Position numbers and translations under genes: made by a program
Notes under the pieces: model-generated
The model's database searches: none
Told to the model about the DNA's origin: nothing
The model's input: the letters and a program-made list of their open reading frames with translations, nothing else
Assembly: GCA_024720975.1 (NCBI GenBank)
Contig: JANJXX010000007.1
Coordinates: 448-58,117, forward strand
DNA from: Thermoproteota archaeon
GTDB lineage: Archaea; Asgardarchaeota; Njordarchaeia; Njordarchaeales; Panguiarchaeaceae
Direction: 5' to 3'
DNA: 57,670 nt
Shown here: in pieces, positions 1-57,670 of the stretch
How the letters are laid out: each line of letters begins with the position of its first letter
Numbering within the stretch: position 1 is the first letter of the stretch

Positions 1-159
1 AGGCTTCTGAAATGTAACAGTTGTGGATATGAAAACGATAGAGACATAATAGCATGTTTAAACCTCTTAAAAAGAAACCCAAGATGTGGGGAGTCTCCGT
101 TGCCCCCGAAAGCCACCGATGAATTTAAAGAGGTGGAACGGATAGTTATAAAAAGTTAA
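1..159 (+). mobile_element. tnpB: 3' end of a TnpB (IS200/IS605-family RNA-guided nuclease) CDS, truncated by the window edge
   Basis: Frame 1 reads RLLKCNSCGYENDRDIIACLNLLKRNPRCGESPLPPKATDEFKEVERIVIKS*. This has a CxxC zinc-ribbon half followed by the RuvC-III motif DRDxxAxxNL. Absent from the ORF track. Confidence 0.85.
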
Positions 160-205
160 CTATCCGACAACGGCACCAGAACTAGGGGTTCGGGGCGCAC
201 CCCCG
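80..205 (+). ncRNA. Putative TnpB omega/reRNA scaffold and element right end overlapping the tnpB 3' end
   Basis: GC-rich TGTGGGGAGTCTCCGTTGCCCCCGAAAGCC, a 10-bp inverted repeat CGGATAGTTA(139-148)/TAACTATCCG(157-166), a GGGG-CGCA-CCCC hairpin and a T7 run at 214-220. Boundaries approximate. Confidence 0.5.
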
Positions 206-401
206 CATTTAACTTTTTTTAATTCAATTAGTGTGGTGGTTTGATTACTAGGAATAATACCCGATGTGTTGACTATATACTAGAATTTGAGAAGCCTTTC
301 TTTCATTGGTAAAGTAATTTCAATGAGCTTAGAGCCAAAAACTCAGCATACTTGGAACTCCGATCAATCAAGCAGTTATGATTTGCTGTAGTTGGTGCTT
401 A

Positions 402-1400
402 ATGCGCTTCAAGTACGTTATATACCCAGACAGAGAGCTGTATCCATTTTTTATGGAAGAGATAAGGTCTGTTATCATGAATGCTAAAGTTATGCTTGAG
501 CCAAAAAAGATAAATAATGAAAAGCTTTTTGTTGAATCAAATGAAGATATATCTAGGTCTATTCTTCGCTTGGCATCAGCAAGCAAAGCTTTCCTCCTAA
601 TCGATGACATTGCTCGTATTCATGAGTTACTTTTGAGCGGTTTCTGTTCAAGAATTGGGCATTACATTCCCTACACTATACGATTTCTAAGATTTCATGA
701 AAATGTTTGCGAAGCTAGGAAAATCCTCAGGGAAATAATCCAAATGTCCCCACTAGTTAGAGTTTCATTAAATGCACCACAATTGGAGTTAGATTTATTG
801 CCAGAAGGACTTGGAGTAAGAGTTCCTGTTGGAAGGGACGTCGCACTTAGCAGGGATCCTAAGTATAGGCCATATGCACCTCCAGCGACAATGAGCAGTT
901 TGCTTTCAAGGTTGCTAGTGAACTTGACGGGTCTCTCCCCTGGACAAACATTCCTTGACCCCTTTTGTGGAACAGGCTCTCTGGCACTAGAGGCGGCAGA
1001 TATGGGATTGAAGGTAATATGCATCGATATTAATCTCAAAGCTATAGAGGCAGCTGAAATGCTTTTGCATGAATACTATGGTTTCAAGGAGGTGAATCTC
1101 CGTGTTGGAGATGCCAGACACTTGCAATTGGAGGACGATTCAATTGATGGAATTGCAACAGACCCTCCGTATGGCATAAGTTCATCAACATTTGGCGCAG
1201 TACTAATTGATCTATACAGAGACTTCTTACTTGAAGCATATAGAATCTTGAGGAGCAATTCTCGCCTAGTTATATGCCATACGCAATCAGTTCCCATTGG
1301 GAAACTTGCAGCTGAGATAGGGTTCGACTATGAACTTATGTTCTCAATGAGAGTTCACTCCAGATTAACAAGGTTTATCTCAATATTGAGAGCAAGATGA
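402..1400 (+). CDS. trm11: tRNA (guanine-10) N2-methyltransferase (Trm11/TrmG10 type)
   Basis: LDPFCGTGS SAM motif, DGIATDPPYG, C-terminal RVHSRLTR. Start moved to ATG 402. Confidence 0.85.
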   Translation: MRFKYVIYPDRELYPFFMEEIRSVIMNAKVMLEPKKINNEKLFVESNEDISRSILRLASASKAFLLIDDIARIHELLLSGFCSRIGHYIPYTIRFLRFHENVCEARKILREIIQMSPLVRVSLNAPQLELDLLPEGLGVRVPVGRDVALSRDPKYRPYAPPATMSSLLSRLLVNLTGLSPGQTFLDPFCGTGSLALEAADMGLKVICIDINLKAIEAAEMLLHEYYGFKEVNLRVGDARHLQLEDDSIDGIATDPPYGISSSTFGAVLIDLYRDFLLEAYRILRSNSRLVICHTQSVPIGKLAAEIGFDYELMFSMRVHSRLTRFISILRAR

Positions 1401-2147
1401 TGATTTCTGCAGTTTTTTGATGATCATTTTAGTAAATCCAATCAGACTGTGTGCCTCCCTCCCTGTTAGAAATGCTCGCCGTGCGAAATTTATTAGTATG
1501 CGTCTATATATCTCCTTCTTCGGTTCTGGGAGTTTTTCAGAGACCATGTCCAAAAGCAAAAGCACATTCCTGATAAGTATCTCCCTCTCCAGGTGTGTTG
1601 CAGGCCTATACGGCAATTCTCTGAAAGTCTTTGCTAGCAAGGAAAGCTCATAGGCACATATAGCTACAGCATGTGATAAGTTCAATGAAGGATAAGCTGG
1701 ACTTGTGGGCACAGTAATTACTAAATCGCATTTCTCTAAATCTCTATTACTCATCCCTCGCTCCTCGTTTCCGAATAGAATCGCTATCCTGGAATTCTGA
1801 GGGAGTATTGCTCCTCTTAAGCTATCAATGGGTATCGCAATTCGTAGTGGATTTTTTTCACTCCCAACTTTAGCAGTTGTTCCGAGCAGGAAGTCTATTT
1901 TCTCGCTGTTTATGAATTCGTCTAGGGTTTCATAGATCTTAGCCCCAATCAAAACATCTCTTGCACGCATGGCTCTTCTAATGGCTTGTTCTCCTATCTC
2001 AGTGAGGGGCTTAATAAGGACTAATTTTTTAAAACCGAAATTTTTAATTGCCCGCGCTGATAAACCTATATTCCCGGGGTATTTTGTTTCTACGAGGACG
2101 AAGTAAACATTTTCAGCATAATTTGTTAATGTACTCTGACTATACAT
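1380..2147 (-). CDS. trmJ: SPOUT tRNA 2'-O-methyltransferase, TrmJ/TrmH group 1
   Basis: VLVETKYPGNIGLSARAIKNFG, LFGNEERGMSN, YPSLNLSHAV motifs. Confidence 0.88.
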   Translation of the reverse strand: MYSQSTLTNYAENVYFVLVETKYPGNIGLSARAIKNFGFKKLVLIKPLTEIGEQAIRRAMRARDVLIGAKIYETLDEFINSEKIDFLLGTTAKVGSEKNPLRIAIPIDSLRGAILPQNSRIAILFGNEERGMSNRDLEKCDLVITVPTSPAYPSLNLSHAVAICAYELSLLAKTFRELPYRPATHLEREILIRNVLLLLDMVSEKLPEPKKEIYRRILINFARRAFLTGREAHSLIGFTKMIIKKLQKSSSCSQY

Positions 2148-2169
2148 TCAGACCAACTGAGGGATAACA

Positions 2170-3279
2170 TTGACTAGCTACGCACTTGTACAATATACTT
2201 TCAAAGATTTAGGTATAATATTCGAGATCCCTTACTTACAACTTATAGTTTTAGAGGCCTTATGTAAGATCCCACCTGGAAAGGTTACTACTTACAAAGA
2301 TATCAGTACTGCATTAGGGGATGGCATTGCATCAAGAGCGGTTGGTTATATAATGAAGACTAATCCCCTCCCGGACAGATATCCATGCTACAAAGTCTTA
2401 GGTTCAGATGGTAGTCTCAAAGGATATAGCCTAGGCATAGAGAAAAAATTGAGCCTCCTCGAGATGGAGGGTATAGAAGTCAGACATCAGAGGATAACCA
2501 ACGTTGGAAAGTATCTAGTTGATCCTTCAGAACTTCAGATTCCACCAGTTCTGTCTTCTATGAAGGGGGTGCAAGAACTCTTAGCAAATAAGGTTTCCTT
2601 AACTACGGAGAGAAGAGATATACGTTTCGTCGTAACATTTGATTTATCATTCCTAGACGGTCCTCCAGACATAGGAATAGGGGTTGGATGTGCCTTCGAT
2701 CTCACTGACAAGAAACTACTAGGAGTAGGAATAAGCTTTGTGCCAACATTTATTCCTTATATACCAACATATCTAGCTTTCAGAGAACTTCCGGCGGTTC
2801 TTGTATGTCTATCTGCAATAAAGAAACACATTCCTAGAATTGATGCTCTAATCCTCGATGGTCAGGGAATACTTCACCCGAGGGGTTTTGGTATAGCGTC
2901 CCATGTGGGCGTACTAACGAACATACCTTCAATTGGAGTAGCGAAGAGTCTGCTAGTTGGAAAAATACTAGACACATGGATACACAAGGGTAAAATAAGG
3001 TATACGCCGATAATTCATGCAGACAAAATAGCAGGATTCCTTGTAGTTCAAGGTAGGAATAAAATCATAGTTTCTCCTGGTCACAAGTTCTCTCCAGAGG
3101 ATGCCTTAGAGTTTGTCACTAGACTCGATTGGCCGAACAACGAATCGGAACCACTTATAATCAGGCTCCCTCATAGGATAGCTTCGCGATTAAGAGACTA
3201 TGCTAGAAAATCTGCCGAACAATTCAAGAATGATGCAAAGAAACAGCGGTCTCTACAAGACTTTTTAATTAATGCATAA
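2170..3279 (+). CDS. O6-alkylguanine-DNA alkyltransferase / endonuclease V fusion
   Basis: N-terminal IPPGKVTTY..RAVG..NP..PCYKV (AGT). C-terminal PYIPTYLAFRE, DGQGILHPRGFGIASH, IGVAKS (EndoV). Confidence 0.88.
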   Translation: MTSYALVQYTFKDLGIIFEIPYLQLIVLEALCKIPPGKVTTYKDISTALGDGIASRAVGYIMKTNPLPDRYPCYKVLGSDGSLKGYSLGIEKKLSLLEMEGIEVRHQRITNVGKYLVDPSELQIPPVLSSMKGVQELLANKVSLTTERRDIRFVVTFDLSFLDGPPDIGIGVGCAFDLTDKKLLGVGISFVPTFIPYIPTYLAFRELPAVLVCLSAIKKHIPRIDALILDGQGILHPRGFGIASHVGVLTNIPSIGVAKSLLVGKILDTWIHKGKIRYTPIIHADKIAGFLVVQGRNKIIVSPGHKFSPEDALEFVTRLDWPNNESEPLIIRLPHRIASRLRDYARKSAEQFKNDAKKQRSLQDFLINA

Positions 3280-3287
3280 CCTACTGC

Positions 3288-3294
3288 TTTATAA
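3288..3294 (+). promoter_or_regulatory. Probable TATA box of rpl15e
   Basis: TTTATAA about 70 nt upstream of the rpl15e ATG in a short intergenic region. Confidence 0.5.
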
Positions 3295-3365
3295 TGGTAA
3301 AACGGCAGGTATGATAGTGATAGACGCTAAGAATACCCGGAGAATGAGGGGTAGAGGTAACTCAA

Positions 3366-3983
3366 ATGGGTGCGTACAAATACATACAAGCGTTCTGGGC
3401 TGACAAATCATCGGAGGAATTTACGAAAATAATGAGGGATCGGTTGATACAATGGAGGAAAGAAGCTGCGGTCGTCAGAATAGAACGACCAACCAACATA
3501 ACAAGAGCACGTAGGTTAGGGTGGAAGCCAAAGCAGGGGTTTATACTAGTTAGGGTTCGCGTCAGGAAAGGTGGACAGAGAAAACAGAGACCCAGAGCTG
3601 GTAGAAAAAGTAAAAGGTTAGGAATTAAAGGTCATACTGTTGGAAAATCGCTTCAATGGATTGCTGAAGAAAGGGCGGCTCGAAAATATCCCAACTGTGA
3701 AGTTCTAAATTCATATTGGGTAGGCGAGGATGGACAATATGTTTGGTATGAAGTTATTCTTGTTGAATCAAGCAACCCAGTAATACTAGCCGACAAAAAC
3801 ATAAACTGGATTGCCAGCAATAAGCATCGCGGGCGTGTCTTTCGTGGTTTAACATCGGCAGGCAAAAAAGCTCGTGGTCTGAGAAATAAGGGCTTTGGTG
3901 CTGAAAAAGTCCGTCCATCGCGTAGAGCTAGGTTAAAGAGACAGGCAAGAAAGAAGCACCCAACAAAGGTAAAATTCACCTAA
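3366..3983 (+). CDS. rpl15e: 50S ribosomal protein L15e
   Basis: MGAYKYI start, [40 protein letters not shown]. Confidence 0.98.
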
Positions 3984-4020
3984 TTCTGGTGTCAAGCTCT
4001 TTGAAAGCGGTAAATTTGCA

Positions 4021-4623
4021 ATGTCTCATATTATTGTTCCTTTTAACACAAGGTTTTTAGTTACTTGTCAACAACGCTATGAACTGGATGCTGCTTCAGA
4101 AGTTTGGCATTGTCTCTATGTTTCTGGTTATGGTGAAGATATAGAGGTACACTTTATAAGAAAGTACGATAGAGCAATAGCAGGACTTATTGCGATTGTC
4201 TTTAATGGCGACCCTATTGAAGCTATTGAAAAAATGCGGAATTACTTACTCAAAAAGCCCTGGATACTTAGATACACGCACAAGATAATTCCAGTAGAAT
4301 TTGTAACCAATTCTATTGATGCATTGTTAACATTCATTCATGATAAAGCTAGGCTTAGGATAAAAGAGGATGATCACTGGAGGATCTCCATTTCAAAAAG
4401 AGCCTCAAAAATCTCGTCAAAGAAACTGATTGAACAAATCGCCCACACTATAAGCTGGGGTAAGGTATCTCTTCAAAATCCTCAGTGGATTGTAAATGTT
4501 GAAGTTGTAAGGGATGTATTTTTGGCTTCCCTAATAAAACCAGAATGGATAATTCACAAGAAGACACTTATGAACACTATCCTTAGAGTGAAGCCACTGG
4601 AATACGTAGACAGACCACCCTGA
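4021..4623 (+). CDS. THUMP-domain RNA-binding protein
   Basis: LRYTHKIIPV, WRISISKR and KVSLQNPQWIVNVEV match the THUMP pattern. Confidence 0.75.
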   Translation: MSHIIVPFNTRFLVTCQQRYELDAASEVWHCLYVSGYGEDIEVHFIRKYDRAIAGLIAIVFNGDPIEAIEKMRNYLLKKPWILRYTHKIIPVEFVTNSIDALLTFIHDKARLRIKEDDHWRISISKRASKISSKKLIEQIAHTISWGKVSLQNPQWIVNVEVVRDVFLASLIKPEWIIHKKTLMNTILRVKPLEYVDRPP

Positions 4624-4637
4624 CTGGAGAGAGTTAC

Positions 4638-5222
4638 TTAACGATACTCCCCTAACGCAATTGAGAGTGGAATTCGCAGCTTTGATTTAGTTTTAGCAAG
4701 TTTTTCATAAACCCTTATATACATCATAGCGACGCGCGGATAACCAAGCAAGTAGCTTACAATAGCAAGATTTAGAAGCACACTCATTATGTTGTATCTG
4801 TTATTGAGGAGAATTCGGAGGGCATTGTAAGCCAAATTTAAGTACCCAGTTTCGATGAGGACATCAGTAAGACCCGCAAGTAAATCAGGATTCATCTTAA
4901 GTGTGTCTATGATCTTTTCTCCGAGTCTATTAAATTGGATATCAAATCCAACTAAACAAACATTTTTCAAAAACTCAAGCCCAAGCTCGAAGCTTAGCGT
5001 GCTCGTTATGAGGTGCATTATAGTCCTTTCTATTTTCTCGTAGTGTCTAGTGATCTCCCTTAAGATGGCCCTCTTTTCGCATGTCTTTACGTTGGGCGTA
5101 AGAATGGCTGAAGCGAGATATTTGCTAATGTCAAGGATATTGAGAAAACTTGAGTAAATCTCCTTAGAATCTACTTTTGGATATTCGCATAAAATATTCA
5201 AGAGGTTTTCAAAAGAACTCAA
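4638..5222 (-). CDS. Hypothetical helical protein, possible TPR-like repeats
   Basis: 194-aa ORF downstream of rps19e. LLNLAIVSYLLGYPRVA resembles a TPR helix pair. Confidence 0.55.
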   Translation of the reverse strand: MSSFENLLNILCEYPKVDSKEIYSSFLNILDISKYLASAILTPNVKTCEKRAILREITRHYEKIERTIMHLITSTLSFELGLEFLKNVCLVGFDIQFNRLGEKIIDTLKMNPDLLAGLTDVLIETGYLNLAYNALRILLNNRYNIMSVLLNLAIVSYLLGYPRVAMMYIRVYEKLAKTKSKLRIPLSIALGEYR

Positions 5223-5242
5223 GGCTATCCGGATTTTATCCT

Positions 5243-5713
5243 CTATTTTAGAATCCCCGATTCACGAGCTATGCGTGTAGCTATGCGATCAAGGAGGGAG
5301 CGTCCCGCGCGGGTTAGTCGGCGTCCGATACAAATCTGCTGAAGTTTTGGATGGGACTGGTAAACTTTTTCAACGAGCCCAGATTTCTCAAGCTGTTGCA
5401 TTATCGTCCGGATGATTTTAGCCCCGGCTGGGGTTTTTATTTTTGGTCTATGTCCTCTATCTTTACAACCTCCATAGTGATATCTTAACTCTCCAACGCC
5501 AGTTATTCTTCGCTTGTAAATTTGGTATAGTATCGATGCTGCCCGATAATACCACCAGTCAGGCTGGTCTGGAGATCTCTCCCTGTGGGCACCAGTTTTA
5601 ACAAATTTAGCCCATTCAGGAGGAGTTATATCCTTTATGTTTTTGAGTTCATCTTTAAGCTTTTCAATGAATACGCTTGGAGGGATATCATAAGGTGTAG
5701 CCATATAGTTCAC
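5243..5713 (-). CDS. rps19e: 30S ribosomal protein S19e
   Basis: PPEWAKFVKTG.HRE, DWWYYRAASI, IIRTIMQQLE. Confidence 0.97.
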   Translation of the reverse strand: MNYMATPYDIPPSVFIEKLKDELKNIKDITPPEWAKFVKTGAHRERSPDQPDWWYYRAASILYQIYKRRITGVGELRYHYGGCKDRGHRPKIKTPAGAKIIRTIMQQLEKSGLVEKVYQSHPKLQQICIGRRLTRAGRSLLDRIATRIARESGILK

Positions 5714-6012
5714 CTCTTAAGTTCAAGCTTCTTAATTCTCTGCCCGAGGGATCGGTGATGGGTTTTACCGCATTCTGAGCACTTGAGAGTCAACACACCT
5801 TTTTTGGTGGTTTTCGCGTGTGTTTTGATTTGTGTTATAGGTTTCTTTGAATATCGACCCTTATTTCCATGTCCTCTGCGTCGTCTCTCAGCTCTTCTTT
5901 GACCTTGTGATAGTGCTCTCCTCTTAGGTGCTGTTTTGTAAATCGAAACTGAGTGGTTCGTATGTTTGTTGCAGTGGGGACAGTATGTTCTTAAACTTTT
6001 GGGAATTAGCAT
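5710..6012 (-). CDS. rpl44e: 50S ribosomal protein L44e (eL42)
   Basis: MLIPKSLRTYCPHCNKHT.H.V and KTTKK...LKCSECGK. Start at ATG 6012. Confidence 0.95.
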   Translation of the reverse strand: MLIPKSLRTYCPHCNKHTNHSVSIYKTAPKRRALSQGQRRAERRRRGHGNKGRYSKKPITQIKTHAKTTKKGVLTLKCSECGKTHHRSLGQRIKKLELKR

Positions 6013-6132
6013 CAAAATCCCCCAGCAAATGCTTACTAACTCCATTAATAATTCAATGGATTTTAATATCTTCACAAAGTACTGAAAATATTGATGCTTG
6101 TTATGTTCTAATAAAAACAGGTGCACATTATA

Positions 6133-6477
6133 ATGCTTGCTGAAGACGAAGAACTAGAATCACTAATGTTGCGAAGGAGACAGCAATTAGAGCAGGAAAT
6201 GAGACGAAAAGCCGCTGAAGAAAGACGTGTGCAAGCTGAGCTACAACGGGAAAGCATTCTAAGACAAATATTATCAAGCGAGGCTAGAGAGAGGTTAACA
6301 CGTCTTAAGATGGTCCGCCCTCAGTTTGCGCGAGTTGTTGAGGATCATCTTATCGCACTTGCCCAAGCTGGACGTATTCAATCGATAATAACGGATGATC
6401 AATTAAAAGAGATTTTAAAGCAACTTTTAAAGCATTTCTCGGCAGGTAGTGGTAGGGTCGAAATAAGGCGGAAGTAA
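6133..6477 (+). CDS. PDCD5-family DNA-binding protein
   Basis: ILRQILSSEARERLTRLKMVRP and ITDDQLKEIL. Typical neighbour of rps19e/rpl39e. Confidence 0.9.
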   Translation: MLAEDEELESLMLRRRQQLEQEMRRKAAEERRVQAELQRESILRQILSSEARERLTRLKMVRPQFARVVEDHLIALAQAGRIQSIITDDQLKEILKQLLKHFSAGSGRVEIRRK

Positions 6478-6633
6478 ATGGCAAGGGTCAAGCCATTAGC
6501 CAAAAAAATTAGATTAGCAAGTGCTTCAAAGTCGAATAGAATGCCCCCTCTATTCGTTAGAATTAAGACCAACTTTAGAGTCATAAGATCACCAGCACAA
6601 CGCAATTGGAGAAGAGTAAAGATTAAGCCATGA
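6478..6633 (+). CDS. rpl39e: 50S ribosomal protein L39e
   Basis: Hand-translated 51 aa MARVKPLAKKIRLASASKSNRMPPLFVRIKT...RNWRRVKIKP, below the ORF-track cutoff. Confidence 0.95.
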   Translation: MARVKPLAKKIRLASASKSNRMPPLFVRIKTNFRVIRSPAQRNWRRVKIKP

Positions 6634-6644
6634 GGTGTTAGTAC

Positions 6645-7187
6645 ATGGCGGCTCAAGATTCAAGAATCGAAGAAGAATCTGAAATTGAGAAGAAGAAAGA
6701 ATCTGTTGAGGAAATCTCTCGAAAACGGATGCAAAAGAGAGGGATCCGCAAGAGGGGCCCGGGAAAAATGTCAGACATAATCACGGACAAATACAAGGAC
6801 TATGACGACGAGCGCTTTATTACACTTCATTTCTCTCCAGATCTACTCAAAAAAGCTCCTAGATGGAGGCGTGCTCAAAGAGTAGCTAAGTATGTACGTG
6901 AATTTGTCATAAAGTACGTTAAACACATAGAGGGCACGATCGAGAGCGAAGGCGGCATTAAAAGACGGATGAAACTAAGAATCTTGGAACACAGGGTTTG
7001 GCTTAGTCCTGAAATAAATGAGGTAATATGGTCAAGAGGAGCAGAAAATCCACCTAAGAAGCTAAGGCTTCGCATTCTGGCAAAAGTTGAGGAAGTAATT
7101 CGCGACGCTGAACAAAGACCCATAGGGTTCAAGGCTGAACTGCGGGTATTCCCGGCAATATCAAAATTAGCACCAAGTGGAGAGTAG
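6645..7187 (+). CDS. rpl31e: 50S ribosomal protein L31e, extended form
   Basis: APRWRRAQRVAKYVREFV and INEVIWSRGAENPPKKLRLR. Follows rpl39e. Confidence 0.9.
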   Translation: MAAQDSRIEEESEIEKKKESVEEISRKRMQKRGIRKRGPGKMSDIITDKYKDYDDERFITLHFSPDLLKKAPRWRRAQRVAKYVREFVIKYVKHIEGTIESEGGIKRRMKLRILEHRVWLSPEINEVIWSRGAENPPKKLRLRILAKVEEVIRDAEQRPIGFKAELRVFPAISKLAPSGE

Positions 7188-7189
7188 CT

Positions 7190-7738
7190 TTGTCATTGGA
7201 CGAAACCAGTATTGATGAATGGCTCGGTTACATAAGGAAAAGAATAGAAGAAATAAACGCACTGATAGATAGACTCGAGAGGATAATTAAACATTATGAA
7301 AAACGTAGGTCTAAAGTAATTGATAGAGACATTTATAAACTTGAAGCAGTGATCGAGGAAGCTGATGGCGAGCTGGAAGTTAGAATCTACATGGCACCAA
7401 AAATTGACATAGACCCGAAGTATCTGTTTGCGATATATTTCACAGACTTCTTTCCAGAACTACCAACATTCTTGTTAGATCCAAGTAAAAGCAGAATTCT
7501 TGCAAATAGGGTAGTATTATTCTTTAGGGTCCTACCAGATCTTTTTGATGCCGACATCCCGCGGCGATTAGCGAAGATAGATAAATTTTGGAGAAGAATT
7601 AGTGACCCAAACGTAAGAGCAGAGCTTGATGGAATTCTATCAGAGCTCTTTGAGCTCATCAAAAAAACGGATCCCGACTCTCAGCGAAGGGTAAGTTTGC
7701 TAAAAATGAAAGTGAATGACATACTACTTTACGAGTGA
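7190..7738 (+). CDS. Hypothetical protein
   Basis: 182-aa ORF 2 nt after rpl31e with an N-terminal coiled coil. Confidence 0.7.
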   Translation: MSLDETSIDEWLGYIRKRIEEINALIDRLERIIKHYEKRRSKVIDRDIYKLEAVIEEADGELEVRIYMAPKIDIDPKYLFAIYFTDFFPELPTFLLDPSKSRILANRVVLFFRVLPDLFDADIPRRLAKIDKFWRRISDPNVRAELDGILSELFELIKKTDPDSQRRVSLLKMKVNDILLYE

Positions 7739-7873
7739 GCATACGACATTCTATAGAAGAGTGACTCTGAACTTTTTTTGGGCGCATTTTGCTGCTGAAG
7801 CTTATCAGATAGTTCGCCTCTGAATTGCTACTTTATATCAGTATTTTTTGTTTGTTAGTAGGTGCTGAGAAAG

Positions 7874-8761
7874 ATGACTACATGTGTCATCCCAGCTGCT
7901 GGGTATGGAACTAGACTATTACCTGTGACGCGTTTCCTTCCTAAAGCTGTTTTACCTCTGGGAACAATGCCGATCATAGTAGACATCTTATGGGAGGCCT
8001 ATCGAGCAGGGATACAAGATGTGATTTTGATAACACACTGGAGAGAGAAAATCGTGGAGGAGATATTTCAAGATGATTCTGGGGAATTAATCCAATGGCT
8101 TAAGCAGAGAGGTCGCAATGATCTCGTTGAAAAACTAGTGAATTGTCTACCGAAGTTAAATCTGATTTTCTTGCATCAACCAAAACTCAATGGCCTAGGA
8201 GGTGCGATATTGCTAGCGGAGAGGTACATCGAAGACATTTTTGTGGTTATGTTAGCTGACAATGTAATAATTGAAGTCGAAAAAGGGAGTCTAATTGAAG
8301 AAATGCTTAAAGTGCAGAAGTCGACAAAGGCTTCTACAGTATTATCAACTGCAAAAATTGACTGGAAAGACGTTTCCAGATTTGGCGTGATAAAATTTAG
8401 CAAAATTGAGACGATTGATAATGTAAGAGTTTATTGTATTGAGGATCTGATTGAAAAGCCACCACCGGAAAGTGCTCCTAGTAACTTTGCTATCGTTGGG
8501 CGTTATGTGCTCACGCCCGAGATCTTTGATTATCTCCGACAGGTACCAGAGGAAAAAGGAGAGATCGATGAAACGAAGGCTTTTAAAATGCAACTCGTTG
8601 ATGGTAAAAAAATCATCGCGATCGATTTGGATTATCGAAAGTGGTTTGATGTCGGTAATATAGAGGGGTATTTTAAGGCATTCCTAGCGTTTATACTACG
8701 AAAAGAAGGGGAAGACAAGGTTGAGCAGTGGATTCGAGAAGTCTGCGAGCCTGCTCATTGA
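7874..8761 (+). CDS. galU: UTP--glucose-1-phosphate uridylyltransferase-like nucleotidyltransferase
   Basis: VIPAAGYGTRLLP.T..LPK, GLGGAIL, LIEKP, SNFAIVGRYVL, WFDVG. Confidence 0.8.
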   Translation: MTTCVIPAAGYGTRLLPVTRFLPKAVLPLGTMPIIVDILWEAYRAGIQDVILITHWREKIVEEIFQDDSGELIQWLKQRGRNDLVEKLVNCLPKLNLIFLHQPKLNGLGGAILLAERYIEDIFVVMLADNVIIEVEKGSLIEEMLKVQKSTKASTVLSTAKIDWKDVSRFGVIKFSKIETIDNVRVYCIEDLIEKPPPESAPSNFAIVGRYVLTPEIFDYLRQVPEEKGEIDETKAFKMQLVDGKKIIAIDLDYRKWFDVGNIEGYFKAFLAFILRKEGEDKVEQWIREVCEPAH

Positions 8762-9506
8762 TAGTATAGTTCCGATATCCCTAAACGACGTCGTAGGTGA
8801 AGTAAGTTTTGTTATATTCTTCTGTGGGTGCAATTTTAGATGTCCTTACTGCCAAAACTGGCCAATCATCGAGCAAGCGAATAGAATATGCAGTGTTAAG
8901 CACGTAGATGTAATAATAAAAGAAATTGAGGGTTTCAAAAAATTTATCTCTTATGTGCAGGCGAGCGGAGGAGAACCCACACTCCAGGCAGACTCAATAA
9001 AGATTCTCTTCCAGCGCGTAAGATCAGAAAATTTAAAAACATCACTAAACACTAACGGCTCGAATCCCATTGCAATTAATGATCTTATCAGAAGCCAACT
9101 TTTGGATCATTTAGCAATGGACATAAAAACAAGCTTGAATCCAGAAAAATATGCCAAGGCAATAGGATTGCCCATCGAGATATCAAAGGCTTACATAGAA
9201 AGAATCGTGAAAACGCTTGAAATCGCAAGCAAGATGGACTTTATAGAGGTGAGGACAACGTACGTACCAGGACTTGTTTGTGAGAGCGATCTCATCGAGG
9301 TAGCAGACACGCTTGCCTCATATCTCTCTAAAAAGAGGCACTTTTACGTAATTCAGCAATATGTTCCTAATCAGAACGCACCCGATCCAAAATTTAGAAA
9401 GGGAAATATACTAGATCACAGCAAGCTGCAGGAAATTGCCTTAAAAGTACGAGAGAAGTTACCGAATGTTGTACTCAGACATATGGGTGGAGTAGAGTAT
9501 CTCTAG
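8721..9506 (+). CDS. Radical SAM glycyl-radical activating enzyme (NrdG-like)
   Basis: GCNFRCPYCQN (CxxxCxxC), SGGEPTLQ, TNGS, MDIK, EVRTT. Confidence 0.8.
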   Translation: MSSGFEKSASLLIDSIVPISLNDVVGEVSFVIFFCGCNFRCPYCQNWPIIEQANRICSVKHVDVIIKEIEGFKKFISYVQASGGEPTLQADSIKILFQRVRSENLKTSLNTNGSNPIAINDLIRSQLLDHLAMDIKTSLNPEKYAKAIGLPIEISKAYIERIVKTLEIASKMDFIEVRTTYVPGLVCESDLIEVADTLASYLSKKRHFYVIQQYVPNQNAPDPKFRKGNILDHSKLQEIALKVREKLPNVVLRHMGGVEYL

Positions 9507-9510
9507 AGAG

Positions 9511-9560
9511 GATCAGCGCTCCAGACTTGTCATCATGAATCAGAAGCGCCTTCTCATCAC
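9511..9560 (-). ncRNA. Box C/D guide sRNA
   Basis: Minus strand GTGATGA-GAAGGCGCTT-CTGA-TTC-ATGATGA-CAAGTCTGGAGCG-CTGA gives C, D', C' and D boxes with canonical spacing. Confidence 0.9.
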
Positions 9561-9568
9561 GAATTAGA

Positions 9569-9643
9569 TGCCCCGGGCGGGATTTGAACCCGCGATCTCC
9601 GGCTTGAGAGGCCGGAATGCTTGGCCGACTACACCACCGGGGC
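9569..9643 (-). tRNA. tRNA-Glu(CTC)
   Basis: Cloverleaf GCCCCGG...CCGGGGCA, anticodon arm CCGGC-CTCTCAA-GCCGG, GGTTCAAATCC T-arm. CCA not encoded. Confidence 0.97.
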
Positions 9644-9726
9644 TTCAACGCTCCACCAGTAGTTTAAAACTATATCATTACTAACATTTTTAAAGAGTAC
9701 GGTTACAACTCTTTGTGTGTTATCGA

Positions 9727-11670
9727 TTAATGCTCTAAAAATTGTCTGGCGTTTGTTAAAATCTCCCTCAGCTGCCTATTACCTTTATATGGCTCATATA
9801 CTTGCCACGGAACTTTTGGATAGAAAAATCTAGAGTACTTCCCATATCGGCGATCGAGGATAAATACTACTCCGCGGTCTTTCTCGCTTCTAATTAATCT
9901 TCCTGTAGCTTGTAGAACCCTACGAAGCATGGGCGAAATTATAGTGATGAATACTGCTAAATTATGATTCTGAAGAATTCGTTCGTAATACTCTCGCCTC
10001 TTGATCAGATAAACGTTGTATTCTGGAAATGGCAAACCTGCGATTATTACGACCCTAATTAAGGTTTTTCCTCGATGCGTATAGTCAATGCCTTCAGCAA
10101 ATTTTCCTCCCGCCACAGCGAAGATTACTGCGTTAGTTTCTAATAACAACTGTACTAGAGTAGATAGCTTCGTCTTCTTTTTCTCAGTAATTATTGTCCT
10201 TTGAATGGGACCCAGTAACTGATGAATCGAGTTCATGATTGTGTAGCTAGGAAATAGTACTAGGATTCCTACGTGAGGGATTTCACTTATAATTGTTCTT
10301 ATCCTCTCAGCATACATTTGCAGCATCAGTGGTGTACGCTCAGAATACTTTGTACTAAGTTCCGTATCTACGTACACTCTCAGATTGTTCGGTGGAAATG
10401 GACTGGGAAGAACTATTGTCTCTGTGCGGTTGTAGAGGGGCTCCGTATTAAGTCCTAAGGAGATGCGGTAGTATTCAACAGGATGTAAGCTTCCAGATAG
10501 CAGCACAACACTCTTTATTTGCTGGATTATATCTTTCGCAGGCTTTGAAGGATCCAGAAGAATTAACCGATACAGATAATGTTGTTTCCCCTTTGCGTTC
10601 AGTGGTTCAATTGTAGTAATGTGTGACTCATCGGTGTAGTTCCTGGCGTAATAATCAATAAAATCGTACACTCGTAATAATTGTGATGCTAAATCTGGAA
10701 CTTCTCTAAGTAATACATACGAGGCCTCAACTAGGCTTTCGATACCTCTAAAGTCCATTGAGGAAATAATATCGGAGATGTCGACTTCGACTGCATTGCG
10801 TGGAGCTATTTCTGAGCCTTTTCGTTCTAGCTCTTCAAGTAACGTACGTGTAATATCTAGAGCTGTTTCAAAAACTTCAGACGAAACTTCTCCTTTTGAA
10901 GTAACGTTTATCCTCTCAAGCTTTTCATATATGAACCCAAGAGTCCGTGTGCTTAATTTCTTAGTGTGGGTGCTTATGATAAAATCGGGCAAATTATGGG
11001 CTTCGTCAATAACAACCCTTAGATCAGAAGTAGTCGTGTCTATGCTGAGAAGAAAATTTTCCCTGACCGCATCATCAAAGATATATGAGTAAGTTCCTAC
11101 TATTATATTGGAGATTCGACATAGGTAGCGTGCCAGTTCATATGGGCACAGCTGGTTTCTCACTCCAGCTTTGAATATTCTTATTGCAGTAGCACCACGT
11201 TCCAGTAATCTTAATGCTACGTTAGTATGCTGGGGGGTATATGCACTTCCGCGGAAGCTTGTCTCAAAGTATGGGCATTTGCCTGTGCGTTTAAGCGCTT
11301 CGCAAATCTTAATAAATACGCCATAAGGGACTGCTTGTAATTTTCTAGATTCGCTAACGACTGCACAAAGCTCCTGTTTAGATCTGATGAAGGTGTATGT
11401 CACATCAGGTAATCTTTTTCTTAGAGCCAAAAGTTCCTTAGCGTAGATTTTAGCCTGGCTTTTCGTGCGCGTGCATATGAATAATTTAGATCGAGGATTA
11501 AGCAGATGTCCAGCAAGAACAGCTATCGACTTTCCGAGGCCAGTAGCTGCATAAGCTAAACCCACTTTCTCCTTGTCAAATACATCGAAGATGAATTCAA
11601 TAAGCTGTTTTTGATAAGGTCTATAAGACGGATAGGGAAAAACATCATCGAGTCTTCGCATTGAATTCAC
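9727..11670 (-). CDS. xpd: XPD/Rad3-family FeS DNA helicase
   Basis: Q motif YRPYQ, Walker A ATGLGKS, four FeS cysteines (ELC, KIC, KCPY, LCPY), IDEAHN, EGID, QATGRLIRS. Confidence 0.93.
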   Translation of the reverse strand: MNSMRRLDDVFPYPSYRPYQKQLIEFIFDVFDKEKVGLAYAATGLGKSIAVLAGHLLNPRSKLFICTRTKSQAKIYAKELLALRKRLPDVTYTFIRSKQELCAVVSESRKLQAVPYGVFIKICEALKRTGKCPYFETSFRGSAYTPQHTNVALRLLERGATAIRIFKAGVRNQLCPYELARYLCRISNIIVGTYSYIFDDAVRENFLLSIDTTTSDLRVVIDEAHNLPDFIISTHTKKLSTRTLGFIYEKLERINVTSKGEVSSEVFETALDITRTLLEELERKGSEIAPRNAVEVDISDIISSMDFRGIESLVEASYVLLREVPDLASQLLRVYDFIDYYARNYTDESHITTIEPLNAKGKQHYLYRLILLDPSKPAKDIIQQIKSVVLLSGSLHPVEYYRISLGLNTEPLYNRTETIVLPSPFPPNNLRVYVDTELSTKYSERTPLMLQMYAERIRTIISEIPHVGILVLFPSYTIMNSIHQLLGPIQRTIITEKKKTKLSTLVQLLLETNAVIFAVAGGKFAEGIDYTHRGKTLIRVVIIAGLPFPEYNVYLIKRREYYERILQNHNLAVFITIISPMLRRVLQATGRLIRSEKDRGVVFILDRRYGKYSRFFYPKVPWQVYEPYKGNRQLREILTNARQFLEH

Positions 11671-11815
11671 GTGGATCGATATTATAACCTAAAATTTATA
11701 AATAAGTGACTTATTTAGCAGTAATAATGTTGCAGCACAAAATCGCTTGTGATTAGAGTATCTACCAGCCCATGGAAGCAGTAGTCTAGTTGCTAAAAAT
11801 TAGTTGTGATTTAAC

Positions 11816-12334
11816 ATGACAAAAAGCAATCGATTCTCTCTCGAGGAAGCTGATCAAATAATTGAAGGTGCGCTCAGAAAATTTCTTCAAGATAAATACA
11901 AACTCTTCGTCATAAAAGTAAAGCCTGGCCTATATTTTATACTGTCCGTTGAGTTCTATTTCCCACCCGCTCTTGTATCAATAGAATCAGATCCATATGA
12001 CCGCAACAAGGCATCCTATGCTGTAGTCTCATTACGCATACCCGTACCCTGTGAATTTCTTCCGGAAGCATTGATGCTCATACGCAATGTAATGATCTTT
12101 GAAGTTGAGCAATTACCAATAGGAAGTGGAGACAAGAAGATGTGCTTTCTAAATGTTGGTCTTAAAATTCACATTACAAGTATAGCAAGCGATCCAAACT
12201 GGTTCATATACATGTTAGCATGTGTCTTGAGGGCGCCTCTAAACATATATCCAAGGCTGCAAGAAAGAACTGCCGAGGAATTCAGCCGCTTGGAGGAAGC
12301 TAGGAAAGAATATGATGACTCCATGATATGGTGA
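11816..12334 (+). CDS. Hypothetical protein
   Basis: 172-aa ORF with a GTTGTGA RBS-like element upstream. No recognisable motif. Confidence 0.65.
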   Translation: MTKSNRFSLEEADQIIEGALRKFLQDKYKLFVIKVKPGLYFILSVEFYFPPALVSIESDPYDRNKASYAVVSLRIPVPCEFLPEALMLIRNVMIFEVEQLPIGSGDKKMCFLNVGLKIHITSIASDPNWFIYMLACVLRAPLNIYPRLQERTAEEFSRLEEARKEYDDSMIW

Positions 12335-12434
12335 AATGTACTCAAATTTTTATTTGGCAATTTGGCTGTTTGTGATTATATGGCATAGATTTAGGTCTGT
12401 ACACTAAGTGACACAGCCAGTAGGTGCGCAGAAA

Positions 12435-12782
12435 ATGTCAATAACCAAAGAACGAGAGATAAAAGAGCTCAAAGATGAAATCGAGCGGCAGATATCTATT
12501 GTTCAAAAGACGGGCAAGCTAAGATACGGACTGCGGAACGTCATAAGAGCCCTACAAAGGGGCGAAGCCAAAGCTATCGTCGTTGCTGAGAAAATTCCTA
12601 TCGACATGAAAAACCTCATAAAATACTACGCAGCTCTAATGGGAGTACCAATTATAGAGTTCCCTGGAACAAGTGCTGAGTTAGGAACAGCAGCAAAGAG
12701 ACCTCATATAATTGCAGCAATTGCCGTGCTTGACTTAGGTGTTTCAAAACTATTAGAATATTCAAAAGAGATCAGTCTATAG
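12435..12782 (+). CDS. rpl30e: 50S ribosomal protein L30e
   Basis: KTGKLRYG, YYAALMGVP, GTSAELG.A..RPH, D.G.S. Precedes nusA. Confidence 0.93.
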   Translation: MSITKEREIKELKDEIERQISIVQKTGKLRYGLRNVIRALQRGEAKAIVVAEKIPIDMKNLIKYYAALMGVPIIEFPGTSAELGTAAKRPHIIAAIAVLDLGVSKLLEYSKEISL

Positions 12783-12808
12783 TAATCTGGGTAGACCCCT
12801 AGTTTTAT

Positions 12809-13261
12809 ATGTTCCAAGAGCTGGGGGAAATCTCAATGGAATTAGAAGTAAACGATCCAAGACTAATCCAAATAACGACTTTCCTCGGCACGCTAGGTGT
12901 TATACCCCGTGATTTCTTCGAAACTGAGGATCGCCTATCAATTCTTCTTGATGAAGAATATTCAGATAGCCTACCAAAAATGAAAAGTGCATTAACATAT
13001 CTCCGCAAAATTGCCCACAAAGACGTCGACATAATTTTATTCTCCAATGATCTGAATCGCTTTTGTAGCTACTTATTTCATCCCGCAAAAGTTAACAAGA
13101 TAGAACTCAGAAAATCTAAGAAAGGGAGAATTTTAATAGTTCATGTAGACTTCTGGCAAAGAGGCATCGCACTAGGCAAGCGCTCATATAAGCTGCATCG
13201 GGCACGATACTTCATATCGAAGTATTTTCCCAGGATTGAAAACGTCTATATTCAAACCTAG
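12809..13261 (+). CDS. nusA: Archaeal NusA-like KH-domain protein
   Basis: FSNDLNRF...LFHPAKV and RGIALGKRS KH motif. Conserved rpl30e-nusA order. Confidence 0.8.
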   Translation: MFQELGEISMELEVNDPRLIQITTFLGTLGVIPRDFFETEDRLSILLDEEYSDSLPKMKSALTYLRKIAHKDVDIILFSNDLNRFCSYLFHPAKVNKIELRKSKKGRILIVHVDFWQRGIALGKRSYKLHRARYFISKYFPRIENVYIQT

Positions 13262-14374
13262 GTGCAATTTTTGAAAGTCAGAGTTGATGACAAGGAAATA
13301 GAAACTAGAGCAATTTTCTTAGAGGATCCCATAAATGGAATAGTGCGAATGATAGATCAAAGATTTCTCCCATGGAGACTTGTTTTCTACGATAGTGCGT
13401 CAGTCGAGGAAACATCCTATGCGATAAGAAACTTCATAGTAAGAGGGGCGCTCACAATTGGTGCTGCCGCTGCATTTGGTGCATATCAGGCAGTGCTCGA
13501 GGCGTCAAGAAACTCTACACAATTTTTGAGTGAGTTTATCAATCGCTTGGAACTCCTCAAAAACACTCGCCCGACGGCGTATAATCTTTTTCATGCGTTG
13601 AATTCTGTGTGCTCTTATGTTTCAGGTCTGGTAGAAGCCGGAGTTTCTATAAGGGATGTGGTAAAATCAGCCAGGGAATTTGCAATCAACTACGTGGAAA
13701 ACGAGATTATAGAAAAAAACAAAAAAATCGGAGAGATTGGGGAGAAGGTTATAGAAAATGAATTTAAGGTCCTAACGCATTGTAACGCTGGTGCATTAGC
13801 TGCGGTAGACATAGGAACAGCCACTGCACCGATATATTATGCGCATAGAAGAGGAAAGAAGATTACCGTATACGTCAGCGAAACCCGCCCTTGGCTTCAA
13901 GGCGCACGATTAACTGCATGGGAGCTGTCTCAGGCTGGCATAGAGGTTTATGTAATCTCGGACAACGCTGTTGGATATTTAATGCAAACCGGTGAGATTG
14001 ATGTAGTAATCGTTGGCGCTGATAGAATCTGCAAGAATGGAGACACCATAAACAAAATTGGTACATATAAAATAGCCCTAGCTGCGCATGACAATGGAAT
14101 ACCTTTCTATGTGGCTGCACCATCGTCAACAATAGATCCAACTGCAAGTTCAGGTAGAGAAGTAGTTGTCGAGGAGCGCTCAGAGGATGAAATACACTTT
14201 GTGTTTGGCGAGCTAGAAAATGGAATGCTGGCACGAGTTAGAATAACTCCAATGGATGTTAGAGCCAAGAATCCCATATTTGACATTACACCTGCGCGTC
14301 TCATAACCGGTTTCATAACAGAATTTGGAATAATAGAGCCAGATAGTATAGGAGCTATTGCTCGTCAGAGCTAA
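13262..14374 (+). CDS. mtnA: S-methyl-5-thioribose-1-phosphate isomerase
   Basis: IDQRFLP, VRGA, TRPTA.NL, LTHCNAGALA, ETRPWLQGARLTAWEL, GADRI, NKIGTY. Confidence 0.92.
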   Translation: MQFLKVRVDDKEIETRAIFLEDPINGIVRMIDQRFLPWRLVFYDSASVEETSYAIRNFIVRGALTIGAAAAFGAYQAVLEASRNSTQFLSEFINRLELLKNTRPTAYNLFHALNSVCSYVSGLVEAGVSIRDVVKSAREFAINYVENEIIEKNKKIGEIGEKVIENEFKVLTHCNAGALAAVDIGTATAPIYYAHRRGKKITVYVSETRPWLQGARLTAWELSQAGIEVYVISDNAVGYLMQTGEIDVVIVGADRICKNGDTINKIGTYKIALAAHDNGIPFYVAAPSSTIDPTASSGREVVVEERSEDEIHFVFGELENGMLARVRITPMDVRAKNPIFDITPARLITGFITEFGIIEPDSIGAIARQS

Positions 14375-15192
14375 CCTCTATAGGATTGCAAAGTTCGCAG
14401 AAGATCCTCTTGTCTTCTTTCCAGTTCTGTTAGTGCTGTACGGTACTCAGATATCGCTGGCTTCAGGATATCCAACGGTGGTGGTGAATTATTATTTCCT
14501 AGCCAGCTGTGTAGAATCTCGAGAGTGTGTCTGAGCATATCGAGCTTGAGAAGATTTTTCTGCATCATGAAGTTAGCGATGATTACAACGTTCCTCAGGT
14601 AATTATCGTCTACTAAGATGCCATTCCTTGTACGAACTGGCAAATGCATTTTCTCGGTACTAGTAAGATCCATATTAATAAATCCTGCTCTTGGATTTAT
14701 TGATCTTATTCCCGAATCTTTCAAATTTAGGAGGCGTGCAGCTTTTAAGAAGAATTCCGCCCACTCCATTGATGCTACAGAAAAAGCAATTATAAACGAG
14801 TCAAATTTGAGCCAGAGTATGTTCTTTGGTTCGTAGTTTTCTATCGAGGCTTTAACCTCCTCATAGTCCGCTAATTGATGCCAAATGCGGACTTTCTTGC
14901 TTTCGTACTTTGGACCAATCAGGGGTGCATCTATCAAGAGTATCCTGCCCGAGCAGGAGCTTGTAGTAAAGCAAAAGTACATGCTGTTAAGTAAGTTTAG
15001 ATGAGGTATAATGTACTTGTCAACTTCACCTTTCTTGATGGCGTCATTAAGTTTTGCAAGCATATAATTTTTCCTATTCAAGAAGTTCTTGTAGTTAAAT
15101 CTCACGACGCTTTCTATTATTCGTCTCAATTCGATCACATATTCGTTGCTGATGATGTATCTATATTCACTTGTTAAATCCAGGTTAGTCAT
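14371..15192 (-). CDS. taw3: tRNA wyosine-derivative methyltransferase Taw3/TYW3
   Basis: GEVD..I...L..LN and FTTSSCSGRI signature. Confidence 0.9.
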   Translation of the reverse strand: MTNLDLTSEYRYIISNEYVIELRRIIESVVRFNYKNFLNRKNYMLAKLNDAIKKGEVDKYIIPHLNLLNSMYFCFTTSSCSGRILLIDAPLIGPKYESKKVRIWHQLADYEEVKASIENYEPKNILWLKFDSFIIAFSVASMEWAEFFLKAARLLNLKDSGIRSINPRAGFINMDLTSTEKMHLPVRTRNGILVDDNYLRNVVIIANFMMQKNLLKLDMLRHTLEILHSWLGNNNSPPPLDILKPAISEYRTALTELERRQEDLLRTLQSYRG

Positions 15193-15205
15193 ATTTATTC
15201 AGGGG

Positions 15206-16444
15206 ATGAACGTGCGTGTTTATTCTGTCCTTCCACAGATCAGATACTCTATAATAAGAAGTATATCAGAGAAAGTGGCTGCAATTAATAAATCATTACC
15301 CCCGGAACAACAGGTAATTGATTTAACGATGGGCCAGAATATGATAGGTGATCCGACATGCATCTTTAGGAAAATAGCATTCCTGAGAGACACTAAAGTG
15401 CCGCCTTTTACCTATGCGCCATCACTAGGAACAATTTCCGCGAGGGAATCCGCGAGCAATTTTTATGATCTATGGTTTAAGGTAAAGTTAGAGACAGACT
15501 GGATAATGATAACAGACGGAGGTATGGGTGCGCTCAGAAATGCCTTGTGTTCTGTCGTAAATGATGGTGACATTGTAGTTATCGACCCATTTACATTTAC
15601 TTACCCGCTTGATACACTCAGAGTTTTCGGTCGAAAATTTAGGGTTGAGGTATTGAATTCAAGTGAGGACTTACATTTTGTTCCATCAGCCGATACTGTA
15701 ATAGAATCTCTGGGTTCTCTTTCACAAAGGAATTCAGATAAAATGATTATCTATTATACCCAACTTGGCTTCAATCCGCAAGGTGCCTTCAGACCGAGAA
15801 ATGAACTGAAGAAAATTGTTGAGTTTGTGGATGACTCCAAAAATGTTGTACTCGTGAATGACATCGTATATCATCTGATACGCTTTGATAAGTTTGAAAT
15901 GCCCCTTACCTCGATTATGAGTAGTGAAGGAAGGAATATCTTTGATTGTGATGCCCTCAGTAAACCTTTCTCACTAATGGGATGTCGAGTTGGGGCTATG
16001 ATTACCCGGGACAAAGAACTCTTCGAAGCGGCTGCTAAGATTCAGCAATACTCTATCGTATCTCCAAACGTAATAGCATGTGAAATTTGGAATGTCGTTG
16101 GTAACCCCGAGAACTTCGTTGAGATAGAGAGAGCCGTAAAAGAGCTCAATCAAAAGTTAAGGGAGAATTTCGAAATCACTAGAAAGACTCTGGAAAAATT
16201 GGGCTTGCATTCAATATCGCCTGGACAAGGTACACTGTATGTCTTCATAAGAACCCTAGAAGACTCAGAAAAATTTGTCTATAACCTGATCGAACGTGCC
16301 AAGGTTGCTCTAGTACCTGGTACGGCATTCGAGCTCACTCCAAAAAATGGACACAAGTATGCAAGAATAACAATTTCAGTTCCAAGAGATTTGCTACAAA
16401 AAGCATTGGAGCGTATTGAATGTTATATAACCCAAGCAACTTAA
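15206..16444 (+). CDS. PLP-dependent aminotransferase class I/II
   Basis: NPQG, NDIVY, ALSKPFSLMGCRVG (PLP lysine), LVPGTAF. Start set at ATG 15206. Confidence 0.88.
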   Translation: MNVRVYSVLPQIRYSIIRSISEKVAAINKSLPPEQQVIDLTMGQNMIGDPTCIFRKIAFLRDTKVPPFTYAPSLGTISARESASNFYDLWFKVKLETDWIMITDGGMGALRNALCSVVNDGDIVVIDPFTFTYPLDTLRVFGRKFRVEVLNSSEDLHFVPSADTVIESLGSLSQRNSDKMIIYYTQLGFNPQGAFRPRNELKKIVEFVDDSKNVVLVNDIVYHLIRFDKFEMPLTSIMSSEGRNIFDCDALSKPFSLMGCRVGAMITRDKELFEAAAKIQQYSIVSPNVIACEIWNVVGNPENFVEIERAVKELNQKLRENFEITRKTLEKLGLHSISPGQGTLYVFIRTLEDSEKFVYNLIERAKVALVPGTAFELTPKNGHKYARITISVPRDLLQKALERIECYITQAT

Positions 16445-16514
16445 ACCTCAGTTTTTAAAATTAAGAGATTTTGTTGTTATTTCATATAACCTCGAAGGTC
16501 AAAGGTGCGCTACT

Positions 16515-16871
16515 TTGCCCGGCGAAAAATTTTGGGGAACCACGTTTATTCTGGTTGCAATCTTAATCAGCTGCGTTTGGACAGTAGGACTTATAGGATT
16601 AGTCGCTGCCTGGTTCTATAAAATCAGCCTAGAAGAGCTGCTATTTAGTGGAACCAAAATCTGGATTATACAGGTACCGCCTCTTATATGGCTCTTGTAT
16701 CTTCCTATATGGGTTGCTGTAGTGTTAGTTGGACTCATCCTCGGCTGGGTTGGGGTTTCTCTAATAAAAACCCCACCCCTAGAAGAAGTAAATGTAGAAG
16801 AGCTGGAAAAAGAGATTGAGAAAGAGGCCGAGAAGTTAAAGTCGGAAGAACAGAAAACCAGCGGAAGCTGA
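16515..16871 (+). CDS. Two-TM membrane protein with acidic tail (DPM2/PIG-P-like pattern)
   Basis: Two hydrophobic helices followed by KTPPLEE and a charged tail. Confidence 0.7.
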   Translation: MPGEKFWGTTFILVAILISCVWTVGLIGLVAAWFYKISLEELLFSGTKIWIIQVPPLIWLLYLPIWVAVVLVGLILGWVGVSLIKTPPLEEVNVEELEKEIEKEAEKLKSEEQKTSGS

Positions 16872-16931
16872 CGAAGTAAAAGATTTTTTGTGTCTTTACA
16901 TATTATCAAACATACTTCTTGTTTTTAGCGG

Positions 16932-16982
16932 CTGATGAGACGAACTCACTCTGAACTGCGGGATGATGGCTGGTATCGCTGA
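16932..16982 (+). ncRNA. Box C/D guide sRNA
   Basis: CTGATGA-GACGAACTCACT-CTGA-ACTGC-GGGATGA-TGGCTGGTATCG-CTGA, with two 12-nt guides. Confidence 0.85.
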
Positions 16983-16988
16983 TACGAA

Positions 16989-17234
16989 ATGAGAGCCGAT
17001 GACGCGAGGCAAAAATTGACACAAATTGTGAGCAGTATAGGAGATCAAACCCTTCAAAAGAGAGCTATTAAAGCGCTATCTGATTATCTAAAAACTCGAA
17101 ACATCGTTGAGAAAAGAGTCTATCGAGCAAGGGTTATAACATTTTATGCAGAGTGGCTCAAAAAACAAAATGACGTGGACAGAAAGGAGAAAATTTCTCT
17201 ACTCAAAAAATTGTTACATCTAGTTAGAAAATGA
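16989..17234 (+). CDS. Small hypothetical basic helical protein
   Basis: 81-aa ORF overlapping the taw2 start by 4 nt (ATGA). Confidence 0.65.
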   Translation: MRADDARQKLTQIVSSIGDQTLQKRAIKALSDYLKTRNIVEKRVYRARVITFYAEWLKKQNDVDRKEKISLLKKLLHLVRK

Positions 17235-18064
17235 GGCTTAAGGAAAAAATCCTCCAGGAACTTCAAGGAAGAATTCCGGAGAAACTTCTCGATGGTATTC
17301 CCTCTAGGTATCCGATAATAGGCAATGCTTTAATCCTGCGACTTAAGGAACAACTAATGAAATACGGTGAAGAGATAGGCAATACTATTCTGAAGTTGCT
17401 ACCAAACGTAAAAAGTGTTTGGGCAATCGAAACAACTAAGGGTATACTAAGGCAGCCAAGGGTTCGATTTCTAGCGGGAGATAGGAATCCAGTAGTGTTT
17501 CACAAAGAGCTAAATACAATATTCAAAGTCGATATAGAGAGGCTTACATTTTCGCCGGGGAATAGGGAGGAACGAAAAAGATTACTTAAGATTGTAAGAC
17601 CTTCTGAGGTCGTTGTTGATCTATTTGCCTGTGCTGGTAATTTATCGCTTCCGATTGCAGTCAACATTGATATAAAGAGGTTGTATGCAGTGGAAATAAA
17701 TCCGTACGCTTTTCGTTTCCTGGTTGAAAATGTAGTGCTCAATAATGTGCAAAACAAAGTGGTTGCTATCTTCGGTAATAACACAAAATTCATGATGAGG
17801 GATATAGGCGATCACGTATTTATGGGATTTCTTCCGGATCAAACACCCGAGCAATTGCTTGTTGCACTCAATGCTGTTAAAGATGGAGGATTGATTCATT
17901 ATCACACGCTTGTAACCAAAGGTGAAGAACAAATAAAATCAGGCAAAATAATCGAGCGAATTTTGGGTCTGGGTTATAGACCATTACTGATAGAACAGCA
18001 AGTTGTTAAAAGTTACTCTCCATCAAAGAATCACGTTGTTTATAGAATCAGAATACAGAAATAG
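17231..18064 (+). CDS. taw2: Trm5/Taw2 (Met-10+) family SAM-dependent transferase, probably Taw2
   Basis: FSPGNREERKR, VVDLFACAG, VEINP.AF.FL.EN, GGLIHYH, VVKSYSP. Confidence 0.8.
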   Translation: MRLKEKILQELQGRIPEKLLDGIPSRYPIIGNALILRLKEQLMKYGEEIGNTILKLLPNVKSVWAIETTKGILRQPRVRFLAGDRNPVVFHKELNTIFKVDIERLTFSPGNREERKRLLKIVRPSEVVVDLFACAGNLSLPIAVNIDIKRLYAVEINPYAFRFLVENVVLNNVQNKVVAIFGNNTKFMMRDIGDHVFMGFLPDQTPEQLLVALNAVKDGGLIHYHTLVTKGEEQIKSGKIIERILGLGYRPLLIEQQVVKSYSPSKNHVVYRIRIQK

Positions 18065-18083
18065 GCGCAATTGGTGAAAGGGG

Positions 18084-19133
18084 ATGCCAACAGCGCTTGA
18101 CAAGCTATTACCAAGCGAGTATCCATGGGAAAAAGAAACTCTCGTCAGAAAGGTTCTTAAGGTTGAAACGAATCCTGACTGGGGCTGCGATCCCAGGAAG
18201 CGAAAGATTCAAGACCTGCTTTACTTCGGTCTAATCATTTTGGATAAACCCCCCAATATAACAAGTCATGAAGCCGCAGCTTGGGTATCTAAAATACTTG
18301 GAGTAGAGCCTGTCGGTCATGGTGGAACGCTTGATCCAAAAGTATCTGGTGTGCTCCCTCTAGCTCTCGGTAAGGCAACGCCTTTAGCCACTTACTGGTT
18401 AAAGTCTGACAAGGAGTATATTTGTGTCATGCGATTGCATAGAGAAGTTCCAGAGGAAGATATACTTAGAATTCTCAGGGAGTTCACTGGAGAAATTTAT
18501 CAAAGACCCCCTATTAGGAGTGCTGTCAAACGTAGAACTCGAATACGGAAGATATATGATATTGAGTTTTTGGAGAGGGATAATCGCGATGTCCTGCTTA
18601 GAATAAAGTGCCAAGCTGGAACCTATATACGTAAGCTTTGTGTTGACATCGGAGATGCGTTAGGCGTTGGGGCGCATATGATAGATCTTAGACGTATAAG
18701 ATCGGGAGTGTTCTCTGAGGAATACTCAGTAATGATGCAAGAGATAATGGATGCCTACATATTGTGGAAAGAAACTGGAGATGATTCGGAATTAAGGAGG
18801 GTTATTCTACCCATAGAAGTAGGAGCTCTACATATGAAGAGGATAATTATAAGCGATAATACCGTAGGTGCGATAACGTATGGTGCACAGCTTTATGCAC
18901 CAGGCGTGGTGGCTTTTGACTACGATATTAAGGCTGGAGATGCTGTAGCTCTATTTACATGTAAGGGAGAATTAGTTGCTATAGCAGAAGTTGAAGTTTC
19001 TGGAGAGGACCTGCTTAAAATGCGCTCAGGACAGGTGACTAGAAAAATGCGAGTAATTATGCCTCGAGGGATTTATCCCCCCTTCTGGAAAGGAAAGTTT
19101 AAGGATAGTAGCCAGACTGATTCAAAAACTTAG
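18084..19133 (+). CDS. cbf5: H/ACA pseudouridine synthase Cbf5
   Basis: LDKP..TSHE, GHGGTLDPKVSGVLP, YQRPP.RSAVKR, GTYIRKLC, C-terminal PUA domain. Confidence 0.97.
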   Translation: MPTALDKLLPSEYPWEKETLVRKVLKVETNPDWGCDPRKRKIQDLLYFGLIILDKPPNITSHEAAAWVSKILGVEPVGHGGTLDPKVSGVLPLALGKATPLATYWLKSDKEYICVMRLHREVPEEDILRILREFTGEIYQRPPIRSAVKRRTRIRKIYDIEFLERDNRDVLLRIKCQAGTYIRKLCVDIGDALGVGAHMIDLRRIRSGVFSEEYSVMMQEIMDAYILWKETGDDSELRRVILPIEVGALHMKRIIISDNTVGAITYGAQLYAPGVVAFDYDIKAGDAVALFTCKGELVAIAEVEVSGEDLLKMRSGQVTRKMRVIMPRGIYPPFWKGKFKDSSQTDSKT

Positions 19134-19137
19134 TGAG

Positions 19138-20610
19138 TCAATATTCAGAGAAGAAGAACTTAGACTCCAGGCCCAAGTCCTCCAGCATAATTCCTAGTCT
19201 CTTTAATTCTTCTCTTATCGTATCTGATAGATCATAAATCTTCCTCTTTCGAAGTTCTTTCCTAATCTCTATAATCAATCGAATGAGCTTCTCAGTGAGC
19301 TCTGAGCTTTTAGTTATGTAACCGGGTGGGACTATCTTGTTGATAGGTTTTTTCCTGATATTTTTTTCATTAATTCTTTCGTCTAAGGATTGTTGTAGTA
19401 TGCCCAGAATTCCACCGAGCTCTCTGAGCAGTTTAGTCAGGGTGAGTAATTCATTCTTTGACAGCGCATCGGTTTTCTGGATTAGGTATTTAGCTATTTC
19501 TCTCAAGATTTTTATAGCCTCTACGAAGTTGAGATTATCGCACAATGCTTCCAGAAATTGTTGCTTCATTTGCTTCGCGAAATCATCTACATTATTCCCA
19601 CTTTGCTGCTCCTTAGCGTGCTCAGCTTTGTACTCAGCTAGGAAGATTGCTCGGTATAATTCATCCAGAATATCTTCTGCTTCTTCCATCTTCTCCCATG
19701 AAAACTCAAGTTGCTTTCGATAGTTTGCATTTAATAGGAAGAGACGTATGGTTTCGTTATCAAACTTTTCGAGAGCTTCTTTTATCGTTACAAAATTTTT
19801 CAGACTTTTTGCCATTTTTTCGCCTCTGAATATCAGTAGTCCAACATGAAACCATATCTTAGCCAGTGGTTTTTCATTAAGTGCTTCAGATTGGGCTATT
19901 TCATTCTCATGATGAGGGAAAATAAGATCCTCCCCGCCTCCATGAATCTCGATAGTCTCTCCTAAATGCTTAAGAGCCATAGCACTGCACTCTATGTGCC
20001 AGCCGGGGCGACCAGGTCCCCACGGGCTTGGCCAGCTTGGTTCGTTTGGCTTTGCTTTTTTCCACAGGGCGAAGTCGAGAGGATCTTCCTTAAATTCACT
20101 GGGCTCCACTCGTGCTCCAGCACGCATTTCATCTATATTTCTCTTCGATAATTTTCCGTAATCCTTAAATCTACGCACCCTAAAGTAAACTCCATCCTGA
20201 GCATCGTAAGCATAGCCTTTTTCAATCAACTTCTTTATGAACTCTATGATCTCAGGAATATGAGCTGTGGCTCTGGGCTCTATGTTAGGTGCAAGAATTT
20301 TGAGTGCCTTTGTGTAATCATAAAACTCGCGGTAGTATTTGTCGGCAACCTCGAATGGAGAAACGTTTTCTTCTTTTGCTTTGTTGATTATTTTGTCATC
20401 TATGTCTGTAACATTGCGTGCGTAGATGACTTTATATCCAAGGTACGCTAGAAGGCGTACTAGTACATCAAAGACCACGTAAGCACGAGCGTGTCCTAAG
20501 TGCGGATGGTCATAGACTGTGGGACCACAGAAGTAGGCTCTAACGGTGTCGGAATCAAGAGTGACATACTTCCCAGATAAGGTATCATATAATCTGACTT
20601 TTAGTGACAT
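19138..20610 (-). CDS. cysS: Cysteine--tRNA ligase
   Basis: CGPTVYD..HLGH, DFALWK, GRPGWHIECS, FPHHENE, KMAKS. Confidence 0.97.
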   Translation of the reverse strand: MSLKVRLYDTLSGKYVTLDSDTVRAYFCGPTVYDHPHLGHARAYVVFDVLVRLLAYLGYKVIYARNVTDIDDKIINKAKEENVSPFEVADKYYREFYDYTKALKILAPNIEPRATAHIPEIIEFIKKLIEKGYAYDAQDGVYFRVRRFKDYGKLSKRNIDEMRAGARVEPSEFKEDPLDFALWKKAKPNEPSWPSPWGPGRPGWHIECSAMALKHLGETIEIHGGGEDLIFPHHENEIAQSEALNEKPLAKIWFHVGLLIFRGEKMAKSLKNFVTIKEALEKFDNETIRLFLLNANYRKQLEFSWEKMEEAEDILDELYRAIFLAEYKAEHAKEQQSGNNVDDFAKQMKQQFLEALCDNLNFVEAIKILREIAKYLIQKTDALSKNELLTLTKLLRELGGILGILQQSLDERINEKNIRKKPINKIVPPGYITKSSELTEKLIRLIIEIRKELRKRKIYDLSDTIREELKRLGIMLEDLGLESKFFFSEY

Positions 20611-20723
20611 TCCAAAGCCATCACCAAACGGATGGACTAGACTAACTAGTTAATAATCCTCTTAGTTTTAGCCATTGTATTTTAATTTATAAAAAAGTAA
20701 AGATGAAAGTGATATAGAACAAA

Positions 20724-20809
20724 GGGCCGGTTGCCTAGAGGTTATGGCGTCCCGCTTACGAGGTTCCTGAGAAACGGGAAGGTCGGCGGTTCGAGTCCGC
20801 CCCGGCCCA
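20724..20809 (+). tRNA. tRNA-Val(TAC) with 13-nt intron at 37/38 (20761-20773)
   Basis: GGGCCGG/CCGGCCC acceptor. TCCCG-CTTACG[intron]A-CGGGA. Splice helix CTTA/TGAG. Confidence 0.93.
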
Positions 20810-21029
20810 TATGTGTACTCTTAATCTCGCAGCACAAGTTTATAAAGATCATCTTCTACATGTTCGTGCCTTCTAGTTTTAGGAGCCATTTTCCAAGATT
20901 TCATCAGTAGTGCATTCGGGATTTTTCGTCAGTTAGTTGCTACCGTCCTAATTATGTCTGGGAATTTTTGGCTTATTTAATCTGTTTCCTACTTTATCAT
21001 GATAAGAGTAGTGCGATTCGGGAGTTCAG

Positions 21030-21866
21030 ATGGTAATAAGGGCAATAGCAGCTTTTGATTCATTTGGAAACGAGCTCTTCTACGAGGCTTACGCATCATT
21101 TACTCCTAATTTTCAACTCCTATCCAGGATATTACTTGGAATGCGAGAGCATTTACCAAAAGAATACGACACAGTTAATATGGGCCAGTACAAAATCGCA
21201 TTAACCATCTCGTCAGACTTAGTACTACTCATTTTAGCTGATAGAGTTAATGGCGACCAGGAGCTCGAAAAAGTTGTGCGATTCTTACATGAATCTGCGA
21301 GAGAGATTTTTAGTGGAAGTGCTAAAACCCAAGAAGACCAGATAGAAAAATTCCGCGAAAAGACCTATGAAGCTATTGCTATGTTACCAGTAAAGTGCAC
21401 TCTAACTGGCTATGGTGGAGTAGGGAAAACTACTATTGTGCGTCTGGTAGCCCGAGGAGAAAGACTTACTAAACATATACCCACAATTCTAGCGGATGTT
21501 GAAGAGATAAAGATCGAGGGTATAGATCCCTACAAGGTGACATTATTTACCGTAGCTGGACAGCCCCAATACTGGCGTACTTGGATGCTCACTACAGAAG
21601 GATCAGATTTCGTGATGTTAGTTACAGACTCAACTTACGAGGATGTAGAAAGGCTTCAAAAAGAAATCATTCCGTACTTAATGAAGATAACTCCTTATTC
21701 ACGATTTATCATAATAGCAAATAAGCAAGATTTACCTAACGCACTGCCGCCCTCTGTTATAGAGGAGACCTGCGGCATACCTTCGTTTCCCTTGGTGGCG
21801 ATACGAGATGATGCCAAGGAGAAGTTTGTTGAAATATTGGCTACAATGATAAGAGAGCTACCTTAG
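21030..21866 (+). CDS. Longin-like domain fused to an Arf/Rag-like small GTPase
   Basis: N-terminal MVIRAIAAFDSFGNELFY longin-type start. G1 GYGGVGKT, G2 PT, G3-like TVAGQ, G4 NKQD. Confidence 0.85.
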   Translation: MVIRAIAAFDSFGNELFYEAYASFTPNFQLLSRILLGMREHLPKEYDTVNMGQYKIALTISSDLVLLILADRVNGDQELEKVVRFLHESAREIFSGSAKTQEDQIEKFREKTYEAIAMLPVKCTLTGYGGVGKTTIVRLVARGERLTKHIPTILADVEEIKIEGIDPYKVTLFTVAGQPQYWRTWMLTTEGSDFVMLVTDSTYEDVERLQKEIIPYLMKITPYSRFIIIANKQDLPNALPPSVIEETCGIPSFPLVAIRDDAKEKFVEILATMIRELP

Positions 21867-21900
21867 AATTTTGTATGCTATATTTCAAAGTGGATTAAGA

Positions 21901-22230
21901 CTAAAACGCAAATAGATGTACGAGCGCATGGGCGATCTTCTCATTCTTTTCATCGTTCAAGAAGATTATGGCGTCTTCATGAATAAATCCCATTGACAAA
22001 GCAAGCTTCACGATGTTGTTGCCCAACAAGTTCAGACTCACAGCTCTCTGCATGAGTTCTCGAACTCTAATAATATCTACAATACTTTCGCAGTAAAAGT
22101 CCCTAGAAACTATAATTTCAATTCCCTCATATGAAAGCTTCTTATCAATCAGTTCTAGATCGCATATAGCCACTAAAAGTCCGTATGGTGTCTGGTGTAC
22201 TTTTACGCAGAATTGGTCTTTAATATCTAT
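21901..22230 (-). CDS. DUF424 family protein
   Basis: FCVKVHQTPYGLLVAICD.ELI, FY, SLNLLG..IV.LA...G. Frame extends upstream of the called GTG to an ATA behind a GGTGA RBS. Confidence 0.8.
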   Translation of the reverse strand: MDIKDQFCVKVHQTPYGLLVAICDLELIDKKLSYEGIEIIVSRDFYCESIVDIIRVRELMQRAVSLNLLGNNIVKLALSMGFIHEDAIIFLNDEKNEKIAHALVHLFAF

Positions 22231-22343
22231 CGTCTTTCACCTAATTACTGAACTAGCGACAGATTGTACAATGGAAAATAATACCTTAAAAAACACTTAC
22301 AAGAAAAAGTTGCAGGCTTTGCGAATTCCGTGGTGATAGGTTT

Positions 22344-23231
22344 TTGAATAAAAAAAGCCCAATTATAGCATGCCATAAAGAGGATATTGATGGTATTGTC
22401 TCGGCAGCACTTATTCTTAGGATTTTTCCTGATGCGGTAATAATTTTTGCAAAACCAAATGATATAACAAGAATGAAAGCGAAGTTTGATATCGTGTGCG
22501 ATTTACCAAAACCAAAGTTTTGTGATGTATGCATAGATCATCATATGTCTAATTATCAGCAATTATTGGAAAGCAATAAACTTTCGGAAAAAGATTTAGT
22601 GGATCCTAATGCGAGTTCAGCTGCAAGGTTAGTTGCCAAGTATTTTAATCTAAATGATGAGATTTCTAGAGAGCTTGTTGAAATGGCAGATAAGGCGGAT
22701 TCTGGGTATTTTGATGAAGATTTAACCACTCTTGATTTGCTGATAAAACATAATTCAAATGATCCAGCAAAACTACACTGGATAGCTAAAAAACTAGCTC
22801 AGAATGGACGAAAAATATTTGATGATCCCGAGTTCAGAATGGAAGCATTTAAACTAAGACACTTAATACTTAAGAAGGACGAGATAATAAAACTCGTGAA
22901 CAGCATACTTGAAAAGGGCATCAAAGCTTGCATTTTTGATTGTCGCAGTCTAGATCCAGCTCTTGGTAGGATAGCCCCTACAGTTTTTTGTAGAATCGGG
23001 GGAAAAGCTGCTGTTAGTATATATTTTGATGATGTAGGAAACATAAAGGTTTCCATACGAGTTGATGATACAGAATTTGATGCCGGTAAATTTGCAAGCC
23101 TATATGGTGGTGGAGGGCATGCGAAGGCTGCGGGAGTTGTTTTCGCAGATGAAAATTCTCTAGCTAAGTTCCTTAGTGACTTTATCAGTATCTTCAAGGA
23201 GTACTCAATAGCCTTCTTGAGAATTCTCTAA
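22344..23231 (+). CDS. DHH/DHHA1 family phosphoesterase
   Basis: H..DIDG, CD, IDHH, GGGGHAKAAG. Confidence 0.88.
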   Translation: MNKKSPIIACHKEDIDGIVSAALILRIFPDAVIIFAKPNDITRMKAKFDIVCDLPKPKFCDVCIDHHMSNYQQLLESNKLSEKDLVDPNASSAARLVAKYFNLNDEISRELVEMADKADSGYFDEDLTTLDLLIKHNSNDPAKLHWIAKKLAQNGRKIFDDPEFRMEAFKLRHLILKKDEIIKLVNSILEKGIKACIFDCRSLDPALGRIAPTVFCRIGGKAAVSIYFDDVGNIKVSIRVDDTEFDAGKFASLYGGGGHAKAAGVVFADENSLAKFLSDFISIFKEYSIAFLRIL

Positions 23232-24283
23232 CGTTTTTTGTATACGTAATTCTGGATCACTATTCGTTCTTCTTCCTTCAACTCATATATATCGAATACA
23301 ATCTCATTGAGCTCATGCATAAGGAATCCAATCTCGCTTTCTAATTCTTTTCTCTCTGGTCGTTCAGACTCCTGCTGAATAGATAAATAGGTTCTAGTTT
23401 TTTCAGAGATTTCCTTGGAGTACTTAATTACTTCTTTTCGAGTATTCTCTTCCGCCACCTTTACTGGTAATATGTTGACGTAGGGTGGCATATACGAATA
23501 CCATCTGCCTTTCTTGGGTCTTTTAGTTCTCTTCATCAGTCTAGGTGAGTATTGCTTAAAGAAAAACTCCAGTGTCTCGGAATTAAGAATCCCGAGCGTG
23601 TACCAAAGTGCATCGTCGTCATTTCCAAGAATTTTTCTAGCCTCTCTTCCAGCTTCAATAAAGTTCTCTACATTCAAGGTTGCTTCATTTACTTTCTTCC
23701 AATTTTCTGCGTACATTTTTTGCTCTTCATAACTAAGCCATTTTCGTAAGAGTATTGTTGAGTCAAGCACATAGTATAGACCTTGTTCATCGATCGCAAA
23801 ACTTTGCTGTCTTGAAAAGAGAGGGCTTATGATTTTCTTCTGCTCAAAAACCTTTGGATCAAGCGGATCCTCAAGTTCCCACCACTTCTTATTCCACGTA
23901 AAGACAGCAGCTCTTCGTTCGAGAACTAGTTTGCCACTCTCAAGCCACTTCATTATATTTACGTATTTGTTCGGCAGATCTGGAAAATGCTTTTCAGAGG
24001 CGTATATGATATAGAATCCCTTCCAAGTAAAGCCGAAAGGTCTGATATCGCGTCCCCGAATAATTGGTTTGAGGGGCTCCTTTTCTAGTGAGTATTCGTC
24101 GACGAGGCTTTGTTGTACTACATACAGATAAGGGACACCTGTCCACAGTCCCCTGTGAACAGCGAATAGCTGGTCAAGTCGTATAGTATCTGTTCTTATT
24201 TTTTCCCAGATGGTTCTGTATTTTTCGCTGATTATTGGCATTTTGAATACTTGCACGTATGTCCATGTGTACTCAAGGGGCAT
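23228..24283 (-). CDS. Stand-alone TaqI-like C-terminal DNA specificity (TRD) protein, no methyltransferase domain
   Basis: PIIRGRDIRPF, LERRA..WWEL, FEQKKII, YTLGILNS, LPVK, LNEIVFDIYELKEEE. GGTGA RBS before ATG 24283. Confidence 0.72.
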   Translation of the reverse strand: MPLEYTWTYVQVFKMPIISEKYRTIWEKIRTDTIRLDQLFAVHRGLWTGVPYLYVVQQSLVDEYSLEKEPLKPIIRGRDIRPFGFTWKGFYIIYASEKHFPDLPNKYVNIMKWLESGKLVLERRAAVFTWNKKWWELEDPLDPKVFEQKKIISPLFSRQQSFAIDEQGLYYVLDSTILLRKWLSYEEQKMYAENWKKVNEATLNVENFIEAGREARKILGNDDDALWYTLGILNSETLEFFFKQYSPRLMKRTKRPKKGRWYSYMPPYVNILPVKVAEENTRKEVIKYSKEISEKTRTYLSIQQESERPERKELESEIGFLMHELNEIVFDIYELKEEERIVIQNYVYKKR

Positions 24284-24572
24284 TGTGTATATCACCAAAT
24301 TCGACGCGTGAAATTGCTTTTGAACTTAGAGTTTCTCCAGGTAAATATAGATGAGCAGTACAAAAGATGACGAATTAAAATGGAATATCAATGGGGCTTG
24401 CATTTTATCTATTGTATGGATTTAATTAGCTGGATACAAATGAGATATGAGCAGTGTTCAGAGTTTTAGGTGGTTTCTCACGTAAGCATATGTTTCAGTC
24501 GTAGTTCCTGTGTATTATCTAAATCATGTCGGATCTTTATAATTCACGTATTAATCCCAGATAGGGGATTTT

Positions 24573-25346
24573 ATGCAGAACATTATGTCAACTATAAGCT
24601 ACCTCTATATACTTGAAAACGTGGTAGCAGAGCTAGACACAATCTTCAACAAGCTCCTAGAAGTACGGCAGCAAAAAATATTCGTAAAAAGAGATATAGA
24701 CAAAACATTGCTAAGAACATATGCAGCGGTAGGATTAGCACTGCAAAGCTTAATCAAAGATTTGTCTGGTCAGAAGAAAGTTGAGAATATATCCTTCGGA
24801 GAATTCACATTCTTGGCAAATTCTAACATGGCTTCGACGCTTGAAAGTGATTTTAGCATGATTCTAAAAGCTCTCGGCGCAAGAATACACATGCTAAAAG
24901 AGCGTATAAAGGCACTTGATGATATTAAAAGTACGTTGGTACAACTGAACATAATAAACCGTCTTGAGAGTGATGATGCGATACTTGACATTAGGAGATA
25001 TGGCAATATTCTTATTATCATCGCAAGCAGGAATATTATCCTGTGTGATAGTCAAATGAATGCGCTTCAATTGATTTCTATAAATGATCTAGATACCGTG
25101 TCCTATAAAAGATCTCTTATATTCCGGGGCTGCGAGATCCGCACGAAATCAAGAGACGTGATACGACTTCCAGTCAGTCCTGATGTTGCATTTGAACTCA
25201 AGAGGATTTTGGATAAAGCAGCTAGAAGGAGAAATTTCTCTCCGGAAGCCTACGTGAGGAACCTGAAAGCTAGGCGCAGTAAACTTAGACCTGCCATAAT
25301 TGAAGCTAAATTGAGTATTCTTCGTAAGATAATTCCATTAGTTTAG
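24573..25346 (+). CDS. Hypothetical coiled-coil protein with a possible PH-like domain
   Basis: Helical N-terminal half. C-terminal LIIIASRNIILCD...ISINDLDTVSYKRSLIFRGCEIRT resembles a bacterial-type PH strand pattern. Confidence 0.6.
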   Translation: MQNIMSTISYLYILENVVAELDTIFNKLLEVRQQKIFVKRDIDKTLLRTYAAVGLALQSLIKDLSGQKKVENISFGEFTFLANSNMASTLESDFSMILKALGARIHMLKERIKALDDIKSTLVQLNIINRLESDDAILDIRRYGNILIIIASRNIILCDSQMNALQLISINDLDTVSYKRSLIFRGCEIRTKSRDVIRLPVSPDVAFELKRILDKAARRRNFSPEAYVRNLKARRSKLRPAIIEAKLSILRKIIPLV

Positions 25347-25431
25347 TTTTAATAATTCTGGCACTAAAGATAGCCCTTAAAATTATAGATTTATAGATTA
25401 ATTAGGTTACAGAGTTACGATATAGTGGACG

Positions 25432-25527
25432 GCCGGGGTTGCCGAGCGGTACGGCGTCGGCCTGCTAACCAAAAGGCTGATAGCCGATGGCGCTAGCGCC
25501 TCGCGGGTTCAAATCCCGCCCCCGGCA
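25432..25527 (+). tRNA. tRNA-Ser(GCT) with 14-nt intron at 37/38 (25468-25481)
   Basis: GCCGGGG/CCCCGGC acceptor, TCGGC-CTGCTA[intron]A-GCCGA, long variable arm GGCG-CTAG-CGCC. Confidence 0.93.
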
Positions 25528-25535
25528 TAATGATA

Positions 25536-25584
25536 ATGATGATGGTTCAACCGGCTGAGAAATGATGATAGCATGTCTTGCTGA
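25536..25584 (+). ncRNA. Box C/D guide sRNA
   Basis: ATGATGA-TGGTTCAACCGG-CTGA-GAA-ATGATGA-TAGCATGTCTTG-CTGA, with perfect boxes and two 12-nt guides. Confidence 0.93.
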
Positions 25585-25620
25585 AGTTTAAGTAAGCAAA
25601 ACTTGCATAAAATAAAGATA

Positions 25621-25706
25621 GGGCCGGTAGCTCAGCCCGGTAGTCCTCATCCGAAAGCGTCCGGCTCTTAACCGGATGGTCGCGGGTTCAAATCCCGCCC
25701 GGCCCA
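25621..25706 (+). tRNA. tRNA-Lys(CTT) with non-canonical 12-nt D-arm intron (about 25644-25655)
   Basis: Anticodon arm TCCGG-CTCTTAA-CCGGA. Removing TCCTCATCCGAA restores the D-arm GCTCAGCCCGGTAGAGC. Confidence 0.9.
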
Positions 25707-25716
25707 TCAATCAAAA

Positions 25717-25787
25717 GCGCCGGTAGTCTAGTGGTAGGATGCCGGCCTCCCAAGCCGGTGACGCGGGTTCGAACCCCGCCCGGCGCA
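25717..25787 (+). tRNA. tRNA-Gly(CCC)
   Basis: GCGCCGG/CCGGCGC acceptor, CCGGC-CTCCCAA-GCCGG. Confidence 0.97.
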
Positions 25788-25807
25788 CTCAGTCAAATTT
25801 CATTGTG

Positions 25808-25815
25808 TTTATATA
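25808..25815 (+). promoter_or_regulatory. Probable TATA box for the permuted 5S precursor
   Basis: TTTATATA about 50 nt before the processing stem. Confidence 0.6.
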
Positions 25816-25865
25816 CTCTGATAATTTAACAAGAGTTAGCTGTATAGCAGGCCAACGGCGCTAGA

Positions 25866-26031
25866 AAACTCGCATCGGGACCGAAAGCTAAGCCGCGCCA
25901 CGCCGACCTGAGTAGTGTGGGGGAGACCCCACGCGAAAGGGCGGTGCTGTCCGTTCCTAGAGGAGCGGACGGCCATAGGGCGCGGGAAACGCCCGATCCC
26001 ATTCCGAACTCGGAAATCTCGATGCGAGTTT
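25866..26031 (+). repeat. 15-bp inverted repeat (processing stem) with bulge-helix splice motif flanking the 5S gene
   Basis: AAACTCGCATCGGGA (25866-25880) pairs with TCTCGATGCGAGTTT (26017-26031): 14 Watson-Crick pairs and 1 G-U. Then a 3-nt AAA bulge and the 4-bp helix CCGA/TCGG. Confidence 0.9.
25887..26015 (+). rRNA. rrf: 5S rRNA, circularly permuted (3' portion 25887-25957, linker TAGA, 5' portion 25962-26015)
   Basis: 5' hallmarks GGCCATAG, GAAAC.CCCGATCCCATTCCGAACTCGGAA lie downstream of 3' hallmarks GCTAAGCC, AGTA, GGGAGACCC, GCGAAA, GTGCTG. Helix I and II pairings are intact. Confidence 0.93.
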
Positions 26032-26088
26032 GACTCCTTTAGAATTCTTTTTGAATTGTTACTGGTTGATCTATGTGACGGTAAAGAT

Positions 26089-26772
26089 ATGACTACCCCT
26101 ACTGAGGTCTATGTGTTAAAACTTAAACCTCTTCTTGATCGAGGAGCTATTAGTATTTTACTAAACAAGGGTGACTCTGAAGTCCTCTTTATAGGAAATG
26201 AAAGTTATAAGCACATTCTCCAAACAATGTTATCGTTCACCTTACAAACAAAAAGTAGGATATCCAAAGAATATATAAGCGAGCTTACACGGCGTGGTAT
26301 CCGATTAGATTTTGGTGAGGTTGATTTCTATCTGCTAAACTTCTCAATGATGAATCTTAAAGTTTACTTGGCAACATATGGAGACGTTTTAATATCTTGT
26401 GTCTTTGCTAATAACTTTCCGTCAGTCAATGAATTTATTGATATTGTGCGTGATTTAACTACTACTAAGGATATCGGCAAACACGGAATCAACAAAGAGG
26501 AAATAAAGAATCTAAAGGCTCTAATTTTGAGCGCTAGAAGAAGCGCCAGTTCAGGTATTAAAGAAGAGCTTTTGCGTAATTTAAACGACATTCGCGAGTT
26601 TCTTGAAAGGTTGCAGGATCAGGCTTTGGAACCATATTTAGCATCCATAAAAAGGGTATTGCTAATTCTAGAACAGAAAACCGAGATTACAGACGAATTA
26701 AAGTTAAAGTTAAGAAGAATATTATTATTGCTACTAAAAAGTATATCCAAAAGGTTTAAGGAAGAGATTTAA
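26089..26772 (+). CDS. Hypothetical protein (possibly roadblock/longin-like N-terminus with helical C-terminus)
   Basis: True start probably ATG 26089, since the longer ORF call runs through the 5S gene. Confidence 0.6.
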   Translation: MTTPTEVYVLKLKPLLDRGAISILLNKGDSEVLFIGNESYKHILQTMLSFTLQTKSRISKEYISELTRRGIRLDFGEVDFYLLNFSMMNLKVYLATYGDVLISCVFANNFPSVNEFIDIVRDLTTTKDIGKHGINKEEIKNLKALILSARRSASSGIKEELLRNLNDIREFLERLQDQALEPYLASIKRVLLILEQKTEITDELKLKLRRILLLLLKSISKRFKEEI

Positions 26773-26784
26773 CTAACCAAAGAT

Positions 26785-27354
26785 TTGGCGGTAAGGATGA
26801 TAGTGGGTAATTCAGAGGACGATAGAATAGCCATAGTTACACTAGTAGATGAAGATAGGTTGGGTGCTGTAATAGGGTCAAAAGGGAGAGTTGAAAAATA
26901 TATTGAAAACAAGCTAAATGTCGATATAAAGATTGATACACAAAAGGGTAAGGTACTAATAATAACCGAGAGAAACAACATAGAGAACGGTTTAAGAGCG
27001 AAAATGATCGTAGAAGCTATTGCTCATGGGATTTCCTTTGATCATGCAAAAAAACTTATTGATAATCCAGACTATGTTCTTGAAGTCTTAGACATAAGTG
27101 AGTACGCTCGTAATAAAAGTGACATGATAAGAATCAAAGCCCGTCTTATCGGTCAAGGCGGTAAAATTAAAACCCTAATAGAAGACGAACTAAGTGTGAA
27201 AATATCCATCAGAGACAAGTATGTAGCGATACTGGGTAAGCATACTGATGTCAATATCGCTAAGGATGTTATTCAAATGATCTGTAGAGGAAGTAAATAT
27301 GGTCGCGCTTTGAAGAGGATTAATGACTACAGGCTTCTACAGGACATATACTAG
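26785..27354 (+). CDS. dim2: KH-domain ribosome biogenesis factor Dim2/Pno1
   Basis: RLGAVIGSKG, A..IVEAIAHG, RIKARLIGQGGK. Confidence 0.88.
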   Translation: MAVRMIVGNSEDDRIAIVTLVDEDRLGAVIGSKGRVEKYIENKLNVDIKIDTQKGKVLIITERNNIENGLRAKMIVEAIAHGISFDHAKKLIDNPDYVLEVLDISEYARNKSDMIRIKARLIGQGGKIKTLIEDELSVKISIRDKYVAILGKHTDVNIAKDVIQMICRGSKYGRALKRINDYRLLQDIY

Positions 27355-27660
27355 ATTATAGTTATGTATGTTAACACACTCTTTATCCGTTCGTACGTTC
27401 AGCCTAGTCGAGATGAACTTCACAAATGCGAGATAATTGTCCGTTGTTGTACCCCAAACGGATCGACTTAATTCATGCAAACAAGCGCAATGCGCCTGAC
27501 AGACCTAGGATTTATTTAAATTCCTGTGATTGATTCTAACCTTCATGTGCGAGTTAATTTAGAAACTAGCGGAAGATTCTAATGAATCCAACCTAAGGAA
27601 TATGGTTCCTTAAATATTTTATTAAAACGAATAGTCAGAGAAAAGTAAAAGGCGTAATCT

Positions 27661-28413
27661 ATGGATATTGATTTGTTGCATTTTAATAGTGAGATTATAT
27701 CACTCAATCCGCCACAAGTAAGGTTGTGGATACACCGTACTAAGAAGTTCTTACTGGAGGTAGCAAAATCTTTTAATATTCCGACGTCTATATTATACGA
27801 TGCCATCAATGACTCAGTGCAGATGGTTCTAAATTTCATCCCCAGGAAGATCGATTTGGGTGCCTCGCTGTATGATCTAGCCCTAGCAGCTTTTTGGGAT
27901 AGATTAACGAGCTACGGTATCATGGAGATTTCTATCCACAAGCTAATAAAAATAGCAAAAATTAAGCTAAAACATAAAGTGACTCATGGAAAGGTTCTCA
28001 GAGTATTAGCCTTCTTGAAGGAATCCCGCAATGATATCATGAATTTTAATGAGAGAGTCCAATTCTATGTGAAGCAGATAGTAAATAGATACTTTGAGCA
28101 ACGGAATCTTAAGTTGGAGTCACAAGGGATAAATACAGCAAAAGTGAGGGATAACTTGATTTCAATAGTACTTAGAATTCTTGATAGATTATTCGAAGTA
28201 GGAGAAGTAGAGGGTTCTCCAAAAGTTTTGGCTGGAGCTATACTATATCTAACAAGCAGGCTCTGCCGCAAAGTTATGCCCATAACTATGTCATCAAGCG
28301 TTATTGAGAGTCTCACAGGAATAAATAGATTCACGATTCTGAGGCGTTATAAACAGATCCTTAGCGTATTAGCGAAGGGTATTTTCATAAACGAAGTATG
28401 TTCCTTAGAATAG
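27661..28413 (+). CDS. Divergent TFB/TFIIB-like cyclin-repeat protein lacking the Zn ribbon
   Basis: EGSPKVLAGAILYLTSRL and IESLTGINRFTILRRYKQI match the TFIIB second cyclin repeat and HTH. Confidence 0.65.
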   Translation: MDIDLLHFNSEIISLNPPQVRLWIHRTKKFLLEVAKSFNIPTSILYDAINDSVQMVLNFIPRKIDLGASLYDLALAAFWDRLTSYGIMEISIHKLIKIAKIKLKHKVTHGKVLRVLAFLKESRNDIMNFNERVQFYVKQIVNRYFEQRNLKLESQGINTAKVRDNLISIVLRILDRLFEVGEVEGSPKVLAGAILYLTSRLCRKVMPITMSSSVIESLTGINRFTILRRYKQILSVLAKGIFINEVCSLE

Positions 28414-28428
28414 TAAAGCCAGGCTAAG

Positions 28429-29997
28429 ATGCCAGAAAACATAAACTCGTATGAGTATAACTTTCTCTTCTCTCGTTATAGGATCGAGGGAAATAAGTAC
28501 ACGTGTACATTCGACGATAGCTATTACAAAAAATTCAGCTTGATTTATACTCCATTACTTGGTAAATTAACCGACGACAGATGCAGGTTATTACTGAATG
28601 AAGATACCGTAATAAGAGCTCTCAGGTCATTTATTACTCGGTACAAGGAACACTTTACTAAAGGACTACCAATAGAACCTGCGGAGGCTGAAGAATATGT
28701 AGCTCTTCACGTAATTCTTAAGCTTCTCGGCGTTGAGGAACTTTTTCATATGCTCCTTGATCCATATGTAAATGAAATTTACATAGATGGAGCGTTCAAA
28801 GCAATATACTTAGATCACGCTGTTTTAGGGCGTCTCAAGTCAGAAATAATATTATCAAAGGAGCAAATAAAGAATTTTTTACTGTATGTTAAACTAAGAT
28901 CCAATCTAGTTTTAGACTTCTCAGTCAATCCGGTCAGATTTGACATCAGCTTCTTTAAACAAAGATTGAGAATAAGCGTCATGCCTCAAAAAGTAGAGGA
29001 TGATCTTGCAGTAAATATTAGAAAGCTTATTGCTGTTCCTCCATATATTTCCTTCATTCATGACGCCGTCTCTCGATATTACATTGCTTTGCTATCGACC
29101 TTACTAATTATGAGACCTAACATTGTTATTTTCGGCGAAACAGGTTCGGGAAAAACAACACTTGCTAGCCTATTGATCCATGTAGCTCCCAGGTATTGGA
29201 GGATAGCACTAATAGAGGACATATCAGAAATACAACCCCAAATATTACAAAATAAGCATGCTATAAGAGTGAAAGCTCTCTCTTTAGAAGAAAAAGCTTC
29301 AGGAGTTGATGGGTTGAGAAAAGACATTGCCATACTTGAGATGTTACACAGAACGCCTGATCTGTGTTTTATAAGTGAAGTGCATGATAAAGACGATACT
29401 AAAGCAATGTTTCATGCAATGGCATCAGGTTTAAGGACCATTGCTACTACACATGCAAGGAGCATAGAGAGCCTCCTCGAGCGATGGTTTTCAATTTATA
29501 GGTTTCCGCAATCCTGGTTTCAATTAATTGATTTGATCGTACATTTAAGGCGTGTACTGCGCGAAGATAGAATCACTAGGCTAATAGACGCTATATATAT
29601 ACCATATAACAATTCTGGCTTAGGCAATGTAGCTGAATCGGTCCTAGAGAAAATGCAAAGCATAGTTGATTTTTCTCCACTGAGAATTAAAAACTTGCAC
29701 ATCATAAGGATAAGATTCACTCAAGTAAAAGATGCAATTGAGTGTCATGCGGATTTCGTGAGATTTATAGCCAATATTTTAAGGACAAAATCTCATGATT
29801 TAGAACTGTCCATAGATATGAACTTAGATAAGATACTGCCGCAAACTTTCAAAGAAGTAGCTACTAAATTAAACAACTTTGCAGAATTTTTAAGGCCAAT
29901 CGCTATGGGTAGTTCAGATTTTCTCATGCAGGAAACTATTCAAGTTATTCAGCAGTGGATAGAGGAGATAACTAGAATTCTCGAAGTTTGTAACTAA
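28429..29997 (+). CDS. Type II/IV secretion/pilus-type ATPase (CpaF/VirB11 family)
   Basis: LLDPYVNEIYIDG, VNIRK, GETGSGKTT, IEDISEI, LHRTPD.CFISEV, TTHA. Confidence 0.82.
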   Translation: MPENINSYEYNFLFSRYRIEGNKYTCTFDDSYYKKFSLIYTPLLGKLTDDRCRLLLNEDTVIRALRSFITRYKEHFTKGLPIEPAEAEEYVALHVILKLLGVEELFHMLLDPYVNEIYIDGAFKAIYLDHAVLGRLKSEIILSKEQIKNFLLYVKLRSNLVLDFSVNPVRFDISFFKQRLRISVMPQKVEDDLAVNIRKLIAVPPYISFIHDAVSRYYIALLSTLLIMRPNIVIFGETGSGKTTLASLLIHVAPRYWRIALIEDISEIQPQILQNKHAIRVKALSLEEKASGVDGLRKDIAILEMLHRTPDLCFISEVHDKDDTKAMFHAMASGLRTIATTHARSIESLLERWFSIYRFPQSWFQLIDLIVHLRRVLREDRITRLIDAIYIPYNNSGLGNVAESVLEKMQSIVDFSPLRIKNLHIIRIRFTQVKDAIECHADFVRFIANILRTKSHDLELSIDMNLDKILPQTFKEVATKLNNFAEFLRPIAMGSSDFLMQETIQVIQQWIEEITRILEVCN

Positions 29998-30088
29998 CAC
30001 TCACTGTGCGTCAATATGACGAATTTGTGTATTTAAAAAGTATTATTCTGTAATGTTATCTAGTCGGTAAGCAAATGGGTGACTGAAA

Positions 30089-31405
30089 GTGTCAAGAGCG
30101 CAAAAGAAGCCACACATAAATCTAGTGGTAATAGGTCATGTCGACCACGGAAAATCAACAATGATGGGTCACTTTCTATATCTGATGGGAGTTGTTGATG
30201 AAAGAGTGATTGAAAAATATCGCAAGGAAGCCGCGGAATTAGGCAGAGAATCCTGGGCATACGCATGGATCCTTGATACGCTAAAGGAAGAACGTGAGAG
30301 AGGTTTAACAATAGATCCAACATATACAAAATTCGAAACAGATAAATATTACTTCACGCTAATTGACTGTCCTGGTCATAGAGACTTCATCAAGAATATG
30401 ATATCCGGTACATCTCAAGCGGACGCTGCAATACTTGTAGTTTCTGCAAAGCCTAATGAATTTGAAGCGGGATTTAGCAGAGGTGGACAAACTCGCGAGC
30501 ATGCCATTCTCGCGAGGATTCTGGGTATAAGGAACATGATAGTATGCGTGAACAAGATGGATGCCGTAGATTACAAGAAAGAGGCTTATGATTACATCAA
30601 GAGCGAGCTTAGTAAATTCCTTAAGCAGATAGGATTTAACGTAGATAAAATCCCATTCGTTCCAGTAAGTGGTCTAAAAGGTGATAATCTAACTGTGCGA
30701 TCCAACAACATGCCTTGGTATACCGGTCCGTCGTTAAAAGAAGCCCTGGACATATATGTTGAACCACCGCCTCAACCCATTGATAAACCTTTACGAATAC
30801 CTATAGGAAAAGTCGTCAAGATTACCGGAGTAGGCACAGTTGCAACAGGGAGAGTTGCCACGGGAGTCTTAAAGCCCGGAGATAAAATAGTGATTAATCC
30901 GCCCGAGATAAAGACAATAGCATCCTCAATCGAAATGCATCATGAAAAACTAGAGGCGGCTTATCCAGGCGACAACATTGGCATCAATCTAAAGGGTGTT
31001 GCTGTTACAGATATAAAGAGAGGTGACGTCATAGGACACGAAACAAATCCACCTACAGTAGTAGGACCAGGAATCGCTAGGGCCCTAGCTAGGATCTCCA
31101 TTGTGTGGCATCCAACATCGATAGCTGCTGGTTATACTCCAGTCCTCCATGCTCACACCCTGCAAATGGCTGTAAGATTTGTTAAGCTCAAAGCAAAATA
31201 TGACGCCAGCGGCGCGAAAATAGAAGACGACCCCGCCTTCATAAAGAGTGGCGACACAGCAGATGTTATCATAGAGCCAATAAAGAAATGTGTTCTGGAG
31301 AAAGCAGCTGATATCCCGCAATTAGGACGCTTTGCTATTAGAGATATGGGTCAGCTAGTAGCCGTGGGCGTAATCCAGAGCATCCTTCCTCCCGATGCTG
31401 AATAG
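30089..31405 (+). CDS. tuf: Elongation factor 1-alpha
   Basis: KPHINLVVIGHVDHGKST, ERERGLTID, DCPGHRDFIKNMI, NKMD, GRFAIRDMG. Confidence 0.97.
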   Translation: MSRAQKKPHINLVVIGHVDHGKSTMMGHFLYLMGVVDERVIEKYRKEAAELGRESWAYAWILDTLKEERERGLTIDPTYTKFETDKYYFTLIDCPGHRDFIKNMISGTSQADAAILVVSAKPNEFEAGFSRGGQTREHAILARILGIRNMIVCVNKMDAVDYKKEAYDYIKSELSKFLKQIGFNVDKIPFVPVSGLKGDNLTVRSNNMPWYTGPSLKEALDIYVEPPPQPIDKPLRIPIGKVVKITGVGTVATGRVATGVLKPGDKIVINPPEIKTIASSIEMHHEKLEAAYPGDNIGINLKGVAVTDIKRGDVIGHETNPPTVVGPGIARALARISIVWHPTSIAAGYTPVLHAHTLQMAVRFVKLKAKYDASGAKIEDDPAFIKSGDTADVIIEPIKKCVLEKAADIPQLGRFAIRDMGQLVAVGVIQSILPPDAE

Positions 31406-31596
31406 AGCACCGGAAATTTCACCTAATAATTAGATCGTACCTAATGAATAATAGATAGTCCTGCCCACAATTACTATTTTTGGTTCTGTTTATTGGCTCA
31501 TCACTGTATTTCTAATTAGCATCCGTAACTAGCTCGCCCCAATTGGGACCTACTAACTTCATAAATTTCTCAAATTATAGTTATTGGGTGATGCAA

Positions 31597-32934
31597 ATGT
31601 TAGTTCTGAATCCATCTTTTATTGTCACAATGGATAGGGAGTGCCGAATAATAAAGGATGGATTCATTGGAATAGAGGAGGGTAAGATCGTATATGTATC
31701 TAAAGAGAAACCTCAAGAATACGAAGAAATCATAAGACTTCCTAAAAGAGTTCTTCTTCCTGGATTTATAAATACTCACACACACGTGGCAATGACAATT
31801 CTAAGAGGTCTTAAGGATGATGTTAATCTTCAAAGATGGTTAATGGAGTATATACTACCCGTAGAGAAACTTCTCAAACCTAAGGACGTATACTATGGTG
31901 CTCTTTATGGAATAGCAGAAATGATAAAGAGCGGAACGACAACATTTATGGATATGTACTATCATGAGATTGAAGTAGCTAAAGCTGCCGCGGATGCAAA
32001 AATACGTAGTGTTCTGACATATGGATTAGCAGATGTATTCTTTAATACACTTCCAGAGGAGGAATTTAAGAAAGCCGAAAAATTCAAGGATGACTTATCA
32101 GCACTAGTGTCCTCTAGGGGACTAGATGATTTTCTATTCTTCGCCTACGGGCCGCACTCACCCTATGGGTGTACAAAAGAATTGCTTCAAATCGTAAGGG
32201 AAGCAGCAGATAGGGATAATTTCAGAATTCATATTCACTTGTCTGAGACCAAATCAGAAGTCGAGAATTCCGTTAGAACCTCGAATATGACTCCAATTGA
32301 ATATCTTGAATCAGTAGGATTTCTCAAAAGTGATGTAATGGCAGCTCATGTCGTTTGGCCGACGGATGGGGATATAGAAATACTCAAACATAGAGGGGTT
32401 CATGTACTTCACAATCCAACTTCAAACCTTAAACTAGCCTCTGGGGTTGCTCCTGTCCCCAAGTTTCTTGAGAAGGGAATAAATGTAGCACTAGCTACAG
32501 ATGGACCGGCATCTAACAATAGACTTGACATGTGGAAGGAAATTTCTTTAGCAGCTCTGATTCATAAGGGTATATCCAGGGACCCGGAGGTAATCTCGGC
32601 AAGAACTGCATTGCAAATGGCAACAATAAATGGTGCATATGCATTAGGATTAGAGAGGAAAATAGGCTCCTTAGAAGTGGGAAAGTATGCTGACTTTGTA
32701 GTAGTTAACTTAGAACGAGCCTTGGAAAGCGTGCCATTCCATGATGTATATTCAATGATAGTCTACGCATTAGACTCGCGATATATAGATTCAGTTTGGA
32801 TAAACGGTGAGTTAATGTACTCTCAAGAGAATGTCCTAAAAACAATAGATGTTCAGAAGTTGCGTGAAATCGTAAACGATATACGCATTAGACTGACTCA
32901 GGAGGCAGGTATAAAAACCCCAAGCGAAGTCTAA
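31597..32934 (+). CDS. mtaD: Amidohydrolase, MTA/SAH (5'-deoxyadenosine) deaminase family
   Basis: PGFINTHTH, PHSPY, HIHLSET, HNPTSNLKLASG, TDGPASNN. Confidence 0.82.
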   Translation: MLVLNPSFIVTMDRECRIIKDGFIGIEEGKIVYVSKEKPQEYEEIIRLPKRVLLPGFINTHTHVAMTILRGLKDDVNLQRWLMEYILPVEKLLKPKDVYYGALYGIAEMIKSGTTTFMDMYYHEIEVAKAAADAKIRSVLTYGLADVFFNTLPEEEFKKAEKFKDDLSALVSSRGLDDFLFFAYGPHSPYGCTKELLQIVREAADRDNFRIHIHLSETKSEVENSVRTSNMTPIEYLESVGFLKSDVMAAHVVWPTDGDIEILKHRGVHVLHNPTSNLKLASGVAPVPKFLEKGINVALATDGPASNNRLDMWKEISLAALIHKGISRDPEVISARTALQMATINGAYALGLERKIGSLEVGKYADFVVVNLERALESVPFHDVYSMIVYALDSRYIDSVWINGELMYSQENVLKTIDVQKLREIVNDIRIRLTQEAGIKTPSEV

Positions 32935-32941
32935 TTTCGCT

Positions 32942-34057
32942 CTAGACGTTTTCGAGCCATTGTTGGTAGCTGCGTTTAAGATCTTCCCATGATTCTTTAT
33001 TAATATACCCTTTTTCGAAGTTCCATTTCTGGAGTCTATACAGCGGGCGTAGAATTTCTGGATCTTTTTCCAATAATCTCCTCACGGGTTCAAGTTTTTG
33101 TATTAGTAGTTCAGCAATGGCATTTTTAAGATCCAGTGGGTGAATCTTACCTTCAAGAAAATCCTTCCCAAGTGCATCTAAGCTTCTGTACTCGACTGGC
33201 CCGCCATATTTTTCTGGTCTATCTATTCTCAAGCATTCGTTGTATGGGAATATTATGTAGGCAAGAATCGAGAATATAGGATTTTCATCAGGATTAGATG
33301 TTGTTGGTGGGCAGTAGGCTTTTTGGAGTTTTTTATTTATCGTTTCTGGCTTGTCGTGAACAGCGATATGGGTCTCGGGTTTTGAGGATGACATTTTCTC
33401 ACCGGCTTTTAGACCTAGAACCATCGGCAGATGTATGCAAATTGTCTTCTTTACTTTTTGCCTTAGTATCGAGGAAACCTCACCATGCAAAATGTCGCGT
33501 GCAAGCGCATGAATTTTTCGTTGATCTGTTCCTCCGATGGCCAAATTAACCTCTAGATGCACTATGTCTAGCACTTGCATAATTGGGTATAAAGATGCTG
33601 CTACGGAGATAGACTCAGTATGGCGTAGGATCATCTTTACTGCTCTTATAGCTCGGTGAACCGTGACAAAGCGAGCCAGTGTGAATAAGTCGTATATGTA
33701 ATCTTGCGATCCCTGAAACTCAGAACCTAGGATGTATTCAGAATTCACACCCAGAGCTCTTAGTACAGGTATCCAGTAGTTTACAGAAACGTCTTGGAGT
33801 AGTTCTAGAGGCCCCTTATCATTTAAATATGCATGATAGTCTGCTAAAAGAACTTTAGCTTTCCCAATTTTAGATATTTCTATAATCTTTAGAATCGTTG
33901 GGAAGTATCCTATATGGATAGGTCCACTCGGTTCGTAACCGCAATATGCTATGATCTTCTCTTTTTCCTGTAACAATCTCTCAAGATCTTCCATTGTTAA
34001 TACAAACTCCTCAAGCGGCTTTGCTACGTTATTTAGTATTATAGATTTTGCATCCAT
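32942..34057 (-). CDS. tyrS: Tyrosine--tRNA ligase
   Basis: YCGYEPSGPIHIG, LADYHAYLNDK, YPIMQVLD, GGTDQRK, KMSSS. Confidence 0.97.
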   Translation of the reverse strand: MDAKSIILNNVAKPLEEFVLTMEDLERLLQEKEKIIAYCGYEPSGPIHIGYFPTILKIIEISKIGKAKVLLADYHAYLNDKGPLELLQDVSVNYWIPVLRALGVNSEYILGSEFQGSQDYIYDLFTLARFVTVHRAIRAVKMILRHTESISVAASLYPIMQVLDIVHLEVNLAIGGTDQRKIHALARDILHGEVSSILRQKVKKTICIHLPMVLGLKAGEKMSSSKPETHIAVHDKPETINKKLQKAYCPPTTSNPDENPIFSILAYIIFPYNECLRIDRPEKYGGPVEYRSLDALGKDFLEGKIHPLDLKNAIAELLIQKLEPVRRLLEKDPEILRPLYRLQKWNFEKGYINKESWEDLKRSYQQWLENV

Positions 34058-34076
34058 GTGCTTTTCACCAGAATTC

Positions 34077-34754
34077 CTATAAGATGTATAAAAACATTAT
34101 GAAAACCGCAGTGGCAGTCAATACAGCTGAAATGCTAGTTACTTTTCTCAGTAAATGAGTATACGAGTATCCATATCCAGACAAGAATGCTGTTATTATC
34201 AAGAAGGGTGCATATGAGTACGCCGGCAGTGGATTTAGAGGGCTAGATACTCCGGCTGCTAATGTGAGGAGTAAACTAAACAGATGTCCAAAGCCAATAA
34301 ATATCATCGTATATCCAAGTATACTAAATGTGGTTCCGAAGGTTCCTCTTCCACCAATAATCAAAATGGTAATGTGAAATAGAATGGCTACCGAGATCCA
34401 AATAACACTTTGAAGAACTAGTGACATTAAGAAGATAGTTAGCATTACTCCTATAGACAAACTACTTGCCTTTAGATGAATCATATAGATTACCAGGTTT
34501 TTAAGGAATAAAGCCGCAGAGCATAGGGCAAGTACTAATAGTGGTCCTAGCGAATCAGGTGCTGCCGCGATGTGTTTCACCGCTATGATAGGATGCCTAA
34601 GCAGGTAATGAATTCTGTTTAATCTATCCTTAACAGTCAGAGTTGCTAATAGCTTCTCCCGGACAATAAATCGAAAGTCTAATCCGCAATAGGGACAGAA
34701 TAAGTAGGTAACAGGGACGTCATTTTTACATCTTGGGCATCTTACATAATCCAC
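34077..34754 (-). CDS. Zinc-ribbon + Yip1-family membrane protein
   Basis: CPRC...FCPYCG, PDSLGPL, GGRGTF..TFSILGY, about 5 TM helices. Confidence 0.75.
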   Translation of the reverse strand: MDYVRCPRCKNDVPVTYLFCPYCGLDFRFIVREKLLATLTVKDRLNRIHYLLRHPIIAVKHIAAAPDSLGPLLVLALCSAALFLKNLVIYMIHLKASSLSIGVMLTIFLMSLVLQSVIWISVAILFHITILIIGGRGTFGTTFSILGYTMIFIGFGHLFSLLLTLAAGVSSPLNPLPAYSYAPFLIITAFLSGYGYSYTHLLRKVTSISAVLTATAVFIMFLYIL

Positions 34755-34767
34755 TTAAATAACCTCC

Positions 34768-36996
34768 TTACGTGAGCTCATATGATTCGGTTCCTCCAAT
34801 AACTTGCACTGCTTGTTTTCGCATAGTTCTCTCAAACTCAGTGTAATAATTGATCAACTCCGGCGTTATGGAGGGTCTACTCCTCGCCAGGGCAATCTCA
34901 AAATCGCTCTTTGTTACTTTCGTCACTTCTAGGTTTGAACGCCTCAGTGCCGTCATAGCAGCTTCTCTACAGAGAGCTTCAATGTCAGCTCCTGAGAATC
35001 CCTTTGTTTTTTTGGCGAGCTCAACTAGATCGACGTCATCCGCTAAGGGCATTCCCCTAGTATGTACCTTAAATATATCTAGTCTTGCATTAAAATCTGG
35101 AGGTGGCACGTAAAGCAAGCGATCAATGCGTCCGGGTCTAAGGAGAGCGGGGTCAAGTAGATCAGGTCTGTTCGTCGCCGCTATTATAAAAACCTCTCTA
35201 CGACCAATTAATCCATCCATTTCTGTTAGAAGCTGTGCAATAACGCGTTCCGTCGCTCCGGAGTCTCCAGTATATAGACCCCGGCGGGGTGCTATTGAAT
35301 CGATTTCATCGAAGAATATTACTGCCGGTGCTACCTGCCTAGCCTTTGTGAATACTTCTCTGATTCTTCTTTCGCTTTCTCCGTACCATTTGCTGAGTAA
35401 TTCTGGGCCTCTGATTCCAATGAAGTTAGCTCTGCTTTCTGTTGCAACAGCTTTCGCTAGAAGAGTTTTTCCACACCCCGGTGGACCGTATAATAGTATA
35501 CCTTTTGGTGGGTCGATCCCCATTCTTTCAAAGACGTCTGGATATTTTAGAGGCCATTCTACCATTTCCTTCAAAGCTTGCTTAACATGATCTAAACCGC
35601 CTATATCATTCCATTTAATGCTTGGTATCTCTACAAGCACTTCACGTAGGGCAGACGGCCTAACTTCCTTCATTGCGTTTCTAAAGTCCTCTATTTTTAT
35701 CTCTAACTTTTTAAGAAGCTCTTGAGGGATTGGTTCGGGAGATTTTATATCTATGTTATGTTCTCTAATGAACCTTCTTAAGGAATGCATTGCCGCTTCT
35801 CTAACCAATGCAGCGAGGTCAGCCCCCACAAAACCATAAGTTTCGTGTGCCACTTTCTTTAAATCAACGTCGTCAGCTAATGGTGTGCCTCTGGTATGTA
35901 TTTTTAATATCTCATATCGACCCTGCTCATCAGGGACTCTGAACTCTATCTCTCTATCGAAGCGACCTGGCCGTCTTAATGCTGGATCAATTGCATCTAT
36001 TCGATTAGTGGCTGCAATCACTATTACGTTTTCTCGCGGTTGCAATCCATCCATGAGCGCAAGTAGTTGAGAGACAATTCTTTTTTCTACTTCTCCTATT
36101 ACTTCACTTCTTCTTGGTGCTATTGCATCTATCTCATCGATGAATATTATTGCAGGGGCATTCTTTCTAGCTTCATCGAAAATACGCCTTAGTCTCTCTT
36201 CGGACTCTCCATAAAACTTAGAAACTATAGCTGGGCCAGAGATTGATATAAAATATGCGTCAGTTTCATTTGCAATTGCTCTAGCCAGAAGTGTTTTTCC
36301 AGTGCCAGGAGGTCCATGGAACAATATACCTTTCGGAGGATCGAGATTTAATCGCTCAAATAGCTCTGGGTGTTTTAGAGGAAGCTCTATAAGTTCTCTC
36401 ACTTTTTCGATGGCATAGTCTAGGCCTCCGATATCCTCGTATCTAACCAGTTTTAATCGCATCTGTGATGGAGCTTCGCTAATAATCTCAATTTGAGTGT
36501 TCTCTGTTATAATTACAACACCCTTTGGTTCCGTATTTGTTACCGCAAAGGGAACTTTTTTGCCGAGAATCTCTAAGTAAACAAGATTGCCTTCGAGTAG
36601 GGGCGCATCGTTTAGCATCATCTTCACTTCGTCTGGGTTAATACTGACATACTTCAATACCATACCAGTAGTTTTTGGAGCTAGCTCAATCCGAATTGCG
36701 CTTGGTGGAGGATAATTTGGAATTCTTGACACAAGAACATAGCCACCAATCTTAACGCCAACGTTCTCTCTTAAATATTGATCCATCTTAACATAATAGG
36801 GATTTCCCTCGGGAATTTCTCTGTCTGGCCACACGTAAGCAGCCGCTGTTCCTCGCGGACCTTTTATTATTACTACCTCTCCTGTTGACACGCCAAGCTC
36901 GTTCATAACTATCTTTGAAGTCCTAATGCGCCACCTAGCCACATCCCTAGCTAGAGAGTCAAGCACTAACAGCTTGACATGTTTCTTTTCGGACAT
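34768..36996 (-). CDS. cdc48: CDC48/VCP AAA+ ATPase
   Basis: Two AAA modules ([16 protein letters not shown]), YEDIGGL, PSALRE, N-domain. Confidence 0.96.
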
Positions 36997-37095
36997 CGCA
37001 CTTCACTAAGACTGATTAACATTATTATTTATAGATTTCTAACCCCTACGTTAATAAGACGTGATTTTGAAAAATTTTAAGGGCAACTAGTACCG

Positions 37096-39993
37096 GTGAG
37101 CAGAATGTCGGCATTGAAGCTTCGTAGAGCAGTTCCAATAACCTTTGGGTTAATGCTAATACTGGCAGCATCAGCGGGGGTACTAATCTTTAATAATTGT
37201 CCAATAACTAGAACGAGGTCTAACCCATCAGGAGAATTTATAAGTTGTGATGAGCTATCAGATGCGTATTCTCTGAAGAGTAAAACAGAAGAAAGAATGC
37301 TTGATTTTGAGAAACTCAGAAGTTTCATTAAGAATTTCGTTACAGAGTATGGTGCTTTTCCTCTTGGACAAAGTGGAGATGAATTCATAAATGCCACCTA
37401 CTACGGCTATATGGCATTGTACTTGCTTGGTGAGTACGAATTCTTGAAAGATGATAAAGTTAGAAGGGCACTGGACTATTTCCATGATGAGAAGACAGGC
37501 GGCTTTCGTGAGTCATTCGGAGGGGAGCCAACTTTACAAGCTACTTTGTGGGGAATATTAATTTACAGTTCCCTGAACATTAGTTCCAAGGATTTTAATT
37601 TGTTATCATCTCTAAGGTTCGTTAATACCACCCTTTCAAACACTTCTATCGAGGAATTAGATCTAATAGATGCAGCACTTCTACTTAATATTGCATCTAG
37701 GTATCGCGAAGTAATCTCAAACGAAAACCTAACTGTGGTAGAAACCTTTCTCAGAGATCTTCCTCAATACATTCTAGACTTTTACGATGAGTCCATTGGA
37801 CTTTTTAAGGACAGTAGAGTCTCGTTAAGTCCGTTGGTGCAAACGCACCTTGTACTCGAGGCAATGGCCTGGTATAACTCGTCGACAATAGACCCCCAAC
37901 TTGCTGAAAGTATTGCATATGGAGTGCTTTATTGTAGATACAATTTAACTGATAAAAAACTTCAAGGTGGATTTGGTTATAAGGAGCCGACAGTTTTCGA
38001 AACTGGACTCTCCACGGACATATTGTTTTACATCTCGGAAAAAGTGGATTCTAATGCTCCTGTTAGAGAAATAATAAAGAATGAGACGTTTTGGTCTGAA
38101 GTCTTTGCATTCATAAACAACAGTCAGCTTAAGACGGGAGGTATAGCCAGGAATCCAGCATCAAGTAAAGTGGATGTGTTTCAGATATTTGGAGCGCTTC
38201 TAGCTTACCTCGCAAAGGATAGACTCAAAAGTTATCTTGAGTTATCAATTACAGTCAAACCATCAATTCAAATACCAATAGATTACAATGGTTCAATAAT
38301 CATTGAGATTACTGCCAAATACTTCAAGAAATACCTTCCTCTACTCGTTGGCTTTGCCATGATATATAATAGTATCACAAAAGAGACATACAACATTAGT
38401 GCAAAGCAGGAGGGGACTAAGTATTTAATAATACCAACGCAAGTAATGAACTACACTTTTGGCAATTACAATACTACGATCTACCTCTGGAAAAACGTAA
38501 GCTTGTCAGCGTTAAGTGTTAATTCATCACTATATTTTCGAATAGGCTACAATTTGAGTCTCAGCTTATCTAAAACTATCATTTGCCCGGGTGAGGATTT
38601 TAACGTAACAGTAAGTGCTAAATTTTACAATGGTACGCCTGTTAATGGAAGTACATTCATTCTTAGTTTGCTCAGGACAGTTGATGGCAGTATCTACATG
38701 CAAAAATTCTTTGAAATTAACGGTACTGACAAAGTCACCATAAGCTGTAAGTCACCCATAAATGCTAGCCTGGGGGAGTACGCAATCTCAGTTGTGGTAA
38801 ACGATACATATGGCTTCAATCATACATTTGCTAGGGAGGTAATACAAATCGATGATGATGTAATTTATGGAGAGATCGTGGGCAAGACCGATAAGTACTA
38901 TGTTGGCGGCAGAATTCTGATAGAGGTGAGGAATTTAACGTATAATTCAACAAAGGTACCAATACCAACAGATCCAACTGTATCACTAGAAGTTCGCTAC
39001 CGAGGCTCAGGTATGATCTACAGTAAGCTTAATGGTTCCATCTTCTACGATGAAAATGAAAATCAAACCATAGTGCAGATAAATGCATCTCTGTCGCCGA
39101 TAATACCTAAGGATCTTAATGTATCTTTGTATCTAATGCTAGAATGGGATAAGAGCCCAACGGGCGTTGAGACTGTAAAATTGTTTAACGCTTCACTTAT
39201 CCTCGAAGAGCTTGATATAATCAATATGACCGTCCTTCTTAATAATTCGCTGACACCAATAAGCGAGAGCAAGTTATACATAGGAGGAAGTTATGACATT
39301 CATATGCAGCTTGTGCATATCTTCAACACTTCATATGAAGTACTTATAGAGAATGCGTCGATAACAGCCTACATAAGTTACCTCAATAAAAGCTGGAGCA
39401 AATCAGACGCGAGATATAATAGTAGCTTAAAGAGTTACCAGTACACACTATATGCCGATCCAAACCTACCGGAATTACTTCATAATTTAACTATACGGGT
39501 ATACCTAGAGTTTAACTCATCATACAAAAATTTAACCAAGAGCGTATACATACTCGGTAGGCCCGAAGTAATAGACTGGTCTATGCCTAGTAAAACGCAT
39601 GTTGGAGAATACTTCTTTGCAACTTTCAGGCTTATATGCAGTGAGACGGGCGAAATTCTGAAAAATGTGAGCATGCTAGCAAATATAACATTAAAAACGG
39701 GTAGTAGGAATAGGACAGTTACTGCTCCAGTCGTGTACACGAACACAACCTATTGTTTATCGCTCTACGCAGAGTTCACATCTAATGTTGAAGGAATAAT
39801 ATATCGAAGTACAGACAACTTATCATTGTTTAACTTCTCTACGAAGTTCTTTTTGCGTGAGAAACCATTCGTTGTAGATCCCTGGATGCTTCCGATGGTG
39901 ATTATAATGGTTAGTTACGTTAGCTTCATAACATTAAGAGGAAAGTACTTACGTCGGATTCCAAAGCGTTTTATAATTGAGAGAAGGGTATAA
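37096..39993 (+). CDS. Large membrane-anchored surface glycoprotein: prenyltransferase/squalene-cyclase-like repeats plus Ig-like domains
   Basis: N-terminal TM/signal, repeats TGGF..ATLWG and GGFG..ETGLS, beta-rich C-terminal half with many N-x-S/T sequons, C-terminal TM plus basic tail. Confidence 0.7.
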   Translation: MSRMSALKLRRAVPITFGLMLILAASAGVLIFNNCPITRTRSNPSGEFISCDELSDAYSLKSKTEERMLDFEKLRSFIKNFVTEYGAFPLGQSGDEFINATYYGYMALYLLGEYEFLKDDKVRRALDYFHDEKTGGFRESFGGEPTLQATLWGILIYSSLNISSKDFNLLSSLRFVNTTLSNTSIEELDLIDAALLLNIASRYREVISNENLTVVETFLRDLPQYILDFYDESIGLFKDSRVSLSPLVQTHLVLEAMAWYNSSTIDPQLAESIAYGVLYCRYNLTDKKLQGGFGYKEPTVFETGLSTDILFYISEKVDSNAPVREIIKNETFWSEVFAFINNSQLKTGGIARNPASSKVDVFQIFGALLAYLAKDRLKSYLELSITVKPSIQIPIDYNGSIIIEITAKYFKKYLPLLVGFAMIYNSITKETYNISAKQEGTKYLIIPTQVMNYTFGNYNTTIYLWKNVSLSALSVNSSLYFRIGYNLSLSLSKTIICPGEDFNVTVSAKFYNGTPVNGSTFILSLLRTVDGSIYMQKFFEINGTDKVTISCKSPINASLGEYAISVVVNDTYGFNHTFAREVIQIDDDVIYGEIVGKTDKYYVGGRILIEVRNLTYNSTKVPIPTDPTVSLEVRYRGSGMIYSKLNGSIFYDENENQTIVQINASLSPIIPKDLNVSLYLMLEWDKSPTGVETVKLFNASLILEELDIINMTVLLNNSLTPISESKLYIGGSYDIHMQLVHIFNTSYEVLIENASITAYISYLNKSWSKSDARYNSSLKSYQYTLYADPNLPELLHNLTIRVYLEFNSSYKNLTKSVYILGRPEVIDWSMPSKTHVGEYFFATFRLICSETGEILKNVSMLANITLKTGSRNRTVTAPVVYTNTTYCLSLYAEFTSNVEGIIYRSTDNLSLFNFSTKFFLREKPFVVDPWMLPMVIIMVSYVSFITLRGKYLRRIPKRFIIERRV

Positions 39994-40218
39994 TTAACCA
40001 AACTATTTTACCCGCGATCACACATTGTGCATTTGCTTTTAACCATTCTACTGATCAGTGCGTGTTGCTAGGTCTTGGACTGCATTTTTAAATCTATAGA
40101 ACCTAAACACGTCTGCAAGTAAGACCTGAAATATTCATTCAATAGTTATCAAGACACACTTGAAGTTAATTTTTAAAGTTCAATAGTCTAAGATTAATAT
40201 CTATATTATAGTGAAAAA

Positions 40219-40291
40219 GCCCGGGTAGCGCAGAGGTATGCGCGCTCCCCTGGTAAGGGAGAGGTCGCGGGTTCGATTCCCGCCCCGGGCT
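40219..40291 (+). tRNA. tRNA-Thr(GGT)
   Basis: GCCCGGG/CCCGGGC acceptor, CTCCC-CTGGTAA-GGGAG. Confidence 0.96.
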
Positions 40292-40296
40292 CTGGC

Positions 40297-40370
40297 GGGG
40301 GGTTAGTCTAGCCAGGTAGGATGCTGGCCTGGGGCGCCAGTGGTCGTGGGTTCGAATCCCACACCCCCCA
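40297..40370 (+). tRNA. tRNA-Pro(GGG)
   Basis: GGGGGGT/ACCCCCC acceptor, CTGGC-CTGGGGC-GCCAG. Confidence 0.96.
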
Positions 40371-40447
40371 TTGAAGAGCCGTGAAGGCAGTGTTACCGTC
40401 CAAAGTGTGCCCCGCTAGGTGTTGCTAAAATTTTAGTATTCGAAGGT

Positions 40448-40531
40448 AGGCCCGTGGTGTAGTGGTCAAGCATGGGGGCCTTTGGAGCATGAGGAAAGCC
40501 CCTGACGCCGGTTCGAATCCGGCCGGGCCTA
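40448..40531 (+). tRNA. tRNA-Gln(TTG) with 11-nt intron at 37/38 (40486-40496)
   Basis: A1-U72 acceptor AGGCCCG/CGGGCCT, GGGGC-CTTTGG[intron]A-GCCCC. Confidence 0.93.
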
Positions 40532-40635
40532 CTATCATTTTTGCTCTCTATGCTGTGCTTATAGTTTCTAATCTATGCATTCTTAAGGGCTCAGTGAAAT
40601 AAATTTTCTGGTATCATCCCCATGGTGGCGTAATT

Positions 40636-41604
40636 TTGGACTACAACCTAGAGACCCGACAAATAGCAGAATTCGATGAGTCGCGGTCGGTGGATAGGCT
40701 TTTAGTATTCTACAGGAAGCATTCTGAGCCCATGAGATACTTGATCCTTCAAAAGGACACTAGTGGAGGGAATGTACTACCATTGGGTGACGTCAACGTT
40801 CTCTTTGAATTGAATAAACTGTCAAAAGTAGAGTTTTCTAAATATACAAACAGAAGTGCCTTATTAACTAAGACCTTTGGCCAATTTGAGGATAAAAAGC
40901 TTTTAATGATGTGTCTGGTAGATTTCAAAAGGAAGTTTAAGATTAAAGCTAACGATAGTGATGATAATGATTGTGTCTTATTAGTTGAGTTCGTAAGAAA
41001 TTTGTATGCCATATGTGAAGATACTTTTGTTATTGTGCCTATTAGGGGCAATCTGTGGGGTTTGGGCATCATAGCCAGTATTAGCCCAGAAGTTGCAAGT
41101 AAGATATTGAGTGCGATCCTAATAGTGTCCTCTAATCTTAGGCATCTGGAGATAAAATTTCTATCTGTTGCGCTTTTTAGGAAGACTGTTGCAATGATAT
41201 TGAATAAATTTAGGCTTCCCAAAATGCTTCCAAGAAGAATTATCAATTTACAGGCATTAATTAAAACGCTGCTTAAAGATATAGATCGAGGAATAAAGTT
41301 TCAGCAAAAGCCTGGATTTGCCCCTCTAGAAATGAAGGAATTATCTATTGATCCTGTCGAAAAGATTAAATTTTTTGGTGAAAATGAGGAAAGAGAGGGA
41401 ATAGAAATAGCAAGTTTTTTGCGCTTAGGTATATCAAACGGTCTGCTGAAGATTAATGACCTACTGTATAATTTGCAGGTATTAATTCCAAAAGAGGCCT
41501 TAAAGGTTTTTAAATGTGAACTATCTGAAGTTTATCCAGTTGGGTGTTCGCCTTTAGCATCTAAAAATAGAAGCTTAAAGCACGCGATGTATATCTTGTC
41601 ATGA
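40636..41604 (+). CDS. Hypothetical protein
   Basis: 322-aa ORF, TTG start with GGTGG upstream. No motif recognised. Confidence 0.6.
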   Translation: MDYNLETRQIAEFDESRSVDRLLVFYRKHSEPMRYLILQKDTSGGNVLPLGDVNVLFELNKLSKVEFSKYTNRSALLTKTFGQFEDKKLLMMCLVDFKRKFKIKANDSDDNDCVLLVEFVRNLYAICEDTFVIVPIRGNLWGLGIIASISPEVASKILSAILIVSSNLRHLEIKFLSVALFRKTVAMILNKFRLPKMLPRRIINLQALIKTLLKDIDRGIKFQQKPGFAPLEMKELSIDPVEKIKFFGENEEREGIEIASFLRLGISNGLLKINDLLYNLQVLIPKEALKVFKCELSEVYPVGCSPLASKNRSLKHAMYILS

Positions 41605-41765
41605 TCAAATTCTCATTCGTATTCGCTCTGTGGAAGTATTTCCGCATGCTGCGATTCACTTGCAATTAATTAATTCTTCACCCAAGAAAGCATGCTGCCA
41701 AAATAGTAGCCTCGGGAAAAAATAAAGTTTATTGATAGTAGATTAGATCAGTGTGATAAGTTTGT

Positions 41766-42974
41766 CTATTTAGCAATTTCCTTCATGAACCTTTCTATTC
41801 GATCAAGTGCTTCATTAAGTATGTGCTCAGGCGGTAAGAAGACTACTCTAAAATGTTGTTTTCCAAAGCTTCCAAAACCGCTTCCTGGTGGTACTACAAT
41901 GCCTGTGTTCCAGAGTAGTTTCTTACAAAATTCGTTGTCATCAATGTTTAAGTTTATTTTTGGAAATATGTAGAAAGCTCCTTTTGGCTTCCTTGCTTCT
42001 ATTTCATCAATTTCATTAAATCTTCTATACACCAGATCACGACGCCTCTCAAGTTTGTCAACGACAATTTTGATATTATCTTGGGGTCCTAAAAGAGCTG
42101 CTTTTGCTGCGTATTGTGCGGGAGTATTAGCTGATAATCTTGTCATTAAAAATCTAGTGAAAACAGCCCAAAGATCGTCAAGTAGGTTATTTGGATCATA
42201 TTTGTACATATATCCAACGCGCCACCCCGTCGCTAAATAGGCCTTCGATAATGAGTATATTGTTATCACTGGTACGTCTTTCGCAAGGGATGCCGTATTT
42301 GGCGCTTTTCTTTGTCCATCAAAGACTATTAAATCATATATCTCATCGCTAATGACATATAAGTTGTATTCGCCTGCAAGGTCAATTATATTTCGTATAA
42401 TTTTCGGAGTATAAACTGCACCAGTTGGATTATTTGGATTTATTACAAGTATAGCTTTTGTTTTGGAATCTATCAATCTTCTCATATGGTCGATATCCGG
42501 TATCCAATCTTCATTTTCTAAGCACATATACTCAGCGGCTTCGACACCAAAGAAGCGTGCTGCAGTTATATATGGTGGATAGGTCGGTGAGGGAACTAGT
42601 AGCTTATCCCCTGGCTCAAATGCCGCGGCTAATATCACGTTTACAGCCTCTGCGGCGCCTTGAGTAATTAGAACATCATCGGGAGAGAGACTCAAGCCGT
42701 TTTTTCTTCTTTCATATTCAACTACAGCTTCTCTTAATTCATATTCGCCTCTAGAATCGCTATAGTAATGCTTTCCGCTCCTTAAAGCTTCTATATATGC
42801 ATCAACGATGTGTTGAGGTGGAGAAAAATCATATTTGCATGGATCGCCTATATTGAGACTGATTGTTTTCTCTCCCCTTGTTTTTTCATACTTTTCGGCC
42901 TCTAGTGTGATTTCCCTAATAACATATCGTATTTCACTCGCGCGTGCTGGTGGCTTAAATTTGTTTGACAACAT
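41766..42974 (-). CDS. PLP-dependent aminotransferase class I/II (AlaA-like)
   Basis: LNIGDP, INPNNPTGAVY, SDEIYD, SLSKAYLATGWRVG. Confidence 0.9.
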   Translation of the reverse strand: MLSNKFKPPARASEIRYVIREITLEAEKYEKTRGEKTISLNIGDPCKYDFSPPQHIVDAYIEALRSGKHYYSDSRGEYELREAVVEYERRKNGLSLSPDDVLITQGAAEAVNVILAAAFEPGDKLLVPSPTYPPYITAARFFGVEAAEYMCLENEDWIPDIDHMRRLIDSKTKAILVINPNNPTGAVYTPKIIRNIIDLAGEYNLYVISDEIYDLIVFDGQRKAPNTASLAKDVPVITIYSLSKAYLATGWRVGYMYKYDPNNLLDDLWAVFTRFLMTRLSANTPAQYAAKAALLGPQDNIKIVVDKLERRRDLVYRRFNEIDEIEARKPKGAFYIFPKINLNIDDNEFCKKLLWNTGIVVPPGSGFGSFGKQHFRVVFLPPEHILNEALDRIERFMKEIAK

Positions 42975-43026
42975 CTATCACCAATCGCATTTAGCGAAAT
43001 AAACATGGATATTTTCATATGTTTAT

Positions 43027-43914
43027 TTATCTCTTGATACATACAGCTAGGATACTCTGAGAGAAGGGATCATATCTGATAATGCTAAAACCCGAATTTC
43101 TAAGCAGATTTGAAATACTTCGAATATGATGATAATGTTTTCCCTTTTTTCGCTTGGGTTCTCCTACATAGTGAAGAAGTCTTCCTGCTCGTTTCATCAC
43201 TCGATGGAGCTCTTTATAAAAATCTTCTGTATATAGCTCTGGTGAAAGAGCTATGCGTGGAGGGTCATGAACTACAAAGTCAAATTCATTATCTGGTAAA
43301 TGTTGAAGAACCTCTGAAGCATCTCCCAATATTAATTCTACACCCTCTAAATGGCGACTCCAAGGATTCCAAGAAGCTAATTCAAGGACCTCTTTACTTT
43401 TCTCGATAGTTACTACCTTACATTGAGACCTTAACAGCCAGTATGTAGTATATCCCAAGCCAGTGCATACTTCCAAAACAGAACTTCTAGGATTGGGATT
43501 TAAGGCTTGAATTTTCGACTTTGCATCAACATACAATGGATCTACAACGACTCGGTGCATATGAATTCCGGAAATTTCTATCGTGGGTGTTATGCAATTC
43601 TCAAAGAGCGTGAGTTGGTAATACTTGCCATTCGAACCTGCAATAGAAAGAGGAATAAGTTCGCTTTGACTTAATGCGTATACACGCCGTGGATTTTTGC
43701 ATGCCTGCTTAATTTCGCTTTTTGGTATTTCTACGTATCTTTCACCAGTTTGGAATATAACGGCATCTCTAGTCACATTCACGCGAGTAAATTTAACTCT
43801 AGCACCTAAGGAACTGTCTAACGTTATGACTTGAGGTGGCAAGGAGAGTAGATTAATTAGAACCCGACCCGCAAAAACAGGAGCCCCTTTGTATATGAAC
43901 TTGAACTTATTCAC
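43027..43914 (-). CDS. Archaeal SAM-dependent methyltransferase (COG2521-like)
   Basis: PTIEISGIHMH, VLEVCTGLGYT, NPWS, HDPPR, HYVGEP. Confidence 0.82.
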   Translation of the reverse strand: MNKFKFIYKGAPVFAGRVLINLLSLPPQVITLDSSLGARVKFTRVNVTRDAVIFQTGERYVEIPKSEIKQACKNPRRVYALSQSELIPLSIAGSNGKYYQLTLFENCITPTIEISGIHMHRVVVDPLYVDAKSKIQALNPNPRSSVLEVCTGLGYTTYWLLRSQCKVVTIEKSKEVLELASWNPWSRHLEGVELILGDASEVLQHLPDNEFDFVVHDPPRIALSPELYTEDFYKELHRVMKRAGRLLHYVGEPKRKKGKHYHHIRSISNLLRNSGFSIIRYDPFSQSILAVCIKR

Positions 43915-44021
43915 TCCTCCTCAGCTTTCATTTTCTCCTTGAAATAATGGCTTAGCACGATGAACAAAGCACCTAGTACAGCCAATATCTCCAGCATAAA
44001 TTCAATTGTTTCCCAACTCAA
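43911..44021 (-). CDS. 36-aa single-TM microprotein (OST4-like pattern)
   Basis: GGTGA RBS, TTG start, MSWETIEFMLEILAVLGALFIVLSHYFKEKMKAEEE*. Stop overlaps the next gene's GTG (GTGA). Confidence 0.7.
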   Translation of the reverse strand: MSWETIEFMLEILAVLGALFIVLSHYFKEKMKAEEE

Positions 44022-44119
44022 TTAGCTCACCAACTATACTTGTTATGTGCTACTCGTAGAGCAAAATTATTCACTATTAAGTGTTTTCAAAAAAACACAT
44101 TTAAGGCTAGGTGGTTAGC

Positions 44120-45937
44120 ATGGAACTTAGATCACCAATAATTGTAGTACTAGGGCACGTAGATCACGGAAAAACTTCCCTACTAGACTGGATTCGTAAA
44201 ACTAGCGTGCAAGCGAAAGAGGTTCATGGAAAAACTCAACACATTGGAGCGTCATTTGTCCCGACGGATACAATCTTTGAAATAGCCAAGCCTGCGATTG
44301 AGCAGGGCATAATAAAAATCAGAAGAGAAGAAATAGACATTCCGGGGCTGCTATTTATCGATACGCCGGGTCATGAAGTTTTCGTTAACCTGCGTAGTAG
44401 AGGTGCTTCTCTAGCAGACCTTGCAATATTAGTTGTTGATGTGCGTGCGGGATTTCAGGCGCAAACTTTTGAGTCTCTTGAATTGCTAAAGAGATACAAA
44501 GTACCCTTTATTATTGCTGCTAATAAGATCGATCGTCTTCCGGGCTGGAAGACACAACCTGAGACACCGTTTGTAATATCAATTAAAAAACAAACCTTGA
44601 CAGCGATAAATAATCTAGAATTCGCTTTAGATGAGATGATTAAAGATTTATACAAACATGGATTTAATTCTGATCGATATGATCGCATAAAGGATTTCAG
44701 AACAACAGTTGCAATAGTGCCTGTATGCGCCATTAATGGTGAGGGCATAGCAGATCTATTACTACTGCTGGCTGGTCTGGCTGGAAAGTTTTTAAGAGAT
44801 AGACTAAAGCTACGACTGGGAGAACCCCGTGGAAATGTGCTAGAGGTTAGAAAAATTCCGGGAGCTGGAACCGTAATAGATGTTATCCTCGTTGATGGTA
44901 AAATCCGTGCTGGTGATTGGTTAATAGTTGGAGGAAAAAATGGTGTGATCAGGACCACAATACGCTCATTGTTCATTCCAAAACCTCTTGATGAAATAAG
45001 GGATCCCCGTGATAGATTTGATGTCGTTGATGAAATTACGGCGGCTGCTGGAGTAAGAGTTATTGCACCAAACTTAGATGATGCCCTAGCGGGTTCTCCG
45101 CTTCGTGTGGTTTCGGCAGATGACCCGGCCTTAGAAGAGAAAATCAAGTCGTACGAGAAGGAAATCCAGGAAGACATATCCCAAGTATTGTTCAAGACGA
45201 ATAAAGTTGGAGTAGTTGTGTTTAGTGATACTCTAGGAACTCTAGAGACAATAGTGGTAAAACTTAAGGATTACGAAATTCCCATTTCAAGAACGTACAT
45301 AGGTTCCGTTGATAAAGAGGGAGTTCTACATGCTCTTGCTGTAAGAGAAATTGATCCCAAATGGGCGATAGTAATTGCTTTTAATGTTGATGTATTGGAA
45401 GAAGCCCGGCAGCTATTGGAAAAAGAGAAGATACCACTTATAGAGGACAATTTAATATTCAGGCTCTTCGAAAAAATTAACGCGTATGTTGATGAGTATG
45501 ATAGAGCGCAGCGGGAAAAGATACTTAAGGAGTTAATTTTACCGGCTAAGATAGAAGTCCTGTCAGGATTTATATTCAGACGCTCCAAGCCGGCGATTGT
45601 CGGTGTTAGAGTGCTATCAGGAGTGATACGTCCAAATCTACAGATAATAAATGCTGATGGTAAAGTGCTTGGTCATATTAAATCAATACAGTCAGAGGGG
45701 AAATCCTTAGAAGAAGCCACCGCTGGAATGGAAGTAGCGATATCTATCACAGACGCTGTTGTGGGAAGAGACTTTGATGCTGGGGATGTGCTCTATGTTG
45801 ATTTACCTGAGGAAGTCGCCAGGAAGATAAATAGGGATCAAAACCTAAAGAAGATGCTTCCCCCTGGCGTCTTAGAAACCTTCCGAGAATTGCTAGAAAT
45901 AAAGCGAAAAGTTTATGGCTTTAGCTGGGGATTGTAG
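44120..45937 (+). CDS. infB: Translation initiation factor aIF5B (IF-2)
   Basis: LRSPIIVVLGHVDHGKT, TQHIGA, IDTPGHE, NKID, FRRSKPAIVGV. Confidence 0.97.
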   Translation: MELRSPIIVVLGHVDHGKTSLLDWIRKTSVQAKEVHGKTQHIGASFVPTDTIFEIAKPAIEQGIIKIRREEIDIPGLLFIDTPGHEVFVNLRSRGASLADLAILVVDVRAGFQAQTFESLELLKRYKVPFIIAANKIDRLPGWKTQPETPFVISIKKQTLTAINNLEFALDEMIKDLYKHGFNSDRYDRIKDFRTTVAIVPVCAINGEGIADLLLLLAGLAGKFLRDRLKLRLGEPRGNVLEVRKIPGAGTVIDVILVDGKIRAGDWLIVGGKNGVIRTTIRSLFIPKPLDEIRDPRDRFDVVDEITAAAGVRVIAPNLDDALAGSPLRVVSADDPALEEKIKSYEKEIQEDISQVLFKTNKVGVVVFSDTLGTLETIVVKLKDYEIPISRTYIGSVDKEGVLHALAVREIDPKWAIVIAFNVDVLEEARQLLEKEKIPLIEDNLIFRLFEKINAYVDEYDRAQREKILKELILPAKIEVLSGFIFRRSKPAIVGVRVLSGVIRPNLQIINADGKVLGHIKSIQSEGKSLEEATAGMEVAISITDAVVGRDFDAGDVLYVDLPEEVARKINRDQNLKKMLPPGVLETFRELLEIKRKVYGFSWGL

Positions 45938-46040
45938 TTAAAAACTTGACTATTTTTATTCAATTAACAGGTCTATAATCTCTGACGTTATTTCCTCCTC
46001 TGCTTACCAATCTTATCATTATAACTGGCTGGTGATTTAA

Positions 46041-46310
46041 ATGAGTAGTGAACAAGAAATACTTGAACGCGCACTCGAAATATTGAAGTCAATAGCTAAC
46101 AATCCCAACATTCCAAGAAACATTCGGCGCATAGCCAGAGAGGCTTTCACAGAGTTGAAGCAAGAGGGATTAATCATCGCGCTACGGGCGGCCAATGCTA
46201 TTGAAAAAATTACAAGTGTGCTCGATGAACCCCAAATTCCATTGTTTGCAAGAACGTCAATGCTTCAAGTAATCGAACTCCTTGATAAACTTACTAAGAC
46301 CGGGGAGTGA
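46041..46310 (+). CDS. UPF0147 family protein
   Basis: IPRNIRR.A, RAANAI, P.IP.FART. Confidence 0.85.
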   Translation: MSSEQEILERALEILKSIANNPNIPRNIRRIAREAFTELKQEGLIIALRAANAIEKITSVLDEPQIPLFARTSMLQVIELLDKLTKTGE

Positions 46311-46311
46311 T

Positions 46312-46605
46312 ATGAGTTTTGCAATAAAGAAGATAAAAGAATTCAGTAACCCCCTGCTCCGACGCAAGGAATACTTATTCGCGATAATTCATGATGGAGA
46401 ACCGACACCGTCGAGAGTGCGAATAAGAGAAGAGCTATCGAAGCTTCTGGGAATTTCCAGGGATCTAATTGTTGTAAGAAAGCTTAAAACGGAATTTGGT
46501 ACAAATACATCATACGCAACAGTTCATATATATGAAAGCAAAGATGATTTGCTATCGATCGAGCCCAAACATATACTTAAGAGAGATGAGATAATTAGCG
46601 AGTAA
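46312..46605 (+). CDS. rps24e: 30S ribosomal protein S24e
   Basis: [28 protein letters not shown]. Confidence 0.95.
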
Positions 46606-46631
46606 TAAAATTCCGGCTGATTTGCAATAGG

Positions 46632-46832
46632 GTGACTAGGTTGTCTAAGGCAGCCAAGAAAAAAGCAGACAGGAAAGACCTCAAAAGGCCCATATATAAG
46701 TATTATAAATTAGAGGGGGATAAAATCAAGAGGTTAAGAAAATTCTGTCCAGTGTGTGGACCAGGGGTATTTCTAGCAGAGCATAAAGATCGCCTAAGTT
46801 GCGGTCGTTGTGGTTACACTGTCAAAAAGTAG
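46632..46832 (+). CDS. rps27ae: 30S ribosomal protein S27ae
   Basis: YY...[34 protein letters not shown]. Confidence 0.97.
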
Positions 46833-46855
46833 TACAATGTGAAGGTGGGGATCAT

Positions 46856-47299
46856 ATGAAAATTAGATATAAGAAGAAGCAGAGAAAGTCACATAAAAAG
46901 TATGGTGAAAAATATAGAGGCTATGGCCAGGTTGGTAGACATAGACACCACCCCGGTGGCAGAGGCATGGCAGGAGTAAAAGACCACATGAAGCTAATGC
47001 TAATGAAGCAAGGATATGAACTAGGTAAATATGGATTCACTCGCCATGGGACAAAACTTAGTTACGAGACAGTAAACATAGGTGAAATACTCGAAAAAGC
47101 TCTCGACGGTAAAATACGGTACTACGTCGAAGGCGATAAATTAGTCATTGACCTGTCAAGTAAACGATACCTTAAAGTTCTTGGGCGTGGTCGTGTCGAG
47201 AAACCGATAAAATTGGTTATTCATGAATCATCAGTGATTAGTGAAAAAGCGAAGGCTAAAGTAGAATCTATGGGCGGAGAAGTGATAGTAGCAAAATAG
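46856..47299 (+). CDS. rpl15: 50S ribosomal protein uL15
   Basis: GRHRHHPGGRGMAG, GKYGF, KVLGRG, SEKAKAKVESMGG. Confidence 0.93.
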   Translation: MKIRYKKKQRKSHKKYGEKYRGYGQVGRHRHHPGGRGMAGVKDHMKLMLMKQGYELGKYGFTRHGTKLSYETVNIGEILEKALDGKIRYYVEGDKLVIDLSSKRYLKVLGRGRVEKPIKLVIHESSVISEKAKAKVESMGGEVIVAK

Positions 47300-47305
47300 G
47301 AGTCT

Positions 47306-49981
47306 CTATCTTATGTAATTATCAGAACGATGTTTTTTACTTAAATAAGCTTTCGCAAATGCCTTTAATCTCTCCGCTAAAACATCTCCGATTCCTTCAA
47401 CTTGCTTTAAAGATTCTAAGCTTGCTCGCGCTATTTTTTCGATAGTATGAAGACCAGCTTTTTTGAGCGATAATGCGCGCATTCTTCCTACACCCTCAAC
47501 GTTCTCTACAAGTAGCAGTAAGTCCCCTGGAACACCATATTGGATTCTTTTAGAAAGCTTTTTTAATTGTTCGACAAAATTGGGTGGAAAGTACATAGCA
47601 GCTAATTCTGTTGCACAGTAGGCTAACCAACTAGAAACGCGAACAAGCTCATTTAAGTCTCCCGGCCCAAAGTTCGGTAGAAATCCATTTAGAATGCTTG
47701 GTAGGGATTCACCTTGGATCCAGTTATATAAGATCACCACTCCACCTAAGGCAGCTAGTAATTCCTCCTCTTCGACAGTGCTTAAATGCCTACTATCCTC
47801 AAGCATCTGAGAAAAATCTGCTGGCAGGAGTTGATTAAGTTTGTTAATTATGTCAGTATTGGATAATATAGCCTCAATCAAAGCGTCAAACCTCCCTAAG
47901 AGTCGTCTAAGTATAACAATGCACTCTGGTGAGATCGAGATGGCAAATAAGGTCTCAATTTCTCTCTCTGTATTCCATTCAAATTTGTGCTTCGCTTCGG
48001 CTTTCCAGTACTCAAATAAGTCGAGAATTGCCTTAGCTGACGTAGGTTTGAGATATAGATGTGCTATCCTACTCCCAAGCTTTGTTGGTTTATAACAGGG
48101 AGAGTTATCACTACAGATGACTTCTTGCACCAAGTTCATGTTGCGAAGATAATCGATAGCCTCTAATACATTTGTTCTGGCTTGGTACAAACCGTAAAAA
48201 TCTCCATGTGTACGAGCATAATGAGCGAAGAAAGTCTTGTCGAAGAAATTAAGTATGGACTCTCTATCAATCTTACTCTTGGAGACTACCAAAGCTAATA
48301 CTTGTGAGTAGATGGTTGGAATAACATATCCTGATACTGGCTTTACTTCCTCAACATCGCCCAGTACGTACTTCTCTATGAACTTCTCTAAACTATTCTT
48401 ATCTCTAGCTATGAGAAATGTCTCTCCTACGATGTCATATCCTGGACGTCCAGCGCGTCCGCCTCTCTGTTTATATTCTGATGTTGAGAGTTCTATTCTG
48501 TATCCAACCTCTGGATCAAAGTATTCTTCCTCAATAACGACTCTCCTTGCTGGCAAATTGACCCCGGCAGCAAGGGTTGGGGTAGCTATCAGGACGCCTA
48601 TAAGTCCCTTTCTAAAGGCATCTTCTATGATTTCTCGTTCTATTTTTGACAGCCCAGAGTGGTGAAAAGCTACTCCCCATTTGCAGAGTTCTATTAGCTG
48701 TCTAGTTAAGCTTGTTTTTTCATCCACAGCTTCCTCCAGCTTTTGAGATACCAAATTGCCCTTGAATAGACTGTAATATTGGCTTGCTTTCATGAATTCT
48801 GCAACTCTTTCTGCAGTCCGTTGCGAAAGTAATCTAGAGCTACGAAATGCTAGTATCTGCCACTTTTGATCGTAAAGCAGCATTTCATTGAACGTGTCTT
48901 CAATGATTGCCAGGAGTGCATCCATAAAGCTCTTCCGGCTCGACTTAGTTTTCTGCAGGTGAAGTTCTCTTGTAAAAAAGGCACCTCCAAGGAGCTTATC
49001 TTTATATTTAGCCTCTAAGCTTCTGCAAAAACTATCCTTAGTGAATTTTCTTTCTACTACTCGTCCAAAGCCCTCCCTTACGGAGACAATCTCTAGATTA
49101 GAGCCTAGTAGCTCCCTCAGCTTTGATATTGTAGTTAATTGGCCTGCCTCATAGGACCCCTTGTTCGCTTCAATGAGTTTATCTAGAGTCCCAGCCTCAC
49201 TTGAAGTTCTTGCTATTCTGGCAGCTTTCGTCTGTGTTATAACGTATACCTCAGAGGTTTTGGAGTCAGGATCATATATTATTACTCTATTTGCTGGTAG
49301 ATAGTACACGCACTCTAAGAGCTTAACTGGACGAAAATTGCTGGTAATTAGAACTGAGTTCAGCCAGTCACTAATGTCTTCCGGATTGCTTATGGTTGCA
49401 GATAATCCGATTATCTGTACGTTCATATTCTTCAGATTTGTGAGGACAAAGTCAAGTATAGGTCCACGTGTCCTATCACCAATAAAATGTATCTCATCGA
49501 CGACTACAAGCTTAACATCTTCGAGCCATTTTGGGCTCTCTCTTATTATGTGATCTGCCTTTTCATACGTCAGGACTAGTAAATCATACATACCTAACAG
49601 TGAAATTGGTTGGTCTCTATAGTCCCCTGTAGCCACACCAACTTTTATGTTGTACCGGCGTCTAAATGTTTGGGCAATTTCCTCGGTTAGGGCTTTATAT
49701 GGTGTTAAGTAGAAGACTTTTATTCCTTCGCGCAAGATTCTAGTGACACTTACAATTTCAGCAATCAGAGTTTTTCCACTCCCAGTAGGTGCTACAACTA
49801 CCAGCGAGTTTCCCCGTAACCCTTTCTCAATGGCCTCGTACTGAAAAGGTCTAAGAGTGACTAGTCCCTCTGTTTCTAGTGCATGTATCAATGATTCTGG
49901 TATATTAAGTTTTCTCAATACCGAAATAGAATATTCCTCCGTCAAGGTGCAGAACCTAGTGAGAGTGATTTTTTGGATCAA
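47306..49981 (-). CDS. hel308: Hel308/Ski2-like DNA helicase
   Basis: APTGSGKT, TYEK, DEIH, LSAT, FHHSGL, TPTLAAGVNLPARRV, GRAGRPG, C-terminal HhH. Confidence 0.92.
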   Translation of the reverse strand: MIQKITLTRFCTLTEEYSISVLRKLNIPESLIHALETEGLVTLRPFQYEAIEKGLRGNSLVVVAPTGSGKTLIAEIVSVTRILREGIKVFYLTPYKALTEEIAQTFRRRYNIKVGVATGDYRDQPISLLGMYDLLVLTYEKADHIIRESPKWLEDVKLVVVDEIHFIGDRTRGPILDFVLTNLKNMNVQIIGLSATISNPEDISDWLNSVLITSNFRPVKLLECVYYLPANRVIIYDPDSKTSEVYVITQTKAARIARTSSEAGTLDKLIEANKGSYEAGQLTTISKLRELLGSNLEIVSVREGFGRVVERKFTKDSFCRSLEAKYKDKLLGGAFFTRELHLQKTKSSRKSFMDALLAIIEDTFNEMLLYDQKWQILAFRSSRLLSQRTAERVAEFMKASQYYSLFKGNLVSQKLEEAVDEKTSLTRQLIELCKWGVAFHHSGLSKIEREIIEDAFRKGLIGVLIATPTLAAGVNLPARRVVIEEEYFDPEVGYRIELSTSEYKQRGGRAGRPGYDIVGETFLIARDKNSLEKFIEKYVLGDVEEVKPVSGYVIPTIYSQVLALVVSKSKIDRESILNFFDKTFFAHYARTHGDFYGLYQARTNVLEAIDYLRNMNLVQEVICSDNSPCYKPTKLGSRIAHLYLKPTSAKAILDLFEYWKAEAKHKFEWNTEREIETLFAISISPECIVILRRLLGRFDALIEAILSNTDIINKLNQLLPADFSQMLEDSRHLSTVEEEELLAALGGVVILYNWIQGESLPSILNGFLPNFGPGDLNELVRVSSWLAYCATELAAMYFPPNFVEQLKKLSKRIQYGVPGDLLLLVENVEGVGRMRALSLKKAGLHTIEKIARASLESLKQVEGIGDVLAERLKAFAKAYLSKKHRSDNYIR

Positions 49982-50231
49982 TGACTGGCTCCTAAATACT
50001 ACATTAAAATAAGCTCCAGAATATTCTTTTAAGATGGCATAATATGCATTAGAATTTACTTCTAAATAGGCTACGGATTGATAACAAATTATCTACCCAG
50101 TTTAAGTTGATTACTAATAGCTTTTTGTGGACGGCTCAATTAAATGCACCCGCTTTAACTAAGGAAACAGGTCTTATTGTACTTACAGTTTTGGGTCTTT
50201 AGAAAGAGGTCTAATCCAATATGGGGTAAAG

Positions 50232-53200
50232 ATGTTCCTAAAGGAACTAGAGCTAATAAACTTTATGTGTTATGATCACCTGAAGATCACATTAGACGAG
50301 CATATCACAGTCATATACGGTCAGAATGGTTCGGGAAAATCGGCACTGCTGTCTGCAATTAATCTAATATTTGGTGGTCTCGCGCGCGAGCGTCAAGACC
50401 TGCTTAGGAATTTCATAAAGCACGGTCGAGAATATGCAATAATTCGCGCAAGGATATCAAATGCAATTCCACTTCCTGGGCGTGGGCTCGTAGTCCTCGA
50501 CAACGATGCGCCTCTGAATTCGGACATAGTAATCGAGCGCATTATCACGCATGAAGATAGTAGTTATAAGTTGAATGGTAAAAAAACAACGCGCGAGAAA
50601 CTAACTGAGCTTTTACTGAAGGTTAACATTTCGTCTAAGAATACGTTCTATTTTATTCCGCAGGAAAAGATAACCAAGCTAGTTGATTTGAAGCCAGAAG
50701 AACGCTTAGATAGCCTTCTAACAAGTCTGGGGCTTTATGACTTAAAAGACTCAATAGAAAAGCTTCGGTTAAAATTAAGAGAACACATTGAAAAGAAAAA
50801 GGAGCTGGAAAGCAAAGTTGGTGAGTTAAAAGAGAAAATTGAGGGTTACAAAAAGACTCTCAAATCGACTGAGGAATCACTAAAGACTCTCAAAAACTTC
50901 TACAGGCTGAAAGTATCTCAACTCTTTAAGAAGCTTAATATGACTGAGGAAGATGAGAAAAAACTCAAGCAAGCGATGGATGAAATAGAAGCAAGAATAA
51001 GAGACAATACAGCTTTTATTGAAAATGTTCCTAAAAATCTTGAAAAACTAGACTTGGAAGCCGAAAATTTAAGGAACAGAAGAGTCGAGATAACTAAGAG
51101 GATTTCGGAATTAGAAGAAGAAGAACGCAGGCTTAATGATGAAATAAAGGCATTGACAAACAAACTTTCCAGTCTAAGTATAAGAAGAGATGAAATGATG
51201 AAATCTTTCTGGGATATCCTCAATAAGTGGAGGGCAGCGTCAATTGAGGATATCAAATCACTGCTGGAAGATAAAAAGATGAGACTAGAAGATCTTGAAA
51301 AGGCTATAGATCAGCTTGAGGAGGGCCGCCAAATTAAAGAACTAGAGAAAATGATTCAGCGAAAGAGAAAGGAACTTCAAGAGGTGGAGTCTTTAGAGAG
51401 AGAATATGCGGTGAAACTGGAGGAGATGCTCAAGGAAATAGATCCATCCGGAGAGGTTTTAAGATTGTATAATTTCATTCAAAGGTCAAATCTAACTAAT
51501 GAATGCTTTGGACCGATAATATTGGAACTAGACTTCCTCGTGCCCCAGGATAAGCTTATAGACTATTCCAAAGCCCTCGAAAGAATTCTAAGAGAAGATA
51601 TCATGAAAAGCTTCGTTACGACTAGCTTGCGGAGTCTTAAGAACATACTGGAGTTCATAAAAGACAGGAAGATCTTAAGCCCTCCAAATATATTCTTTTT
51701 CGGTCACGCGCATTCGGTGATTTATACAGATGAATCGTTTGTTTTCTTTCTCCGACGATCTATTGAATGGATTAATGAAGCCTACGATCGCTTTAAAAAA
51801 GAGATCACAAGAAAACTTGGAAGTATTCCGGAGTATCGAAGCTCATTTCTAACTTTAGTGCCAGATATATTGTCAGCGCCTAGACCCGTACTTGCCTTGA
51901 TAAGATACTTTCTTGGAAAAGTAGCACTTGTTGGTCGCCTTGAGACTGGCTTAGAACTCCTAAGAGAGCTGGATTTAGATGGAATACTGACAGTAGAGGG
52001 TGATTTCGTAAGAAAGTTAAGATGTGGAGACTATGCAATATTCCAAGTGTTACCTCCCATAAAGGACAGGTATAGTCCGGTAGTTGATAAGGTCATTCAG
52101 CTTAGCATAAAGAATATTCGAGACAAGAAACAAGAGCTTTTAGAAGCAATCCAACGCATTAAGGATGAAATAAATACACTAGAGAAAGAATTAGAAAACC
52201 TCAAAATAAACGCTCCAAAAAGATTGAAAAATATGCTCGAGGAACGCATTCGCCTCATGGAGAACATAGAAGAGCTTGAGAATGATACAAAATTTCTAGA
52301 GAAAATTCGAAAAGAACGAGAGTCCCTCCCAGACCAAATTCAAAAAATAGAAAAACAACTTGAGGAGGTCGATGAGAATCTAAGACGTGTAGTTGATGAA
52401 AAACACGAACTTGAAAAGGAGCTTCAAAATATTGATTTTGAGGTAGTTGAAATTGAACACAAGAAAGAATTTTTGATCAAGGAGAAGAGCAGACTTGAAC
52501 TTGAAAATGATGACTTAAAACACAAACTCACAGAAATTGAAGTGCGTTTGGGATTATTAAGAGAGAGAAAGAATTCAATAATTTCTGAAATCGAAAGGCT
52601 CAAGAAAGAAATGAAAGCCTTCTTATCAATAGTCTGGGCATCATTTTATAGTGACGTAGGGAAGAATTTGGAAGAAATATTAAGGGATGAAATAATAGAC
52701 CCAGCGATAAGCTTAATAGAAAGTCTCGACATTCATCAGATTGAGGAGTTGCTATCAAGGTATAGTGAACAGGATATCTCTAGGCTGCGCTTTGACATTT
52801 TATCAAGAGAGGAAAAGGTCCGCTTACTTGAGGAATCATTAAAGCAATTAGAAATCTATCAAAAAGAGCTCCAAAGAATAGAATCCGAGATCGAATCTGC
52901 AAGAAAATTAGCAGAAGAATCTCTTCGTAAGCTTGTAGATGAGCTACACGAGAAGGTAGATTTGCTCAACAAGAACTATCGTTATATCCTATCAAAGATA
53001 GGAGCTTCGGGTGATATAAAGATCGAAGGGAGAGCACTAGATAACTTAAGTTTATCGATAACAATTGATCTTCACCGCCGACAACCCGTAGAAATAAGCC
53101 AGGGAGCGTTTTCATCTGGTGAAAAGACATTAGCTATTTTCGCCTTTCTAATGGCGTTATTCCTTACAGCCCCTGCGCCGATACTAATGCTTGATGAATT

Positions 53201-53447
53201 TGATGTTTATCTTGATGAGGCTACAGCTAAAAAAGTTTCTAGACTCCTAAGGGAAGCGATAAAAGATATGAAGTCAATTCAAGCAATTATAACAACAACT
53301 CACAGATTGTCTCTGATCGAAATAGCCGATAAAATTTTGCGGCTCATGTACGACGACAAAAGGAAGACATCATGTGTTCATGAAATCGACAAAAGATTTC
53401 TGGAGGGCATAGTTAAGGGCAGATATAATGTTAGTGTATCCGGGTAA
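50232..53447 (+). CDS. SMC5/6-like (archaeal) SMC ATPase
   Basis: LINFMCY, GQNGSGKS, Q-loop FIPQEK, long coiled coils, hinge FGPI..ALE...FV, signature FSSGEK, Walker B LDEFDVYLD. Confidence 0.88.
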   Translation: MFLKELELINFMCYDHLKITLDEHITVIYGQNGSGKSALLSAINLIFGGLARERQDLLRNFIKHGREYAIIRARISNAIPLPGRGLVVLDNDAPLNSDIVIERIITHEDSSYKLNGKKTTREKLTELLLKVNISSKNTFYFIPQEKITKLVDLKPEERLDSLLTSLGLYDLKDSIEKLRLKLREHIEKKKELESKVGELKEKIEGYKKTLKSTEESLKTLKNFYRLKVSQLFKKLNMTEEDEKKLKQAMDEIEARIRDNTAFIENVPKNLEKLDLEAENLRNRRVEITKRISELEEEERRLNDEIKALTNKLSSLSIRRDEMMKSFWDILNKWRAASIEDIKSLLEDKKMRLEDLEKAIDQLEEGRQIKELEKMIQRKRKELQEVESLEREYAVKLEEMLKEIDPSGEVLRLYNFIQRSNLTNECFGPIILELDFLVPQDKLIDYSKALERILREDIMKSFVTTSLRSLKNILEFIKDRKILSPPNIFFFGHAHSVIYTDESFVFFLRRSIEWINEAYDRFKKEITRKLGSIPEYRSSFLTLVPDILSAPRPVLALIRYFLGKVALVGRLETGLELLRELDLDGILTVEGDFVRKLRCGDYAIFQVLPPIKDRYSPVVDKVIQLSIKNIRDKKQELLEAIQRIKDEINTLEKELENLKINAPKRLKNMLEERIRLMENIEELENDTKFLEKIRKERESLPDQIQKIEKQLEEVDENLRRVVDEKHELEKELQNIDFEVVEIEHKKEFLIKEKSRLELENDDLKHKLTEIEVRLGLLRERKNSIISEIERLKKEMKAFLSIVWASFYSDVGKNLEEILRDEIIDPAISLIESLDIHQIEELLSRYSEQDISRLRFDILSREEKVRLLEESLKQLEIYQKELQRIESEIESARKLAEESLRKLVDELHEKVDLLNKNYRYILSKIGASGDIKIEGRALDNLSLSITIDLHRRQPVEISQGAFSSGEKTLAIFAFLMALFLTAPAPILMLDEFDVYLDEATAKKVSRLLREAIKDMKSIQAIITTTHRLSLIEIADKILRLMYDDKRKTSCVHEIDKRFLEGIVKGRYNVSVSG

Positions 53448-53452
53448 CTCAC

Positions 53453-54136
53453 GTGGAGGGATCGAAATCTAACAAAAGTGAGACGAGTGAAATCCTAAGC
53501 AGCATCAGAAAATTGCTGAGGCATATAGACTTTTACTTATCTAAAGGAGGTAGGACAGCAGTACCGGAAGAAATCACAGAAATCCTCAAGGAGCTAGGTA
53601 GACTTGAATCTGCATCAAAATTGCTTATAGAGAATGCCGATATTGGCATTAGAGTTTTTAAGAAGCTTAAGAAATACATATCTGCGCGCCTGTGTAGACT
53701 AGACATAAGACTTAGCAAATTCTTAATCCATTACGCTGTACCACTGATTATATTGAAAGCCGCCTTTGATGCTTTCTACGAAGGTAAGGTAAGAGTATCG
53801 TCCTTAGCAAAAGTGCCTGGAATGACGAAGAACTACATTAAAGGTGCATTTAGACGCCTAAGAAGAATCGCTGAGATGACTGAGGAAACAAGGATTCTTA
53901 AATCGAGCGTCCAGCGTGAAATTTTTAAGATTCGCGAATTGTTGTCACTCATTGAGCTAGAGAAGGAGAAATTAAGAGCTCAGCATAAAAGATTGCAGGC
54001 TTTGTTTAATAAAAATTGGGAATCTCTCGAGGCCGTAGGAATGTTAAACAGTACTTCTAGAAGGGAGTTAATATTGAGGCTCTTGGCCTATATAGACTAT
54101 GAGAGTAAAGAGGGTCGATATGCCAATGAACTCTAA
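53453..54136 (+). CDS. Helical protein, candidate kleisin (Nse4/ScpA-like)
   Basis: Lies between the SMC and KITE genes. Helical N-terminus. SRRELILRLLAYI loosely resembles the kleisin C-terminal motif. Confidence 0.45.
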   Translation: MEGSKSNKSETSEILSSIRKLLRHIDFYLSKGGRTAVPEEITEILKELGRLESASKLLIENADIGIRVFKKLKKYISARLCRLDIRLSKFLIHYAVPLIILKAAFDAFYEGKVRVSSLAKVPGMTKNYIKGAFRRLRRIAEMTEETRILKSSVQREIFKIRELLSLIELEKEKLRAQHKRLQALFNKNWESLEAVGMLNSTSRRELILRLLAYIDYESKEGRYANEL

Positions 54137-54674
54137 CAAGTCAATGGAATTGGAAATAAGGACAATTGCGGCTTCAATCATTATGAAATCTACACTGGAC
54201 AAGGGACAACCCTTGAAGTACATCCTATCTTGCGCCAGGAAATTAGGTATAAGTGCCGAAGAATTAATCTCGGAACTAAATCGGAGATTTGAATCCGTCG
54301 GACTAAAACTAAGGACCGTCAGGAAGAGTCAAAGTACGAGCGATGAGGCCGAAGTTTTCGTAGTAATTGATCCTGAACTTAAGATCTCAGCGGGAATGCT
54401 TGATAGAATCACCTGCGCAGTTCTTGCCCTAATATACATCAAGGCTGAAACGCAGCCAATAAATGTTGAAAACATAGTAGAGGCACTGGAGCAGATAGTT
54501 AAAGATAGGAGTAGAGCGAAAGAAATTTTTGACAGGACTCTTAGAAAATTGGAGAAATCAAAGCTTGTAAAGGTTGACCATGAGAAAAAACTCATAGAAC
54601 TTACTTCGAAGGCTTTAGCTATTCTGCCTGAAAGAGAAGATTTAGAATCAATGCTAATTGAAGTGATTAGTTGA
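54120..54674 (+). CDS. Tandem winged-helix KITE protein (Nse1/Nse3/ScpB-like)
   Basis: AEELISELNRRFESVGLKLR..EVFVVID and FDRTLRKLEKSKLV..IELTSKAL resemble Nse1 WH1 and WH2. No RING. Confidence 0.7.
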   Translation: MPMNSNKSMELEIRTIAASIIMKSTLDKGQPLKYILSCARKLGISAEELISELNRRFESVGLKLRTVRKSQSTSDEAEVFVVIDPELKISAGMLDRITCAVLALIYIKAETQPINVENIVEALEQIVKDRSRAKEIFDRTLRKLEKSKLVKVDHEKKLIELTSKALAILPEREDLESMLIEVIS

Positions 54675-56044
54675 TGAGCGGAGAAGGATTAGCTACCGAA
54701 ATAGACTTACCTAGTTGGTTTCTATTTGGAAAGAGACTTGGTGAATATTCGCTAGATGCGTTACTACTATATGGAAAAGAAAGAATTGACATGCTTTTAG
54801 AATTCTCGCAAAGAAGGACCTTGGAGGCGCTCAACAGCATGTCAGGAAAATTTAACAATCTTGTAGGTTTAGTGGCACTAATTCTAGCAGCCTCAGCAAC
54901 GAATGATATGTACTTCATTAGTTGGTTGTTGGAAATAGAAGGTGATTTATTTACAGCGTTGTTTAATAAATTAGATCTTGGTAAGAAAGTAGCAGTTCTA
55001 AGGTATATCCTCGGCGAGTTATTAGTCGGCATAGAGGTTGTCTCCCAAAAACTGGGAATGAGCACCGAAAGTCTGTTACCAGAAATACAATCAATTCTTC
55101 CAAAACTAACGGAAAAAAGACAGGCAATGGATTTCCTAATACCTATGAGCAGGTTCCTGGCAGCCGCAAGGTTTTCAAGGGCATATAGATTAATTAAATC
55201 TAGCAGAGCAATTGCGGTAAGAGGTTGGGTTATAGCACCCTTAGAGGAGTTCTTCCGCCTTTCCAAAAGCCATTACCAGGATATGTTAAGCGAAAAAATT
55301 CAAATGCTAAGCGAGAAGATTAAGAAGGATCCAGAATTTCAGAGCTATAAGGCCTTCGGAGAAGAATTAATTAGCTATTGGCGTAAAAAAATGATCGTGC
55401 AGAAACCTGTGGTTAGGCGTGATCTGGTCACTACAGAGGATAGGCTATGGGAGCGAATAGACACGTTTCCACCATGCTTAAGGATCCTATACGATCGGTT
55501 CATATCAACTGGTTACCTACCGCACATTGAGAGACTTCAACTAGGCCTACTGTTAAAGGCTTTGGGAATGCCTCTAGAGGAACAACTTAAACTTTGGTAT
55601 CGCGCAGTGGACAACGTCGGATTGACCTGGGAACAATTCTTAAAGAAGGGTGGCTACTACATAAGACATCTATATGGACTTGAAGGCTCGCGCAAGGATT
55701 ACAGACCCCCAAAGTGTGAGACAATAATTACCAGGTATTTCTGCCCGTTCGTTAAAACAAACTTCACCGAACTGAAGGAACTTATCAGGGGCATGAACCC
55801 AGCTATTTCATCGTCGGAGCTAGACAAGATTCATGAAGAGATTATTTCACGAGAACCTAGAAAAGCTTGCGCACGGCTACTAGCTAGTATAATTAAGAAT
55901 CCAAACCTCAAAATTTCCACCATAAATCACCCTATTCAATTCTCAAGAATAGTCTATAAACATAGTAGGGTAAGAACAAATGAATCAAAGGGTAAATCTT
56001 CCGAAAATCTTCAGGAGAATGTACCTCAGCGATATAAACCCTGA
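54671..56044 (+). CDS. priL: DNA primase large subunit
   Basis: FPPCL, LPHIERLQLGLLLKALG, YYIRHLYGLEGSRKDY.PPKC.TI, CP, HPIQF. Confidence 0.92.
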   Translation: MMSGEGLATEIDLPSWFLFGKRLGEYSLDALLLYGKERIDMLLEFSQRRTLEALNSMSGKFNNLVGLVALILAASATNDMYFISWLLEIEGDLFTALFNKLDLGKKVAVLRYILGELLVGIEVVSQKLGMSTESLLPEIQSILPKLTEKRQAMDFLIPMSRFLAAARFSRAYRLIKSSRAIAVRGWVIAPLEEFFRLSKSHYQDMLSEKIQMLSEKIKKDPEFQSYKAFGEELISYWRKKMIVQKPVVRRDLVTTEDRLWERIDTFPPCLRILYDRFISTGYLPHIERLQLGLLLKALGMPLEEQLKLWYRAVDNVGLTWEQFLKKGGYYIRHLYGLEGSRKDYRPPKCETIITRYFCPFVKTNFTELKELIRGMNPAISSSELDKIHEEIISREPRKACARLLASIIKNPNLKISTINHPIQFSRIVYKHSRVRTNESKGKSSENLQENVPQRYKP

Positions 56045-56747
56045 TATTTTGAAAAGTAAAGCGGTTACGATTTTCGGCATCGGTGGTATAGGGACCTTAG
56101 TAGCAGAGATGCTTGCCAGAGTTGGCGTTGGTAAGCTGATATTAGTTGACAAAGATGTCGTAGAAGAGGAAAATATGAACAGATTAGGATTCTATCCTGA
56201 AGACCTTGGAAGCCCCAAAGTAGACGTCATAGGAAATCGACTGAGACGAATATCAGAGCTTAGAGGTCCTAAGTATGCTGTTACCATTGAAACATATCTC
56301 ACAAACATATTTGACTTTGAAGACATTGAAAGAGTGATAAGTGAATCTGACTGCGTGGTATCGGCTCTTGATTGTGTTGATGCACGCCTAGAGGTGAATC
56401 TGTATGCAGTTAAACACAGGAAGATTCTGATAGATAGCGGCGCTTCTACTAACGGTCTACGCGGTCGTGTTACTGTGGTAAAGCCTTTTGAATGGCCATG
56501 TCTTAATTGCTATTACTCGAATGATAGCATGGTTGAAGAAGGCTTATTTGATGACGTAACTTGCAATGTTAGTCTTCCAACAACGATGGCATTAATTGCT
56601 AGTCTTCAAGTAGATCAATGTCTAAAGGTACTGCTTAACAGGCAGGGTGTTGTTCCCTTAATCCTCGTTAACTTAGAGGAAGAACCTCAGATCATAGTTT
56701 ATGACAAACTCAATAGACGAAAGGACTGCAGTTTCTGTGGTTATTAG
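56019..56747 (+). CDS. ThiF/E1-family activating enzyme, UBA5-like
   Basis: GIGGIG..VAEMLAR.GVGKL, D.VE..NMNRL, PCLNC, TCNVSLPTTM, CSFC. AGGAG RBS before ATG 56019. Confidence 0.85.
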   Translation: MYLSDINPDILKSKAVTIFGIGGIGTLVAEMLARVGVGKLILVDKDVVEEENMNRLGFYPEDLGSPKVDVIGNRLRRISELRGPKYAVTIETYLTNIFDFEDIERVISESDCVVSALDCVDARLEVNLYAVKHRKILIDSGASTNGLRGRVTVVKPFEWPCLNCYYSNDSMVEEGLFDDVTCNVSLPTTMALIASLQVDQCLKVLLNRQGVVPLILVNLEEEPQIIVYDKLNRRKDCSFCGY

Positions 56748-56817
56748 TTCTTAACAGTTTAGTAGCGTTATGCTAGCGTAACTCCTGCGACGTATCATTT
56801 CGCTGATTCTAAGTAGA

Positions 56818-57222
56818 TCATTTTTCAAAGAATGACATTAATTCCTTTCTTAAATTCTCCTTTCTTAGTTCATTATTCTTAGCTTCTAAGTTCGCCTCAA
56901 TTTTTGAATGAGACTCAATTCTAACTTTAAGCTCAGAGAGTTTTGCTAGGACAAGATCAACTCTCATAGCGACATTATTTAGCATCCTCTCGGTGCTTTC
57001 TAAACGCTCAGCAACTCTAGTCAAATTATCGAGAATAGCAGAGATCACGTCTTCAATTCTAGCAATAACTTTATTTAACATGTCAACGAAGTTTTTGAGG
57101 CTTTCAACTGTGGGAACAAGTCCTCGTGGAGTTTCTATTGCAGAAATTTCGACTACAAGACGCTTTTCTTTTTCAGTGTTCTTAAGGATGGACTTCTCCC
57201 CAAGATTGCTCATAGTACTCAA
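56818..57222 (-). CDS. Hypothetical coiled-coil protein
   Basis: 134-aa ORF with heptad pattern. Confidence 0.65.
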   Translation of the reverse strand: MSTMSNLGEKSILKNTEKEKRLVVEISAIETPRGLVPTVESLKNFVDMLNKVIARIEDVISAILDNLTRVAERLESTERMLNNVAMRVDLVLAKLSELKVRIESHSKIEANLEAKNNELRKENLRKELMSFFEK

Positions 57223-57258
57223 CCCACGAATAGCTGCGGATACTTAGTCCGGATGGCC

Positions 57259-57670
57259 TCAGTGGACAAGTAGAACTGATAAGGTAAGACCTAGTATCAT
57301 AAATACAATTAATACTACAAGAACCTCCTTCATTAATGAGTGGAAATCTTTGGCAAGTGTAGGATTGCTCAGTAGCAGGTGAATTGATACCTTTATTCCA
57401 GCTAAAATTGATGAAAAAACAAATATGAACGCTAAGCTCATTTGAAATAAGCCAGTTTGAAAACCCGTGAAGACCTGTAACTTATAACCTAAGTTTGCAA
57501 GTCCTATCAGCAAGCCAGTACTGTACGTGGAAACAGCTGATAGCAATTTCATCTGGCGCCTAAGCTTGTTATAAATATCCTGTTGCTTGATAACCCACAA
57601 TTTCTCGTGTTTGGCAAGGATTAGCATCTTTTCTATGAGATTGAATATCCTTTTAGGATCTAAACTATAG
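57259..57670 (-). CDS. Membrane protein, 5'-truncated by the window edge
   Basis: Frame is open to the end of the window, with three C-terminal hydrophobic helices. Confidence 0.6.
   Translation of the reverse strand, partial: YSLDPKRIFNLIEKMLILAKHEKLWVIKQQDIYNKLRRQMKLLSAVSTYSTGLLIGLANLGYKLQVFTGFQTGLFQMSLAFIFVFSSILAGIKVSIHLLLSNPTLAKDFHSLMKEVLVVLIVFMILGLTLSVLLVH

What the first reader, a model, noticed from the sequence alone, without database searches (positions are those of the whole stretch)
25866..26031. Circularly permuted archaeal 5S rRNA gene wired for splicing-endonuclease maturation
Seen: the 5S 3' half (GCTAAGCCGCGCC...GTGCTGTCCGTTCC, 25887-25957) precedes the 5' half (GGAGCGGACGGCCATAG...CCGAACTCGGAA, 25962-26015). 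Leader and trailer form a 15-bp stem, then an AAA bulge, a 4-bp CCGA/TCGG helix and an AAG bulge/loop, i.e. a BHB/BHL motif. Established: archaeal EndA cuts after the second nucleotide of each bulge. Applying that rule gives cuts at 25886|25887 and 26015|26016. Ligation yields ...CCGAACTCGGAA+GCTAAGCC..., the canonical 5S loop B sequence with no gain or loss. Permuted tRNAs (Thermofilum) and permuted SRP RNA (Thermoproteus) mature this way. I know of no described BHB-processed permuted archaeal 5S gene. Such a gene would be missed or split by standard rRNA finders.
Basis: partly seen in the sequence, partly recalled or inferred. Interest (0 to 1): 0.96.

Follow-up and report, generated by a model that had tools for sequence, protein, structure and literature searches.

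The report
Back-to-front 5S rRNA gene, ring-joined
This hot-spring Asgard archaeon (Njordarchaeales) encodes its only 5S ribosomal RNA with the back half first, and environmental RNA reads show the transcript is cut out and its ends joined at the predicted base, most likely into a 129-nt ring; no ring form was found reported for any organism's 5S rRNA in the papers searched.

Summary
Window 25887-26015 is a circularly permuted 5S rRNA gene: 3' half, 4-nt loop TAGA, then 5' half. It sits inside a 15-bp leader/trailer stem with a bulge-helix-loop splicing motif.

- **Annotation:** Rfam sees only two sub-threshold half hits. No other 5S was found in the 81%-complete genome.
- **Rejoining:** Joining the halves in silico gives one near-full-length match to a profile of canonical Asgard 5S.
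- **Distribution:** The same layout occurs in 83 of 151 sampled genomes of the phylum, across 20 families. Named members include Njord-, Odin-, Baldr-, Jord/Freyr- and Heimdall-group Asgard archaea. Outer stems are fully compensatory. Two cut registers both restore the universal ...GGAAG(Y)TAAG... junction.
- **Enzymes:** The genome carries two EndA paralogs and one RtcB.
- **RNA evidence:** In a stranded metatranscriptome of the source study, 12 reads cover only 25885-26015. All 12 cross the TAGA loop, and three carry the back-joint 26015->25887.

So the RNA is excised and joined while the loop is kept, most likely as a ring. Whether the ring is the form inside ribosomes is inferred, at about 0.6.

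This scan has noted the same phenomenon before on other Asgard DNA. I found no published report.

The parts
25808..25815 (+). TTTATATA, candidate archaeal TATA box about 50 nt upstream of the leader stem (inferred promoter of an independent 5S transcription unit)
   Evidence: Read directly. Similar A/T boxes lie upstream of the relatives' loci. No start-site data: no RNA read covers the leader.
25866..25880 (+). Leader strand of the 15-bp outer processing stem
   Evidence: Pairs with 26017-26031. Relatives have 10-16 bp stems of unrelated sequence at the same place.
25881..25884 (+). Leader strand (CCGA) of the 4-bp central helix. It has the same sequence as the 5' strand of 5S helix III
   Evidence: Pairs with TCGG 26010-26013.
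25885..25887 (+). Unpaired AAG, the leader-side cut site (25886|25887). It is loop-like because no inner helix follows
   Evidence: RNA coverage begins here (bin 25876-25887 has depth 1.5, the next bin 9.4).
25887..25957 (+). 5S rRNA 3' half: the last base (G) of the loop B AAG triplet, the 3' strand of helix II, helices IV/V with loop E, and the 3' strand of helix I
   Evidence: Rfam half hit. HMM positions 46-117. Consensus fold with compensatory pairs.
25958..25961 (+). TAGA loop joining the natural 3' and 5' ends and capping helix I
   Evidence: All 12 RNA reads cross it.
25962..26015 (+). 5S rRNA 5' half: the 5' strand of helix I, loop A, the 5' strand of helix II, helix III with loop C, and the first two bases (AA) of the loop B AAG triplet
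   Evidence: Rfam half hit. HMM positions 5-51.
26010..26013 (+). Trailer-side strand (TCGG) of the central helix. It is also the 3' strand of helix III of the mature 5S
26014..26016 (+). 3-nt bulge AAA, the trailer-side cut site (26015|26016)
   Evidence: RNA coverage ends in bin 26008-26019, with zero depth from 26020 onward. The back-joint runs from here to 25887.
26017..26031 (+). Trailer strand of the outer processing stem
   Evidence: The natural variant T26019C in an independent metagenome turns G.U into G-C.
26045..26052 (+). TTCTTTTT, candidate oligo-T transcription terminator (inferred)
   Evidence: Read. No experimental support.

Best explanation
The stretch is the only 5S rRNA gene found in this Njordarchaeales (Asgard) genome, written in circularly permuted order.

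1. It is probably transcribed from its own A/T-box promoter as a precursor of about 200 nt.
2. Leader and trailer pair into a 15-bp stem. This stem presents a 4-bp helix (leader CCGA with TCGG of helix III) flanked by two unpaired triplets, a relaxed bulge-helix-bulge (bulge-helix-loop) motif.
3. The two-paralog splicing endonuclease EndA cuts after the second base of each triplet, at 25886|25887 and 26015|26016.
4. RtcB joins the new ends.
5. This restores the universal loop B sequence ...CUCGGAA-GCUAAGCC... and frees TCGG to form helix III with its proper partner.
6. The product is a 129-nt covalently closed 5S RNA in which helix I is capped by the TAGA loop.

Shown here: the permuted order, its conservation with covariation, the exact junction in RNA, retention of the loop in the same reads, absence of leader and trailer from the RNA, and presence of the enzyme genes.

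Inferred: which enzymes act (about 0.8), and that the ring itself, not a re-opened form, is the 5S in the ribosome (about 0.6).
For: - **It is a 5S gene and the only one found.** There are two swapped half hits to RF00001, and one full-length hit of a canonical-5S HMM on the rejoined sequence. The canonical three-arm fold appears with 36 of 45 pairs showing compensatory change. No other match exists in the genome.
- **Conservation.** A covariance model of the genomic order finds strong full-length matches in 83 of 151 genomes from 20 families of the phylum. RF00001 passes its cut-off only in six other families. I found no genome with a convincing copy of each kind; the one overlap, G110, is a marginal 38.4-bit hit. 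Single-contig genomes G014, G024, G034, G037, G048 and G079 have only the permuted gene.
- **Motif and cut rule.** In 40 of 48 loci an automatic search finds outer stem, 4-bp helix and two triplets. Two registers exist...GGAA|G... and ...GGA|AG..., and both rebuild the same junction under the 'cut after the second base' rule.
- **RNA (run X22, all reads in one strand orientation).** Twelve reads cover only about 25885-26015. Depth in the bins holding the TAGA loop is 12 of 12. The back-joint 26013->25885 (+2 ambiguity) occurs in 3 reads with 3 starts, with up to 45 nt on the shorter side. No pile-up of read ends was reported at the loop or at the cut sites. A read that holds both the joint and the loop can only come from a joined molecule that kept the loop.
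- **Enzymes.** EndA paralogs of 214 and 189 aa each carry N and C domains, and there is one RtcB.
- **Helix I caps.** Caps in relatives are mostly stable tetraloops: 19 of 36 are YNCG and 13 are UUCG. This fits a retained structural cap.
- **Energetics.** The motif-constrained fold is within 3.5 kcal/mol of the MFE at 37 C and 1.4 kcal/mol at 70 C.
Against: - The RNA evidence is thin: 12 reads (about 6 pairs) from one run, of which about 5% was read. Runs X20 and X21 gave 1 and 0 reads.
- Standard RNA-seq loses 125-nt linear RNAs and favours long cDNAs copied round a circle. An abundant re-opened linear 5S could therefore have been missed.
- The motif lacks the inner helix, so cleavage at the leader site needs a broad-specificity endonuclease. 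That is assumed from the two-paralog architecture and was not tested.
- The window's own cap, TAGA, is not a known stable tetraloop.
- The unconstrained MFE fold does not show the motif.
- No ribosome-level data exist.
Confidence: 0.8

Rival explanations
1. The ring is only an intermediate. After cutting and joining, an unknown nuclease opens the ring in the TAGA loop. The ribosome then receives an ordinary linear 5S of about 125 nt with free helix I ends, as permuted tRNAs are finished from circular intermediates.
For: Permuted tRNA genes mature through a circular intermediate that is re-opened (my knowledge; mentioned in PMC4267664). Circular pre-16S and pre-23S are classically re-linearised (PMC12918454). 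Short linear RNAs are under-sampled by standard RNA-seq, so cannot exclude them. The window's loop TAGA is not a stable tetraloop class.
Against: All 12 RNA reads cross the loop, and no pile-up of ends was reported there. Caps in relatives are 3-5 nt and mostly UUCG/UACG-type tetraloops on a perfect helix, which look like structural caps and not processing sites. No enzyme is known that would recognise them. tRNA ends, in contrast, are recognised by RNase P and tRNase Z. Circular SRP RNA (PMC4731332) and circular 23S rRNA in ribosomes (PMC12918454) show that rings can be end products.
Confidence: 0.15
2. The precursor is trimmed at the two sites but not joined. The ribosome would then use a linear, permuted 5S whose ends lie in loop B and whose helix I is closed by the loop, like the permuted mitochondrial 5S of brown algae.
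For: Brown-algal mitochondrial 5S is permuted in the final product (PMC4267664). Most reads are colinear with the genome over their aligned part.
Against: Junction reads exist. Two different cut registers in different lineages both rebuild exactly ...GGAAG..., which is expected only if the ends are joined. No pile-up of read starts at 25887 or ends at 26015 was reported.
Confidence: 0.04
3. Assembly artefact or decaying pseudogene, with the real 5S lying in the unassembled 19% of the genome.
For: The genome is only 81% complete.
Against: An independent study's contig has the same order. The stretch is held in runs of 8 studies. The same layout occurs in six single-contig genomes that have no canonical 5S. 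Covariation is strong, and the locus is expressed and processed.
Confidence: 0.01

Closest known systems
Permuted SRP RNA gene of Thermoproteus tenax, matured to a circular SRP RNA (Plagens et al. 2015, eLife, PMC4731332)
   Same: A universal structured RNA is encoded in permuted order. The ends lie next to a functional loop. [quoted passage not shown] RNA-seq shows the ligated ends, and the ring is the working form.
   Different: The RNA here is a ribosomal RNA. The trait spans 20 families of a phylum and not a few species of one genus. Here only the junction is shown, not binding or function of the ring.
Permuted tRNA genes (Cyanidioschyzon merolae nucleus; Thermofilum pendens), from my knowledge and as mentioned in PMC4267664
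   Same: The 3' half precedes the 5' half, a short linker joins the natural ends, and a BHB-type motif in the flanks gives a circular intermediate after cutting and joining.
   Different: tRNA rings are re-opened by RNase P and tRNase Z. For this 5S no re-opening signal or read end at the linker is seen, and the linker is usually a stable tetraloop.
Permuted mitochondrial 5S rRNA of brown algae (Valach et al. 2014, PMC4267664)
   Same: A 5S rRNA whose helix I is replaced or closed by a hairpin, so that gene order differs from the canonical one. It is missed by standard models.
   Different: In the algae the final RNA itself is permuted and linear, with ends at the junction of two domains, and no splicing motif or ligation is involved. 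Here ligation restores a continuous canonical sequence.
Circular pre-16S/pre-23S rRNAs and circular or permuted mature 23S rRNA in archaea (PMC12918454; PMC7758197, listed)
   Same: A BHB motif in a leader/trailer processing stem, cutting attributed to EndA, ligation into a ring, and in some lineages a ring kept in the ribosome.
   Different: Those genes are colinear, and circularisation joins the natural ends. Here the gene is permuted, and ligation creates an internal bond that the function needs. The 2026 paper explicitly excludes 5S from circularisation.

Membership tests
5S rRNA (Rfam RF00001) | Score at or above the curated gathering cut-off (38 bits) on the gene as encoded | tested here: not met
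   Two half hits of 25.9 and 24.9 bits, and none at gathering. The failure comes from the order of the halves, not from the sequence.
5S rRNA (Rfam RF00001) | Full-length colinear similarity to canonical 5S once the halves are put in natural order | tested here: met
5S rRNA (Rfam RF00001) | Three-arm secondary structure (helices I-V) supported by covariation | tested here: met
   The rejoined and circular folds give helices I, II, III and IV/V. RNAalifold on 19 loci gives 45 pairs, 36 with compensatory changes.
5S rRNA (Rfam RF00001) | It is the genome's 5S (no other copy) | tested here: met
   No other match in the 81%-complete genome. Six single-contig relatives have only the permuted gene.
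Permuted archaeal RNA genes matured by the tRNA-splicing machinery (permuted tRNA, Thermoproteus SRP RNA) | Halves in swapped order, with the natural ends joined by a short linker | tested here: met
Permuted archaeal RNA genes matured by the tRNA-splicing machinery (permuted tRNA, Thermoproteus SRP RNA) | Flanks form helix / 3-nt bulge / 4-bp helix / 3-nt bulge / helix (strict hBHBh') | tested here: inconclusive
   The outer helix (15 bp), the 4-bp helix and both triplets are present. The inner helix is absent here and in 33 of 40 loci. This makes it the relaxed bulge-helix-loop form, which to my knowledge is cut by the multi-subunit (crenarchaeal-type) EndA.
Permuted archaeal RNA genes matured by the tRNA-splicing machinery (permuted tRNA, Thermoproteus SRP RNA) | Cutting after the second base of each bulge, plus ligation, restores the canonical sequence | tested here: met
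   The window gives ...CTCGGAA|GCTAAGCC.... Forty loci in two registers all give ...G(G/A)AAG(Y/A)(Y)AA....
Permuted archaeal RNA genes matured by the tRNA-splicing machinery (permuted tRNA, Thermoproteus SRP RNA) | The ligated junction exists in cellular RNA | tested here: met
   Back-joint 26013->25885 with 2-letter ambiguity (equal to 26015->25887), in 3 reads with 3 starts, in stranded metatranscriptome X22. The numbers are small.
Permuted archaeal RNA genes matured by the tRNA-splicing machinery (permuted tRNA, Thermoproteus SRP RNA) | Splicing endonuclease and RNA ligase are encoded | tested here: met
   Two EndA paralogs with PF02778 and PF01974 domains, and RtcB at 562 bits.
Permuted archaeal RNA genes matured by the tRNA-splicing machinery (permuted tRNA, Thermoproteus SRP RNA) | Cleavage of the precursor by the cognate EndA at the predicted bonds | not testable with these tools
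   Needs recombinant enzyme and an in vitro transcript.
Mature circular RNAs (e.g. circular SRP RNA, circular 23S rRNA) | Molecules that contain both the ligation junction and the linker, with no free ends at the linker | tested here: met
   All 12 reads, including the 3 junction reads, cover the bins that hold 25958-25961. No pile-up of ends was reported.
Mature circular RNAs (e.g. circular SRP RNA, circular 23S rRNA) | Exonuclease (RNase R) resistance, and presence of the ring in purified ribosomes | not testable with these tools
   Needs biomass or a culture.

The most novel reading that the evidence does not exclude
A covalently closed ring, with helix I capped by a tetraloop and loop B sealed by RtcB, is the 5S rRNA that sits in the ribosome. 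This would hold for this organism and for most Asgard lineages (20 of 26 sampled families). Making a working ribosome in these close relatives of eukaryotes would then depend on the tRNA-splicing machinery. The linear 5S of the remaining Asgard families would be either the retained ancestral state or a reversion.
Probability: 0.55. Interest if true: 0.95.

Novelty: new variant of a known kind. Interest (0 to 1): 0.9.

Why it matters
5S rRNA is universal and is usually the easiest RNA gene to find. Its processing in archaea is considered simple and, unlike that of 16S and 23S, free of circularisation (PMC12918454).

- **A new dependency.** Here the gene cannot give a working RNA without cutting and joining. 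Ribosome biogenesis would then rest on EndA and RtcB in most sampled Asgard families.
- **Annotation.** It explains why standard annotation reports no 5S in these genomes, including closed ones. This also affects 'high-quality MAG' criteria that require a 5S gene.
- **A new kind of rRNA.** If the ring is the ribosomal form, it would be the first circular 5S rRNA that I could find reported.
- **A lineage marker.** Permuted versus canonical splits the phylum cleanly by family.
- **Testable biology.** It is a natural experiment on how freely the ends of a ribosomal RNA can be moved.

The covariance model built here (R1) finds these genes directly.

Tried and rejected
- **RNA-run index:** no RNA holder was listed for the stretch. 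The three raw-read RNA runs came in only as 'same study'. X21 gave no read and X20 one partial read, so neither is a test.
- **Unconstrained folding:** the MFE fold of the precursor does not show the splicing motif. The motif is seen only when constrained, at a cost of 3.5 kcal/mol at 37 C.
- **Pattern scan of 185,579 species genomes:** there were 68 matches. All matches outside Asgard archaea that I read through (archaeal MAGs labelled Methanobacteriota, Euryarchaeota, Methanomicrobia, Bathyarchaeota, Thermoplasmatota, Nitrososphaerales, Woesearchaeota and Desulfurococcales, plus bacteria) are ordinary colinear 5S genes or non-5S chance matches, with a chance upstream motif. No permuted 5S was found outside the phylum. 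The pattern was tuned to Asgard sequences, so this is weak evidence of absence. Several true hits carry wrong or vague NCBI labels ('Nitrososphaerota', 'Thermoproteota', 'archaeon'), but they are the same contigs as genomes of this phylum.
- **G110:** the apparent canonical hit (38.4 bits) overlaps a permuted copy at a contig start. I read it as a spurious marginal alignment and not as a second gene type.
- **Automatic motif finder:** it failed or picked a spurious site in 8 of 48 loci. Reading by eye, G048 and G104 have the normal motif with shorter stems. G021, G024, G016, G062, G094 and one unnamed MAG have interrupted or more complex leaders that I did not resolve.
- **Rfam on the rejoined sequence:** The HMM test stands in for it.
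- **Literature:** searches for an earlier report found none. Subscription journals are not covered.

Full report
**1. What is in the sequence**

- Outer stem: 25866-25880 pairs with 26017-26031 (15 bp).
- Central helix: CCGA 25881-25884 pairs with TCGG 26010-26013.
- Unpaired triplets: AAG 25885-25887 and AAA 26014-26016.
- Between them lie a 5S 3' half (25887-25957), a 4-nt loop TAGA (25958-25961) and a 5S 5' half (25962-26015).

Rfam finds no 5S at its gathering score in the window or in the whole 1.36-Mb, 81%-complete genome. With relaxed thresholds it gives two adjacent half hits at this locus only: 25844-25955 (25.9 bits) and 25965-26070 (24.9 bits), against a cut-off of 38.

I could not run Rfam's model on an edited sequence. 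Instead I built a profile HMM from 11 canonical 5S genes of the same phylum.
- The rejoined 125 nt give one hit of 47.0 bits over profile positions 5-117.
- The genomic order gives two hits of 23.3 and 12.6 bits in swapped order.

The rejoined and circular sequences fold into the usual three-arm 5S shape. The locus is intergenic. It lies 78 nt downstream of a tRNA-Gly gene. The only long ORF that overlaps it (GTG start at 25915) is probably over-extended.

**2. It is not an artefact**

The stretch is held in metagenome runs from 8 studies of hot springs. A contig from an independent study (X5) is colinear over 25780-26110. It has a single change, T26019C, which converts a G.U pair of the outer stem to G-C.

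**3. Relatives**

Every relative that showed 'two half hits' has the same order of halves. An alignment of 19 loci gives a consensus fold of 45 pairs, and 36 of them show compensatory changes.

I built a covariance model of the genomic order (R1) and searched 151 sampled genomes of the phylum.
- R1 finds strong full-length matches (46-167 bits) in 83 genomes from 20 families.
- RF00001 passes its cut-off only in six other families, 48 genomes in all.
- One marginal hit (G110, 38.4 bits) overlaps a permuted copy.
- No genome has a convincing copy of each kind.
- Six single-contig genomes have only the permuted gene.

A pattern scan of named genomes, filtered with R1, names the carriers:
- Njordarchaeota / Njordarchaeum (the window's own order, with its genus including isolate GB_136)
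- Odinarchaeia
- Baldrarchaeum
- Jordarchaeum and a closed 'Freyarchaeota' chromosome
- Asgardarchaeum abyssi
- Heimdallarchaeota
- 'Promethearchaeati' LC30

So the phylum is the Asgard archaea. Notes of earlier readers on ESCRT-, UFC1- and Rag-like genes in this genome pointed the same way. All matches of the pattern outside Asgard that I read through are ordinary colinear 5S genes or non-5S chance matches.

**4. The processing motif**

An automatic search finds the same motif in 40 of 48 loci: an outer stem, a 4-bp helix and two 3-nt unpaired stretches.

The 37 distinct outer stems average 11.3 contiguous pairs. Each position shows four to six pair types. Pairing the leader of one locus with the trailer of another gives 1.27 pairs.

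Two registers exist.
- In the window's order and some other families the triplets are AAG (leader) and AAA (trailer).
- In Odin-, Baldr-, Jord- and several other groups they are AAA and GAA or GAT, with the 4-bp helix shifted by one base.

The established rule for the archaeal endonuclease is a cut after the second base of each bulge (my knowledge). Under it, both registers rebuild the same ...GGAAG(Y)(Y)AAG... of loop B. This outcome is expected only if the two ends are joined.

The inner helix of a strict BHB is missing here and in 33 of 40 loci, so this is the relaxed bulge-helix-loop form.

The leader strand of the 4-bp helix copies the 5' strand of helix III. The precursor therefore holds the TCGG strand in the motif, and excision releases it to form helix III.

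The motif-constrained fold costs only 3.5 kcal/mol over the MFE at 37 C and 1.4 kcal/mol at 70 C.

The genome has two EndA paralogs (214 and 189 aa, each with N and C domains) and one RtcB. To my knowledge the two-paralog architecture is the one with broad substrate range. This fits the non-canonical tRNA introns seen next door.

**5. RNA evidence**

Three metatranscriptome runs of the source study were laid on 25780-26110. Only about 3-5% of each run was read.
- X21 gave nothing and X20 gave one partial read.
- X22 gave 12 reads. Ten are at least 99% identical, and all lie in one strand orientation, as expected for RNA of the + strand in a stranded library.
- Coverage is confined to about 25885-26015. 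It is zero in the leader, the trailer and the flanks.
- Depth is 12 of 12 in the bins that hold the TAGA loop.
- A back-joint is reported from 26013 to 25885 with two letters that fit either side. That equals 26015->25887, the predicted bond.
- The joint occurs in 3 reads with 3 different starts, with up to 45 nt on the shorter side.
- No pile-up of read starts or ends was reported at the loop or at the cut sites.

Since all 12 reads cover the loop, the junction reads contain the junction and the loop together. That is possible only for a joined molecule that kept the loop, either a ring or a ring broken during library preparation.

The evidence is direct but thin. Standard libraries also favour long cDNA made round a circle over 125-nt linear RNA.

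**6. Final form**

Three observations point to the ring as the end product.
- The reads cross the loop.
- The helix I caps in relatives are 3-5 nt, and 19 of 36 are YNCG tetraloops, 13 of them UUCG. About 3% would be expected for random tetramers.
- There are precedents of a circular SRP RNA (PMC4731332) and circular 23S rRNA in ribosomes (PMC12918454).

The rival that the ring is re-opened at the loop, as for permuted tRNAs, stays open at about 0.15. An unligated permuted 5S (about 0.04) and an artefact (about 0.01) are poorly supported.

**7. Novelty**

Full-text searches found no report of a permuted or circular archaeal 5S rRNA.
- The only permuted 5S in the library is the mitochondrial one of brown algae. 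It is permuted in the final linear product and involves no splicing (PMC4267664).
- A 2026 paper states that circularisation applies to 16S and 23S 'but not 5S rRNAs'.

Within this scan the phenomenon has been noted many times on other Asgard DNA: 96 notes in at least 75 genomes. One follow-up reports junction RNA in a Hod/Heimdall-group genome. Those notes are unchecked by me and are not counted as evidence.

- the family-by-family distribution across the phylum
- the two cut registers
- the bulge-helix-loop character of the motif
- the tetraloop statistics
- junction-plus-loop RNA reads for a Njordarchaeales genome

**Verdict**

This is a new variant of a known kind: a permuted RNA gene matured by the tRNA-splicing machinery. 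It now applies to a ribosomal RNA and to most sampled families of a phylum.

Noticed in passing
window 25432-25788: A tight RNA gene cluster lies just upstream of the 5S. It holds a tRNA with an anticodon-loop insert of about 16 nt and a long variable arm (25432-25527), and a candidate C/D box sRNA (25531-25587, sub-threshold Rfam hits of about 27 bits with clear C, D', C' and D boxes). It also holds a tRNA with an insert of about 14-18 nt in the D-arm region (25621-25706), which ARAGORN misses, and tRNA-Gly(CCC) at 25717-25788.
   Followed up: partly
window 20724-20809: ARAGORN calls a 'tRNA-Stop (tta)' of 86 nt, and Rfam scores it as tRNA (54 bits). It is probably an intron-containing tRNA misread and not a suppressor.
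   Followed up: no
L078 (G031), L079 (G021), L080 (G102): In two other Asgard families (f12, f22) the permuted 5S gene carries an extra insert of about 30 nt at the same place in loop C, after CCGAA. Close relatives (L085, L072) lack it. It looks like an intron inside the permuted 5S gene. Ring sizes would be about 150 nt if it is not removed.
   Followed up: partly
L019 (G024, single-contig genome): The leader carries two copies of CGTGAGAG separated by a hairpin-forming insert of about 23 nt. The outer stem adjoins the first copy, while the 5S continues from the second. This could be nested or two-step processing, or a relic of a duplication.
   Followed up: partly
L071 (G062, family f16): The best motif here (CCAG/CTGG with triplets AAA and ATT) predicts a junction ...CTGGAT|AGTTAAG.... 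That is one base longer than the universal GGAAG, and the outer stem is interrupted.
   Followed up: no
L074, L075, L082, L083 (G110, family f25): Four contigs of one MAG end or begin inside identical permuted 5S copies. This suggests a multi-copy 5S that breaks the assembly.
   Followed up: no
window 25915-26772: The ORF with a GTG start overlaps the 5S 5' half. The real start is probably the ATG near 26090, so an annotation that takes the longest ORF would bury the RNA gene.
   Followed up: no
L122, L134, L138, L147: Several public MAGs that carry the permuted 5S and belong to this Asgard phylum in GTDB are labelled 'Nitrososphaerota' or 'Thermoproteota' in their NCBI titles.
   Followed up: partly

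What the first reader, a model, noticed from the sequence alone, without database searches (positions are those of the whole stretch)
25946..25973. 5S native ends fused by a tetraloop: mature 5S may be a covalently closed 129-nt circle
Seen: helix I is a 12-bp hairpin GCTGTCCGTTCC/GGAGCGGACGGC (two G-U pairs) closed by only TAGA, with no long spacer to remove. Inference: after ligation at loop B the RNA may remain circular in the ribosome, as Thermoproteus SRP RNA does. This would plausibly add thermostability and remove the need for end trimming.
Basis: inference. Interest (0 to 1): 0.7.

Follow-up and report, generated by a model that had tools for sequence, protein, structure and literature searches.

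The report
Circular, tetraloop-capped Asgard 5S rRNA
In this heat-loving Asgard archaeon the 5S ribosomal RNA gene is written back half first with its natural ends fused by a four-base loop, and hot-spring RNA reads show the transcript is cut out and rejoined into a 129-base ring whose loop stays closed, a form of 5S RNA I found no report of.

Summary
Observation confirmed. 25946-25973 is a 12-bp hairpin (two G-U pairs) closed by UAGA. It is helix I of a circularly permuted 5S rRNA gene, the only 5S found in this 81%-complete Njordarchaeales-type genome.

Paired flanks form a bulge-helix-bulge (BHB) splice motif. Cutting it predicts a 129-nt product, 25887-26015.

New here is RNA evidence from one hot-spring metatranscriptome. 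Twelve reads lie only on 25885-26015, on one strand. All 12 cross the UAGA loop. Three reads with different starts carry a back-splice joint (26015 to 25887, 'goes back 129') at the predicted cut sites.

Comparative evidence agrees. In 51 permuted 5S genes from about 20 Asgard families the cap is always 3-5 nt. UNCG tetraloops make up 23 of 41 distinct hairpins. Stems are 7-13 bp and 9 of 10 pairs covary. This is a retained structural cap, not a processing site.

So ligation and an unopened loop are shown. That the ring is the ribosomal form is inferred (about 0.6). A sharp 5' edge of read depth at the splice site leaves room for a linear, nicked form.

The thermostability rationale is not supported. 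This scan has already noted the permuted Asgard 5S on at least 78 other genomes, in the notes shown from sequence alone.

The parts
25808..25815 (+). TATA-box-like TTTATATA, about 30 nt upstream of a likely transcription start and about 70 nt upstream of the 5' splice site. Suggests an independent transcription unit.
   Evidence: Sequence. Relatives carry similar A/T boxes at comparable distance. Inferred, not tested: the bacterial-type promoter scan does not apply to archaea.
25868..25880 (+). 5' strand of the outer BHB helix (ACTCGCATCGGGA). It pairs with 26017-26029.
   Evidence: 13 pairs including one G-U. It is present in the MFE fold. The 11 of its 13 pairs that were modelled (25870-25880) all covary: 93.2% of cells paired across 48 sequences.
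25881..25884 (+). Central 4-bp BHB helix, 5' strand (CCGA). It pairs with TCGG at 26010-26013 and mimics the 5' strand of 5S helix III.
   Evidence: Sequence. A fold forced into the BHB has -89.9 kcal/mol against an MFE of -93.4.
25885..25887 (+). 5' bulge AAG. The predicted cut after the second base makes G25887 the first base of the excised RNA.
   Evidence: BHB geometry (established knowledge). RNA joint 26013->25885 with 2 ambiguous bases equals 26015->25887.
25887..26015 (+). Excised and ligated 129-nt 5S RNA, the predicted circle.
   Evidence: Read depth is confined to 25885-26015 on one strand. The back-splice joint 'goes back 129' is seen in 3 reads with 3 different starts.
25887..25957 (+). 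3' part of 5S (Rfam positions about 52-120): loop-B 3' strand, helix II 3' strand, helices V and IV with loop E, and helix I 3' strand.
25946..25957 (+). Helix I 3' strand (GCTGTCCGTTCC).
25958..25961 (+). UAGA cap that joins the native 3' and 5' ends of 5S.
   Evidence: All 12 RNA reads cross it with no differing letters. The homologous caps are always 3-5 nt and mostly UNCG.
25962..25973 (+). Helix I 5' strand (GGAGCGGACGGC).
25962..26015 (+). 5' part of 5S (Rfam positions 1-51): helix I 5' strand, loop A, helix II 5' strand, loop B, and helix III with loop C.
26010..26013 (+). Central BHB helix, 3' strand (TCGG). In the mature fold it is the 3' strand of helix III.
   Evidence: Sequence.
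26014..26016 (+). 3' bulge AAA. The predicted cut after the second base makes A26015 the last base of the excised RNA.
   Evidence: joint; BHB geometry.
26017..26029 (+). 3' strand of the outer BHB helix (TCTCGATGCGAGT).
26048..26052 (+). T5 run, a likely archaeal oligo-T terminator of the precursor.
   Evidence: Sequence only. Inferred.

Best explanation
The hairpin is helix I of a circularly permuted 5S rRNA gene. The native 3' and 5' ends are encoded next to each other and fused by a 4-nt cap (UAGA).

The gene is transcribed from its own promoter as a precursor. Leader and trailer pair into a bulge-helix-bulge motif. The archaeal splicing endonuclease cuts in the two 3-nt bulges, after A25886 and after A26015. 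RtcB then joins G25887 to A26015. This restores the continuous 5S sequence ...CUCGGAA-GCUAAGCC... at the base of helix III and yields a covalently closed 129-nt RNA.

The cap is never opened. It is a permanent structural element, so the 5S has no free native ends. The ring itself is most likely the 5S that enters the large ribosomal subunit.

Shown: the permuted order, the BHB motif, the presence of both enzymes, the ligated junction in RNA, and an intact loop in every read.

Inferred: that the endonuclease and RtcB are the enzymes that act here, that the ring is the main steady-state form rather than a nicked or linear one, and that it is the ribosomal form.
For: (1) Gene identity. Each half matches RF00001 over the right model positions. 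The rotated sequence aligns end to end with canonical 5S genes of sister families at 50-63% identity, and the junction falls on their continuous CAGAAGUUAAG. No other 5S was found in the genome.

(2) BHB motif. There is a 13-bp outer helix, a 4-bp central helix (CCGA/UCGG) and bulges AAG and AAA. The BHB fold lies 3.5 kcal/mol above the MFE. All 11 modelled outer-helix pairs covary.

(3) Enzymes. RtcB scores 562 bits, and two splicing-endonuclease paralogues score 97 and 54.5 bits.

(4) RNA, run X3. Twelve reads were laid, 10 of them at 99% identity or more, all in one orientation. Depth is 0 outside 25880-26019. Depth is 12 across 25930-25969, so every read crosses the cap, including the three joint reads. 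The joint 26013->25885 has 2 ambiguous bases, equals 26015->25887 and 'goes back 129'. It is seen in 3 reads with 3 different starts and 45 nt on the shorter side. Because the joint reads also span the cap, they cannot come from a canonical linear 5S of a relative.

(5) Comparative evidence. Among 151 genomes of the phylum the permuted model gives full-length hits in about 19 families, while canonical 5S above the Rfam cut-off is confined to other families. In 51 permuted genes all caps are 3-5 nt. Of 41 distinct hairpins, 34 are tetraloops and 23 are UNCG, in 12 of 21 families. Stems are 7-13 bp. Helix I is 99.1% paired and 9 of 10 pairs covary.

(6) Precedents. E. coli ribosomes work with the 5S native ends joined by a 4-nt connector (PMC7283268). 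Thermoproteus tenax SRP RNA is a functional BHB-made circle (PMC4731332).
Against: - There are only 12 reads (6 first and 6 second mates, so about 6 fragments) from one metatranscriptome, of which about 5% was read.
- Only 3 reads show the joint.
- Depth has a sharp 5' edge at 25885-25887 and a graded 3' edge. That is the profile expected for a linear RNA starting at G25887 in a random-primed library. It could equally come from clipping of junction-crossing reads.
- There is no ribosome-fraction, RNase R or end-mapping data.
- The inner helix (h') of a strict hBHBh' motif is not evident, so the motif is of the relaxed type.
- PMC12918454 states that, in the cultured archaea studied so far, 5S rRNAs are not processed through circles.
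Confidence: 0.6

Rival explanations
1. Linear permuted 5S. The precursor is cut at the BHB, but the functional, ribosome-bound form is the unligated or re-nicked 129-nt RNA, with its ends at 5S positions 52 and 51 and helix I capped. On this reading the circle is a minor by-product or a short-lived form.
For: Read depth has a sharp 5' edge at 25885-25887 and falls gradually toward 26015. Only 3 of 12 reads carry the joint. A nick at the base of helix III would leave every helix intact (structure). Brown-algal mitochondrial 5S shows that a 5S with relocated ends can function (PMC4267664).
Against: BHB cleavage products studied in archaea are ligated (tRNA exons and introns, pre-16S/23S, T. tenax SRP RNA; PMC4731332, PMC12918454), and RtcB is present. 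No pile-up of read ends reached the tool's reporting threshold. With fragments averaging about 100 nt, only about half of the reads from a pure circle would show a detectable joint, so 3 of 12 is not clearly too few (my estimate).
Confidence: 0.25
2. Circle as an intermediate that is re-opened somewhere other than the cap, as in the Pyrococcus furiosus 23S rRNA, which is circularised and then opened by excision of helix 98. This would give a linear 5S with new ends.
For: The precedent in PMC7758197. Twelve reads cannot exclude a cut at another position.
Against: There is no expendable segment: all 129 nt align to conserved 5S positions. No start or end pile-ups and no skipped segment were seen.
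Confidence: 0.07
3. Circular intermediate opened at the cap to regenerate the canonical 5S ends, as in permuted tRNA genes of Cyanidioschyzon merolae and Thermofilum pendens.
For: This is how permuted tRNA genes are matured (cited in PMC4267664).
Against: All 12 reads cross the cap and none ends there. Caps are only 3-5 nt in 51 genes and strongly enriched for UNCG, with stem length varying from 7 to 13 bp. That pattern fits a structural cap, not a nuclease site or a spacer.
Confidence: 0.03
4. Non-functional rearranged pseudogene, with the real 5S lying in the unassembled 19% of the genome.
For: The genome is 81% complete.
Against: The gene is expressed and processed. It is conserved with compensatory changes across about 20 families, including closed genomes. 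Its presence is almost mutually exclusive with canonical 5S across families.
Confidence: 0.01

Closest known systems
Permuted, circular SRP RNA of Thermoproteus tenax (Plagens et al. 2015, PMC4731332)
   Same: A non-coding RNA gene with its two parts in swapped order. The new termini lie in a BHB motif that the tRNA splicing endonuclease cuts. RNA-seq reads cross the ligation junction. The circle is the functional molecule.
   Different: It is a different RNA (SRP RNA, not rRNA) and is restricted to a few Thermoproteus species. Here the layout spans most families of a whole phylum. The native ends are fused by a minimal 3-5-nt, mostly UNCG, cap. Function of the ring in the ribosome is not yet shown.
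Circularly permuted tRNA genes (Cyanidioschyzon merolae; Thermofilum pendens), as cited in PMC4267664
   Same: The 3' half is encoded before the 5' half, with BHB-type processing and a circular RNA stage.
   Different: There, the circle is an intermediate. The sequence between the native ends is removed to make free 5' and 3' ends. Here there is no removable spacer, and all reads cross the cap.
Circular pre-16S/23S rRNAs, circular 23S in archaeal ribosomes (PMC12918454), and permuted 23S of Pyrococcus and Thermococcus (PMC7758197; bioRxiv 10.64898/2026.03.23.713588)
   Same: BHB cleavage followed by ligation of a ribosomal RNA. At least for 23S, the circular form may persist in ribosomes.
   Different: Those genes are colinear with the mature RNA and the circle joins the native ends. 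Here the gene itself is permuted, and ligation is needed to rebuild an internal helix. PMC12918454 states that 5S is not processed this way in the cultured species studied.
Permuted mitochondrial 5S rRNA of brown algae (Valach et al. 2014, PMC4267664)
   Same: A 5S in which helix I is a closed hairpin and the ends lie elsewhere.
   Different: That RNA is permuted in the final linear product, with an open three-way junction, and involves no splicing or ligation. Here ligation restores a topologically normal 5S.
Engineered cp5S in E. coli 23S-cp5S ribosomes (Huang et al. 2020, PMC7283268)
   Same: The native 5S ends are joined by a 4-nt connector. The 5S sits in its normal place in active ribosomes.
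   Different: It is synthetic, with the new ends tethered into 23S rRNA, and it causes assembly defects. Here the RNA is natural, autonomous and apparently end-less.

Membership tests
5S rRNA (Rfam RF00001) | Helices I-V and loops A-E in canonical order and register | tested here: met
   Met after rotation. The rotated sequence aligns colinearly over its full length with 10 canonical 5S genes of sister families at 50-63% identity. All helices are recovered with covariation: 94.2% of cells paired against 37-45% in slid controls.
5S rRNA (Rfam RF00001) | Score at or above the Rfam gathering threshold (38 bits) | tested here: not met
   In genomic order each half scores only 25.9 and 24.9 bits. 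This is the expected result of the permutation.
5S rRNA (Rfam RF00001) | It is the cell's 5S, incorporated in the large subunit | not testable with these tools
   Indirect evidence only. It is the sole 5S-like locus in the 81%-complete genome, it is expressed, and its presence is almost mutually exclusive with canonical 5S across families.
BHB-processed permuted RNA genes (Thermoproteus SRP RNA type) | Two 3-nt bulges on opposite strands, separated by a 4-bp helix and flanked by helices | tested here: met
   Bulges AAG (25885-25887) and AAA (26014-26016), central helix CCGA/UCGG, and a 13-bp outer helix. The constrained fold has -89.9 kcal/mol against an MFE of -93.4. An inner helix h' is not evident, so the motif is of the relaxed type. 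In several relatives the fourth pair of the central helix is G-A.
BHB-processed permuted RNA genes (Thermoproteus SRP RNA type) | Processing helix conserved by compensatory change | tested here: met
   11 of 11 modelled outer-helix pairs have changes on both sides, with 93.2% of cells paired across 48 sequences.
BHB-processed permuted RNA genes (Thermoproteus SRP RNA type) | Splicing endonuclease and RtcB ligase encoded in the genome | tested here: met
   PF01974 at 97.1 and 54.5 bits (two paralogues) and PF01139 at 562 bits.
BHB-processed permuted RNA genes (Thermoproteus SRP RNA type) | RNA reads that join the two new termini at the bulge cut sites | tested here: met
   The joint 26015->25887 is seen in 3 reads with 3 different starts and 45 nt on the shorter side.
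BHB-processed permuted RNA genes (Thermoproteus SRP RNA type) | Cleavage by the endonuclease shown biochemically | not testable with these tools
   Needs an in-vitro assay.
Mature circular RNA | No free ends in the bulk population (RNase R resistance, gel mobility, no defined termini) | tested here: inconclusive
   No end pile-ups were reported, but depth has a sharp 5' edge at the splice site and there are only 12 reads.
Permuted tRNA-type maturation (circle re-opened at the native ends) | A removable intervening sequence between the native 3' and 5' ends, and RNA ends created there | tested here: not met
   The cap is 4 nt here and 3-5 nt in all 51 homologues. All 12 reads cross it.

The most novel reading that the evidence does not exclude
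The covalently closed, end-less ring is the only functional 5S rRNA in the ribosomes of most Asgard archaea (Njord-, Odin-, Heimdall-, Loki-, Atabeya- and Freya-type lineages). The closest archaeal relatives of eukaryotes would then build their large subunit with a circular rRNA made by the tRNA-splicing machinery. The families with a canonical 5S would represent either the ancestral state or a reversion.
Probability: 0.5. Interest if true: 0.92.

Novelty: new variant of a known kind. Interest (0 to 1): 0.82.

Why it matters
5S rRNA is treated as a universal small linear RNA, and its processing in archaea is described as not involving circles (PMC12918454).

A natural 5S whose gene is permuted, which needs the tRNA-splicing enzymes to become a 5S at all, and which apparently has no ends, would be a new mode of rRNA maturation.

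It would explain why 5S genes 'could not be predicted' in closed Asgard genomes (PMC8813620). It would also explain why Asgard MAGs fail the 5S criterion for high-quality drafts.

It bears on how 5S RNP assembly works without free termini in the lineage closest to eukaryotes.

The RNA reads found here are, as far as I could find, the first direct evidence that the junction is ligated and that the cap stays closed. Covariance model R1 gives a practical way to annotate these genes.

Tried and rejected
- The first collection-wide pattern was too loose and returned only chance hits in bacteria.
- The refined pattern also hit bacterial and Bathyarchaeota canonical 5S genes by chance. They were recognised and set aside.
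- The look-up of sequencing runs listed no RNA holder by index. The runs that were laid came from the 'same study' additions. X2 and X4 gave 0 reads and X1 gave 1 read, so they are no test.
- The sigma-70 promoter and intrinsic-terminator scan found nothing, and it does not apply to archaea anyway.
- Nearest-neighbour energies were computed for the circular, linear permuted and canonical open forms at 37, 70 and 85 C. They give the circle no advantage, so they cannot support the thermostability idea. They are also not suited to test resistance to exonucleases or to end fraying.
- Literature searches for 'permuted 5S rRNA', 'circular 5S rRNA', and Asgard + 5S + permuted found no report of an archaeal permuted or circular 5S. 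The library does not hold most subscription-journal papers, so this is not proof of novelty.
- The idea that the joint reads come from a canonical 5S of a related strain was rejected. Depth 12 across the cap equals the total number of reads, so the joint reads also span the cap.

Full report
**Observation.** The sequence at 25946-25973 reads GCTGTCCGTTCC-TAGA-GGAGCGGACGGC. It forms 12 contiguous pairs, two of them G-U, closed by a 4-nt loop. Folded alone it has -21.4 kcal/mol and z = -4.88, and no shuffle of 200 does as well.

**What it is.**
- Rfam at gathering thresholds reports only tRNAs in the window.
- In E-value mode the 5S model matches twice. 25844-25955 matches convincingly only through model positions about 52-120 (25.9 bits). 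25965-26070 matches only through positions 1-51 (24.9 bits). The 3' part of a 5S rRNA therefore lies upstream of the 5' part, and the hairpin is helix I with the native ends fused.
- The rest of the genome (1.36 Mb, 29 contigs, 81% complete) has no other 5S match.
- Rotating the sequence (25962-26015 followed by 25887-25957) gives a molecule that aligns colinearly over its whole length with ten canonical 5S genes from sister families, at 50-63% identity. The junction CGGAA|GCUAAG falls on their continuous CAGAAGUUAAG.

**Processing signal.**
- The flanks ACTCGCATCGGGA (25868-25880) and TCTCGATGCGAGT (26017-26029) pair over 13 bp.
- Inside them, CCGA (25881-25884) pairs with TCGG (26010-26013).
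- This leaves two 3-nt bulges on opposite strands, AAG (25885-25887) and AAA (26014-26016). That is a bulge-helix-bulge (BHB) motif.
- Cutting after the second bulge base, the usual site for the archaeal splicing endonuclease (established knowledge), releases 25887-26015, which is 129 nt. Joining its ends recreates the 5S sequence between positions 51 and 52, at the base of helix III.
- The whole precursor folds with z = -6.75. A fold forced into the BHB lies only 3.5 kcal/mol above the MFE.
- The central-helix strand TCGG is also the 3' strand of helix III, so the splice-competent fold and the mature fold compete.
- The genome encodes RtcB (562 bits) and two splicing-endonuclease paralogues (97 and 54.5 bits). 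Two paralogues are what the heteromeric enzymes that accept relaxed BHB motifs look like (established knowledge).
- A TTTATATA box at 25808-25815 and a T5 run at 26048-26052 suggest an independent transcription unit. This is inferred.

**RNA evidence.** The run index listed no RNA holder, but three raw-read hot-spring metatranscriptomes from the study of the DNA holder were offered. I laid all four runs on 25800-26080.
- Run X3, of which about 5% was read, gave 12 reads: 6 first and 6 second mates, 10 of them at 99% identity or more. All lie in one orientation, with the first mate on the minus strand. That is what a + strand RNA gives in most stranded libraries.
- Depth is zero outside 25880-26019, so the leader and trailer are not part of the abundant species.
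- Depth is 12 across 25930-25969. Every read therefore crosses the UAGA cap, and no differing letters were reported.
- One joint was reported: from 26013 to 25885, 'goes back 129', with two bases that fit either side. That equals 26015 joined to 25887, exactly the predicted BHB cut sites. It is seen in 3 reads with 3 different starts, with up to 45 nt on the shorter side.
They cannot come from a canonical, unpermuted 5S of a related strain.

**Limits of the RNA evidence.**
- Twelve reads are few. The mates (6 first, 6 second) suggest about six fragments.
- Depth rises sharply at 25885-25890 and declines gradually from about 25980 to 26015. A random-primed library gives that profile for a linear RNA whose 5' end is G25887. 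It can also arise if junction-crossing reads are clipped.
- The tool reported no pile-up of starts or ends, but its threshold is five.
- With fragments averaging about 100 laid bases on a 129-nt circle, I estimate that roughly half of all reads from a pure circle would show a detectable joint. Three of 12 is therefore low but not clearly discordant.
- The data show that ligated molecules with a closed cap exist. They do not fix the ratio of rings to linear molecules.

**Comparative evidence on the cap.**
- A BLAST search of relatives found the same layout in 16 other genomes. Eighteen sequences were aligned. On that alignment the permuted 5S structure plus outer helix has 92.3% of cells paired, against 37-49% when partners are slid, and 38 of 50 pairs have changes on both sides.
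- A covariance model of the permuted gene (R1) was run over 151 genomes of the phylum. It gives full-length hits of about 50-174 bits in families f1-f3, f5-f8, f10-f12, f15-f17, f19-f22, f25 and f27.
- The canonical Rfam model passes its cut-off in 49 genomes, almost all of them in other families: f9 26/26, f14 17/19, and f13, f18, f23, f26. The two states are nearly mutually exclusive.
- Named records show the carriers are Asgard archaea: Njordarchaeota, including the window's own genus; Odinarchaeia; and many 'Promethearchaeota/Promethearchaeia' (Lokiarchaeia) MAGs. Some MAGs carry Nitrososphaerota or Thermoproteota labels from their submitters.
- In 51 permuted genes aligned to the model, helix I is 99.1% paired and 9 of 10 pairs covary. 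All 11 modelled outer BHB pairs covary.
- The cap is 3-5 nt in every case. Among 41 distinct hairpins, 34 have tetraloops. UUCG occurs 16 times, UACG 4 and UGCG 3, so UNCG makes up 23 of 41 and occurs in 12 of 21 families. GUAA and GUUA also occur. Stems range from 7 to 13 bp.
- Such enrichment for extra-stable tetraloops, on a stem whose length drifts freely, marks a cap that is kept in the working RNA. It does not mark a spacer or a nuclease site.
- The window's own UAGA is not one of the classic stable loops. Its closest relative (93% identical) has UUCG in the same place.

**Mechanism and rivals.**
- Best reading (0.6): transcription, then BHB cleavage by the splicing endonuclease, then RtcB ligation. 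The product is a 129-nt ring that folds as a normal 5S with a capped helix I and serves as the ribosomal 5S.
- Compatibility with the ribosome has two precedents. [quoted passage not shown] T. tenax SRP RNA is a functional BHB-made circle (PMC4731332).
- Main rival (0.25): the functional form is the linear permuted RNA, nicked at positions 51/52.
- Minor rivals: re-opening elsewhere, as in P. furiosus 23S (0.07; PMC7758197). Opening at the cap, as in permuted tRNAs (0.03; contradicted). A pseudogene (0.01).

- 'No spacer to remove' is right.
- 'Thermostability' is not supported. The same layout occurs in 5S genes with G+C of 0.37-0.49 in Lokiarchaeia-type genomes.
- Folding energies give the circle no gain at 37, 70 or 85 C.
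- What does track G+C is the length of helix I: 9-13 bp in Njord-type genomes and 7-8 bp in the Loki- and Heimdall-type families.

**Novelty.**
- Six full-text searches found no report of a permuted or circular archaeal 5S.
- PMC12918454 states that processing of 16S and 23S, 'but not 5S rRNAs', involves circularisation.
- PMC8813620 states that 5S genes 'could not be predicted' in closed Heimdallarchaeum genomes.
- The kind of system is known: a permuted RNA gene matured by BHB splicing into a circle. Applied to 5S rRNA across most of a phylum, it is a new variant.
- Within this scan the permuted Asgard 5S has been noted 106 times in at least 78 genomes. The notes shown predicted a ring from sequence alone, and two word look-ups found none mentioning RNA reads. 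A later check priced 'the ring is the ribosome's 5S' at 35/100.
- The back-splice reads and the unopened cap reported here are new evidence on exactly that point.

Noticed in passing
L211:31-209 (G102, f22); L215:31-210 (G031) and L216:31-211 (G021), both f12 (Loki-type); L217:31-191 (G094, f24): These permuted 5S genes carry an extra insertion of about 30 nt inside loop C/helix III, bounded by CGAA...CCGG-like sequence. It may be a second, intron-like BHB element inside the permuted gene.
   Followed up: no
L153 (Bathyarchaeota MAG MFD02248.bin.2.124), minus strand near 3142-3261: A canonical (unpermuted) 5S gene seems to be interrupted after ...CCCATTCCGAA by an insertion of about 35 nt before ...CCGGAAACACGG. 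It may be a 5S intron outside the Asgard phylum.
   Followed up: no
alignment A3: Helix-I stem length tracks RNA G+C. It is 9-13 bp in Njord-type genes (G+C 0.64-0.72) and 7-8 bp in the Odin-, Loki- and Heimdall-type families (G+C 0.37-0.53). The cap and the permutation are therefore not specific to thermophiles.
   Followed up: partly
window 25888 with 25991 (5S positions 53 and 27); A2 columns 19 and 125: These positions covary cleanly: C-G 12 and U-A 6 in A2; U-A 33, C-G 12 and A-U 2 in A3. The Rfam 5S consensus leaves position 27 unpaired, so there may be an extra pair spanning the splice junction.
   Followed up: partly
window 25432-25527 and 25621-25706: Two tRNA genes just upstream on the same strand are over-long (96 and 86 nt). 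The second has an 18-nt insertion in the D-arm region of the Rfam alignment. They are probably intron-containing tRNAs that need the same endonuclease.
   Followed up: no
window 20724-20809: ARAGORN calls this 86-nt tRNA 'tRNA-Stop, anticodon tta'. Rfam scores it as a tRNA at 54 bits. The anticodon call is probably shifted by an intron, rather than this being a real suppressor tRNA.
   Followed up: no
G037:C1 (2238485-2238635 and 2590542-2590693), G079:C1, G089, G110: Some genomes, including closed ones of about 3.1-3.3 Mb in family f7, carry two permuted 5S copies. G110 has four partial copies at contig ends, plus one hit that just passes the canonical Rfam cut-off (38.4 bits).
   Followed up: no
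L150, L157, L161, L165 (records CAZWPQ01, CAZVPA01, CAZFGR01, JAPDJY01): MAGs that their submitters labelled Nitrososphaerota or Thermoproteota carry 5S genes identical to those of genomes that GTDB places in the window's own genus or phylum (Njord-type and other Asgard). The labels look wrong.
   Followed up: partly
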